64,000 bases of DNA from Auanema rhodensis. Taxonomy: Eukaryota > Animalia > Nematoda. The translations under genes and the position numbers were made by a program. How positions within the stretch are numbered: the first letter of the stretch is position 1; each line of letters opens with the position of its first letter. The stretch is from contig OZ059898.1 in NCBI GenBank assembly GCA_964057225.1, positions 8,308,001-8,372,000 of the forward strand, in the 5' to 3' direction. This document shows, piece by piece, positions 1 through 64,000 of this stretch. The notes beneath the pieces were generated by a model, which saw only the letters and a program-made list of their open reading frames with translations, did no database searches and was not told the origin of the DNA.

Positions 1-1093
1 AAATCAAGTTTATTCTGGAATTAACTGGTCCAAGAAATATAAAGCACCAACTGATTATTGTATTTCAATTAAGGTAATTATTTGATTTATTATAATATTA
101 TTTATTATATTATTATAGTTAACACAATTACAAGTTAAACGATCACAATATATCAAATATATTTGTTGTGATGATGAGCCAACTTTCCGAAAATGGATTG
201 TTGCTCTTCGGATAGCTAAGAATGGAGCTGCTATCTATCGCAACTATGAAGCTGCTTGTGAGATACGTCGTAATGCTTTGAACTCTGCTCCAATTCGTAA
301 TAATACTCTATCTCGAATGGAATGCTCATCATCGGTTCATGATAACTTGAGTGTGAATACTACTGGACATCATCAACCAAGTTCTTGCACATCCAGCCAG
401 CATGACCTTCGTATTCTTGCCAATAACAAGAATATGCCATCTCCATCACAAATAAGTCGTCTTAGTCAGATGACTACAATCAGTGATCGAAGTGTTGCTC
501 AATCAACTGCATTTGATGTTTATCCTGGAGCTAACAGCTCAACTGCTGGTAGCTGCTTGAATCTTCGCGATCAATCCCTATCTTCCCTTCGGTTTGATGA
601 GCAGCCGACCGGCACCATCAAGCGAGCTCCTTTGGATGTGATCCGCCGAATGAGCCAAAGCTCTTCGAATGATCGCGGAAGCACAGTTGGTACTCCAGAC
701 GATGACTCTGATGAAGATTTCCCTGCTCCACCTCCTGTATCAGTTCAAATGCACAACATCAGCCGTACCACAACGCCGACTCAAGTAAGCTTTTCATTAT
801 CTCAAACCGTTCTCACGCAATCCTTCTTTCAGAATGGCGTATATCCACCAACAGCTCCACCAAAGCCTGCATACCAGAAGCCCAGCGCTCCACCAACACC
901 CGTACGACAAACACCTGTCCCAGCCCCATCTCCAAGTCCAGGAGCAACAACGCCGAAAAAAGTTCCACCACCGCCACCGAAACGTTCTGATGCCACCCGC
1001 ATCCTAACATCAGCGGCCGCCGTCACACCGCACATGAACGATCTAGAAGCAGCTCTAGCTCGACGACGCGAAAAACTTGCTCAGCAGGTCTGA
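1..1093 (+). CDS. mig-10: MIG-10/lamellipodin/RIAM (MRL family) adaptor, 3' part (end of PH domain plus Pro-rich tail); 5'-truncated by the window
   Basis: Exons <1-73, 119-784 and 833-1093 with GT-AG introns 74-118 and 785-832. Translation NQVYSGINWSKKYKAPTDYCISIK|LTQLQVKRSQYIKYICCDDEPTFRKWIVALRIAKNG closely resembles the MIG-10 PH domain as I recall it. The tail has an EVH1-type DFPAPPP, other Pro-rich motifs and a TGA stop at 1091-1093. Confidence 0.92.
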
Positions 1094-2775
1094 GCAAGTA
1101 TTATATAGCTTTATGAATGTCTTATTTTACGATAATGTAATCGAAATTATTACAATTCATGAGCTTGTATGATTAGTTTGTTGATTTATATCTTTCCAAA
1201 TTCTCACATTCATTCATTACGTCACTCTCACTCATACATACATATATCGTTGTCGTCTATTCAAGTTGTTAATCGGTCTTCTTGCTCAATTTTACGGTAT
1301 CAGAATCGCTCCAGGATCTCTTGTTTGTAATCCTTCTTCTGGAGATTCGAGGCCGTATTTCATTGTCGTTCTAAGTCATGTGCCCGCTTATTTCTAAGAA
1401 ATAGTATATAAAATATATATAAATATAAATATATTATGTATAATTTTTATCATTTTTATTATTATTTCTTTATAATATTATGACTTAATGTTCTTAACCA
1501 TCCATGTCAAATGAGATACATTGTTCTTGTGACCGGTGTTTAGTCCCCTTCCCCCTTCTCCCTCCTTTAACTAATCGGATCCTTTTTTCATGCTTCAACA
1601 AACAAAACCTGACAGTTCATCAACCATCATCAGTTAGCTTAATAACAAAACTTTCTTTGTCTTCATCCATTTTTTTCTTTAAATTTCCATTCGAATCAGT
1701 CTTAATCTATTCGTCGTATTATCACGTGTTCCATTTCAAAATCACCATTTAGGTCCTTATATTGTTCTTCAATGTTGTCGTTTTCATTACTGTTCTCTAT
1801 ACATAATAGCTATACAATACTATATTCTATAGATTTATTAAAAATTTTATAATTCTTTTATGAAAAATTAATAAAAATTGTGTAAAATTCATATTTTATC
1901 GCTATACATACAAATATTATTACGTATAACTGGAAAGATACAGCAATCCAAAATTTATAAGAAAAAAGAAATTTTAAAATTAATTCATTGATGGAATTGT
2001 TTATAATTTGTATATTAAACATTAAAACTTATCAATAAGTTGTTAGTAAAGTTGATCAGGTTCAAACAACAATGAGAAGACAAACAAATATCTATTTCCA
2101 GCAATTTGTTATAATATTTTTGATATATTGATATATTATAAAATATAATAATTAAGTTTAAACATTTTTATTGAAGAAAAAAGAATCACAAAACGAGAAC
2201 AAGTTGGATTTTGCATATGATTGATAACCAAGACAAGAGCTAAAGACAATTTAAAATTATTATACAAATTATATAAGAGAATATAATTAAAAGAAAATGA
2301 GCATTCAAATTATATTTTGACATTTCTTTTGTAAAAAAAGGAAAAAAAAGAATTTTTACTATGTTTTATGAAAAAAAGAAGAAATAATCTATTTAATATA
2401 CTTATATATATATAAATATAAAATTTAAAAAAAAGATTTCTAATAATTAAAATATCTAGTAAATATAAAAATTTGTTTGAGGAGGTTTTTCTATTGAAAT
2501 TAAGAAAATTAATGAAAATGATGAATTTGAAAAAGAAGAAAAAAAGAAATAAAGCAATGAATATAATGAAAAAGACGTCATAAATGCCCGTATTCAATAA
2601 CCCCCGATTCGTTTGAAATAATGCTGTTTTTGAATTAAAAAATAAAAATAACAAAAAGGGTTGAATGAGAGAGATTCAATACTAATAATGATTAAGAGAA
2701 TAGTTAGTTTTTCTCTTTTGATATTCATGTTTTAGTATGTGAAAATAAGATTTTTATAATCATAATCACTATAGT

Positions 2776-5700
2776 TTATCGATGATATTTTCTTGATGAT
2801 GATGGATGATGTAAGTCTTCATCACGTTTAGATGATCCAGAAGAAATTGTTCGTTTATCCTGGAATCTGTCAATATTTTAGAAAAGAAACTCAAAACAAT
2901 AACTGAAATGTTTCAGAAATTATATTGAAAACTCACATAGATTTGATCATTTCTTTCTTCGCTCAAATCTTCGTCATCTTCTTCGATCATATCATCATCT
3001 AAATCTGATTCAGAATCAGATGAATCTTCTCGAACTGTAAAAAAACAATTTTATTGCTGAAGAACATGTAGGAAAAGCAAGCATATGATCATACCAGCTG
3101 TTGTTCCAAATAGAAAATAAGCATGACGAGCAATTACTGTACTAAGATGAAGCGGTCGAACTGAAGCAAAGCAAGGCAAAGCTCACAAAAATCACAAAAA
3201 TCACAACAACACATTAAGCTTTCAAAATTAAAAACATTTTTTCAAAAGAAGTTTAAAGTATTAAGCATATGATATGCACAAAGCAAATAATATAAATATA
3301 TAAACAAACCTAAAATTCCAATTTTTTGTCCTAACCATCTAGCTTTCTGTACAACATCATCTTGCATCAATTTGAAACACATAGCAATCAAAGCCATACC
3401 AAACAGAAGATATAACGCACAAACTACAAGTTTTTCCTACAAAAGTTGGGTTGAATTAAGTAAAAAGTAAAAGAAACAATTTGAAATATACCTGAGAACC
3501 TTCATCTAAAGCTTGACCCGGAACAATATCACCGAAACCAATAGTGCTACAAAATAATTTTATATTATAATTATTATAAAAATTAATAAATACCTAAGGG
3601 TAATAAAACAATAATATGCTCCATCAAATGGATTCCATCCTTCCCACCAGGAGAATAATACTGCTCCACCTTTAAATAAAGAAATTAAAAAAAAAAAGAA
3701 GAAAATTGAATATAACAAACCAGAAATAAATGCAAAAACAATACAAATACCAACACTAACTGGCATTTTTTCATTTGCTCGTGAATATCCCTAAATATAT
3801 TTTTTTATATAAATGTATTTATTATATTTTCATTTACCTGTCGTCTCAAAGAATGAAGAGACATCTCATCTGAACGTTCAGATCGATCAGAACGGTATGA
3901 TCTTCCATCCATTTCTCGTAACCTAAATGAAGTTTTATTCAAATGTTTTCAAAGGTTTTATTTTACCTTCTAGAAGTACTACTATCCATACTTGGTTGTT
4001 TCTGCTGAGAGAGATGATGAGATGTATGTTTTCGTTCCAAAACAACTTCATCATCATCCGAGAATGATAACTAAAAGTTAAAGATATTTTTTTCTCCAAA
4101 ATATATCAGAAATTATACTTGTAAACTAGTTTCCTCTGTTCGCTCTACATCACTTCCAGCTTTTTCCTCTTCTTTTGTTCGTGAAATCACCACATTTGGA
4201 AGTCCTCCTTCCTCTCTTCGTCGTCTGTAAAAAAATGAATTGTAGAAGAAAACGAATAAGGAATTGATTATTCAGAAGAAAAATAAAAGTTTAAAGAATG
4301 TTACTTTTTCTCGCTTGTAGATGCCATCATTAGTTCTTGGAATGCAGCAGCGGAAGCTCCATATGCTTTCAGATCTACAACATCAGCATCCTGATGTCCT
4401 CGTACAAGTAGTCCACCTAAAAATAAAGAGAATAAACATATTTCTTTTATAAAATATACAAGTTTCTTATGAAACACATACCTTTGTATTCTCTAGCTGG
4501 GCTTTCAGATACTGTATGTCGTGCACGATTTCGTTTCTTTAACTTTCTATCTTCTAATTCATGCAAATAAATATGTTCCATATTAGTTGCTGTACTAGAT
4601 TTTTGTAAATATCTGAAAGAAAAGAAAAGAAAATTTAAGAATATTGTAATAAAAATACTTTTTCTGGAATGTTCTAGACATTGTACCATTAGGGCTACGA
4701 CTATTTTGACTAATTTTTCGACGACCAGGAAGTGATATAGTATCAACATTATGCCGAGAAGAAGCATCATATCTATATTTAGATTTGAAAATATCAAAAA
4801 TAAAACTGAAAATACCTTCCAAATGATCGAACACTCTTACTATCACTGGCACGTGTCTTACGATTCAAAGAAGCATGACGTCGAACGGTGTTATAACGTG
4901 GATTTGATCTTGATGATTGAGCTGAATAGAGAAAAAATAATTTTTATTATAAAAATCAAATTGTTGTTTTACCTCGTCGAATATTTGCTGCAGCATTTGG
5001 ATGATAACGAAATGATAAAGCAGCTCTTCGTACTCGTCGTCGATTCTACGAATTGAAAATTAAAAATATTTCAAATGTTTTCAAAAAATGAACCTTTTGC
5101 CATCGACAATATGCACAACAAATTTTAAAATAAATGTATGTAAAAACCTAAATATTAAAAAAATAAATAAATTATAATAAATATAAAATATATATTATAC
5201 TTGAGCAAGTGTTTCAGCAATATTAGCTAAACATAGAAGCATTAATGGAATACCAACCATAGCATAGAATATTGTCATTAATCGTCCAGCATCTGTTTTT
5301 GGACAAATATGTCCATAACCTATATATATATAATCATAATATATTATAAAAATAATAAAAAATAAACCAATTGTTGTAAAAACAGTAATTGAATATAACA
5401 AAGCTCCAGAGAACGTCCATTGATATGTTGGCCGAATATCATCATGTTCATCATATCCTAAATATAATTATAATTATAAATAAATATTTGATATACTTAC
5501 CTTCAAAGTTAACAGCTTCTACCAAAAGTTTTTCATAACGTTTGAAAAGAAAATGAGCTCGATCACGTACTTCAGATTCTTCTATTACAGTGCTATTAAG
5601 AATAAAGGAATATAAGCTGTGAACGACCTATAAGATGAATGTGAGGAATCAAAAAAAAATTTTTTTTTTCAAACACAAAAATTCAATGATTACAGTACCT

Positions 5701-6281
5701 GCCATGTGTCATTTTTGATGTGACCTTGAAACTCAAGTTCTTTTGGATATTCAATTGCCTTAAAATATTATTTTAAATATGAATAAGTTTTATTTTCAAA
5801 ACCTGAAACATAAATGCTCCAAGCACAGCATAAAGTGCTACCATAAGGCATAATCCTACATGTGTGAGTGTGAAAGCAGTTGCCTAGAAATGATATTAAT
5901 CATTATTATTTCTTTATTTAGGTTTTCTTTTTTATTTTAAAGTTTGTTTGAATTTTATTTCTTGACTCAGTTCCTTGTCCCATTATTTTCCAATATTTTT
6001 TTTAAAAAAGAAAAAAAAAGAAAGAAAGATAGATGAACACTCTAACTTTTTGCTTTAACTTTAGTCTCTGATGCTTATGAGGATCAAACAATAAATGAAG
6101 ATTCAGTTCCGTTTTGTTCATATATAGCAGTTTATTTAATGAGCACTTTGCTTTTATGTGACTTTTCGAATGGTTATTTCAAAAGCCAAAACTGCTGTCT
6201 AATACGAATATGGACCTCCGTTTCAGCATGTTCTATCAAAACGTTTTCTTTTTCTTCCTTGATCTTCATATCTTTTCTTAT

Positions 6282-6326
<45 letters not shown>

Positions 6327-6520
6327 CTCTCCCTCTCACTCAAGTTTCTGTTCCTCTGCTTCTTCGATGTCTTCTATTCTTTTTCCGGGCTATGGATGGA
6401 ATATCATGAACTGAAGAGAGCAAAAGATACCCAGAACATGAAACCGCCAGTGAGTATCAAAGAGACAAGCTGACAGTTAGATAGAGGGAGATACAGAGAA
6501 AGAGAGAGAGAAAATAAAAG

Positions 6521-6580
<60 letters not shown>

Positions 6581-7687
6581 GACTGGACTTGTTGATGGAC
6601 ACCAAGAGTCCGGATGCTGTTTCTGAACAACATCAAATCATTGAGATACCCGAATTGTGGACTAACTCACGCAGATGGGAGAGAAATGCCACTGCATACA
6701 TCAAAGCAATGCAAAGTTTCTACTGACAATTTCAATCTTAAGTTCTGACATGTCTCGAGTCTAGCTCTTCTGAGGGATCTTCCTGTTCACCATAGAAAGT
6801 TTGTTCTTTCTCTCTCGCTCTGGCATTTGACTTACTAGTTCAATCACTCCCTGTAGTTTATCTCAAGGCTTTGTCTCTATCTCCAACCCTTCCCCTCCTT
6901 TCTCTTCCTTTCCTCTTCGCCCTCTTTAACTTCAACAATCTTTATCTTCTTTTTTTTCAGTAATACTCTGAATCTCACTATGGTGTTTGTTTCATTCTCA
7001 TCGGCCATATTTCTCTTAACTCAAGCCTCTTTTTCATGTTGCTTTTTCAGCCAAAGTTTCATATAGCATAAGAAAAGGAACATATCGATCAGTTCATCTC
7101 TAGGGACATACCAGATAGCTAGCTAGCCAATTCCATTCTCTTTCTTTCACCCAGTTCCCAACACCCCTTCTACCAGCTATCACATCCTCCAGAGATTTCC
7201 AAAAACAGAGGAATGTCATCTCTTTATATAGCAAATCGTTTTGTTCTGCCGACAGCTATCCGGAAGACAGGCATACATTTTTTTTTCGACAAACTGACCG
7301 TTAGGGATAAAAAGAAAAAAACAAGAGCCAAAAGGGCTTTAAGAAATACAATAAGATCAACTAATATGATTGCTTATGACATCATTATTATCATAACTTT
7401 TAAATCTAACTATATGATATGTTTAGATTATATAATACGATATATGATGATATTTAAAAGGAACATATTCTTAAAATGTCAATATTTAAACGATAAGGAA
7501 CAAGGAAGAAGACAAAAAAAATGAACAAAAACGATTTTTAAATTTGAAGTTTGAGAACATGAAGCATATATGACATCGTGCAAAAACTTCAGAACTACAA
7601 CATCTAATGCTCGTTGTTTTCAAACTCAATTACCTTTCGGATGAATGTAGTTATACGTAGACACCATGAACGAATCTCGTCTCTCAT
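2776..7687 (-). CDS. Two-pore-domain potassium channel (TWK/K2P family), multi-exon
   Basis: First coding exon 7634-7687 ([18 protein letters not shown]) splices in frame to M1 [27 protein letters not shown] (to 5883). Pore 1 is [33 protein letters not shown], followed by a long multi-exon M2-M3 loop, pore 2 [19 protein letters not shown]4 [21 protein letters not shown] and an acidic tail ending SSRKYHR* at 2776. The exact twk orthologue is not assigned. Confidence 0.93.
6293..6322. repeat. (CT)n microsatellite in TWK intron 1
   Basis: Pure CT dinucleotide run. Confidence 0.95.
6527..6578. repeat. (AG)n microsatellite in TWK intron 1
   Basis: About 26 AG units. Confidence 0.95.
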
Positions 7688-10021
7688 TCTCTTTAAGCTT
7701 TTGACTTTAGAATGTTTGTAGTAGTAGTAGTAGTAGTATTAAAGATAAGATTAGAAGTAATAGTAATTCTGTAATGTTACAGTTCACTATAAACCAACAC
7801 CGTATACGGCGCACGAATATAACTCATTCTCTAATATACGCAATCAACCTATAATTAAGAAGATTTTTGAAGAGTAAACAAAATTTTAAATAAAACAATT
7901 TTCGAAAGGAATGAGAGACAATAAACATGAAGCTTTCGACGTTAGTGCTAGTTGTATGAAATGGAACCACAGAGGATAATAAATAGATGAAGTATGAGGA
8001 ATAAAGTACGAGTTCAGGTGATAACACCCAAAGTCATATCAAGTTCAAATGAAAACACATGAGCTTTGAAACTAAAAGAGAAGTGATCTATCAAGAGTCT
8101 TATTGTCTATATTGGTAAAGACAAGAGTTTCTAAAAAATTTTCAAGAAATAGACAAACAGCTCCAGAGAGACGAGGTTTTTGCTCAGAAATGCTGTAGAA
8201 ACAAGAGGGTAACATAGAGGGTTACAACAGAGGGACGAATGAGGGAAAGAGAGGGAGAGAGACATATGAAGGGGCGAAGAAACTATGAAGACAAGCAGAC
8301 TAACAGATACGACACAATCCCGGCGGGATTGCCGGAAACTGCTGCTGATCGATTGAGAGAAGACAACTTTCTCTATTTCGGGAGTCACACTACAGCTACA
8401 ATCAGAACAAGCACTTCAGATTTCCCTCATCCCCGTTGCTTATTCTTCTTGTCTTATCGTTTACTTCTGATTGTACATCTTCAATGAGATGCATATGTAT
8501 ATGAACTAATAAAAACTTGTTTGATCATATGATTATGGTAATCAACAAGAGAAAAAGAGGTTAACTATACTTTTGGGTAGAAGAACGTTCTAATATTTAG
8601 ATAAAAATATAATTTAGAATATAATATGAAATCTAAGCTAAATTATAAAATTATTTTGTGAGATACGGAATAATGAATACATATATACCATGAATCATAA
8701 AACCTATGTTTGTCGATGGCATCACGTATAAATAAAAATATAAAATAAACTTAATATAAATATAAATATATCAAGATTTGTATTTTAATTTTAATATTAA
8801 ATATAAAAATTCTATTAATAAGTTAAGGTATGGTATTACGGTAGGTTACGTACGTGAGATACGGAATGATGGATACTGTAGCTAATCGAAGTTGGCCAAA
8901 AACCAATCAGAAATGAGATTATGAATGTGTTTATGATATAAGTACATTGTTTCAATTTTCTGTTCATATTTTGAAAACTTTTTCAATAGAAAATTAGAAT
9001 TCAAAGATAAAAAATCTTTTTTTTTCATATTGTTTTATAAACTTTGAAATAACATGAATGAAGTCCTTCAGAAATACTATGATATCTTTATTGAAAATCA
9101 AAGAAATTTTATTTTATAATTGAGATCACGTGATAATATGTTTGCTTTAACATGAATACTATGTCCTGTTTCTGACGTCAAAGAACGACAATAATGATAT
9201 TCAGATGATTTTCATGTGATAATGACATACAGATATTGAATATTGACGATATCATTAAATCTTTTATATCAAAATATTTATCACAAAAAAAAAGAAAACA
9301 AAAACAAAAAGATATTGATGAGAATAAACATATAAATACATTTTTATAATTTAAAAAAATATTTTTAATTATTACAAATGTATGTAATAAAGTTATTTAT
9401 TGTAATATTATTATATATAATACTAGTTAACTATATGATTCATAGATATATTTTTATAAAGTTTATCTAAAGATATAACATATATGGATATACATATGCA
9501 TCATATGTCTATAGATTTCATGTTTCATGTTGTATTGACAAAACATTCCATGGGTATTAACAATAACTTGTCAAGTTGTTTATGAGCATAATCAGCATAA
9601 ACAACAACAACAACATTTCAAAAAATGTTTTATGTTTCAAGCTTTTGCCTATCAATCAGGCGGGAAAAAAAGTTTTATGATTGATATAATTAGCTTTTAT
9701 GCATACATCAAGTTTAATGATTATAATGAGTGTGTATATGATTATGCTGATCAAATAACTTGTATCACAGGTTCATGATGATGATGCGTGATCAACGACA
9801 TCATATAAAGATGTCATAAGACATGGAGAATGAGAGATTGAGAGAGAGAGGTAGATAGAGAAAAGTGGATATGATGGTAGTTGATCGTGGTTGAAGGGTC
9901 GGACACAGAAGTCATGTGAGGAGACAGATGAAACGATATGAAAAGATAATAATATACATATATGATAAGTATATCTAATAGAATAATTATTTCTTTTCTA
10001 TCTTTATATCTATGCATATAC

Positions 10022-10026
<5 letters not shown>

Positions 10027-10073
<47 letters not shown>
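10027..10073. repeat. (TC)n microsatellite
   Basis: Pure TC run followed by a degenerate pyrimidine tract. Confidence 0.95.
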
Positions 10074-10079
<6 letters not shown>

Positions 10080-13000
10080 TTCTATCTTCCTCTCTCTCTC
10101 CTCTTTTTTTCTCTCTCTCTGTCTTTTTCTCTCTATATCTCTCTTTATTTCTCTATTTTCCTTTATTTAATCAAATTTTTCTTTTATCTCTCACCATCGA
10201 CTCCTATATATATGGAAAATTTTCATTGGGTTCTTTTCTTTTTCCTTCTTTCAGAAGACTAACTGTATATGCAAATTATTTTCTTGTTTTCTACAGGTTA
10301 TCAAGAAAGGTCAGCTACAGCATTAGAAAAAAGCTGAAGCTTCTGACTTGCAGAGGTCATATGATGTAACACAACTGCTATTCTCGGAAAACAGCTTTCT
10401 TCGTTCATTATCCTGTATCCTGTATTCCTTTTTCTGTTATCAATGTCCACCTTATGATCTGTTTCTCTTTCTGTCTATCAATCCAATCTCGTCTTTTGAT
10501 GAATAACTCTTACCTGAACATCATATGTACTTATAGGAATTCGCTGAAGTATATAAACATAGATCATTTATCACATTATTATCATTACCATTATAACTAT
10601 TTATTATCATTGTTTTACATAAATGGCTAAATGATATGACGTGATGATCTGAAACGGTTTGATCTGTTCCAATGCTTTGGTCTTTTTGTTATTTTCTTCA
10701 TGAATACGTACACAATGTATTCAATAAGAATTTGACAAATGACGTCATTAACATCATAATCACATCGAAGATGGACAGTAAGATGACAACGACGACACAT
10801 TGTGAAAGCACTTCAAATAGATTCTGAAACACACACTTTGCCACCTTGTTACCACCACTACTCCACCCAGGTCCCCTCTCAACCCATTGCAGTATTCGAT
10901 AGTACCACCCTTCTGTAATAGCTTGATTCGGAGTGTCAATAGCAAGAGTCCGGTTTTTTTTACATTTTTCCAATTTTTTTAACTAATTTACAGACACTTT
11001 AACCTGCTCTTTTTGAACTTTCTACAATCATTTAACTCTATTTTTATCTTTTTTTTGTATAATAAATTTATAAAATAAAACAGGATTTTCTTTGTGTCTT
11101 TATATTGTTTAAGTATATATGTCTGGTGTTTAAATTCATATTCTTTATCATATAGTATAGTGTTGACCATTGAATCAGACATATTGAAGGTAAGCTATGG
11201 TCATAGTACATCTCTAAATCTCTTTATTTTCTTTTTTCTTTCGTTTTTCCTTCATTTTTCAACCTTTTTGATCGTTGATTATATAATAACCTTCAAAAGT
11301 TCTTTCTTATCATATCATCATTTTCAGAATGTGGTCAGTACAAAGTTGAATGAAAATCTAGTATATATGGGGAGGAAGAAACATACTACGATGAGCATAC
11401 ATCTTAGACAGTAGTCTGTTTTATCACTTACTCGAACTATAACAGAAGTTCAAAGTGAAAAACAAATTACTAAACAAGAAATGTTCAAAATATTATTTAT
11501 ATACATATGACATATGTTTAAAAGCTTTTGCTTTTAACTATATATATATATATATTTCTAATATTAATATTTATTTTCAGATCTGATCTATTCTTAACAT
11601 CAACATCATGAACATGAGTAGAAGCTGAATCAATTGAACTCACCACATCAGCTTTCTCCAATTCAAGCACCATCATGTGCAATAGGACATGCCCCTAAAT
11701 CTGGCTGTTTATACGCATATTCTCATATTATTTCTTAAATATTACTTATAAGAAATATTATTTCAATAAAAGAAATAGAAGATAATTAAGAAAAATAAGA
11801 ATGAATAAAGAAAAAAAATATCGAATCTTAAAATCTTTCTAAATCCAATTATATGATATAAGGTTAATTTTTGTAAGAAAATATCATTTTATACATATAA
11901 TACAAATTATTTGATTTCTATTTCAAATAAGAAAAGTATTATTATTCACTTATACTTTTTTAAGTTTTAAAAAAAAAAGGTAATTAAATAATTTTCATTT
12001 ATTATTAAACATTGAGTAATTTTATTATTTTGTATGTGTGTGTGTGTGTGATTTTTTGCAGCTTTGATAAGATCTTCCAAATTATTTAGAAGGTTACAAA
12101 GTATGGCACATCATTCAAGTTTTTTATTTTTATTTTTGAAAAGTTTTGAAGAAAAATAAGCAAAAACTGCAAAAGCAATAGTATATATAAACGTAGTACT
12201 GTAATAGACGTGACAGACGTAGGAATGGAAAATTTTTAAATAAAAAAAAAGTCTAATATCAGTAAGTTTCTAATAAAAAATGAAAAGTAAAAAAAAAACT
12301 TTTTAATTCACATTTTTATTCTTTTTTTTTACGAAATTTTTTCTTCTAAGATAAGGTAAATTAAATATTTTGATGCTACCGTATAACATGATAGCAACAC
12401 AGATCACATACACACATACACGTATCGTCAATATATTCAGAAATGATTATGATGATGCTGATTAACGTCATATGTTCTATTGTCCTTTAATTTTATATAT
12501 TAACGAACATCTTCTATCAAATAATGATTAAGATAGATAAACTAATAGTACATATTTCCTGTTATAAAGACAATACTTGATTATATGAACATATGAAGAA
12601 TCAAGAAGTAGAAATTGAAAAAAATATCTTTTCTATTTCATATATCCAGTAATATTCTCAATAATTTATGATTGATAAGTTTTAAAAAAAGTTTTATATT
12701 TTCTATATAATATATATATATAGTAAATTAATATTAGTTAGATAGATTGTTTGAAAATTGCAAAAGATTTATTTCCTATATAAGTTCATTTTTCTTTTTT
12801 ATTTTATTTATTTATTTTTTTTTTAAATTTTTACATTTTCTTTTTCATATTTATTTCGTCTTAAAACTTTTTTTTTATTGTCTTCTTCTTCTTCTTTGTC
12901 TAAAGATCATCATCATATACATAGTTCATTTAGTTAGATGGATATTTGATTTTAGAAAAGAAAAACAAAAAAAAGACAAATGAAGAACAAGGAAAAATTT

Positions 13001-13260
13001 TTTTTCATTATTTTCTTTTTTTTGTTATATTAGCTACACATGTTACCTTTTGTTATAGTTATAACTTATATATATTACAATGCTTTTAAGCAAGCTTGTT
13101 TCATCTTTACAACCTTTTTTTCAATTTTGACCATCATCTTTATTAAACATTTCTCTTTTTATTTCTTTTTTTTTCGTTTCATCTTCATATTTCTTCAATT
13201 TCTTTTTTAATTTTTCTATTATAATATACCTTATATTTTATTTTTTTTTAGTTTTTCAAA

Positions 13261-15548
13261 ATGACGACAGTAAAACATGTTCATCGAAAATTCTCTGTAC
13301 GACGTTCAGATACTGATTGGAAAAATATTTATGTCATCAGTACATTTGCTTTCATTGATGCATTTCAATTTGCATTCTTTGTATGGACATTCTGGCCATA
13401 TGTTCAACAGGTAGATGATTTTTTCAAATTTTAAACAGCTTAGGTTTGAACTTAAGTTTTATATATAATTAGTAATATTATAATAATATTTATAACAAAT
13501 ATAATATTACTTTTCAGCTTGATCCAAGCATGACTACATCGTTTGTAGGATTAATCATGGCTGCTTCTGGTATTGGAGAAGCTGTAGCTGCACCTATTTT
13601 AGGTATTTTAAACTTAAACTTACATATAGTTAACTAAAAAAATAATTATTATAGGAGTTTGGACAAACAAGTGTGGTCGGATTATTCCACCATTAATAGC
13701 TTCTATCTTTATTTCTATGATTGGTAATATTCTTTATATGTGCTTAAATGAAATTCCTGTTCATCTACGGACACCAGCCTTACTCATATCTCGATTTTTG
13801 AATGGAGCTGGAAGTGGTAATACTAATAAAATTAATATTTTAATATTATATTCTTTATTATTTAAGGAAATCGTGGAACATATTTTGCTTATATAGCTGC
13901 AGCTTCTGATCCTACTGATAGAGCACGAAGTATGGCTTTATCTGGTGGAGGAGCTTTGATTGGACTTAATGTTGGCCCCGGTACATTAAAACTTAATATT
14001 AATAATTAATTAAATTCTTTAACTATTTAGCTATTCAAATGCTTTTTACATGGGTTGGAGATACTGGAATTGATCTTGGATTCATGAGATTATCAATGTA
14101 TACTTGTCCAGCTGTATTAGCACTAGTTATTAACATATTATCGTAAGTTTTATTATAATTAGTATAATTATAATTTATTTTATTTAAGAATTATTTTACT
14201 TTTAACAATGCTTGATGATGGATTAGATAGAAATGAAGCAGATGATAGTGATAATATCTCAACTATCAGTATTGCTGCAGCTAATGATTCGGATTTAGGT
14301 TAGAAACTTGTTTTGTTATATCTTTTCAAACTTGAAACATTTTAGAGCGTAATGTGGTTTCAACCATTCGTTTGGATGTTTTGGCTGTTGTTGTATGTAT
14401 GCTTACTAGAGCTGCTCGTATGCTTATTACAGCTAATATTGAAAGGTTTGTAAGAAAACGTTGTAAAATAACTAAAACTTGAAATAATTTTAGTATTGGA
14501 TCACCATTTTCTGAAGTAATGTTTGATTTGAATAAGAGTGAATCTCTTGATTTTAATTCTCGTATGCAAGCAGCTGTTGGTGTTTTAACCACATTTATGT
14601 TTGTTATCTATGTATTTACTGATTATTCAAAATGGTAAGTAATTTATATATAATTATGCGTATAATTAATAATATTATTTTGATTTAAAGGGTATCCGAA
14701 CGACTAAACTGCTTCATTGCTATGATTGCTCTGTTATTCTTTCATCTCATCACGTTTTCCTGGCCATTCTTATCAGGAAATCTCACAAGCTGTTCTCGTT
14801 TTAATTCTAATCCTGATAACATAAATGGTAATTTGACAACATTTAATTTAAAAAATTTACTAAGTTTTTCATAAATTTTCAGTAACTCACTCAGCAGATT
14901 CACATCAAAATTGGGAATGGTGTAATGAACTTAAACCAGTTAGTATGTGGCTTTACTATATTAGTTATGCTCTTATCTTTGGTATTGGATTACCATGCTT
15001 GAATAATTCGTTACAATCTCTATACAGTCAAATTTTGGGAAAAGGACGACAAGTATGATTCATACATCTAGCAGATGATATGTTATAATTATATAATTTC
15101 AGGGAACTATGCAAGGTATTAATCAAGCAGTTGGATGTATCTCCAGAATATTAGGTCCACTCCTTATGTCGTAAGTCATTATATTTATTTGTTTTTTTTT
15201 TAATTTTTCTTATCAAATCTATCTATTTTTATTTTAAAATCTATTTTTTCAGTACTGTATTCTCTATGTATGGCCCTAAAGCAACATGGCTCATCGAAAT
15301 CATTCTTATCTCCATATGCTTAATGGTTTGGTAAGTAAAAGACGAAGTTCAAAATAAAAAGAGATTATGTAATGAATTATAGGCTTCTTGTCTATCGTCG
15401 TCTTACTCCTGCTATCGAAGTGAAACAACGCGAGATCGTTGTTGAGGATTCCAATGGCGTTGAGAATCCAGCCTGTCGTCGTGTAAGCATTATCTCTGAA
15501 TTATCAATTGGAAGTCAAAAGGCAACACATGAATTAACGCAACATTAG
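13261..15548 (+). CDS. Major facilitator superfamily transporter, MFSD8/CLN7-like nematode family
   Basis: ATG at 13261 follows a TTTTTAG acceptor. Spliced translation includes TDWKNIYVISTFAFIDAFQFAFFVWTFWPYVQQLDP, LLISRFLNGAGSGNRG, AYIAAASDPTDRARSMA, SLYSQILGKGRQGTMQG and SRILGP. About 13 short GT-AG introns; TAG stop at 15546-15548. Confidence 0.9.
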
Positions 15549-16364
15549 AAATATAATTATGAAATATTATATAGATTTTCATATAATAATATAGCTTCAC
15601 TTATAAGCTTATTTAACAAATTTTTGTTATGAAAACCTAGTCAGAATCAGATATTTATTTTTCTTTATAGCCATACAAACTTTCTAATCAAAATATTTCC
15701 TTTTTTTTCCAATATACATACCGGTACATTTTGAGTTTCAAATTTTCTTTTAAGATCATAATCATTTTAAGAAATTTCTATGTTATTTAATTATAACATA
15801 ATAGAAAATAAATTCATATAATTTTATAAATATGAAATTCTATAATATATATATTTATATAATTAAATATTAATATATATAGTTAAAATTTCATTTTTAA
15901 AACTGGTAATATGTATGTATTATTGATTTGTTTTGTTTTTTTTTTAGTTTTTTTTTATATTTTATATGTATTTCCTTTTTATTATTTCTCAGGGAAAAAA
16001 TACCTTTCATTTCTCAATTATTTGTTATAAATTTGTACATAAATTATATATATATATACATAATTATTTGTGTATATTTTATTAATAAAATAAAATTTAA
16101 TTAAAATAATATTTATTTTTATTTAATTGAAAACTTTAAAACTTAAATTATGAATGAAGAAAAAGCTTATGAAACAAGAATGTAATGGTATGACGTGAAG
16201 TAGAAATAGTACGAAGGTTTTACAAGAATTAGTCAGCTTACAGATAAAACATCTAATTATCATTTAATCTCTTAATTAATCTATGAGAATGATAAAAAGT
16301 GATTAAGAAAGAGGTTTTATATAAGAATCAAAGTAATTTCCTCCCTCATTATAAGTTACGAAAC

Positions 16365-18069
16365 ATGAAGTTTCTCTTATTTTCTCTTTGTATTTTACAA
16401 GTTTTGTATTCAGCTTCAGCAGCAAGCAAAGGAGTACCACGTACTGTGGTAAGTTTTCTTAATTATACAAATTATAATAAATTATTTTTTAATTTAAAGA
16501 ATAAAACTATTGTATCAAATGATGGATTTGTTGGATGTCCATACAACAATGATTTTTATTATATTGGTGGAATAAATTCTCCACTTTATCCACAAAACTA
16601 TCCACCAAATGATAAATGCTATTACTATATTACAGCCGAAAGAGGATCTGTAGTTGGGTAAATATATATTATTTTTTTAATATTTAAATATTATTATTTT
16701 AAAAATTAAATTATTTTAATTCTAAAATAATTACAGAATTACATTTGATTTCTTTGATTTGGAAACATGTTGCGATTATGTAACTATCTATGATGGTCCA
16801 AGTGATCGTTCTCCTATTTTAGCAAGGTATAATATATATTTTATATAAATTATATTCAATCATTCTTTGTTTTTTAAATTTCAGATTTGGAGGACCTAGT
16901 ATGACTGCTCGTAAACCTATTTTGAATCAAACATATGTTGCTTCAACAAGAAATGCTCTTGTAACCTTTGTGAGTGATGATGAAATTGAACAAAAAGGAT
17001 TTAGAATGACATATACATCAGTTAAAGGTATTATAATTATAATTATATAATAATATTTATATATAAAAATAATATTTGATTTAGGTGTCAAGCCATGTAC
17101 TCGTGATGTCCTTCTTGTTGTTAATGGTATGAGTTCTGTTGGATCTCAAGAACATTTCATGAGTGTATAAAATATAGATATAACATTGTTTTATATAAAA
17201 TTAATATATTTTAGCAAATTAATTTCTTGGCTAACGAACTTACCCCAACATGGAATGTTGGTATGGATACTATGCGTGTTGCTGTCAGTTTACAGGTACA
17301 TAACATTAAATTTTTGTTAAATATTATAAAAATTATATAATTTAGATTGCTGATAGTTATGCTGTTGAATATGATCCAGCTACTGATAATAATGTAAAAA
17401 ATTAATTTAAACTAAAGTTTAATAATTTTCTTTTCTTCTAGGATTTGACTAAGACTCTCTTAGATTTAGCTTATGATGTACCTGATGTTATGCAAAATAA
17501 TGAAACAAGTATTGCTAGGTTTGTAATAATAATAATTATTATTATTATAGTTATATATAAAATATTTTATAAAATTATTTTCTTTTTAATTTTAAAAGAA
17601 AAAATATTTTTAGTTTATTCGCATATGCTTATAATGTTTACCAACAAGATCGTATTCCACGTGATGGAGTTGAATTAGCTACTTATATATTCATTGGATC
17701 TAATGCAGTGTAATTTTAATTTATTATACAATAATTAAACAAATATATAATTATAATTACAGTAATTCTCAAGATTATTATCGTGCACAAGAATATGCTC
17801 ATTTAATTCGTACTGTAGCTGATACACGAGTAAGTATTCTTCTCTTTTAATTTTTAATTTTTTACATTATTTTTATTTATTTTTATAATATTTAGGTTAT
17901 TATTGTTGGTATGCAATCACATAATAATTTGAATGTTAATCAGATTAATACATTATCTGAAACACCACAATTCAGTTATTTCTCTGATTATCGTAATATG
18001 TCTGCATTAGTTCCACAATTGAATGCCGGTATGTGTGTTGGAAGACCATTCGGAAATTGTGGACCATAA
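16365..18069 (+). CDS. Secreted CUB-domain + vWA-like-domain protein
   Basis: Signal peptide MKFLLFSLCILQVLYSASA. CUB motifs INSPLYPQNYPPNDKCYYYI, FDLETCCDYVTIYDGP and LVTFVSDDEIEQKGF. Then a vWA-like region PCTRDVLLVVNGMSSVG...MRVAV...RVIIVGM, ending GNCGP* (TAA 18067-18069). Confidence 0.88.
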
Positions 18070-18304
18070 ATCTTTTTCTTTTTTTATAATTTTTTATATT
18101 AATATTATAATAAATATTTTATTTTATAATTTATAATAATATTTATATATTTCTTTATTATTAACGATAGTATATAACAACAAATCATATTATATATTAT
18201 ACATACAATATACATAATATAATATGTATATAGTAAGTATAATATCATATATACAAAAAAAAAGAAACAAATATGTTGTTTCTTCTCAATTTTTTTTATA
18301 AAAA

Positions 18305-20973
18305 TCAAAGTTTTTTCTTTTGTGAACATGGATTTTTACAGTATTCTAACTGCTTTGTATGTGAATTATGTCGTAAACCAACGGAGCACATGTTGAAGAC
18401 GTTACAACAATGATTTTCTGGACAATTGAATCCCGTAGTTAGAAGACGTTTCTTTAACGCCAAAATATCTTCTCGTTTAGGTAGTTGAAGAGATTCTATA
18501 ATACAACTTCTATTCATCTCTTTCATATATATTTTAACTACTTATTCTTTCAATTTTACGGCATTTTCAATAAGTATAGTCTAATCTATGTAATGAACTT
18601 ACCACTAGTGTCTTTTAATGTTGGCGAAGATGTTGATTCGGATGAAACACTTGTACTTGCTGTAGATCTCTTACTGTTCCTTGAGCTATGATCGCAGGAT
18701 CGACTTTCTAATCCACAGTTTATTTTTTCTTTGTCGCAGTCACGACGACGATGTTGAATGCCGTCATCACAGTCTGTCCATTCAGTTTCGGTTTCGTCAG
18801 CCAATACCAGTTTCTCAGATCGGTTTTCATCTGAATTGAAAGATGTCAATTCAAAAATTATGCTGAAGCTGTTGATTTGAGTATAGAATAAGCATAAGAT
18901 ACAGATATAAGTAGACTAAAAGTGACATAGTAAATGGATACAAACCTAGTACACGTATTCCTGACGCTCTACTTGGTGATGTACGACCACAGTCAATTTC
19001 AAAATAATCCACAATATCCGTATTTTCTTCAGTGAACAGGTCCGGATAACTATGACGGTTTTCGCTATTCAATATGCAATTTAACGTTGATTCCTGTAAC
19101 ATTTTATAGAAAACTAATGATATATATAGGTAACAAACTTCAAAATAATACATTCCACTTGTGCAGTTAAAGCCATAAAGCTCTAAACTATTGAGACAAC
19201 TATCAAAACATAGTTCAAAGCTTGCTGAATCAGCAACATTCTCAGCAAATCCCACGAGTATCATTTGAGGATATCTAGCAAAAGCTGATGTACATTGTCT
19301 GAAAGTAAAATAATATTTTAAAATAAATTGTATTCTCATATCACATACGATGCAAATTTTTCTGAAATACAAATTTTCTCGTAGTAAAAGCTTCCAGTTT
19401 TTTGTTTGAGCTGTCCTTCACCAACTGGCACTGCAGCTTCTTTTGTAAATGAGCAAGAATTGAGTTGTTGATCAAATGAACGACAATCAAATGGTTGATT
19501 ATCAATCTATTTTAAAATTATATTTTACATATTATATATTAAAACTTACAAGATTTGATTGACATACAGATATACATTCATTAACATCTGTTATAGTCAT
19601 TGTTATATCATCATTTTTGAATAATTCAAATCCTTCTGTTCGTAAAAATCTGGAATAAGAATGTATATATTCAATAAAAAAAAGATAATTATATGAAATA
19701 AAGTAAAGTTTTCTTGAAGAAGAGATGTATTAAGGCTAATCCTTAATACCTACCCGGCTTTTTTTCCACTGGCGCATTGCTGGCCGAAAGCGTCATCAAG
19801 AGAAGTTTGTTGAGTAATTAGCTGATCTGGCTGAATTTTGACTTTTTCATCTTCGATTTTACGTTGATCCGTGTGTGATGCAAGCGCAGCAATTTCTAAA
19901 GATTAGATTGAAATAGTGGATGTTGAAGATTTGTACCTGGAGTTTCATTTACGTTTAAGCATTGCACTGCTGAAGTTGGTTCAAAGTAATCTCGAGTTTG
20001 AAATTTAAGTAAACGAGCTGGTGATTGATCTCCAACATGTGCAAATAGATCACATACCTATATATATATTATTATAAATATTAATTATATAATAATTAAA
20101 ATATATAAATACCTGATTAATATTATCATAAACAAATGAACGACAACTATAAACTCCTGTTTGGCTATGAAGACAATGTGATTTACATTTAATTAATGAT
20201 GTCGATGATCTAAAATAATTTAAAAATTTCATATATTCTATGGAAAACTGACCTTCGCTCATATGGTTGTGCATTCACAACAATGCAATTCGCATATCGT
20301 CGGAAGCAAGGGTCACCTGAATATATCGCATCATCCACTTGAATCTATAGCGATTTAACAGAGAAAATCCCTAAAGCTTACTCATATCCGGAATTCCGGC
20401 TACAACTTGACGATCATCTTCTGGATCACGGCTGACTGTTCCAACTTCTTGAGATAAGCCAGGTGACTTTGATGTATCATGATGAAATCCATAAGCTCCA
20501 CCAGTAGATTTGACGTTATTTTCTTGTGGATCCTAAAAATGTCAAAAATAAAAATGAATTGAGTTTGATTGTACTAACAGGTAGAAAACGAAGATTTTGC
20601 ATTCGTTCCTCTTCAGGTTCATCCAAAGTCTCAAGATGTTTCTTTCGATTAAGAAAGTTGCTCATAGCATTTTTGCTCTAAACATAATAAAAAATAATTT
20701 AAAATAACAAATAATTCTTGAAAATACCTGTTCAATACGTGTTTGGTGTTTCTGACCAGCTGTATCAGCTTCATTTCTTAAGAATTTTTTGTAAATTATA
20801 AGAAAATATTAATCATATAGCTTACAATAAATCTTTACGAGCTGTTATATCTTCAAAAAATTGTGACTGAGCATAACTATATGATATACATAATATATAA
20901 ATTATAATTATATGAAAAGAACTATAATAATATTTTTAATTAATTATAAATAATATTTATTTACTTACAACAT
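18305..20973 (-). CDS. Secreted PAN/apple-domain protein (about 3 PAN modules, TSP1-like module, Cys-rich tail)
   Basis: A 5-nt first coding exon ATGTT (20969-20973) splices to give the signal peptide MFSFHIIIIYILCISYSYAQ. PAN modules: DPCFRRYANCIVVNAQPYERR..CKSHC..CRSFVYDNINQVCDLF, a second with DCRSFDQQLNSCSF, and a third FARYPQMILVGFAE..CFDSCL..CTSGMYYFE..NCILNSE. Then TEWTDCDDGIQHRRRDC..ESRSC and a last exon ending CKNPCSQKKKL*. Confidence 0.88.
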
Positions 20974-22226
20974 TGATACGTAATTATCAATTTATAGTTA
21001 ACGTTTAGAATAAAATCAAATCAGAAGGTCAGATGTTAGCCGTTTGATTTGGATGATTTGACGTGAAAATTGACTGAGGAGGTCTAGGATGTTTCGTGGT
21101 TTTGGTCAATCGAGAACGAGACGATCTGATGATGTGGTATGTATATGGAGTGTATGTACCTTGAGAGGCCGGACGAATCATCTCATCCTCAAAGCTCCAC
21201 CTCTTTTCACGATCCGCCAATTCTCTTTCTCTGCAAAAGGCGAAAATGAGGATAATTGGAGGTTTGTAGACAGTCAACTTCTTATAATACTCTCATTATA
21301 TCTAATGCTATTTCATGTAGATGATGTTGAATATACACATAGAAGGCCTATTATCTCTCTGCTGGCTGAACCATACTCTATCTACCTTATGTTCTTTTCC
21401 TCATCTTCATTCATCTTTTCTTTGATCTGTTCTTTTATATAGTTTTGTTTACTATATATACTATAACATATAATATATAAAAATAAAATTATTTTATATT
21501 TTAACTTTCTATCTTTAGTATATTTCAAAATTGTTTTTAATGTACATCTTTACGTACTTTTAATGATGTTTGGGTTCATTCTTAGACATGAATTCATTCA
21601 TCGCTTTTGTCGACCAAAAAAGGTGAAAGTCGTAGCTGATGGCTGTAATCCGGGTCGGAAATACTATACCATATGCATTCATATACATACATACACATTT
21701 TTTTTCGGAAAAAATGTCATCCATTGGAAACCGATGTAAGAAGAGTTTTTTTTTTATTTTAAACTTACAAAAATATATAAATTAAAAACGTCTTAACACG
21801 AAAAGTTGCTAATTTATTCAATTTTTATACATTATTGTATAAGATTTACGAATACAGTATGAATGACCAGTAAAGCATAAAAATAATAAATATACACAAA
21901 CACACACACAAACATACAAAGAAATATTTAAAATCTGATTGATATTGAAAAAAAATTGAAAAATTGAAAAATAAAAGAGGAAAAACAAGAAAACTGAGAT
22001 GTATAAGTGAAGTAAATGAAGAAAATAAACACCGAATGATAGGAAGAAACATTATTCTAAAACAAGATATGAACTGCACATGCCACAGTGGCCTTTCTCA
22101 ATCAAAAAATTAATTTAAATGAGAATTGAACAATAGAAAACTGAGAAAAAGTGATTTTTCAAGTGGAGAATATGAAATTATTCTGTAAAGTTCTAAATGA
22201 TCTAGAGCTTGTAAGTGATGAAACTA

Positions 22227-25200
22227 TTAATATCGAGCTTTTGCATTTGGTTCTGGAGCACGATCATCATTCACTACCAAATTTAATGCTCCATAGCTAT
22301 CGACTGAAAAAGAAAAATTAAAATAAAATAAGAAAATATATAAATTACCTGTATGAATGGATATATTATTATCGAGATCAGAGGGACGATACGTCATATA
22401 ACCAATTACTGTAGCTAAGATTGATAATAATTTACAAACAATAGCTGAAAATAAAATAAATAAAATAAAAATATATTTAACTATGCTCATACCAACTGCA
22501 GTGATAGTCCATGATAGCTTGACAGGATCATATACAAGACAACTTGTGTGATTTCCACATGATGATTCCCATTCTAAGCAAGCTGTATCAATCATCATAC
22601 CAAATAATATTCCACCCGGAATAAATCCTGCAACGATAGCATATTGGTAATTGTTACCGTACCCTCTGATAAGATATGTATACAGTACCTAATAGACGAA
22701 GGAATGTCCAGTTGATGCCAAGAGCTAATGTTCGCTGATCAAAAGGAACAACACGCAACATAATCTGCAATTTTTTGAACTTTTTTTTCATTTTTCGTTT
22801 TTTTTTTAAATTTAAAAAAGAAAAATCCCATTCTTTCAATTTGCAATTATAATTTGTAAAATGAAACCTGCTGTTGAGGAATTCCTGAGGCAAAGCTAGC
22901 AACAACAGTAACGAATAACATTGATAGTAAAACATATACTGAATAGCCACAGTCCTGCAATAAAACATTTAAGATCTAATGTACTTCCTAAAATTTTATT
23001 GCATTTTCAACAAACCTCTTGACAATATCCAGGAGTTGCTGTTGTAAGTAAAGATGATAGTGCTAATGATGTTTCATCACTACTAGTACCAGCACAGCCA
23101 CAATCCATCCAAGTGATCTATAAAAGATTATATTTGATTATAATTAAAATAAAATATGAAACATACATTTCCAGATGATTTGATTTTACAACCAGCAAAA
23201 CATGGAGAATAATAAATTTTGTTATTTGAACAAACAGGATTCCATTCACGTGGACAATCACATTGTGAGTTACAAGTATCTTGTAGATCAAATTCAGTAT
23301 TTCTTGTGATTTCACTGAAATAAAACATAAAATTCATTAAAAACTTATAAAAATTAAATAATTATAGTTTACATAATATTGTTAAAGTTTAATAAAGTTT
23401 TAATATACTAACCTATCATGATAGCCCATATTGATTCCGGCAAACTTTCTTTGTGGACAATGAACTAACATTCCGGTTGTGAAGATTAAAGCAACAATAT
23501 GACAACAAACAATCATCTTCAGCATTCCACCAACTTGAAGCTTAAGTTGTCGGATAATGGTACCGCCGACCATAACACCGATAGCTGCAGCAAAGATAAC
23601 TACGGCTGAAATAGAAAATTATTAAAAATTGAAAGAATTATAAGCTTACATGATAGATATGATGCAATAATTGGAGTGGTTGATAGTAATGTTTCCAAAA
23701 TTTTGGGCATAAATGCTGCAAATCCATTGATAATGATGGATTCAAATATTCCCAAACATATGCAAACAATGAAAGTTGGGTTACGACAAATTTTCTTGAA
23801 ATATACAGTTGATTATGATGTTAAGATTTTAAATTCAGTTTACCATGATAACGGCAGGAAGAGCTTTAACATCTGTTGGAGCTTTTTCATTCATATCTCC
23901 AGTTGCTGCATGACACTACATACAGTTAATGTTTTAAAGTTGTTAATCAATATAAAATGATATTACCTGATTAACATCTTTAGCTCTCAAACGTTTAGCT
24001 TCAGGTAATTGCCTAGCAAAAGCTAATATAGGAAAAGCTATAATGAGAGCTGAAATAGATGAAGCTAAGAATCCAATCCACCATGCTCCTATCCAACGAG
24101 GGTCAGATCGGTCAATAGGCACACTGTAAAATTATAATTCAATAACTTAATTTAAATTATTTGTATTTTATTATTTTGTACTTTCTATCAGAATACAAAA
24201 GATAATTCTATCATTTCTATCAGAAATCATTGAATTATCTTTCATTGAAAACCCGTCAATGTACTCAGGCGATACATTCCACCGGAATTATACACATCAA
24301 GTAGTCTATTGGCTAAGATGCAAAATGTTAGTAATGGGGTCCAGGGTTCGGATCCCGCCAAGTGATTAAGGTATATTTGCTACTCTAGAAAGAAGACTTG
24401 TTGACAATCTATAATGATGGCGATATTTTTGTTCTTTTATGAACAAAAAACTTGTTCATGTAATGTAAACTTCAAAGTTTTATAATTTTTCTTGTCAGGT
24501 TTGTGTATCAATAATAAGGAAATGAATGAAAGTGAACCATTGATGTTAGATAGTTCTTAAGAAGTTGGGTTGGTTTTGTTGAAACAATAAAATTAAAGAA
24601 AAGAAAAGTCCTTGAAAACATACTGGTCAACCCGATCAATATCATCGTAAAAGTTGAGAAGAAATCCGCCAGCAAATACTCCAATAACAGGTCCGAAAGA
24701 GGTAAGTACAGCATGTATGGCTATAATAGTTAAGTTTTAAAGAAATGAAATATAAATTTGAAACCTAAATATACAGGAGAAGCTTTTTGGCTAACATTTT
24801 CATCGATAAAAGTAGTTCCTATAGAGAATAATGGGGTTGATCCAAAACCATGCAGACTTTGACCCAATATAAACATTAAGAAATAAGGATTCAAGTATGA
24901 TGATACAGGATTAGCTGGACATTGTTTCTCATGTAGAGTTCTAAAATATTTTATATGATATATTTGAAAAATAAAAAATAATTTGAAGTTTCTTACCTAT
25001 GAGCACATTGTCCGAAATCTGTTGCATTGGCATTTGTCTCTTCAACTTCATACACATCAATCATCCAATGAGGTAAAGCACAAATCAGTGATCCAATAGC
25101 CATAACAATACCTCCCCATCCAATCCATCGACCTTTGTGTCCTGAAGTTTGAAAATTAAAATTTTTTTTTGTTTGAAATAATTGAAAATATTCAAAGAAA

Positions 25201-25705
25201 TAATATAAATTACCATTATTTCCCCAATGACATACTGGAAAAACACATAATAGAACAGCAAAATCATACCATGAAGAAATAATTCCAGTATGTGTACTGA
25301 ATAAGAATAAAATAAAAAATAATTTTTTATATTTTACCTTGTCATTTTAAATCGTTTTTCAAGTGTTGATAAACCAACAGGAAATATTGCATTTACCACA
25401 AAACTCTATAAACAAATATTTTTTTTTCTTATTTTAACTGAATTTACCTGTATAAATGCACATATACCCAACATTAACAGAAGCCATTTGGAATTATGCA
25501 TTGGTTGTAACCATTTTGGAGTACAACTAATATGGAAAAAAAAAGGAAAATTCAGTTAGCTATATGATATAGTTAGATTAGTAAAAGTTTGTCAATTAAT
25601 ATTTTTTAAAAAATACCTTCCATATCCACATAATAAAGGGCTATCCTCTTTATCCTTCAGATCCTCATCTGAAGCATCAAAATCAGCTGTATTGTATCGT
25701 TCCAT
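22227..25705 (-). CDS. Organic anion transporting polypeptide (OATP/SLCO family)
   Basis: Spliced translation has OATP hallmarks GLSTLEKRF, GIISSWYDF, HKGRWIGWG, GTTFIDENV, DPRWIGAWWIGF, a Kazal-like loop CNSQCDCPREWNPVCS..YYSPCFAGC, and FGMMIDTACLEWESSCG..SCLVYD. ATG at 25703-25705 follows a TTTTTAG acceptor; stop at 22227. Confidence 0.95.
24295..24365 (+). pseudogene. tRNA-like sequence (tRNA pseudogene or tRNA-derived SINE head) in an OATP intron, antisense to the host gene
   Basis: A-box-like TAGTCTATTGG (24302-24312) and B-box-like GGTTCGGATCCC (24345-24356) at tRNA spacing. D-arm and T-arm are recognisable; acceptor and anticodon stems pair poorly. Confidence 0.6.
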
Positions 25706-27222
25706 ACAGCTAAAAATCAAAAAAAACTGTTGATTCTCTTGAAATTTAACGATAATTTTAAAAATAAAATAAAAATATTAAAAATATTACATATTAAAAT
25801 AAAAATAAATATAATAATGATCAATATCATAACCGAATAATTATGATAATCGAAGTAATAGAATGAGACAGAACCTCCTTTCAACAGGTAATACAATTTT
25901 CTTCAACCAAATGATGTGATTAAAAGAAATTTTTTTATGTATTTGTATTAAAGAAGAAAACAAACTGACTGGAAATCATGCGCTTCAAGTTCTCGTTTCT
26001 AATGTGATTAATAGAGAAAAAAAAAGAAATATGATGTATGTAAACATCTTGAGATGTCTCTGAGGGCAATTACGTAAAAGGGCAGATCATTAGAAAACAT
26101 TTTTTCACCTCATTTGCCTGAAATTAATTCAAAATTTGACGAGAACCACTATGATGGTTGGCAATGATGTAGTCTAATCAAACATCATTATCGCCGTTTT
26201 TCTTCCTTCTTTTTTAATTTTTTTACTGTTTCTTCTGTTCAAAATGTACGGTATAACAGTGAGGATGGTAACATTTTGATGTCAGTTAAGTGGTGCTGCT
26301 GGGTGTGGGCAGACCTATTGAGGTGGTTAATGAGAAAGAACAAGAGTTGTAAGGGGTGGGAATGAACGAGAAAAACTGAATTTAAGGGTTGTCGAGGGAA
26401 GAGAGAACATCAAGATATTTTTTTTGAAGTGGGTAAATGAACAAGAACTGTAATTAATTGGAAAATTTTTGAACGTTTGACCAAAATCTGCACTGATCGA
26501 GTACAATTACAGAAAATTTGTTGAAAACGAAAATTCAAATATTTAATGAAGTTGACTATTTGAATAAGTTTAAGAAGATTTCAAATAAAAATAAAAAGAT
26601 AAAAGGAAGAAGAAGTAAAAGATCATTATCCTTTGGATTAAGATTGAGGACATCGAGTTGCAATATTTGGAAAACTTTTGACTAGAAAATAAATTTCTTG
26701 ATGGTTTCTGGGTGCAAAATTGTTCAGATGAATAGAATAATTAATAACAAATTTTCCTCATAATTTGCAAAAAAAGTTTTTGAAAAGAAAAATGTTCATA
26801 AATCGTTGCCTTCGTCATCATTACCAACTTACATACATTATTCTTTAGATCTCTATTTCTCCCTCTTTTTACCTATTTTGTAATCTCTTTCTCTCTCTCT
26901 CTCTTTTTCTCCTTTTCACCTTTTTTCCCCAATTATATAATCTTCTTAAAAGGACAATTCTCTTAATGAAAAAAAAAGTTTTCAACTATGATTATACTAT
27001 TGAAATAATTTGAAATTAAAAGAAATCAAGTAATCGAGTCAAAGAACAACGAACAAGAACGTTTTTACAATAATGTGTTTAAGTAGGTAATAATGAAATA
27101 TTTCATTCAAAAATCAAGCAAATGAAAATATTTTATTCGAGAAAAAATCAAAAAAAGTTTTATTTTCAGGGCATTTTTTTTGGGGGAAATAATTAAATCT
27201 TTGATATAATCTACGCATTTGT

Positions 27223-27225
<3 letters not shown>

Positions 27226-27280
<55 letters not shown>
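27226..27280. repeat. (AG)n microsatellite
   Basis: Pure AG run. Confidence 0.95.
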
Positions 27281-27286
<6 letters not shown>

Positions 27287-27354
27287 GAATGGATGGAGAG
27301 AATGGATGGAGAGAGTTGCCATGAGATTGAGATGGGGAATGATGAGATCGGAGA

Positions 27355-27371
27355 GGGGGGGGGGGGGGGGG
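27355..27371 (+). repeat. G17 homopolymer (G-quadruplex-capable tract)
   Basis: 17 consecutive G. Confidence 0.9.
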
Positions 27372-29713
27372 TCGTAAGTCTATGTTGAAGTTCTAGTGTG
27401 ATTACAAATGGATTGCTTTTCCTTTCATTACATAGTTTAAGTCTATAAAATCTATATATAATTTATAAAAAAGGGATATTTTATCTATTTTTTTAAAAAA
27501 TAAAATGATTAATATATCAAATTATAATAATAATTATAGTTAAAATGATATTCTTTTAATGAGAATTGTCAACGGATGAAATTGATATGATGAATGATAA
27601 AATGATGAGAAAAAGAAAAGAAAAGCTGAGAAAATGAAGAAAAGTTTAAAAAGAAATTAAAAGGAATAAAAACTTGGTAAAGTATACTAAATCATTATGA
27701 AATTGAAAGAATTTACTAAGAACAGATGTTTTGAAAATAAGGAAAAACCTGTGTTGACTAACAGTATACACACATACACATTACATGAAACCCATAAAAC
27801 CTTTTCATATATACAACATAACACAAAGTATATAATGAATTAGATGTAAAACGATTGAATATTATTAAATCAGAAACGACTTCTGGCTTGTTGCCAGCTA
27901 ATGCTTCTTCCTTCACAACGACGACGACGATGACTGTTAATATCATGATTATCAGGTTGTTTTGTCACTTGAAGGTCTTGAACGGAATTGCTGATGGCAA
28001 GCTATTTAACGTAAAAACGAATTCTTTTCCAATTCGAAACAAGAAAAACGATAAACTGTACACTGAATGGTGTGTAAGCATGTGTTATTGGGTCAAATGC
28101 AACTCCTCTACATGGAATTTCTAAATCAATTCTTCGAACAAAAAAAAAGTTTATCAGGGCTCATACAATAATGAAGAATATGATGATGATGATATATCAA
28201 AATTGAAATTTTAAGAATATTTTTAAATTCAATGGATATGTTAACTATACATAACTATATATATATATATATATATACATGTATATTATACTTTAATTTT
28301 AAAAGGAAAAATACAAATTTCATTTGTACTTCTTCTTTTCAAGAAATTCTATGAGAAGAAGAAAATAATTGGCGATGTCTATCTGATAGAAGGAATCATT
28401 TGATGTCGATTCCATAAAAAAGGCTAATTTTCTAAGAAATAAAAGAAAACATTGGATAAGTTTAGGTAATTGTTTCAATTTTAGTATATTATATTAATAA
28501 AATAGTTAGAAAATAAAAGAAAATTAATGTAGAAACAGAAATAGAGAGAGAGAGAGAGAATATTTTTTTTAAAATAAAAATATAAAATATAAAATAACAT
28601 ATAAGATATAAAAATTATTATAATTTTCTTAATTTTTAAAAATATTATAACATATTATTTTAATATATAATTATAAAAAAGTTTATGTTCTTGAAAGAAA
28701 TTAGTTCAACATCATGGTCACTTTAGTCATCAATGTTAGAAATGACTTTAATTGTATACATTTCAAATTCGTGTTTTACCTTTACCGTTCACCATCGTTC
28801 ATTTTCTTTTACCTCTTCTCACCTCATTTTCTCTCTTTCTCTCTTTCCTTTTTCCCTCTTTCTCTCTCTCCCTCTCTCTCTTTCTCTCTTTCTCTCTCAC
28901 ATTCACTTCTCTATTTCACTTCATGTATGCCTATTACTATTCTAGTCTTCTCGTTTTTTTCCAACCTATCACCTCGTTTTCAGCTCCATATACATTTCCA
29001 GACAAGACCATTTATGGCTACGGAAATGACCGAATTTGTACTGAGGGGGGAACATATGATCTTATCGAAGCTACAGAAGATGGAGTAATTGGAAACAAGG
29101 TCAGCAAAAGCCAAAACTCTTTTTGAGGAGTAGCAAAGTAGGCGAGGGAATTGACCAGTGATCATCTAGCCAACTGAAAATCTCTACTTTTGATTTTTGC
29201 AGTTGAGATAGAAAACTGTTCGATTTATGAAACGGTTTAAAGGCAAACTAAACATAAATAATTATAAATTGAAATTTCAGTTTTTCAATACTAAACTAGA
29301 TACATAGATAATAAAAATGATCTCTAATTATATAAAAATGACAAGTTAAATATGTTTTCGATAGAGCAATCTTTGAAAAAAATGAATAACATAGATTATA
29401 TTGTAATAATCTATGAACATATAACCATACATAAACTTGAAATTTTTCAAAAGTTCGTCTTTTGAACGTCATATTTCAATAGAAATTAATTTAATTTTTC
29501 AGTTTTAAAAGTGAAAAACAGAAGAAAAGGTAAATAGAATTCAAATTGAAAAGCTAAAAAAACGAGAAAACCGGATAATATACGGTTGAAGGGGCTGGTG
29601 GGTCATCTCTGTGACCACCGGAGTGATGATGAAGTCAAAACTTGAGAAAATGCGAAAGAAAAAGGGAAAATGAGAGAAGGGGTAAGCCAAGGCTGAAGAA
29701 TGTTATTGGATGA

Positions 29714-30016
29714 CTAGAATATGTCCTTGGTGTAACCTTCTGAAGACGAGAATGGCCAGTAGATGAGTGATGGCGGCATCAGCGTCTCGACGACGTGGTT
29801 GTGGTCGTCGAAGTTACCGGAGTTAAAGTCGGTGTCGTCGTTGACGGCATCGTCTGTACTCGCACTACAGACCTCGTTGTCAGAGTTGCCGTTATCGTTG
29901 CGCTTGGAATCACCAACGCGTTTCTGATTTCCGTCAGTGCTGGTTGTTACCATAGGTAGTGACGATGATGACGGAAGAACTCCGCATTCGAACCATGATT
30001 GTAGATTGCGAAGCAT
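29714..30016 (-). CDS. Candidate 100-aa acidic, Asn/Asp-rich ORF or isolated exon
   Basis: ATG-to-TAG ORF coinciding with a sharply GC-rich island in AT-rich surroundings; no recognisable domain. Confidence 0.35.
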   Translation of the reverse strand: MLRNLQSWFECGVLPSSSSLPMVTTSTDGNQKRVGDSKRNDNGNSDNEVCSASTDDAVNDDTDFNSGNFDDHNHVVETLMPPSLIYWPFSSSEGYTKDIF

Positions 30017-31237
30017 CGTGTGAAGTAAGACACAAGGTGTTAGACCACAAGGAAATGTGTATCAAGAATACGGGAAATAAAAAGAAGAAAATGATGAAGA
30101 AAGGAGAGAGAGAGAGAGAGAGAGAATACGATCTATCATGTGTAATTTTTCTCCATATATGGACATTAGCAACGAAGAATGACAAGCACTTGTCGTTGCC
30201 ATCCAATTCTCTTCTCTATCACGTCCATATTCCGAGTATAATCTTCTCTCTTTTCAGCTCTAGTCTTCCCTTCCCTGTTTGTATCATGTCATAACCATCA
30301 TCATCCATCCCTACAACGTCGTTGGTAGTCGTTGACTTCAATCTGAAGGAATCATGAGAAATACTGAATCAGAATGCTGTGTTGTATTTCTCTTAGCCTC
30401 TTCATTGATGAACCTGTCATCATAATCTATATATATATATATATATATTTTGCAAATAAATCTTTACAACAAACATAAAAAATAAAAAAAAATTATCTAT
30501 TCGGAAAATAAAATAATATTTTTAGTTTTTTCTACAATATGACAGAATGATTCGTCTTCTTTTTCAAATAAAAAGTTCATGAAAATAAAATATGAGAAGT
30601 AAATAATGAGTGTTATTGAGATGATTTCTATCAAAGAGTTTTCATAAAAGTTACATCAAATTATCTTCTTAATCTGATTTATTTCCTTGTCCTTTTAAAA
30701 GTTTCGATATAAAGATTCAAAGGTTATAACATCATTATATATATAAGATTCATTATCATCATCTTTAATTCTTCTTAGTATTATGATAAGAAAATCATAA
30801 TAATGAGAATAAAACCAGTATATTATTAATTAAGAGAGGAAATGATGATGATTAACTATTATATAGATTTATATAACTATAACAATCTATTTATCAACAC
30901 ACATACACACATACACACACATACACATCCATACACATATTACATATGGTCAGTATAATAATGATCATCATAATCATAATCTTAAACGATAGCAAAAAGG
31001 ACTGTTTGTTGATGAAAGATAGATAATAAACGAAATATAAATATAATAATGATAATTATAATGAAATGATGATTGATTAAATGATTTCCAAATATGCCTT
31101 TCATCAATCGATTTTCATCTTTTTGCGTTGTTCGGTCAACGTAAAAATGCCACAATCATCATCATCTTCACTATCACTACACATACATACATAACATCAT
31201 CTTCAGTTTTCATTATCAACTTCACTTCTTTCCTTCT

Positions 31238-31244
<7 letters not shown>

Positions 31245-31323
<79 letters not shown>
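31245..31323. repeat. (CT)n microsatellite
   Basis: Longest CT run in the window, preceded by a C run. Confidence 0.95.
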
Positions 31324-31327
<4 letters not shown>

Positions 31328-32533
31328 CTCTTGTAAGCTATATATGTAACCCCCTCTCTCTCATCTTCCTTGCTAACCATTTATACTCTACCAAAAGTCA
31401 TCCTCGTCTCTTCATTTCGTTCACCTACCCCACCCATATTACTCACCCTTGTCCTCTCTTTAACCCAACCCTACCTTCTCCCCCCTCTCCAAAACACAAA
31501 AATATATTCAAAACATACATATTATATAACAAATATGTTAGAATATTATAAAAATTTAAATGAAAGGGTTTTTTTAAAAAGGAAAATCAAAAGATAAAGT
31601 TAAAAAGAACAAAAAAAAAGAATTTCTATTGGTTGAACTCTGAATTCGAGATATCTTATAGAGACAATAGGTCAATAGAATCAATTTACAGAAGAGTACA
31701 ATTCGAATATAGTATATACGATATAGTATAGAGAAATAGATATTTAGATGGAAAGTTTATTACATCAATGATATAAGATGAAAGTTCAATATGAAAAGAT
31801 ATATGTAAAGAATCAAAGAGATGAATTTTCGACAAATTAGGAAAAACGAACAGAAACATGTAAAAGGATATGTTAATAAATATTTAAATAAGTTATGGTA
31901 TTTGAATGAAAAATGATAAAAATCAATGAAATTTTCGGAAAAAAACATAAATTTGAATGATATTATCATCAAATTGTTTTTTCAAAATAAATTTATTTTT
32001 GTTGATCAAGCTTAAAACTTGATCAAATTCGATTGATTTGGAACACAGAGTTTGTCTTTACGAGACGGCATGCTATGATGTTACGATGAGCGACATGGCG
32101 AATCAGAGAAAATAGCGAAATGACTTGATATGAATGAAAACTGGCCTTTTCATGCAATATGGTTCAAGAAAGAGAAATAGAAAAAGAGAGAAAGAAATAG
32201 AGAGGTAAACTAAGAGAAAAAGAGAGAGAGGGAGAGAGAGGGAGAGATAGAGAGAGAAAGAGAAAATCTTTATGTAATTATAAGAACTTAATAATAATCA
32301 AATGAATAGTTAATCTTAACACTTAATCTTTTAAGCTTTAGCTTTTTTATAATATATACTGTATACTGTATATTATATTTATTTATATAAAATATTATAA
32401 ATAATGCATTTATTCATAAAAAAAATAAAAAATAATATTCACAACATTGTATGAAAAATACATATTAGTATATTTACACTGTACAATTTAAATTTTCTTA
32501 CTTTGATTTATTATAATTAATTAAATAAATTAA

Positions 32534-34202
32534 TTAACTATCCCGTATTCTACTATTAAAAAGCATTTTTATCAATTTTCGAATATCATTGTCAGTTGAT
32601 GATGTTTTGTCCCTTAAAATATATGATTGTTAATTATTAAATAATAAAAAAAGATTTGAAGATTTACCTCATAAACAGCCATTTGTGAAATTTTTCAAAT
32701 TCTTTTTCATCAAATGCTTCAGGATGTTGTGATTTGATATCTTTAATAGAATAATTACTTGAAAAATGATTTTCTCCAATCCGTGGTTTAGTAGATCGTA
32801 TAGGTCGTGGTGATACAACACCAATTCGAGGAGTTTCTAAATCAAAAAAATAATTTAATTAACAAGAATTTAATATTATTCTTATAAAATTATATTTTAA
32901 ATTTATTGATTTATGTAATTAAAACAAACAAAAAAAGATTTTTCTTAATTCTATATCTATGCTAAAGCTTGAAATATCTTTTAAAATGGCTCATAAATCG
33001 ACAATTTCAAACATAATTACATCTTTGATGCAATGAGACATGCAAGCATGTACTGGAAAAAAAATTGAATTTCATTAAAAAAAGAACCAAATGATTGGAT
33101 CTAATTGAAATTTTGAACTTTTTTTGATGTATAAAACCAAAAGAACACGTACAAAGTTGAATTTTCAATATAATTTTTTGTTGTGAAAAGAATAACAAAT
33201 GAATGATCTTTCTGCAAAGTTTCTACACTATTCTTAAAATAATTCAAATTTAATTTATTTAAAAAGAAAAGTTTGTCGTCAAACTAGTTACAACAATACC
33301 TGGTTGTATTGGTTTTCTTCCGGACCCGGAAGCTGGTGTTAAAGTTCGTCGGCGAGCTCCAAACACAAATTTATCTCCTGCTGATCGAGATCGTCGCATT
33401 CCATGTGATATATGCATAGCTTAAGATAAAACAATATATAAATATTATTTTAGATATAAACAAAGAAAGTAAAAAAATCAATAATGTATAGTTAAATTTA
33501 AAAAAAAAAGATTTTTATAATAGAAAAATGATGTAAAATCTTCATCTTCATGTATAGTTCAATGAATTATAGTATTCTCAGGAGAAATGAAACTTATTTT
33601 CATAATGGAAAATATAATTTCATTGTTAATCGATGATGAAAAGATGTATTTCATATATTATTTTCAAAATATTTTAATTATACTATATTATGATGAGAAA
33701 TCTTCAATTTTTATAATTATAATTCAGAATGAAAATAACTAATAATTGAATATTAATACATCTTTAATGTATTATATATATATTCATTTATATTAATAGA
33801 AAAGTTGAAAAAGAAGGAAGAAAATCCACAAATAAACTAAAAATTTGAAATTTCACGTAAATCAAAAGTTTACGTGAAATTGAATGAATATCAATATTTT
33901 TATTTATTTTTGTTAATATTACAAGCACAAAACGAATGCATTTGAAGAGATTTAAACCAAAAAAATTTATATTTCATACGAAAAAGATTAAAATGATTTT
34001 TCAACAGAACTTCTCTCATTTCATCATCGAATTACTTGTTTTCGAATAAAAAAAAATAAAAAAATCTGCATTATATTTCAAAAAATTTGACTTGAAATGT
34101 AAGAATTCATGAAAATTGTTCAGAGTGAAGAAGCAATTGAGAAAAAGAGATAAACGACTTACGTGATGCTTGGGGACTATTCTCCTTTGATGAATCAGGC
34201 AT
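32534..34202 (-). CDS. Uncharacterised 135-aa protein (4 coding exons)
   Basis: Exons 34163-34202, 33300-33419, 32668-32836 and 32534-32612 have GT-AG ends and consistent phases. Translation MPDSSKENSPQASPMHISHGMRRSRSAGDKFVFGARRRTLTP...FDEKEFEKFHKWLFMRDKTSSTDNDIRKLIKMLFNSRIRDS*. A TTTTCAG acceptor lies 12 nt before the ATG. Confidence 0.78.
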
Positions 34203-37200
34203 TTTCTAGATGTTCTGAAAAAATATATCAAATATCTTCAATGTATATATGGTTATTTTGAAAAATCAACAAAATATTTTTATCTTATAAAAATAAATTG
34301 AAGATAACAAATGAATAAAAGAGAATAAAACATAAATATACTATATATTATATAAAATAAATATTAGTTAATATAAAATAAATAAAGAATATATATATAA
34401 TTAAAGTAAAAAAAAATCTTATTTTTGCCTTTTTTTGTTTTCAAAAAACAAAAACTAATAGTACAAGTTATGGCAGGTTTCCATGGTAGAACTCATGTGC
34501 TGTGATGTGTTGGAAAGGGAAAGTCATAGTTGAACATTGGGAAGTGATCATAACGAAATAGTAAATAATTGAATATGCCAAGTTAGATGTATGTCAGAAA
34601 ATGATGAAATTTGATTTCAAATATTGAATACATTCAGTTGAATTAATAAAGAAATGAATATATAGATGAATATTTAGAATTCTGAATGCCATTGACGATG
34701 ATCCTGCTGAAGAAACTGAAGGCAAACGTTGTTTCAGCTATGAGGGTATTAAGAAAACATGATAGATGGCCATAAGTAGCAGAAGAATTCGCAAAGCAGC
34801 AAAGATAGGCAGAGAAAGAGACAGTGAGATAAAGAGAGGGAGAGAGAGAGAGAGCAAGAGAGAGAGAAGAAGTGGGGGTGGGATGAAAACTTTTCATGTT
34901 GTGTGTCAGACTTCACAAGCCATATAGTCGAGAAGTTCAATTCGTTTTCAAAATCCATGGACATACATACGACATTCGATGATGATGGAGCTCATACATA
35001 CAAATACATAGAAATTGAGAGAGAGAAAGAAGAAAGTTACAGCTTAAAGCAAGACTAACCAATATTAGGAATTGTCTCTTTTTCCTTCTCCTCCTCCTCC
35101 TACTTCTCCTTCTCTTTTTTATTTTTAGAAAGCTAACAGGCAGTTTATCATGAAGATGAAGTCACATACACTATTTGTACATCTCTCTATTGAATTTTCA
35201 TTTTTTTTTTCACAAAAATAGACAAAAACGCTATGAGAATTAGATGGTATATATTGATAAGATAGACGAAAATAGATGAAAAAGAATGGAAGAAGAATGA
35301 TCAGTTAGTTTATGTGCAGCTGAATATGACTGGCATTGTGATCGTTACAATCTGTCAGATGAAGATATACATCAGATGTTATTGAGTGCTATGAGCTGAT
35401 GGACATTGAGAACAAGAAGGCAACAACGACGACAATGACAACGATAACTGAGCATAAATGACTATTCTCTTGATATGTCATATTCAAAATCAATGAAATA
35501 TGAAGTAAATAGGAACAACCTGGAATATTAAGAGCGTTTTAGGCTGGATGAGGTTACGAAAAAGCTGGTCGAATAAACAATGCTTTCAAGCGGGAATATA
35601 GTTGTTCCATTCACGGTACATCAAGTTAGGATATAGGGGGGGGGGATATGTGGAAATAGTGTTGATGCACATACATATATGTATATGGATAACATTGGCT
35701 TTAATGCAGACTCCAAGGCACCAGAAAAGAAAAACGGAAAAGGAGAGTGAAAGAGAGAGAGTGAGAGAGAAAGAGAGGTAGGAATGATTTTGGTGGTTTA
35801 GTTAAATATAAAATATGAAATAGCCATTCAGACTATTTGAGAGGCGAATTTCTCTAAAAATTATAAAAAAAGGAAACACAAAAGATATGGATTATTTTTG
35901 AAATCTGAGTGCCTCCAAGCAAAATAGCCTAAAATCCTAGGACTTATCAGAACATCCGTTTGCGGGCATGCAACAACACGAAATAGCAGAACAAAAAAAG
36001 AATAATATGTGAAACTTGAGAAGAACATTCTAATCCGAATATGAGCGTAAATCTTCAAACAACTATTTCCATAAGATGGCAAGTTTTTCACATTCATAAC
36101 TTCTACGATGTCGTTGCTCTTCATGTCAAACCAAACGTTTTTTGAACAAATTGAGATGAGAAAGAGACGAGAAGACACCCAAAGTAATTGTAAAGAAACG
36201 AAAAGATTGAGAGGCATTTGTAAGTCTTCAATTGGATGAAATATGGAAATTCAATACTTGCGGACAAGCCGACAAATGCTTGATGTTTTTAAGATTTCTG
36301 ATGTCCAGAACAACGGCAACGAGGCTCGTAGACGACGTCGTAGCCTCGAGGATTTAAGGTCCGCCCTTTAGATTCAACTATTGCTCTCTGACACTGGTCT
36401 ATCCGTTTTCTCTTACCCTCTCTTCCTTTTCCTTTCTCTCTTGGTGGTTTTGCTTTTTAATTTAAATTTCTTAAATGAAATTCGGATGACATTCATACAG
36501 GTCATAAGAAACATTTGTAACATTATACGAAGAAAAAGACAAAAAAAGAAACTTAAAAGGACAAACTAAGGTAAAATGATCTTTATTTCCCAAATAGAAT
36601 TACAACGATGACATGAGCAAGATACATAAAATTCGGATACGGATGAACAAATCTCGCTTGATGAAAATGGAAGTCAAATGGCTGAATAAAGTATATCTTA
36701 GATAAGATTAAAATATATAAAAAGAAGCAAAAGAAAAGTTGTTTATCAAAAAGATTTTTATAAATTTTATAAAAATTTGATTGAGATAAATTTAATAAAT
36801 TCTATATAATAATCAAAATTGGATGATATTTCTATTTCATTATGTATGCATTTATCGCTTTAAAACCATTTTTTTTGTATTTTACGAATAAAATAAATGG
36901 AAATATTTTACTTTTTCTATCAAAGCCAAATACAAAAATTCATATTTTATTGAGAATTGTTTTATGAGAATGCAGAAAGAATACTGAGGAATACGAATGA
37001 AAAACGATGTTTCCGGCTGGCGTTGTCATCGCCTTTCTTTGACGTTTAACTCAAGATTGAGAAGTTTTTGTGGTCTTTTCAAGTAAATATCAGATCTTTC
37101 ACTCACGTTGTTCCTTATGTTGAAGCCTTATACATACATATATGTATGTATTTGAAGGAGACATGTAATTTTATTGAAAAAGTTCCTCTTATGTTTATGG

Positions 37201-38877
37201 CCATTCATTTAGAATTATCTCAGATTCAACTTCATTTTCAAACAATTTTAAGAAGACAAAAGACTTCAATAGCTTATTTTACAAATAATAAACGAAAACT
37301 AAAACAAGAAAAGATGAGAATGCTTCAACTATGAAGCAACAAAAACTTTGTTTCGAAATAGGATGACAGTTCAGAAAAAAAAAGCTTAAAAGAAGGTTTT
37401 CTATGAACTCGAATAGACTTTGAATGAAATAAAAAAATAGAAAAATGGAAGGAAAATGAGAGGAATGATGACACTAATAACGGGAAATGGAAATGATTCA
37501 GAAAAGACACAGAAACTATCATTATTCTCAGAAAGTTTTGTGATTTTAAAAAAAAAAAAACAAAAAAAAGGACAAGAAATTCATCTTTTATTACATATAA
37601 ACTATAAAATATTTAAAATATAATATAACATGAATAGTATGATATTCTATGTTATATACCAGAGCAATTGATGTGAAAAAAAGTTTGAAATACATGTGAA
37701 ATGTATATAATTTCATTTATTTATTTACTTATAACATATAAATTCTTTCAATTTCATTCATTTTTCACAAGGTAATACTTAATATAGATCATAGTTCTTT
37801 ATTTAATATTTACTTTTGAATAGTATAGTTTATATATACTATATACATATAGTATATCTTTCTATATCTTTATATTTTATAAAATTTTATTTTCTTTCTA
37901 ATTATATCTCAACTGAAGATATTTATCAATTATCTTCATCTATATACATATACATACTATATACAGACATATACATGTATATGTATGTATGTATATCATG
38001 TCAAACTGTGGTTAAAAATAAAGATTTTTGTTATTTTTTTCCAAACGAAAACTCTTCAAAAGAAATATTTTGTTTGATTTTCAATAGAAATCTTCTTATT
38101 TTCTTTTTTTTTCTTTATGTATGTTCTTCTATTTATCTACATTAGATATATGATAGATATGACTGAAAAGACTAAATCAAATATATATCCTGATCTTTGA
38201 TCATAAATATTATATAATTTATATAATTTATATAGTTAATACAGTATAAAATATATTTAAAAAAAAAATTTTTTTTAATTACAAATCTTATTCTTATTAA
38301 TCCATTTCATTTTTATAACTTTTAACATTCAAAATAAATTTTAATTTTTAATAATTAAAATTATTTTAATTTGAAAATATATTAAATTCACATGTTCTAT
38401 TAGATTAACATTGATGAATTTATTTTAAAAACTGAACATAATCTCAAATAATCTGGTTATAACTCATCTCTACATCATCAGTTACATACAAACATAACTC
38501 AGGCCAAGGCCATAAAAGGGGCCGAAAGAACATTTCATAAACATTCGTTAACTATGCTATATATACGTATGGTATATACGACGGATATGTATAACTACAC
38601 TGACAGTCTATAATCTTTATATGTATTTGACAATTAATTTTGATATATTTTATAAAATTTTTATTTTTTAGATTATTTTATTAAATTAGTTATTTGTTTA
38701 TATTAAAGTTTTAGCAATAATATTTCAATTTTTTCATATTTGAAGTCAATCTGTCATCCTTTCTGATCTATTTTTAACTTTTCGAAACCGTTTTTCAATT
38801 TGTTTTTTATCAAACAATTTCTTTGTGTTTTCTTCTTCTTATCTTGTGTATTGGTGTTTAAGCAGTCGAATTCTCTT

Positions 38878-38882
<5 letters not shown>

Positions 38883-38916
<34 letters not shown>
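38883..38916. repeat. (CT)n microsatellite
   Basis: Pure CT run upstream of the PDZ gene. Confidence 0.9.
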
Positions 38917-38920
<4 letters not shown>

Positions 38921-39423
38921 CTTTTCTTTTTTTTCTTTTTTTTCTTCATATGTTATCTGTGAAAAGGCATGAGCAGCCGCACAGGAGTGGGAGTTGGGGT
39001 GGAGGAGGAGAGAAACGATGAACATTGCCTAACTATTCTGATGACTCATGATGACGACTCGAAAATGAAGAGAAGGAGACGATGAAGAAAAGGGGAAAAA
39101 GGGGACAGCTAGTCCCAATACCACGTTGTCATCATCGTCTCTCTTTCCTTTTATTCCTTTTCCAACATCATGTCCCTCCTCGGCTGACCAACCGATCGAC
39201 CGGATTAGCATATGGGCGAACCAAACACATCGATTTCCTTAAGAAACAACACACATTGTCTCCTGTTCTCTTTGCTTTTGTCTTGAGTTTTTCTCTTTGA
39301 ACACCTCAGATTCTATGTATTTCAATTTTCTCTAAATATAGTTTTTGATTTTGTCTTCAATATATTCAAAACGCTTATTTTATTTATAAAATAATAAGTA
39401 TTTCAGTTAGATTTATCTTCAAA

Positions 39424-39959
39424 ATGTCGGCTTATGGTCATTTAGCTGGTGATCGTATTGAATGTTTAAGTATAGCTGTTGAATTAAGAAAAGAAGAGGT
39501 GAAAAAAAGATTTTTTTTATCTTTTAATAATAAATTTTATGTTATATTTAGGTTTTTGATGAGTATGGTGTGAAGCATTTTCGAGTTGGATTCAAGATTG
39601 GTGGAGGTATTGATCAAGATCCTAGCATGGCACCGTATCAATATCCTGATACAGTATGTTTGATCGATTTTCGTGTTCACGAAAGGTTTTAAGCTTACAA
39701 ACTCATCTTTTTCGTTGCAGGGTATCTACATAACGCATATTGAAGCGAATTCACCAGCAGAACGAGCTGGCTTAATGCAACATGATAAAGTTCTTCGAGT
39801 AAGAATTCAAATAATTTGAACTATAGGAAAATCAATTTCTTTTAGGTAAATGGAATTGATTTTACAATGTTAACACATCATCATGCTGTTAAATATATAA
39901 TGAAATTTGAAGTTTTAAATATGCTTATAGCTCGTTCAGATATTCCTCCATTAAGATAA
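39424..39959 (+). CDS. TAX1BP3: TIP-1/Tax1-binding protein 3 homologue (single PDZ domain, 122 aa)
   Basis: Exons 39424-39498, 39552-39653, 39721-39798 and 39846-39959. Translation contains the TIP-1 signature GFKIGGGIDQDPSMAPYQYPDTGIYITHIEANSPAERAGLMQHDKVLRVNGIDFTMLTHHHAVK. Confidence 0.93.
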
Positions 39960-40367
39960 TTTATTTTACTTTTCTTTGAAACAATTTTCAAAATTTGCTT
40001 TAAAATATAAATTAATAACAGCTAATAACGGGTTTCTTATTAATATAATTAAGTATAATAGAATATAAATTTATATTTTTATGTATTCTTCTTATATCAT
40101 TATTTTCCATGACTTTATTTATGTATATGTATTTATATATTTATATTTTATGTTAATTTAAAATAATAAAAAAAATTTTTTTTTTGTAATTTAATTTCTT
40201 TTAAAATTTTTTAATTTAAAATATTACATATGATAGTGATATCAACCGGTTTCTCAGAAAAAAAATGTAATGAAACGTGAAAGGTCACGTGGTGTTCCTG
40301 ACGAAAAAAATGAATTTAAGTCATTTTAGCATTTAAAGACTTGTGAATTAGTTGTACTCACCACCTT

Positions 40368-41098
40368 ATGAAATATAAAATTGGTATTTCTTATTTTTTA
40401 ATTCAAAAAAATAAAAAATAATTTATATTTTAGTTTTGTATTGTATTTTGATAATTTTTTATATTACATCTACTAGTCAGGTATTGTTTTATATAGTTTT
40501 ATAGTTTAATTATTATATAATTTTAGAAACAAATTGAAAAAAATGAAATAAGAACTAACAATGAAGAAGAATTTGTATTTTCTATTTTAAACTGTTTTTT
40601 TAAATAATTTAATTTAATTTTAGATATCTATTTCAAATAATACTTCAACAATTCAAATAAATAATTGTCAAATAAAACAAATGAAAAATAATTATTCAAA
40701 AGAAAATTTAAAAAGAAAATTATTAAGACATAAATTTCATTTTGGAAGGTATTCTTATATAATACTATTATCTCGTATATTCTTATGTGTTTTAGAGAAG
40801 CTCCTGTATTACCTATAATCATATCTGTTTGCTGTCTGCTCTTGCTTTCTACATATCTTCAATCTATTTTCAATTGTGATGATAATGCTCAACAGGTTAA
40901 ATTATATTTATAAATTTATAATTAAGTTTTTACTAAATATTTCTTTATTTTTTGATTATTTAGATTATACTTCAAAATACAAGATTGGACAAACAGTTGA
41001 AGGAAAACTTAACGCCCAAAATGTCAAATATGAATAATTCTGTTTCATCTACAACATGCTGCATACAAAAGAAATGTAAGAATTTAAAAAAAATATAA
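40368..41098 (+). CDS. Uncharacterised 156-aa protein with signal peptide and one predicted TM segment
   Basis: Exons 40368-40383, 40434-40480, 40527-40574, 40624-40748, 40796-40895 and 40964-41098; five GT-AG introns of 46-68 nt keep one open frame. Signal MKYKIVLYCILIIFYITSTS; hydrophobic VLPIIISVCCLLLLSTYLQSIF. The 3' end is uncertain because of a possible GTAAG donor at 41076. Confidence 0.72.
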
Positions 41099-42444
41099 AT
41101 TACTGATATTAATATATCAAAATAAAATAAATTATATGATATAAGTTATATATATTTTGTATTCTCATGTATAAATACATATTTTAATTTAAAAAACGAA
41201 ATGAATAAGCATATTGAACTTAAAAAATTTTAAAATATTATATTTGAAAGTTTTAGAAAATGTTCTAATTATTGGCATTAAATAGTTTTCTTGAGCAGAT
41301 TATGAGGATTAACTATGACTAAGAAAAGTTATCTGGAGGTCATCGCCATTGTTTCCATTTTGAATAGAATAGAATAGTTTTACCATATTGCCAATAGCTT
41401 TTATTACATATAAGGATAAGAAGAAAATGAAATAAAAATATAAAAAGAAGAAGAATTGTTTTATGAATGAATTCAAATGAATTAAGGGGTTTATAATCAG
41501 ATTATGATTATAAAAAAGTTTCATTCGTGTTAAGTATATGAAACAATATGGTATGTACAATATGTATTTAATACATAATATATAAATATTTCCTAATAGA
41601 TTTCTAATATATACATATAGTATTCTTAACTATACTGATTATAGATTAAAGACTTTTTCTCCTAAACAAAAAAGGTTTTTATCATCATTCTTTACCATTC
41701 TTTATCTGTTTTTTTCGCATTTCCCACTTGTCTCTCATAAATCTATCGTAATCATTGACACCCGGGTAATAAGACAATATTTTCTATTTTATTATGTGAA
41801 TTGTATAATGAATATTGTACATTTTAGTTTATATAGAAAGAATGAAAAACATCTTTTTTTGAAAAAAATCTATTTATTATGCATGTTTAGGGTGAAAATT
41901 ATAAATCTTTTGAGCTATAAAAGTATTTACATAAATATAATTTTTTGTCTATTAGCATGGTTAATGTAAAGTCGTTATACGACTTTAGACATATATATAT
42001 ATATATATATAAGAATACACATATACTGACAATCAGAATTGGAAGACCTAAGTATTTGAAGATTAGAAAACAATACTCAAGTTTGTACAATAAGGTAGCA
42101 AAGTTGGTCAAGCTATGCTTAAACTTGAAAAATGGAAAGAGATTGATCAGAAAATAATAACATCTGATACAAGATTCACAAAATTTGCTTTGAAAAAAAA
42201 TGAAGAAAATTCGACAAAAAAACAAATAAAACACAAACACAGCACCGGCTATAGGCTGTTTGCCTTTGAAAAGGCAAAACCCGTAATCATCACGAGGCTC
42301 ATATCTACTAGAGAATGCACACTGGGGAGCGAGAAGAAATAATTTTTTCAGAAAAAGTACTGTATGTTACTTTTTTTGAAGTTTCTTCTAAACTATCTGA
42401 AGCTAACATAGCTCAGCTTGCTTGATGTTGAAGGCTTAATGGCT

Positions 42445-45400
42445 TCAGACAGATTCCAAGCCCGAATCATGAGCTCCAATAGATGAGTTAGGTGAGATGT
42501 GATGATAGATTCTTGTCTGTGGTGGTGGGATGGTAGAACGGTAGTTGTATCGTCCGGTTCCGATAGATGAGGCAGAATCAAGGGGTGAGGTAGTGGTGGC
42601 TGTGTCGGATTTGGTTTGCCAATATCCAAGATTACGATGATGTTCCCATGGCATATCATATCTGAAAAATAAAAGTATAATAGTGATATGAGAAGATAAT
42701 TTAGAAATGAAGATATGAGAAGGGAGAGAATATAATTAGATGTCAGAAGCTAAGTAGACTATGATGAAGAGATGATGAAGTATTATAATTCATATTAACA
42801 CCTAACAGCTAACAGCTAACAGCTATTAGTCGAGCTTTAAAATATACATAATCTATTCAATCATCTTTTTGTATTTTAATGACGAGCAGAAGGTATAGTA
42901 AGAGAAAAATATGAGAGAGAAAGAGGTAAAAGATGATAAGGATAGTGATTGGGTAAGATACAGGTTGACAGATAGGCGAGAGAGGTGTGCGAGCTGACGT
43001 CAATTCATCATAATTGACTAGGAGTTCGAAGAAAAATCAGTAGAAGAGATATAGAGGCCAGCCGGATAATGATATATGACTGACTGATGGCATATTACAG
43101 AAGACCTTGGATCATATAGTGGTTGAAATCTCATAGTTATAGCTAATTCAAGTAAATTGTGCTAACTCATATAGTTAAAGAAGCCTATTAGAAGTGTTAG
43201 AAAAAAAGATATGGTCAGGAATAAGAAAAGATTAAGGATGGAAAAAGTACCGTACCTGGATTCGTCATCAGTTTTTACAAGAGCTGGAGAGTATGGAAGA
43301 TGGTAGCGTGGCTTGACCGAGATTTGACGAGATGTTCTGGAACAACTATATATATAATTAAGAGAAAATAGTCTTTAATGAAAAAATAAAAATAAAAATA
43401 TTATATATTCAAAACTCACTTCTTTTGGCGCATAAAAGCTACAAGAAGGCATCCAAAAGCAGCTGAAGTGCTGACGGCAATAGCAGCAAGAACGAGCATG
43501 CCGATGTGCATCAGACGGTCTTCTCCACGGAGTGGAGCAAGAATGGAAGCTGAGAATACAGATGGATCATCCGAAATCTGTAAAAAACAAAATAAGTTCT
43601 ATGTTTGAATAATCTTTATGCGTTTTATTGGTTTTGAATATTAAGGCCGGAATTTCACGTTGAGTTCAGATGACCGTAAGTTAGACTGCGAAACATTGTG
43701 CAATATGGCTTGGCCACCACAGGGGGTCAGACAGTAAGTATAGCATAGTTATGTTTTAGTATAAGGCACATATAGTTATCCACGTAAGTATATGGGAATA
43801 AGCATAATTGCCAGGTCATTCGGTATTAAGGGTCGTCATCTCGATGAAGATGTCAGTAGAAGAAGAATATTGAAGTAAGTGATAGATAGCAATTAAGAAT
43901 CTGTTCAATATTTTCTCGTTTTTTAGGTTAAACTATACTCTAATTATACAGATGTATGTGTGATTAGTTATGCACTATATAGTATATTAAATATGAAAAG
44001 CAAGGCATACCTCTTGTCCAATAATGGTTAAATCCTCTGGATCAGGGCAAGTTGGGCATCGTTCAGTATGTTTCTCAATGGTCAAAGTAGCATTAAAGCA
44101 TTTACCACGGATCTGAAAATAAGAAAAAAATGAGATTGTTTCACAGAAAATGGGAATATTTTTCTTTGACAATTGAAATGAAACCAACCTCAATAATGCT
44201 TTTTCCCCTTTCCTCAGTGCCTTCCATTTGGTGGCGACGTGAACGGGATGCCTAGAATGACACAACAATTAATTAGATTTTCTTCAAATTATTTGAAAAG
44301 ATGATTGTAAATGATAAATTGCTTGAAATTGTCTTCTGTTGAATACAGTTTGCTCTGCTGCCATAAACAGTATGACTGCTGTACTTGTATTGTATGAATT
44401 GAAGGGAAGAGAGACTGATGACTTCTATTAACAACAACAACGACGACGACGATGACGACGTCAACGATAACGATTATGAATACAACGACATCTACAAGCT
44501 CACTAATGTATATATCAGTTGCGTCACAGAGGACTGTATGCAACATCTGTTTTACATCTGCATGTGTCATGTATTGTCATGTCATCAACCTCATCATCAG
44601 CATTGTCGTTGTCAAGCATCATGCAGCAGGCAGTAGCTGGCTACTATTCTTCCTTTTCAACATCTTTAACTGCTGCTCTACTTCAGACAAAGCAATTAAG
44701 AAGCAGATGAAGAGGTCATCATATACTTTGTATTGACATGGCAATTAAAACATTTGAAGAAGACAATAGTCAAGTGTAGACAATTTAGTTTTTTTAGATT
44801 CAATTATGATTATTCTATGTTCAATATTTCTATTTAGTAATACTCACCAATGGCTCAAATTCAGGAACTTGAAATACACGGATTGAAGCTGTCTTATCGC
44901 ATGTACGAGGAAATCCATACATGGTATCTGTACCAACTACTTGACAAGATACTGAAACTTCTTCAGGCTTTCCTGATCTCCATTCAGATACAAGAACACG
45001 TGGAGCATCCTATAAGTATATTATTAAGATCTTTATAGAATATGCTATAAGGATTGATCAACTTGTTCACAAAATAGCTATATACTTCGATATGATTGGG
45101 AGGTAAACTCTATTCAAACCTTATGCTATAGGCTAATATACCCATAAGCTAATATTATCTGCCAGGATATTTTCCGAGTACGATACAAAAGATATAGATA
45201 AAGATAAAAATAAGAAAGAAGAATTCAAAAAATAAAAGAGAAATAAGAAAATAGAAAAAATAATTAATCGATATTAAGATATTTGAGATATCAAAAGTAT
45301 ATATCTAACACCTTTGATGTCCTGAATGATGAAAAACAAATCGACTGTTTAAGAAGATCATATTACGTAATCATTTAGTAAAAAATTGCAATTAATTGAC

Positions 45401-46097
45401 GCCATTTGTCGGATTCCGACGACGTCACAAAGTCAACCGCGTTAAGAGTTTATGAGCAATTGATGTTACGCAAGAAGGCAATCTGATCCTGTTGAGGACA
45501 GCTCACACATAATACTCGAAAAGTCAGATGAACTACGTTGATATGAATTGTTAAGTTAATTTTAATATAATATATAAATAAAATAAATAATTGAACTCTA
45601 AAATGTATAAAAACTCAGATCAAAATATGGATACGCGGCTTTTATAAGATATATTGTAAATCATGAACATGAGGGAACAAAGGTAATTGAGCTTTGTAAA
45701 TAAGGCTGCGGAAGCTTTTTTCGGCATTTGTTACCAAATGGCAATGAGAAGACCAAAATTGGGAGAATAGATTGTAAACAGTAATTAGAAAGTGTCTAAT
45801 CTGAAGGCTAGGCAATAGATGTAGAAGAAGAATAGTAGTTGAATGAAGTATTAGTGTATATAGTAGATAGATATTTTTCAATCTTACCTGTACAAAATGC
45901 TCAGAAATTGGCCAGCTGATTGTTCGTTCATCGCTAATTGTCAAAAGTTCTTCTTGAATTTTGAATCGAGGCTGAGCACAATTGGCTGTCGTTAGACATC
46001 CTTCGCGCCAATCAACCTTCACAAGCTCTGTTGTGATCCAAAATGTATCAGCAGATACAAGAGATGCTAATAAGCTGAGTGCTACGAAGAATAACAT
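42445..46097 (-). CDS. 330-aa type I membrane protein with a C2-like (Notch-ligand N-terminus-like) ectodomain
   Basis: Exons 45888-46097, 44848-45009, 44189-44251, 44011-44112, 43420-43577, 43256-43336 and 42445-42661 (993 nt, all GT-AG, phases consistent). Signal MLFFVALSLLASLVSA, Cys-containing beta-rich ectodomain, TM IGMLVLAAIAVSTSAAFGCLLVAFM, stop-transfer RQKK, tail ending HDSGLESV*. The gene model is solid; the C2 assignment is inference. Confidence 0.85.
42787..42826. repeat. Short 7-bp tandem repeat (CTAACAG)x3 in an intron
   Basis: cctaacagctaacagctaacagcta near 42801-42825. Confidence 0.7.
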
Positions 46098-46309
46098 ATC
46101 TAAAATATGAAAAATGAGTAAAGAAAAAGATAATCCTTAGCTAAATAAGAATAAAAAAATAAAAAATACACGAAAAATCAATAAATATAAATAAAATAAT
46201 AATAGTAATAGTTATGAATATATAGAAATATAGTTAGTACTGAAACATTAACAAGCATTAGCCAGCTAATGAAGATGACGTAAAGGCCAATGACAAGTAC
46301 GAACAATGA

Positions 46310-46445
46310 GAGGCGGAGTTCTGCTACTAGCCATCACTGACAGGAGGGGTAGGTAGGCGGGGCGTGATTAGCGCGGGGCGCCAAATGTTATTAAGGTCTA
46401 TCTCTATGCTAATTAGGGCAAAAAAGGTGGTAGGTAGGCTGGTTA
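46310..46445 (-). promoter_or_regulatory. GC-rich putative proximal promoter of the C2-like membrane protein gene
   Basis: Two GCGGGGCG GC-box-like motifs, a GGCGCC, and an 11-bp direct repeat GGTAGGTAGGC (46348-46358, 46429-46439), all 210-350 nt upstream of the ATG. Confidence 0.45.
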
Positions 46446-46753
46446 AGGCTTTATGAAGAGATGACAAAGCTGGCACTTATATCGTTTCTCTAGTATAAAT
46501 CCAGCTTTATATTATAAATTGAGCCAAGCTGCTAAGATCAAACGATATGAGCCGACAAGCAATGAGTGGATTGTGACTTAGATGAGCTTTATTACCTTAT
46601 AAGACTGAGAATAAAGGTATAGAGATAGATGAAAATAGAAAAAAGAAGGAAATGAGAAAAGAATTATGATTATTAGAGAGACAGATGTAAGAATCGAAAT
46701 TAAAATTTGGAAAAACAGGATACAGTTTAGTGTTTCAAGACAATTATTATAAC

Positions 46754-46758
<5 letters not shown>

Positions 46759-46809
<51 letters not shown>
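46759..46809. repeat. (AT)n microsatellite
   Basis: About 25 AT units. Confidence 0.95.
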
Positions 46810-46811
<2 letters not shown>

Positions 46812-49800
46812 AACTATATAAACTATTATATATAATAGTATAGTTTATATAGTTAGATTAAAGAATATCTAAAATAAATATCTAAATATGATGAGTTTTT
46901 ATAACGGATATTGTCAATTTCCTAATCTGAAAATTACTGATGGAATGAGTAAAGTAAGACGAGAACGGATCAGCAGAGGATTGAATGAAAATCTAACTGA
47001 CTGCGGTATGACATCTTCCCTTGTATTCATCCCCTTACCTCAACCATCAGCCTGAGTCTAGCTAAGCATATCTAATCGGGTGACAGTCTCATGAATCTGA
47101 ACAGATGAGGTAACGAGATAAGATGAGGTAAGGATGTTGTGGCACGAAGGCAAGATGATGGTGATGATGATGATCCGAGTACTGATGATGAGTTAGACCA
47201 ACATCATGAGGCTCCGAATCAACCATACAGGCCATCACACCTCGTTCATCACCTTCACAGATACCTGTAGATGACAACACAACATAGCATACATCATTAG
47301 TTAGAAAAACAGATTTGGAGATGATCTATATATATGCATATAGTTAGCTAAACTATAATATGAATAAACTTTAAAAACTAGTTTAAATAAAGAAAAATGA
47401 TGAAAAATAACAAAGCCGGAAGTTAAAAAATGGTTTCTTTCTCATCAAAATTATAAATTCAAAACTAATAAGAATAAGAATAATAGAAAAAGAATAAACA
47501 AAAGAATAAACTTAACTATAAATACGAATAAAATAAAAGTTAAATTAGAACAATGCTACTGTTTATATGAGTCGGCATGAATACAAAGCTAAACATAGGT
47601 AAAATAGATAAACAATGATCAGAATAAAAATTATTATAATTGATAAGCTGGCACACGTCTAAGCAACTTAAGTAGATTGATTGATAAGCATTAAGTTGAT
47701 TAGAATATTATTCTATTAAAGCAACAAGAAGAAAGTTTAAAACTAATTGAGAATATTGCTTTTTCGATTGAAGAAGTTGCTTAGATTGCTATGTGAATGA
47801 GGACTGAAAAGTATTACAGCATATTCGACTATATATACTACAGACCTAAGATGCATGAACTTGTCATATTTTGCCGTCAAAACTAAAAATGTGAACAATG
47901 AGCGGACGGCACGTGTTTATGCTCTTTTTGAACTTTTACCAGCTTAGGCTCAAACTTGAATAGATAGATGGACGTGAAAAAGGACCTCGAGATAGAAAAC
48001 TATACAGAATATGACCCTGTTTCCCTTATACATCATGGAAATCTTCTGTTTTCACAGATAGTGAGACTACGAATTTAGCCGAAAAACTGTCAAAACATTA
48101 GGAATTGTTGTCATTAAATTGGAGGCAAATAAGGAAAATTCGCATTCAATAAGACGAACAATTCACATAGAGAAGTAAGTTGTGATTAGAAGGATTAGGC
48201 CTAAAGGAAATTACCTTATTACTAACCTAAGTTGTTTGGCAAGTTTTGAGTAACTTAGGTAAAGACAAATTAATCTGATAAACTCAAGATATAATGAATA
48301 ATGAAGAACATAAAGAGTTAAATGTACCAACAATCATTCATTTTCAGTACCGTCAACTGAGGTAAGTAATGATCATGAAAGAGAATTAATGAAATAATAA
48401 AAAGGTTAAACTGAATAAAGCCGAAATTTGATGACCTTGTATATAAAGAAGAACATGAAGAAAAAGACGACAATAAGAGGAGTCTCGTCGTTTAGACTGA
48501 GACTCTCCTTCCTTCTATCTTCGCTTGTCGTCCCGTTTTTCACGTTTTTTTTTGTTTGAAAATAGCCTAGGCATTATATGGATAAGAATCAAAACCAAGT
48601 AAGCGACTGGCCGACCTCAAGCAAGTACTATTATAGCCACCGCTAGTCTCGTTGTCGTCGTGCAACAGACTTCATGACGCTGATGTCCGAAGAGCGGAGA
48701 CTCTCTACACGACAACTGCTACTACCAGCATCGTCATGCCGTTACGCTTTCTTCAAGATCATGACAACGTTGATCGTCAGCATACAGATAGCCATCTCCG
48801 AAAAAGCGTCATTAATCAGCATATTCGAAGATGAAAATTAAAAAGAAAAAACGACAACGAGTAATCATGAAGTGGACGAGAGGGGTTAGAGACATGTATA
48901 TATACATGAATGATGTAGAGACTGTGATGACAATAGCATTGCATTCAAAAAAATCTTGATTATTCGTTTCGTTTTAAAATAATTTATGTGTTGTAAGTGT
49001 GTCTGTCTATTCATACAGTATCTATATGATATATGTATACATAAAGATATATTTAAAGACATATACATATAGTTAACACATTCTCATGTATGTATTATAA
49101 CAGATTTTTGTATTTATTAATTTTATTTTTCAAATAATATAGTTTAAAAGGAATATTATATTCTCATCGGCATAATAAAAGACGACTTCACGTTGTTCAT
49201 GTGATCGATGTTTGACACTTTTTATGAGCAACTGGAGCATATTGAAAGAGCATCATAAGCTTGCTTTTGTCTCATCATAATCCCAAGAACTTCACGCCTT
49301 TTTTAAGTGACTAGTATGATGCGCTTAAAGAAACCTCATTTCGGTAAAGATCAAACACGGGAAAAGACTGGCTGTTAATACCGTGATGAAGGATGAGTCC
49401 ATGTGTTATATGATTGGCAACTATTGCTAATAGAAACTATTATTTCCGTATTATTTGTTTGTTATGATTAACACATTATTACTAACTATATCATAATACT
49501 TATATAGTTAAAAATACATTTAGAATATACTACTTAAGGCTATTTCTCAAATAATGAATATTTCAAACTGGATTAGTATCATTGTAGTTGTTATATAAAA
49601 GAAAAATAGCCTTAAGTCATCGGATAAATAGATGTTCGTGCATTTTCAATGTTATGACAAGCGTTCATTCAACATTGTGTCAACCTTAATCCGTTTGTAT
49701 GCCCCCAAAAACAATTCAGAAGGATATAGGTGCTGCTATGCTGCTTCATCTCTATCAACTAATGATAGTGACAGTGTCATTATTATGTGGAATAGGCTTT

Positions 49801-52800
49801 ACTATAATTGACATTATTGATCAAAAAGCTATATTCTCACGTATTTTGAATATTCATGACAATTGAATTCTCATGTCTATTTCTATTGTCATCTGTCCTG
49901 TTCATCGTCAGTATCTCTGATTAGCTCATATGGGTATGGGGCAGACGGTCAGTCAGTCAATTTCAGATCTACGAGCTGCGATGACGACAAGTCGTTATGT
50001 GAATGGCAACTCAACCTTGTATCACATCAACTGCAATTACATAATCTGTCGTTCAACTCGGATACATTGCATCGTTTTCTCCTCATCCATGTATTTGCCA
50101 TATTAACATGATGATGGAAATAAAGAAATATGAAGCTTCTTTCTATATTAATCATCTATAACTATCCAGAAACATAATTATCATGTCGGAATTACATTTT
50201 TGGATGTCTTTTAACGATTTTCATCTTCTATTTTTCGTTTATATTGGCCAGATTTCAGAAATAGATTATGCGAATTGTCAACGTACTTGAGTGAAAACCA
50301 TCATGACAGCTAATTTTTTTTTCGTTCAAAGGAATAAATAAATGAGAATGAACGGGATCACGAACATGTGGCTGAACGGAAAAAAAGTTTCAATATGAGA
50401 CAGAAGTTCAGTGAAGCCTTTTACATGCAGCGTGACTGGGTCTAACATCTGGTAACAGTATGTCATTCCAACTATTTTGAAGTTAAAAGTTCAAAAGCTA
50501 TATAGATATAACTTAGATTGACTATATATAATATCACATACTATAGTTTATCTCAATACGTATATGATCTTGTTATTGTGTGCTTAGAAAGAAAAGAAAT
50601 GACTTTCCGAAACCAAAGAAGAGGTTGAGAGAAAGATAAAAGCGATGAAGATGCATATGTATATGCAGCGGATATCTTTGAGCACACGCTTATATATACT
50701 CGTTAATAGGATTATCTATGATTTCCGAAGATTGATTGTCAAGCTTCCTGCAGCCTGTCCTCAGCATTCAGGATTTGAGCAACTTGTCACAACGAAACAA
50801 TACAAAAGTCATAAAAGGAAGCAGACCATCAGCAGTTAGATATTCCTATGTCTTTGATGTTCCGAAACACTGTCGTGTCAATCACATTAACAGGTCTTAA
50901 AGCCATGTATGCTCGCTGTTGCTCTTGGTATACGACATACAAGCCGCTTTAAGACTCTTAAGGCTATGAAACAACTGACGATACCTCAGGAACCGGAAAG
51001 CTTTTTACAGCCTTTTCCGCTAATAAGCTTATGTAACCAGAGGATACAGAATGAGTAATAATAAATATTAAACTATTCAATGGTAATTCAATGAATCTAA
51101 TAAGAACACTTAATTTTGAGCCATTAGGTAAAGAATTTAAAAAATATTCTATAGCAGTTATCAAAGTAAGCAGCAATTGAGCTCAGTTGCGTAGATTTTA
51201 CGGTTCAATGAGTATTAGAGCAATGATATGACCTTTCAAATATGATATAAAGGTTGTAAGAAGTACTTAGTAAGGTATCATAGTTATCGTTTACGCTATT
51301 TCATTAGCATAATTGCATAATTGGCCTCTAAAGAATTTTTTAAAAGAGAGAAGAAATCAAAAAATAAGAGCATTTGAAGCAACAGAATATAGAAAGAAAT
51401 AAAAGAAAAAATAGAATAAGATGGAAATAGATTAAGAATTATTGATATACATATCATCCAAAGTTGAAATATTTTGTATTTAGAAATAAGATATCATAGA
51501 CAATTTGTCATTGTGATGATTATTCTCTCACAGTAGGAGATTTAGCATTGACCAGCATTGTCTCGAGAATTTCCATCAAAATATGGAAATTTCACATTCA
51601 TTTACATATAATATGACAATAACATTTAGAGATTTTTAAGAAAAATAAATGTATAAAAGAAGATTTTGACATACTAATGTTGTTATATATGCTTAGATAA
51701 TAGGTAAAACAACAATACTATCATCTATCCTCTAAATGACTTATTGATTCTAGCTATATGATTTGCCAGAGGCTATTCCATTTCATAGATTGTTGTCCAG
51801 TAATGAAGTTTTGAGTGCTATAGAGCTAGCTTTATGAATTTGTTGGAACAACAGTTGCTTGGTCAGTGTTTTCAGGCTGTAAATGGTGTGCGGCTCATCG
51901 AATTGCAGTAGCAGGCCTGTCGGCCTAGCCTGAAGTCGGCTCGAAGGCCGTTGACGACATTTTTATAGCCAACAACATGTACACGAAGATGGCGGATTTA
52001 TAGGTGGACATAGTTAAACGCCTGTTGGCGTTTTGATGTTCGTGTCGTGCACAAAGACTTGTTACACGAGGTTATATGTCGCCAAGTTGTGTGAAGTTGA
52101 ATCATAAAATGCGCTCAGGTGGGTAGAAGAACCATAAGTATGTGAAGAATAAGACTAAGATAACTGACTTAAGAAAAAAATAGAATAGTTAAGCTGGAAA
52201 TGAAATATATTTGAAATAACATCGTCAAAGAGTCATGCATAAAGATTGTCTGATTCCAATAGAGGACTACACAACCTGCTGTCATTAGACTACAGAAATG
52301 CAACAGTATATGAAATCTAAACGGATATAACGAATAAGAATAAGTTGAGAGTAAGCTACTTATGAGGACAAAAGGCTAATTGTTCTGATTGAAGAGTTGA
52401 TTAGATGTTGAAGTGATTTTCATTGTCGTCGGAATGATGAAGATAAAAAGGGTACAATGAGGTAAATGAAGAGGATAGGCGGTATGATTAGATATGTTAA
52501 GCAGATCTAGTCAATATGCTATATGCTTCAAATAGAGTATATAGATGATGACGATGATGATATGCAAAAATCTAAAGTACACATTGAGGTTGCTCATTCT
52601 CAAGAGAAAGAAAGAGCAAGTTTGGACCAAAGTAAGATATATATTATAAGCGAATCAGAACATTGAAGACAAATGTTAAGAAAAAGAGAGTGAGAGTGAG
52701 AATGTGCATGTAGGTGAGAGAAATAGAGAGAGAGGGAGAGGGAGAGAGAGAGCAAAGGAAAGAGTAGAAGAGAAAGCACTCCATATGGTTACTAATCGGC

Positions 52801-55800
52801 TCAATGACCGTTTTTAGACGAGCCGACGTGAGCAGCGAAGAGTCGGCCTCACAGAAAGCAAATAACTGACAAGCCGATGAGCAGAAGTTGATGATGGATG
52901 GGCTGATTTACCTATGTATCTCATCCAGCTGTTATAGTGAATCATGCATCATCATCTTTATATTCAATGTTCAGCAATGTTATCATGAAAGCGAACGAGA
53001 TAGATATGTAGATGTACGTATGAGATAACTATGAAGTTCACAAGATTGTCACAAGAGTATACGATAGGTAACACTAGTACTACGATATGATGATGTTTAC
53101 ATGCTAATTGAGATAGTAGTTCCAGATAAGATGAGAGCTTAATGCATAGATATGGTTGATGTAAACTAGTGTTATCGTATTTTGGAAAGGTTTGAAGGAA
53201 AAAAAGGAATTTTATCTATGTTTAAGAATGGAATGTGAGGGTAAGCCGTGAAAGGCAAAATACGCAAGACAATGCTGTAGCTGCTCATTGAAACAAAGAA
53301 TAAAATTCTGCTGCCGCTACTCAGAAGATATTGCTCTTGAGCAAAGACATAGGATTCATGTTCTTTCGAAAAGAAAACAATGAAACAGCTAGAAAAGAGC
53401 GAATGAATGACAATTAAATAGAAAATTACTTCAAGTACTCCAAAATATTAACTGAAAAGAATGTAGAAAATGGAATTTTGCACAACTACTGACTTTGTCG
53501 TCACATCGAGTTTGCACTTCACTTTAATCACTGTTAGAAGAAATGGCATGATGAAATGAGAAAAGTAGAGAATAGTAGACGAGTAGGTTGGTAGATAGTT
53601 AAGCTGTGAAGAGTTGCAGTCAGTCGGGCGTGGATGATCGGTGTTAAGCTGGTATAAGATGATCCGTTCGTATCGGAAGTACTTCGGTGGGTTAAAGCTC
53701 AATAATGATGGTTGGCAGATCTTTTTCTTCTTCTGCTTAGTTACAGACTCCGAGAAGCAACTTAACCGCGAACTGATGAGCATCTTCGTGTCGATAGCTT
53801 TTGATCACAAAATGCTTTAACTGTCCGTCTCAACAACATTTTTTCTCTTTTTTTCTTAATATTCTCTCAATTTCATATGATATCTCAGACTTAAAGTCGG
53901 AAGTGGCGCAACAGGATGAGCTTCCGACAAAGCATTCGACAGACGCAAAGGTCAGCACTGTTTGGACATGCCATCGATACCCGATATCGGCCTTCAACTC
54001 ATTTAGAGCTCGGTGACAAACCAAAGAGTATACTAGACAGAGAGATTCTAGAGATATATGCTGATGAGGTTAACAGAAAGAGATAACAAGAGCAGAGGGT
54101 GGTTAGAACGGCAGACGAAGTAAACTCATCGTTCAGTGCGCCAGGAAGATGTGATTCATATTCGAATGTGAATTGTCTGCATGTGAACAGATAGCTCTGG
54201 AGTGATTTTGAGAAGATGATAGTGATGTACATGATGTCAGGAAATACATAATTCCTTGTGTATACATATCCTCAAACTGAATAATAAGATAAAGATGAAG
54301 AAGACAAATCTCGTAGATCCAAGAAGAAGCAACGCAGAGTGCTGAACATCAACCGGATATGACGTAATCTACATGTCGGATCTTTTTCTCGCCGATTATG
54401 TCAATATGATCAAAAAGTTTTTGTTCTGTTTCTTTGTTTCTAAAAATGGAAAAACAGCACAAGATGTGATTTGTTACGTGAGCTCGCGTGCAGACATGTA
54501 AGCTAGCCGCATGAACAGCAGCATAGCAGATAGGCTACAAACTGACGCAACAAAGTAGCTCAGGCTGTACGCTTGCTCAGAACTTTGCAGAAATGTAACA
54601 ACTGGAATCAACGCAAATATGTAATGTTGCAAATATATAATAAACAGAAAGCTGCTATTAATACAGTAATAAACTATATTTCAATTAGAAATATGTAAGC
54701 ATATTACCCGAAAACAACGACGATGCATCAAAAGCATTGAATTGCAATTACAGAGATTTTGCACACATGTGATGTTCCTAACTGCACCGAATAATCAGTA
54801 GGTATGCCAAGTATTAAAGCCAGTATATTAACTAAATATGTCGGCGTTGAGTTGTCAATTGCTCTTTCTTTAACCCAAAGCATGCCAATTAACGGTTTGA
54901 CCTTTACAGATCAATTCAATGCTTACGCAATATGTATGGCAGTTTGTCAAGTATGTTCAAAAAGCGTTTTATGGCTTAATCATTACCTTGACCGGCTAGC
55001 TGAAACACCGTCAGATGGGATATTGCAATAGACATCTGTACAATGTGGCGAATATAGAAGAAACGGCGACAATTCAACACAGGATTAGAATGAAGTACTT
55101 TCACTCTAATGTTCCAAAAGAGAATGTGAATACGGATGAGAGCAAATCTTCATGATGAGGTAGCTTGAATTCTGAATAGATTCCTTTGTAGCTCATTGAA
55201 CACATGATGACTGATTGTGACATCAATTGCAAGAGATTCAGAGACAGGGCAGAACAGATAGCTGCTCAAGATGATGTTAAGCGGAAATAGAATTCGTAAG
55301 CGATGGCCACTTCTGGATGATAGAATCACAATCAGCCTTGAAGGCATTTGTCTTTCGATCCACATATAAGCACTCGTTATGTCAGTAGCAAAAGCAGTAG
55401 AAGCAACAGACGTTGAAGCTTTTAAGGCTACTTTCTCAAAAATACATACATACGCTCAGATCATTCAGTAATGAATAGTTAGTGAGCAGTGAAAAATGAC
55501 TAAACCAGATTGTTAGTCTCACTAAAAGCCGACTTGTTTCACTGATCGGTTAGAGTGAAAGCTGCAAGTACACTATAATTCCATACGAGCAGCTTTTTTT
55601 TGAGTGGTAAGCACATTCCGGATTATTTCTGAACTGAACTGTAGTGTTCCCATCCATCCAGTAGCACATTTTGTTGTTATTCAGAGAAGAAGTTGTTGGT
55701 TGTAGTGATGGAATCTTCATTTCTTAGAATATTATCTGAAAGAAATCAATTAGAAAACAATAAATTTGTGAAAAAATGAAAAAATTTAATTCCAAAAAAT

Positions 55801-57746
55801 GATTATAAACTAGTATTAAGAATAATTAAAATAGCGTTTCACAGAAGATATTTGAGATTTTCCCTATGTAGAATCTATTTTTTTCTGTTTTTTTCAAGCG
55901 AAAACGTTGACAAATTGCTAGAAGACTTAAGCAAAAAAGCAAATCAGGAGACCGATTTATACTTCTTCACACACACACACGCGCACTCTCTCTTCTCTTA
56001 TTTTATTTTCTTTTCTAGAGAGAGAGAGAGAGCTAGTGAACTCCATCTTTCTCTTCATATTATTAATTCTATCTTTCGTTTTTGCTCGCTTACTAACATG
56101 TTGTTCGTCTACAGACTCATCAGGTACTGCAAGCTTCATCAACTTATGAGCATTTCGTTCGATCGTTGACAAACATGAACAACGCAACGATGCTCAGCAG
56201 CTTGCATGGTTGCTACTGATGAGCCATCAGGTGGACGATAAGAAGGCGAGAAGAAGAGATGATAAAGCGAAAAAGCGGCTTATTGTTGATTATGAGGACA
56301 GGAAAATTGACTTTGAGCTTCCCTCTCTATCTGTCACTTCATTGTCTTTGTTGCTCATTAGAGGAACATTATGAAAAGATCGAAAGGTTGAAGTATTAAG
56401 CTGGAAATGAATATGAAATTTCTATAAAACTCAAAACATCTGAGAATAGAATACACAGATGATGAAAGCAATAGTCAGAAAAGAAGTCAGGGTACATGGA
56501 CTTGATATCGTGTAAATTTCATATATCAAGATTACAGATACATACTAGATGATGTCAATAACATGAAAGTTAGCAAATCGACAATGTATGATTATCGGGC
56601 ATCTTACATGAACATGTTCACGACATCCAGAAGAACTATTCTGAAGACGACCTTAATCCATGATGACAGCGCGTGCCTTGTCGGTAAAGGCAAAACAAGA
56701 TGACGGCCAGGTGTTAAGATTTTCTTTCTTTGCAACAGATTGGATAACCAGACAATGTAAAGAATGAGCAATAACAGACTACATATGAACTTTGAAAATG
56801 AGAAAGAAAGAGAAAAAGGGGGGTGTAGAGAGGGAGATTGAGTAAGAAAATGGAAGAAGGAGAAATAAAGTGATTATAGAAATAGAAATTACGAGAAAGA
56901 GGACAAGTTTAATTCAAAGAAAGGTCTTTGCTTTTTATTTTCTAATTGCATAAACCCATTATTAAACTAAGAAGCTACTCAGTTCGTACTGAATCATAAT
57001 CTGTTTTTTTCTTCAAAATCTCAAGAGTTTTCACACTATTTACAAATAGAAAAAAGCTTTTTTTTTCTTTTTCTCACTCTTATTCTTTATGTTTCTGTGC
57101 CAATTCTAACATAAACAATGTGAGCCCAAATGAACAAACCGGACTACTGACTAATTAACTATCGGAGCAATGAAGGGAGAGTGAGAGAGAGGACATTGGA
57201 GTTCGTAGACTACGCATCGGACTGTGGAGGAATGTGGAGCATATCGAATAGTAAAATAGTATGCAATCTAAAGAGAATATAAGATAAAATGAGAATAAAG
57301 TATAATAGAATATATAGAGTTTAGAGAAATAAATATAAAATGAGATGAAAGAGTTACAATTATCTATATGAAGGTTAGATGAAGAAGGGAAGCAAAACCA
57401 TCAAATCTGAACACCCTTACAAGGTCCAACATACACAGTGTCGGCCGCACAATGAAAGAAATGAGAGAAAAAGGTGAGAATAGATAATTATATATATTTA
57501 AACGGTTGCTAACTATACATCAACCAAAAGAAAATAGTTGAATAAATATTTTCAATTGTATACTATACTAAATATTCAAATAGATTATAGTCATTCTGGT
57601 AATGATCGGAGAATTTTCGATTGATCATCCTTAATTGGATACTTCGACTGAAATTTTGAATGTTCCGAATCGAGCGAAACAACGAATGACTAAACGATTC
57701 AGAATGATTTGGAAAATCCTTTCTCATATTCTTTTTCAATCTCTCA

Positions 57747-57749
<3 letters not shown>

Positions 57750-57800
<51 letters not shown>
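57750..57800. repeat. (TC)n microsatellite
   Basis: Pure TC run. Confidence 0.95.
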
Positions 57801-57807
<7 letters not shown>

Positions 57808-60800
57808 GTCATATATTGCTCTTCTTCATCTTTTTAGGCTTTATAGTTTCAAAAGCAGATCAAACTCTCCAGAGTTTTCATTTTTTCCAGTCATCTCTCC
57901 CTCTTAAGTATATTAAACGATTTTCTTATATTTGGTATTCACATGAAATTTCATAAAGTTTTTGAAAAGTAAAGGATTTTGACTTTTCAATTTTGACTCC
58001 AATTTATGTGATTTTGACGATAGAGCTTATCGAGAATCGATTGGGAAAAAACGGTTGTACAGATATAGTGGAAAAGAATAAAAAATTTTAGAAACCAACA
58101 GGTCGAAAGAGCACAAAAAGTAAAAATGAATAAGAATAATCATAGTTGAAGAATAAGAAGAAACTATGGTATAAGACAAAAAAAAGGAAAAAAAGATTTC
58201 TATATTGCTATAAACTATTAACTAGACAAGCGTTTGATCTTTATTCTGAAAAATGAAATAGAGCTAGAATGATTATGAGAAAAGGATTTAGTTTCGATAT
58301 ACATATCATATATACTAATTCTTTTCAAAAAACACTAACGGGAAATTGGGGGTTTAAAAACGCTTGAGAGACTGTTGATGGTCTGGGAGTCTCTCTTTAA
58401 CGAGAACCATGCAAGAAGTCATCATCACTCTTGTAGCCTCTCAGTTTATTTCGGGGGACGCTTTTTCGCTCTCTTCGCAGGAAAACAAAAGCAAAAGCCT
58501 CTTATCTGCGGCAGTGAGTTTCCGGATGCCGGAGGCAAGGCTCTGTCGGGTTATGCGGCAACAGTAAGGATTCTGAAGAGAGTTGAAAAGATGCAGATAG
58601 AGAAGAAGAAATAGCTGTTGAGATCTATGAGGCTGGACATGAGGGATGAATGTAGAGAAGAGTACCGACTTGGAATCTACCACCTTTATGAAACGATGAC
58701 GATTGAAGATACAGAAAACAAGCGGAAGATAGATCCAGAGAGCACGAAAGAGATGTAGCTTCGCTTCGTATGATAAGTGATGGAACACTTGAAGATATCA
58801 AATAGAAATCAAATCAGCTTCAAGCTACACATCAAAAGAATGAGAAATCACCATTTTGCAAATGGAAACCTTAAGAAATGTAGTTCATACTAGATTTCTT
58901 TGAATATAAGAAACATTATAACCTTATATATATAGTATAATATAGATATTCTACTACATTATATGAAAACTTCAATTGTGAAAGTTGATAAATGACATTT
59001 TATATTGAAATCTTTTAGCTATTGTTATCTGTGGAGATATTGAAAGAAAAGAAAATTTGTTCAGATTGTTGTGAACTAACTGAATTCCAGCTGACGTTTT
59101 TTTTTCTTTCCAGATTTTGTATTCAATAGTTGATTTAACAGTTGAAAGTAAGATTCAGAAGAACAAAAAAACTGATGAATAGTTTGTGGAAACAATAGGA
59201 AAACATCCCCTAGATTGGAATCATTTATGTTTTACAAAAGTGAAATACGTAACAAGAGGCAGATACATATATATGAAACATAGTGGCTGAATGATAGCTG
59301 GGATGTCTGATTTCAGATGGCAATCTCTCCAGAGATTACGAACGATGAATGCCAATTTAGAAAAGAAATGAAAATAAATTGTATCAATTGCTTGAAACGG
59401 GTTGTGTTGCAAGACTGGTACATGACACTTAGTTGATTGCATAGCTCATCATCATCACCCTCGATTCTCATCATTATGAGACGACATTGATGATATAGTA
59501 AAGCTATGCAACAAATCTATAGTTATAGTTATATAATATACATTACTTATTCCATATACGGAAAAAGTAAATAAGTTGTGTTTTGTTTTCTTAGAAAAAT
59601 AAAAAATGTTTGAGAACACAGAATGCGAAAATCGATCGAAGAAAATAAAATAAAAAGGATCCTGAATTTAGGACAGATGAACAGTTCATTTTGCCTTAAC
59701 TCATCACATTCAATTTTCATTTTCAGTCTCACAGTTCAGATGATGATGACAGTGGGCCTGATCGAGCAGCTGGAGATAGTATTGGTGAAAGCCAGTATGT
59801 GGTGATCGCCACCTGCCTTTTGCTTCTTGAGAAGACGATTGTCTTCTATACAGTTCAGGCAGCCATCATGAGTAGTTAATGATTACGTGTTGATGACTGA
59901 GACATCAATGTCTCGATATGAGCGATGATCAAAGGATGCCGACGCACAATATGCGCCATCTAATGCTTTTTTTTGATCTTGAACGAAATTCTGAGGTCCA
60001 CGAAACGAATTGAAACATGGAAGTTTTACATAAGTTTTAATTGAAAATAAAGAAATAATTGAGTAATAGAGGAACAATAAACACAGGTTACTATTAAACT
60101 ATATGTTATTAACAAAACATATTGTAAATAGCTCAACTGTCGGCAATCGGAAGAACAATTTGCATTATGTTATTATAATCAAAATTTGAATTTAAACAAT
60201 CTTACAACGAAATAAGGATTCTTATTCAGGTCATAAACCTATTAAATATCTCAATGAAACACCTTGAAGATGACGTCATTGACTTAATCCTCAATAGACA
60301 AATTACGGAACAGAATGTGAAACATCAGATGACGTCGCACATTCATAACAAGCCATACAACACATAATGGGAGCATCGGCGTAATTGGTCTTGAAAGAAA
60401 TATTGAAAAGTATAATACATACAGTTGATGACTGTGGTCCAGACCTGTAAAGGCAGCAGCTAGTAGGCCCACTGCAGGCATGACCTTGACATCTAATTTG
60501 CCAAAAAGTGATGCATTTCGAATTTTCTATTGGAGCTCGAGCAAACAAAAGCATGCCTTTTTTGAACGATGTCGTCATACAATACATGCTTTGTGCTGTC
60601 CTTTGAGCGTCGTTTCTCTACAGTTTCAAACTTGAAAAGTTGGAATAATCAGTCTTTTTTCCTTCATTTTATGGCTCCTTGTTTCTTTGATCCATAATAG
60701 AACAATATGGGTTAAATGGTCAACAGAATATAAAAAAAAATTTTCGAAAGAAAGAAACAAGATAAGTAGTGAGATGCTGAGGCTACAATTTGCCTTTTTC

Positions 60801-63800
60801 ACTTTTTCATTCAAATTATTTTGTTCTTTTGGTGGAAAGCAAAGAACTGAAAAAGCGGAGAAATGAAAAAACGGTGAAAAGAAGAAAAAAAGAGAAAGGG
60901 AGGAAGGGAGAGATATGTAATGTTTGAAGAGATTTTTATTTTCTTTGGATGAAGAAGGCAAGTTGATGAAAAAATTAGAAATGAAACACATACATATGCT
61001 ACCGAAAGGAGCAAACAGTGAGATTAATTGGCGTTATGGATAAACTTGGATTATACATGAAATAGTTTAGAAAATTATAAGAAATTATACATTGAATATG
61101 AATAGAAATTTGTAAAATTATTCTAAGACGTTTTCCGTCATAGATTAAACCGGTTGGACTAACGGAAGAAATCTGGAGCAAGCTGTGACCGTAAGGTATA
61201 ATAGACTATAATCGTCGAAAGTTAATGTGACCAGCATAATTCTTGTAGATATTTTAGAAAGCAGGCGGTAGCTTGATGAACTATAGCATAGTTTATGAAA
61301 AAGTTTTTACTTCAACAAATATTGAAAAGCATATACGCGAAAATCAGAAAACAAATCAGAGAAAATAACCACACGCATTGAACAAGATGGGCTTCCGAAA
61401 CAGTTTCATCTTTAGTTGTCAGAAAGTGGAAGATGTGTGTGAATGAGTTAGATAGACAAAATGGAAGGGTTGTCACTTCAACCGGTGGTAATGGTATCAG
61501 AGGTTGGATTTACGGGCCAATGGGAGGAGACAAGTAGGAGAAGAGGTAGAGAAGGGTGGCCAGTATGAGGCGAGCAATAAGAGGAAGGTCTCGTGTATAG
61601 ACTGATGAGATGATTGAGATGTCGATGGAGATGATTCGACGACAACGGTCAATCCACTTCAGATGTGCTCTATACATAGTTATTCTTTAAGAATAATGAC
61701 GAAGAGCCTGCTCAATTACTAATTGACATTATTTGAGCGTGGTCAATGAATAAGTTTAATAATAAAAAAGTTTAATTTCAATAAAGGTAAGAGCTCCTAA
61801 ACATAAACTTGAAGAGCTTTTTCAATCAAAAAAACTATGACGTAATATATTCATGAAATATAATTGTTAACTATGTATATGTATGGATACTATATACTCG
61901 TTTATAAATAAAAATATGAACATGTCAACATCGAGGTATATTATCATAAGGAAGCTGAATAGCTTCACACAAGATGTATATGGATAGGAATGTAAGTTGG
62001 TCTTGCCGGATGAAACGAATAGCCGAAATGATGCAATGACGTGACTGAAAGTCATTGTATTAAATGGCTGTGCACCGTCCATCCAGGAGATGTTCATTTT
62101 CAGGGGAAAAAAAGAAAGAAAGGAAGATCATTGTCATCAAACAGCTCGATGAAAATTCGAAATATGGCCTTACAAGCTATAATTCATTCGAACATATTAT
62201 TCGTTTTTTTTTGGAAAGATTACAAGAGAACATGGAGACAATGACAGCGAGAATTGAAGAGAAAAAAGCAGCGGAGAGTTATAAATAGAAAGAGAGAAAA
62301 CGAAAAAATACGTGAAATTGAAAGCAGGAAGATTTCAAATATATTGGATAAAAAAATCAAATTGTCGATGAATTTTGGGTGTTAAAAAAATGAAATCAAA
62401 TGCCATATATAGCATATGTATGTGTATAGTTTATGCGGTATGGCAGCCACGAGATCGTCTATGATTTGAGCTTGACCAAGTTTCTTTGAAAAATGTTGAG
62501 TGTTACCAAGTTTAACGATAGCTAAAAGCTGTAGATTTCGATTGAATAACATATTCTTTTATAGTTTATAAATAAGAATATTGAAATAAATTACAAATAT
62601 GAATAGTTATAAGTAGAATAACTAACTAGATGAAATGAACACGATAGTTGTAGTACATGAGAAAAGGAAAAAAATATATATAAATGCCCCCTCCCCCTAC
62701 TTAGTATTAGAGTGTACATAAGAGAGATGGAAAGGAAATTGTCAAAAAAAAAGAAAGAAAACAGGGCTTATAGAGAGAGATGGAATGAGAGCGAGAATGA
62801 GATAGAGAGATGGAGGGAACGTTAGAGTTTTGTCAGTGAAATAGCCATTTATGGAGTTCGATGGGCAAAAATGTCCGATCTAATAATGGAGCGGTGTTCG
62901 TTGTACAGCACATGTAGTCATTTTAAACCTTATAGTTATGAGCTACCTTGTCTGTACATATGACTAAGAAAAGGCTGTTGTAGCAATGAAAAAAAGAATA
63001 AATTACAAAGAAAATTCTTTATATCTTAGTCTGTTTCTCTCATATACATAAGTATTATATCTTCTCTCTTTTCGCACCATCCTTTATCTGCTCAATTGAC
63101 TGGAAGAAATGAAGTACGTTCGCCTTCTTGGAACATTGAACATACCATAGATGAATAGTTGACAAGTAAAAGATAATAATAGAAAAGAATAACATTTTCT
63201 CTAGATTTTTTAAAGAAAAAGGAATGAAATACTAATTAGTTTTCAAAGTTTAAAAGTTGAAATATAGAACTAACCTTATGAGAACATACATTGTTGACAA
63301 TTAACATTTTATGTTGTTGAGTTAAAAGATTCACAAAAGGAATGTCTGAAATAAAATTAATTAAGAAAGGCAAAAAACGACTTTAAACGATAAATGAAGA
63401 AATTAAGTAGGCATGTTAAGCATGTAGAGAACATTAAAGACTAAAGCTTTATGGAATATATGGTGGAGCATAAAACAAGTCAATAAGAGCTAATTAGAAG
63501 ATATTAAAGTTTAATAAGGAAAAGTGATGCTAATTATAAGTTTTGATGTTGATGGGCCAGATTTCGTTTAAAATCTAAGAAAATAGCTAGTTAGTGACTG
63601 AGATAAAGAGAGAGAGAGAGACATATGTGTGCAAGCTGAAGATGAAGCTGGTCAGTTGCTGATTCATCATTGGTACAGACCAAGCCCAGATGTCTGTTAT
63701 ATTAATATAATTAATTATATAATAACTACAGATAGAATGTTTGAAGTTATATGAATATATATATATATATATATATATTTCTTATGAAAACAATATCTTT

Positions 63801-64000
63801 CGTGAAAATACATACATATTTATGTTGATATACATAAGCATGCTAATAATTATATACAAATTCTTTAGATCAGTATAACTAATATTATACATTCAGATTA
63901 ATATAGTTAAAAATATTATATGTATTTATATACATATAATTATCCACGTGATATAGTATAATTTTATAATTAACGTTTAACAGTGCTTAGGACACTAAAT

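Follow-up and report, generated by a model that had tools for sequence, protein, structure and literature searches.

The gene on the minus strand at positions 46097-42445 of the window, the 64,000-nt stretch of Auanema rhodensis DNA analysed here, encodes a type I membrane protein whose folded ectodomain is wholly one C2 sandwich, placed straight after the signal peptide. We favour the view that this member of the nematode C2_nem family, an orthologue of Caenorhabditis elegans R10E12.2 and C05B5.4, serves at the cell surface as a receptor or adhesion molecule that would bind through its apex and be controlled through its tail, and that it is probably not a canonical Notch ligand. What is new here is one added orthologue with a clean, transcript-verified gene model, the family itself being already in Pfam; a new kind of system is not established by this gene.

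Gene structure and protein architecture

The ATG lies at 46097 and the stop codon at 42447-42445. Seven exons joined across GT..AG introns give an assembled ORF of 1002 nt, coding for 333 aa, and both strings quoted in the original prediction, DTFWITTELVKVDWREGCLTTANCAQPRFKI and IRGKCFNATLTIE, fall within it. Transcript contigs of 1422-1563 nt, obtained from four runs of one study, match the model exons exactly, with 0 mismatches, and all six introns are confirmed by spliced contigs (joints at 42661/43256, 43345/43420, 43577/44011, 44112/44189, 44250-1/44847-8 and 45008-9/45887-8). Given that the contigs lie on exactly the model exons, the model is expressed and the introns hold no further coding exon. 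The possibility that the large introns conceal DSL or EGF exons was ruled out, since the contigs skip these introns and no Cys-rich ORF is present there. No tandem paralogue was detected by tblastn in the 64-kb window. In the 5' leader, four of four contigs carry one mismatch and end within 1-5 nt, as would be expected of an SL1 (..GTTTGAG) trans-splice junction. The features of the gene are listed below in the direction of transcription.

46098..46105, minus strand: short 5' leader, downstream of a TTTTAG acceptor (contigs, sequence)
45888..46097, minus strand: exon 1, aa 1-70, with start codon, signal peptide and C2 strands beta1-beta3 (model, contigs, Pfam)
46097-46050, minus strand: signal peptide coding stretch, exon 1
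46007-45978, minus strand: CBR1 loop WREGCLTTANC, exon 1
44848..45009, minus strand: exon 2, aa 71-124, C2 strands beta4-beta6 (model, contigs, Pfam)
44934-44896, minus strand: most conserved loop, GTDTMYGFPRTCD, exon 2 (family conservation)
44189..44251, minus strand: exon 3, aa 125-145, a 63-nt phase-0 mini-exon for the disordered beta6-beta7 loop (model, contigs)
44245-44234, minus strand: furin-type RSRR site, exon 3
44011..44112, minus strand: exon 4, aa 146-179, C2 strands beta7-beta8 (model, contigs, Pfam, invariant Cys)
44094-44086, minus strand: sequon within GKCFNAT, exon 4
44058-44047, minus strand: stalk motif CPTC, exon 4
43420..43577, minus strand: exon 5, aa 180-232, juxtamembrane stalk and TM helix (model, contigs, hydropathy)
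43505-43431, minus strand: TM helix, exon 5 (hydropathy; helix 200-239 in the orthologue model)
43256..43345, minus strand: exon 6, aa 232-262, the stretch of cytoplasmic tail nearest the membrane (model, contigs)
42445..42661, minus strand: exon 7, aa 262-333 and stop, tail with RYDMPWE, TSPLDS and SPNSS (model, contigs, conservation)
42468-42448, minus strand: C-terminal DSGLESV, exon 7 (C-terminal census)
41894..42444, minus strand: 3' UTR (contig ends fall between 41894 and 42034)

Hydropathy places the signal peptide at residues 1-16 (VSA|D) and only one TM segment, at about 204-228 and ahead of RQK. Cysteines occur in the ectodomain at positions 34, 40, 92, 107, 150, 164 and 167, together with one sequon, NAT at 152, and in the orthologue model described below about 40 residues lead from the C2 domain to the TM helix. 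The original prediction had placed the gene at this position, which the gene model and the transcript contigs show to be correct, and had described a signal peptide, a Cys-containing ectodomain, one TM helix and a tail; this layout is borne out by the gene model and hydropathy, with an ectodomain of about 185 aa and a tail of 105 aa. Its further claim that no DSL or EGF module follows the C2 domain agrees with Pfam, the transcript contigs and six orthologues.

A family of nematode C2 proteins

Exons 1, 2 and 4 match the Pfam family PF25330 C2_nem, "Nematode specific C2 domain", which has a gathering score of 27 bits. Exon 1 (2.4e-16, 60.4 bits, profile positions 2-53) and exon 2 (3e-16, 60.1 bits, positions 56-101) each exceed this score, and exon 4 alone aligns with the last 18 profile positions (125-142; 3.7e-4, 20.8 bits). 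The nearest protein, an Auanema orthologue with 87% identity over the full length, matches C2_nem as a full-length protein at profile positions 2-142 (2.5e-50, 170.5 bits). The domain is thus not an undescribed one, Pfam already curating it as a nematode-specific C2. Exon 1 as the only query retrieved 78 relatives at E<=1e-3, and with the 87% identity of the orthologue this puts conservation far above chance.

In the family tree, the sister of the gene product is a protein of Auanema sp. JU1783 (support 99/92), within the clade V group of R10E12.2 and C05B5.4. The tree agrees with the species phylogeny, and R10E12.2 and C05B5.4 represent a Caenorhabditis-specific duplication. By this phylogeny the gene is a C2_nem member co-orthologous to C. 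elegans R10E12.2 (P34553) and C05B5.4 (P34292), the nematode orthologues that the original prediction had proposed to look for. It does not turn out to be a known, characterised gene of another family, because both C. elegans members are uncharacterised: in a literature search R10E12.2 was not mentioned and C05B5.4 appeared once, in a gene list. One publication with the wording 'nematode specific C2' (PMC12152873) concerns a tmem-24 orthologue, an unrelated protein with C1 and C2 domains.

The C. elegans proteins and the window protein alike have a signal peptide, C2_nem, a TM helix and a tail, as well as six invariant cysteines, the GKCFNAT sequon and the CPxC stalk, and R10E12.2 also ends in ...SPNSS...DDSGLESV. 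The Caenorhabditis proteins differ in sequence, with about 41-47% identity to the window protein; they lack the R-x-R-R loop site that the window protein keeps, and in C05B5.4 the end of the tail is replaced by ...PPV. Across the family we met one architecture, namely a signal peptide, one C2_nem, one TM and an unstructured tail with a conserved C-terminus, and here too six cysteines are invariant and one N-glycosylation sequon is conserved. Family members were met among rhabditid nematodes only. A profile search of 5.8 billion proteins at E<=0.1 returned nothing beyond nematode C2_nem proteins, and 49 weaker or shorter phmmer matches, scanned with Pfam, gave C2_nem only. A bacterial phmmer match of 2006 aa was spurious, being a repetitive DUF11/DUF7507 surface protein.

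Modelled fold of the ectodomain

The AF2 model was built for the Auanema orthologue with 87% identity, which stands in for the window protein. It shows an eight-strand sandwich, with pLDDT >90 over most of residues 19-161, and all its significant Foldseek matches are C2 domains. VIA-align against 48,161 PDB chains likewise gave C2 domains for all of the best 50 matches (Z 6.6-8.7), and sequential alignments cover residues 16-164 against the C2 domains of cPLA2, PLC-delta1, DLL and Jagged, which are of type II (PMC5538765). As modelled, the ectodomain is an eight-stranded antiparallel C2 beta-sandwich with type II strand order. The call of a C2 beta-sandwich, made from the raw sequence, was correct, as judged by Pfam C2_nem, the AF2 model and both structural searches.

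The best Foldseek E-values belong to cytosolic C2 domains, with 3.5e-4 for the phosphatidylcholine-bound cPLA2 C2, and the top Z values (8.5-9.0) to cytosolic type II C2 domains, those of cPLA2-alpha, otoferlin/dysferlin C2A, PLC-delta1 and plant CAR4. The window domain and these cytosolic domains share fold and strand order; however, the latter occur inside the cell, contain no disulfides and in most cases depend on calcium and several Asp for lipid binding, whereas the window domain is predicted to lie outside the cell and to be glycosylated and stapled by disulfides, with no more than two Asp conserved near its apex. These conserved acidic residues, D98 and D108 in model numbering, lie near CBR3, and there are none in CBR1. 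A calcium-binding C2 domain typically has a cluster of about five Asp/Asn ligands in CBR1 and CBR3. With so few conserved acidic residues in the apex loops, classical multi-calcium lipid binding seems unlikely. Many true C2 domains, including those of DLL1 and DLL4, are without calcium sites (PMC5538765).

Comparison with Notch-ligand C2 domains

The original prediction had compared the opening of the domain with the C2 (MNNL) domain of Notch ligands, and soft support for this likeness was obtained. For exon 1, every ESM-feature neighbour is an MNNL cluster (0.86, 171 shared features), and for the whole domain, with its own family skipped, MNNL clusters come first (0.86/160 and 0.83/156), followed by generic C2 (0.81/126); by the tool's own calibration, scores <0.9 are leads only. 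The best non-self Atlas structural neighbour by TM is a Delta-like cluster (0.60). The C2 domains of DLL1, Jagged2, DLL4, Serrate and Delta stand in the top tie (Z 7.8-8.4 over 119-128 residues), where DLL1 gives the longest alignment (Z 8.4 over 128 residues) and DLL4 shows 13% identity. These ligand domains are equalled or surpassed in score by the C2 domains of ferlins, cPLA2 and plants and, since all lie within one Z unit, the structural ranking does not split Notch-ligand from cytosolic C2.

Profile searches gave no demonstrable homology to go with this likeness. In hmmsearch of every PDB chain sequence (E<=10), the full-length and C2-only family profiles retrieved TM-helix noise and no DSL ligand, and among the 5.8 billion proteins searched at E<=0.1 the family profile matched no such ligand. 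Pfam scans of the exons and six orthologues at E<=10 contained no match to MNNL (PF07657) and no DSL domain, with only CPxC after the C2, and EGF repeats were likewise not found in the Pfam scan of these sequences. The long beta2-beta3 loop of the ligand C2, disulfide-stapled to strand 2, constitutes site 1 for binding Notch EGF12 (PMC5538765). This loop is missing here, its place being taken by four residues (52-55 of the orthologue model) with a conservation of 0.35. Kinship with the Notch-ligand C2 is only a lead and stays unproven; neither homology to MNNL nor a Notch function, in the sense of the original prediction, was supported given the profile results, the equal or better cytosolic C2 scores and the missing loop.

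One way to read the likeness is that the family is an MNNL offshoot, a DSL ligand stripped of its DSL domain and EGF repeats that would still serve as a LIN-12/GLP-1 co-ligand, decoy or cis-modulator (a 'split ligand'). DSL ligands (Jagged1/2, DLL1/4, Serrate and Delta) are, like the window protein, type I proteins in which the signal peptide is directly followed by an extracellular type II C2 with cysteines around beta1-beta2, and the C-terminal S-x-V is a further common trait: DLL1, DLL4 and JAG1 end in PDZ ligands. Nematodes also have DOS-only proteins, such as OSM-11, and these points join the top-ranked MNNL clusters, the Delta-like TM match and the DLL1 alignment in its favour. We nevertheless consider it very improbable, given that the ESM scores fall short of the calibrated value, the family profiles match no DSL ligand, C2 domains of ferlins, cPLA2 and plants do as well or better, and neither of the Notch-binding parts, the long loop (site 1) and the DSL domain (site 2), is present. 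Unlike DSL ligands, the window protein also lacks a DOS motif, and the apex loops are conserved in C2_nem but variable in the DSL-ligand C2. The bolder form of the idea, in which C2_nem proteins would be free-standing descendants of the Notch-ligand C2 and, next to the DSL-only and DOS-only proteins, a third part into which the nematode ligand was 'split', tuning LIN-12/GLP-1 or sensing the lipid surface of a neighbour via the apex, deserves equally little credence.

A role outside Notch could also accompany descent from MNNL or a recent shared extracellular C2 ancestor, for example as a trans-acting lipid or glycolipid sensor; this we regard as possible, though unlikely. To our knowledge, extracellular C2 domains are rare and include those of perforin and DSL ligands, and the perforin C2 also stands in the top tie (Z 8.0). 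The structural and language-model leads given above apply here as well, and Notch-ligand C2 domains bind liposomes via the same apex loops (PMC5538765). Set against this are the sequence statistics, which support descent no further than the C2 superfamily, and the paucity of conserved acidic calcium ligands.

Putative working of the apex, loop and tail

The well-studied extracellular C2 domains, those of Notch ligands and perforin, work by contacting an adjacent membrane. For the reading that we prefer, a surface receptor or adhesion molecule, the working surface would be the membrane-distal apex, formed by the CBR1/CBR3-equivalent loops and the beta7-beta8 hairpin. These parts are the best conserved (apex loops L12 0.71, L56 0.76 and L78 0.83; bottom loops 0.34-0.53) and rich in aromatic and basic residues, which suggests that one conserved extracellular partner is probably recognised. 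That partner, across the extracellular space, may be a protein or a surface of lipid head groups, and the conserved N-glycan sequon adjoining the apex counts against deep membrane insertion. Residues 121-129 of the orthologue model, corresponding to the exon 3 loop, have pLDDT <50, and the R-x-R-R in this disordered beta6-beta7 loop could be cut by a furin/kex2-type convertase. Sixteen of 41 family members, distributed over clades III, IV and V, carry an R-x-[KR]-R site; its absence in Caenorhabditis and many others indicates that it is not essential.

At the other end of the protein, at least 90% of members keep the D and S of the DSG motif. The commonest C-terminus in the family is [HD]DSGLESV, and most members end in -SV or -SI. 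The beta-TrCP phosphodegron is D-S-G-x-x-S (DSGLDS in IkB-alpha, DSGIHS in beta-catenin) and a class I PDZ ligand is a C-terminal S/T-x-V, so that the DSGLESV end is a candidate for both a beta-TrCP/LIN-23 phosphodegron (D-S-G-x-x-S) and a class I PDZ ligand (S-x-V), a likeness to known degrons and PDZ ligands that is a motif match only, with the second Ser one residue from the C-terminus. These matches suggest that surface level and localisation are probably set via the tail. We infer the apex-binding, convertase, degron and PDZ roles alike from motifs.

The tail could instead serve sorting, with the protein residing in the secretory or endolysosomal system and its C2 facing the lumen. Rhabditine members carry Y-H-H-I, of the YxxPhi type, upstream of SPNSS, the acidic and serine clusters of the tail are typical of sorting signals, and the convertase site would suit processing in the trans-Golgi. 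However, the YxxPhi motif is not family-wide and PDZ ligands of the S-x-V type at the C-terminus are a usual mark of plasma-membrane proteins, so we think a residence of this kind quite unlikely and retain the surface receptor or adhesion molecule.

C2_nem is a strongly conserved, nematode-only family with little beyond the C2 and a tail with an IkB-like DSGxxS/PDZ end, and its members are so far unstudied, though two of them are in C. elegans. Nematode parasites of animals and plants (Haemonchus, Necator, filariae, Heterodera and Meloidogyne) have the family and vertebrates lack it, a distribution that could make it of practical interest.

Gene structure, transcripts and protein architecture

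The gene lies on the minus strand, its start and stop coinciding exactly with the ends of the original prediction, and was assembled from the raw sequence as seven exons:

46097-45888, minus strand, exon 1
45009-44848, minus strand, exon 2
44251-44189, minus strand, exon 3
44112-44011, minus strand, exon 4
43577-43420, minus strand, exon 5
43345-43256, minus strand, exon 6
42661-42445, minus strand, exon 7

Each intron has GT..AG ends and a nematode-type, TTTCAG-like acceptor; the 1002-nt ORF encodes 333 aa. Transcript contigs of 1422-1563 nt, from four sequencing runs of a single study, match the seven exons exactly (0 mismatches) and cover all six exon joints. The introns missing from these contigs (74-878 nt) have CT..AC ends on the plus strand, and the contigs therefore represent spliced RNA; because they match all seven exons, the gene is expressed and the model is right. 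The spliced contigs from the four runs revealed no extra exon in the large introns, and their 3' UTR extends 410-550 nt beyond the stop. In the short 5' leader (46098-46105, minus strand), all four contigs end 8 nt upstream of the ATG, next to a TTTTAG acceptor placed 2 nt before the start codon, and each carries a single mismatch there, which is consistent with an SL1 (..TTTGAG) trans-splice junction. Intron 6 (594 nt) contains a short (CTAACAG)n-like tandem repeat at 42798-42822, 'aacagctaacagctaacagcta', with no sign of function.

The encoded protein bears out the original description of a signal peptide, a Cys-containing ectodomain, one TM helix and a tail:

aa 1-16, signal peptide (VSA/D boundary)
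about 185 aa, ectodomain, with Cys 34, 40, 92, 107, 150, 164 and 167
aa 127-130, RSRR site
N152-A-T, sole sequon in the ectodomain
about aa 204-228, the only TM helix
105 aa following the TM helix, tail

Family membership and distribution

Translations of exons 1, 2 and 4 all match one Pfam family, PF25330 (C2_nem, 'Nematode specific C2 domain'), and tile its profile at positions 2-53 (E 2.4e-16), 56-101 (E 3e-16) and 125-142 (E 3.7e-4), respectively. With exon 1 as the query, phmmer found 78 relatives among 1.84 billion representative proteins, all from nematodes except for one bacterial repeat protein, which was rejected as spurious. P0101 from Auanema sp. JU1783 (334 aa), the nearest full-length protein, is 87% identical over its entire length. 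Two C. elegans members were identified from source names and cluster look-ups, R10E12.2 (P34553, 395 aa) and C05B5.4 (P34292, 315 aa), both labelled 'uncharacterized protein'; the literature searched had no mention of R10E12.2 and a single one of C05B5.4, in a listing of genes regulated by MAB-5.

In a maximum-likelihood tree, 36 members branch in agreement with the species phylogeny, and the Auanema rhodensis gene groups with the JU1783 protein (support 99/92). The same tree derives R10E12.2 and C05B5.4 from a duplication specific to Caenorhabditis, and the Auanema rhodensis gene is therefore co-orthologous to both. It adds a new orthologue to a nematode family that is known but uncharacterised, and we hold its identity and architecture as a C2_nem membrane protein to be almost certain. 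The family occurs in Rhabditida clades III, IV and V, with carriers among ascarids, filariae, oxyurids, Gnathostoma, Strongyloides, Steinernema and strongylids, as well as Panagrellus, Ditylenchus, Heterodera, Meloidogyne, Pristionchus and Caenorhabditis; beyond these clades none was found, even by the family profile at E≤0.1. Where most nematodes have between one and three C2_nem genes, the horse strongylid Cylicocyclus nassatus encodes more than 25 distinct paralogues (P0001, P0081-P0098 and others), nearly all on one 91.7-Mb contig, a lineage-specific family expansion.

Fold and relation to Notch ligands

The structure was modelled on P0101 with a 43-member family alignment. Eight strands span model residues 19-161 (pLDDT mostly >90), with disorder in the RSRR loop (121-129); the TM helix covers 200-239, and the tail has no structure in the model. 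Foldseek gave nine matches at E≤1e-3, every one a C2 domain, the best being that of cPLA2-alpha bound to phosphatidylcholine (3.5e-4); Jagged2 ranked 16th and Jagged1 25th and 29th. VIA-align of the Foldseek candidates gave Z 7.8-9.0 for 50 C2 entries. In an independent search of 48,161 PDB representatives, each of the top 50 was a C2 domain, among them otoferlin C2A (Z 8.7), DLL1 (8.4, rank 4, 128 residues aligned), cPLA2 (8.3), Serrate (8.2), perforin C2 (8.0) and fly Delta (7.8). Alignments were sequential over all eight strands of the cPLA2, PLC-delta1 and Notch-ligand C2 domains, which are of type II (Suckling et al. 2017, PMC5538765). The model and its structural matches thus confirm the C2 beta-sandwich guessed from the sequence, yet this reading was already catalogued, the Pfam curators having got there earlier.

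The likeness to Notch ligands, also proposed originally, fared less evenly. ESM-Atlas feature searches placed clusters of MNNL (PF07657), the N-terminal C2 domain of DSL Notch ligands, as the three best for exon 1 (0.86, 171 shared features) and first for the whole domain with its own family excluded (0.86/160 and 0.83/156), ahead of generic C2 clusters (0.81/126 and 0.78/92), although the tool itself rates scores <0.9 as leads only. By TM score, the closest structural neighbours other than the family itself were Delta-like clusters, and, like DSL ligands, this type I protein has an extracellular type II C2 domain right after the signal peptide and a tail ending in S-x-V. However, cytosolic C2 domains equal those of Notch ligands in structural score against the model, and searches with C2_nem family profiles, run to E≤10 on PDB sequences and to E≤0.1 on the large protein database, recovered no DSL ligand. 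What distinguishes the ligand C2 is its long beta2-beta3 loop, which is stapled to strand 2 and provides site 1 for binding Notch EGF12 (PMC5538765), whereas this loop in the model has only four, poorly conserved residues. The apex loops differ as well, CBR1 and CBR3 being the most conserved here rather than variable. The protein also differs from DSL ligands in having no DSL domain (site 2) and no EGF/DOS repeats; the Pfam scan and the spliced transcript agree with the original prediction in revealing neither DSL nor EGF modules. We conclude that it cannot engage Notch canonically. Descent from a ligand C2 is only a possibility, and the Notch-ligand link is a lead that the profile statistics do not support.

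Conserved apex and tail

Column conservation mapped on the model marks the membrane-distal apex as the conserved face: the beta1-beta2 loop (W-R-x-G-C-L-T-T-x-x-C) scores 0.71, the beta5-beta6 loop with strand 6 (G-x-D-P-x-Y-G-F-P-R-x-C-D) 0.76-0.80 and the beta7-beta8 hairpin (G-K-C-F-N-A-T) 0.83, against 0.34-0.53 for the bottom loops. Six Cys are invariant in the family. Aromatic and basic side chains occur at the apex together with an N-glycan, a composition that suits recognition of a conserved partner, which might be a lipid head-group surface or a protein, over deep insertion into the membrane. A separate 63-nt phase-0 exon encodes the beta6-beta7 loop, a long and disordered stretch that varies among members yet has an R-x-[KR]-R-H motif in 16 of 41 of them, across clades III, IV and V; the motif suggests a candidate convertase site, ancestral but dispensable.

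Short motifs are conserved in the tail (R-Y-D-x-P-W-E, T-S-P-L-D-S and S-P-N-S-S), and most members share the C-terminus [H/D]-D-S-G-L-E-S-V, in which at least 90% of members keep the D and the S. The beta-TrCP/LIN-23 degron is D-S-G-x-x-S, as in the DSGLDS of IkB-alpha, and S-x-V is a class I PDZ ligand ending; D-S-G-L-E-S-V matches both motifs. After the Caenorhabditis duplication, one copy of the R10E12.2/C05B5.4 pair kept the ancestral DDSGLESV end and the other replaced it with a proline-rich ...PPPNF(S/A)PPV, which suggests that the two diverged in tail control. The protein is best read as a surface receptor or adhesion molecule, the tail of which would control its level and position; we put forward this pairing of apex binding with tail control only tentatively.

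Neighbouring sequence

Two other reading frames were recognized on the minus strand. A 173-aa ORF or exon at 18854-19372 contains a PAN (apple) domain (PF00024, 4.6e-08) and is probably part of another secreted or membrane protein gene. The ORF at 22230-22598, the first 27 residues of which match the last OATP positions (PF03137, 1.6e-05, just below the gathering score), probably represents the final exon of an OATP organic-anion transporter gene.
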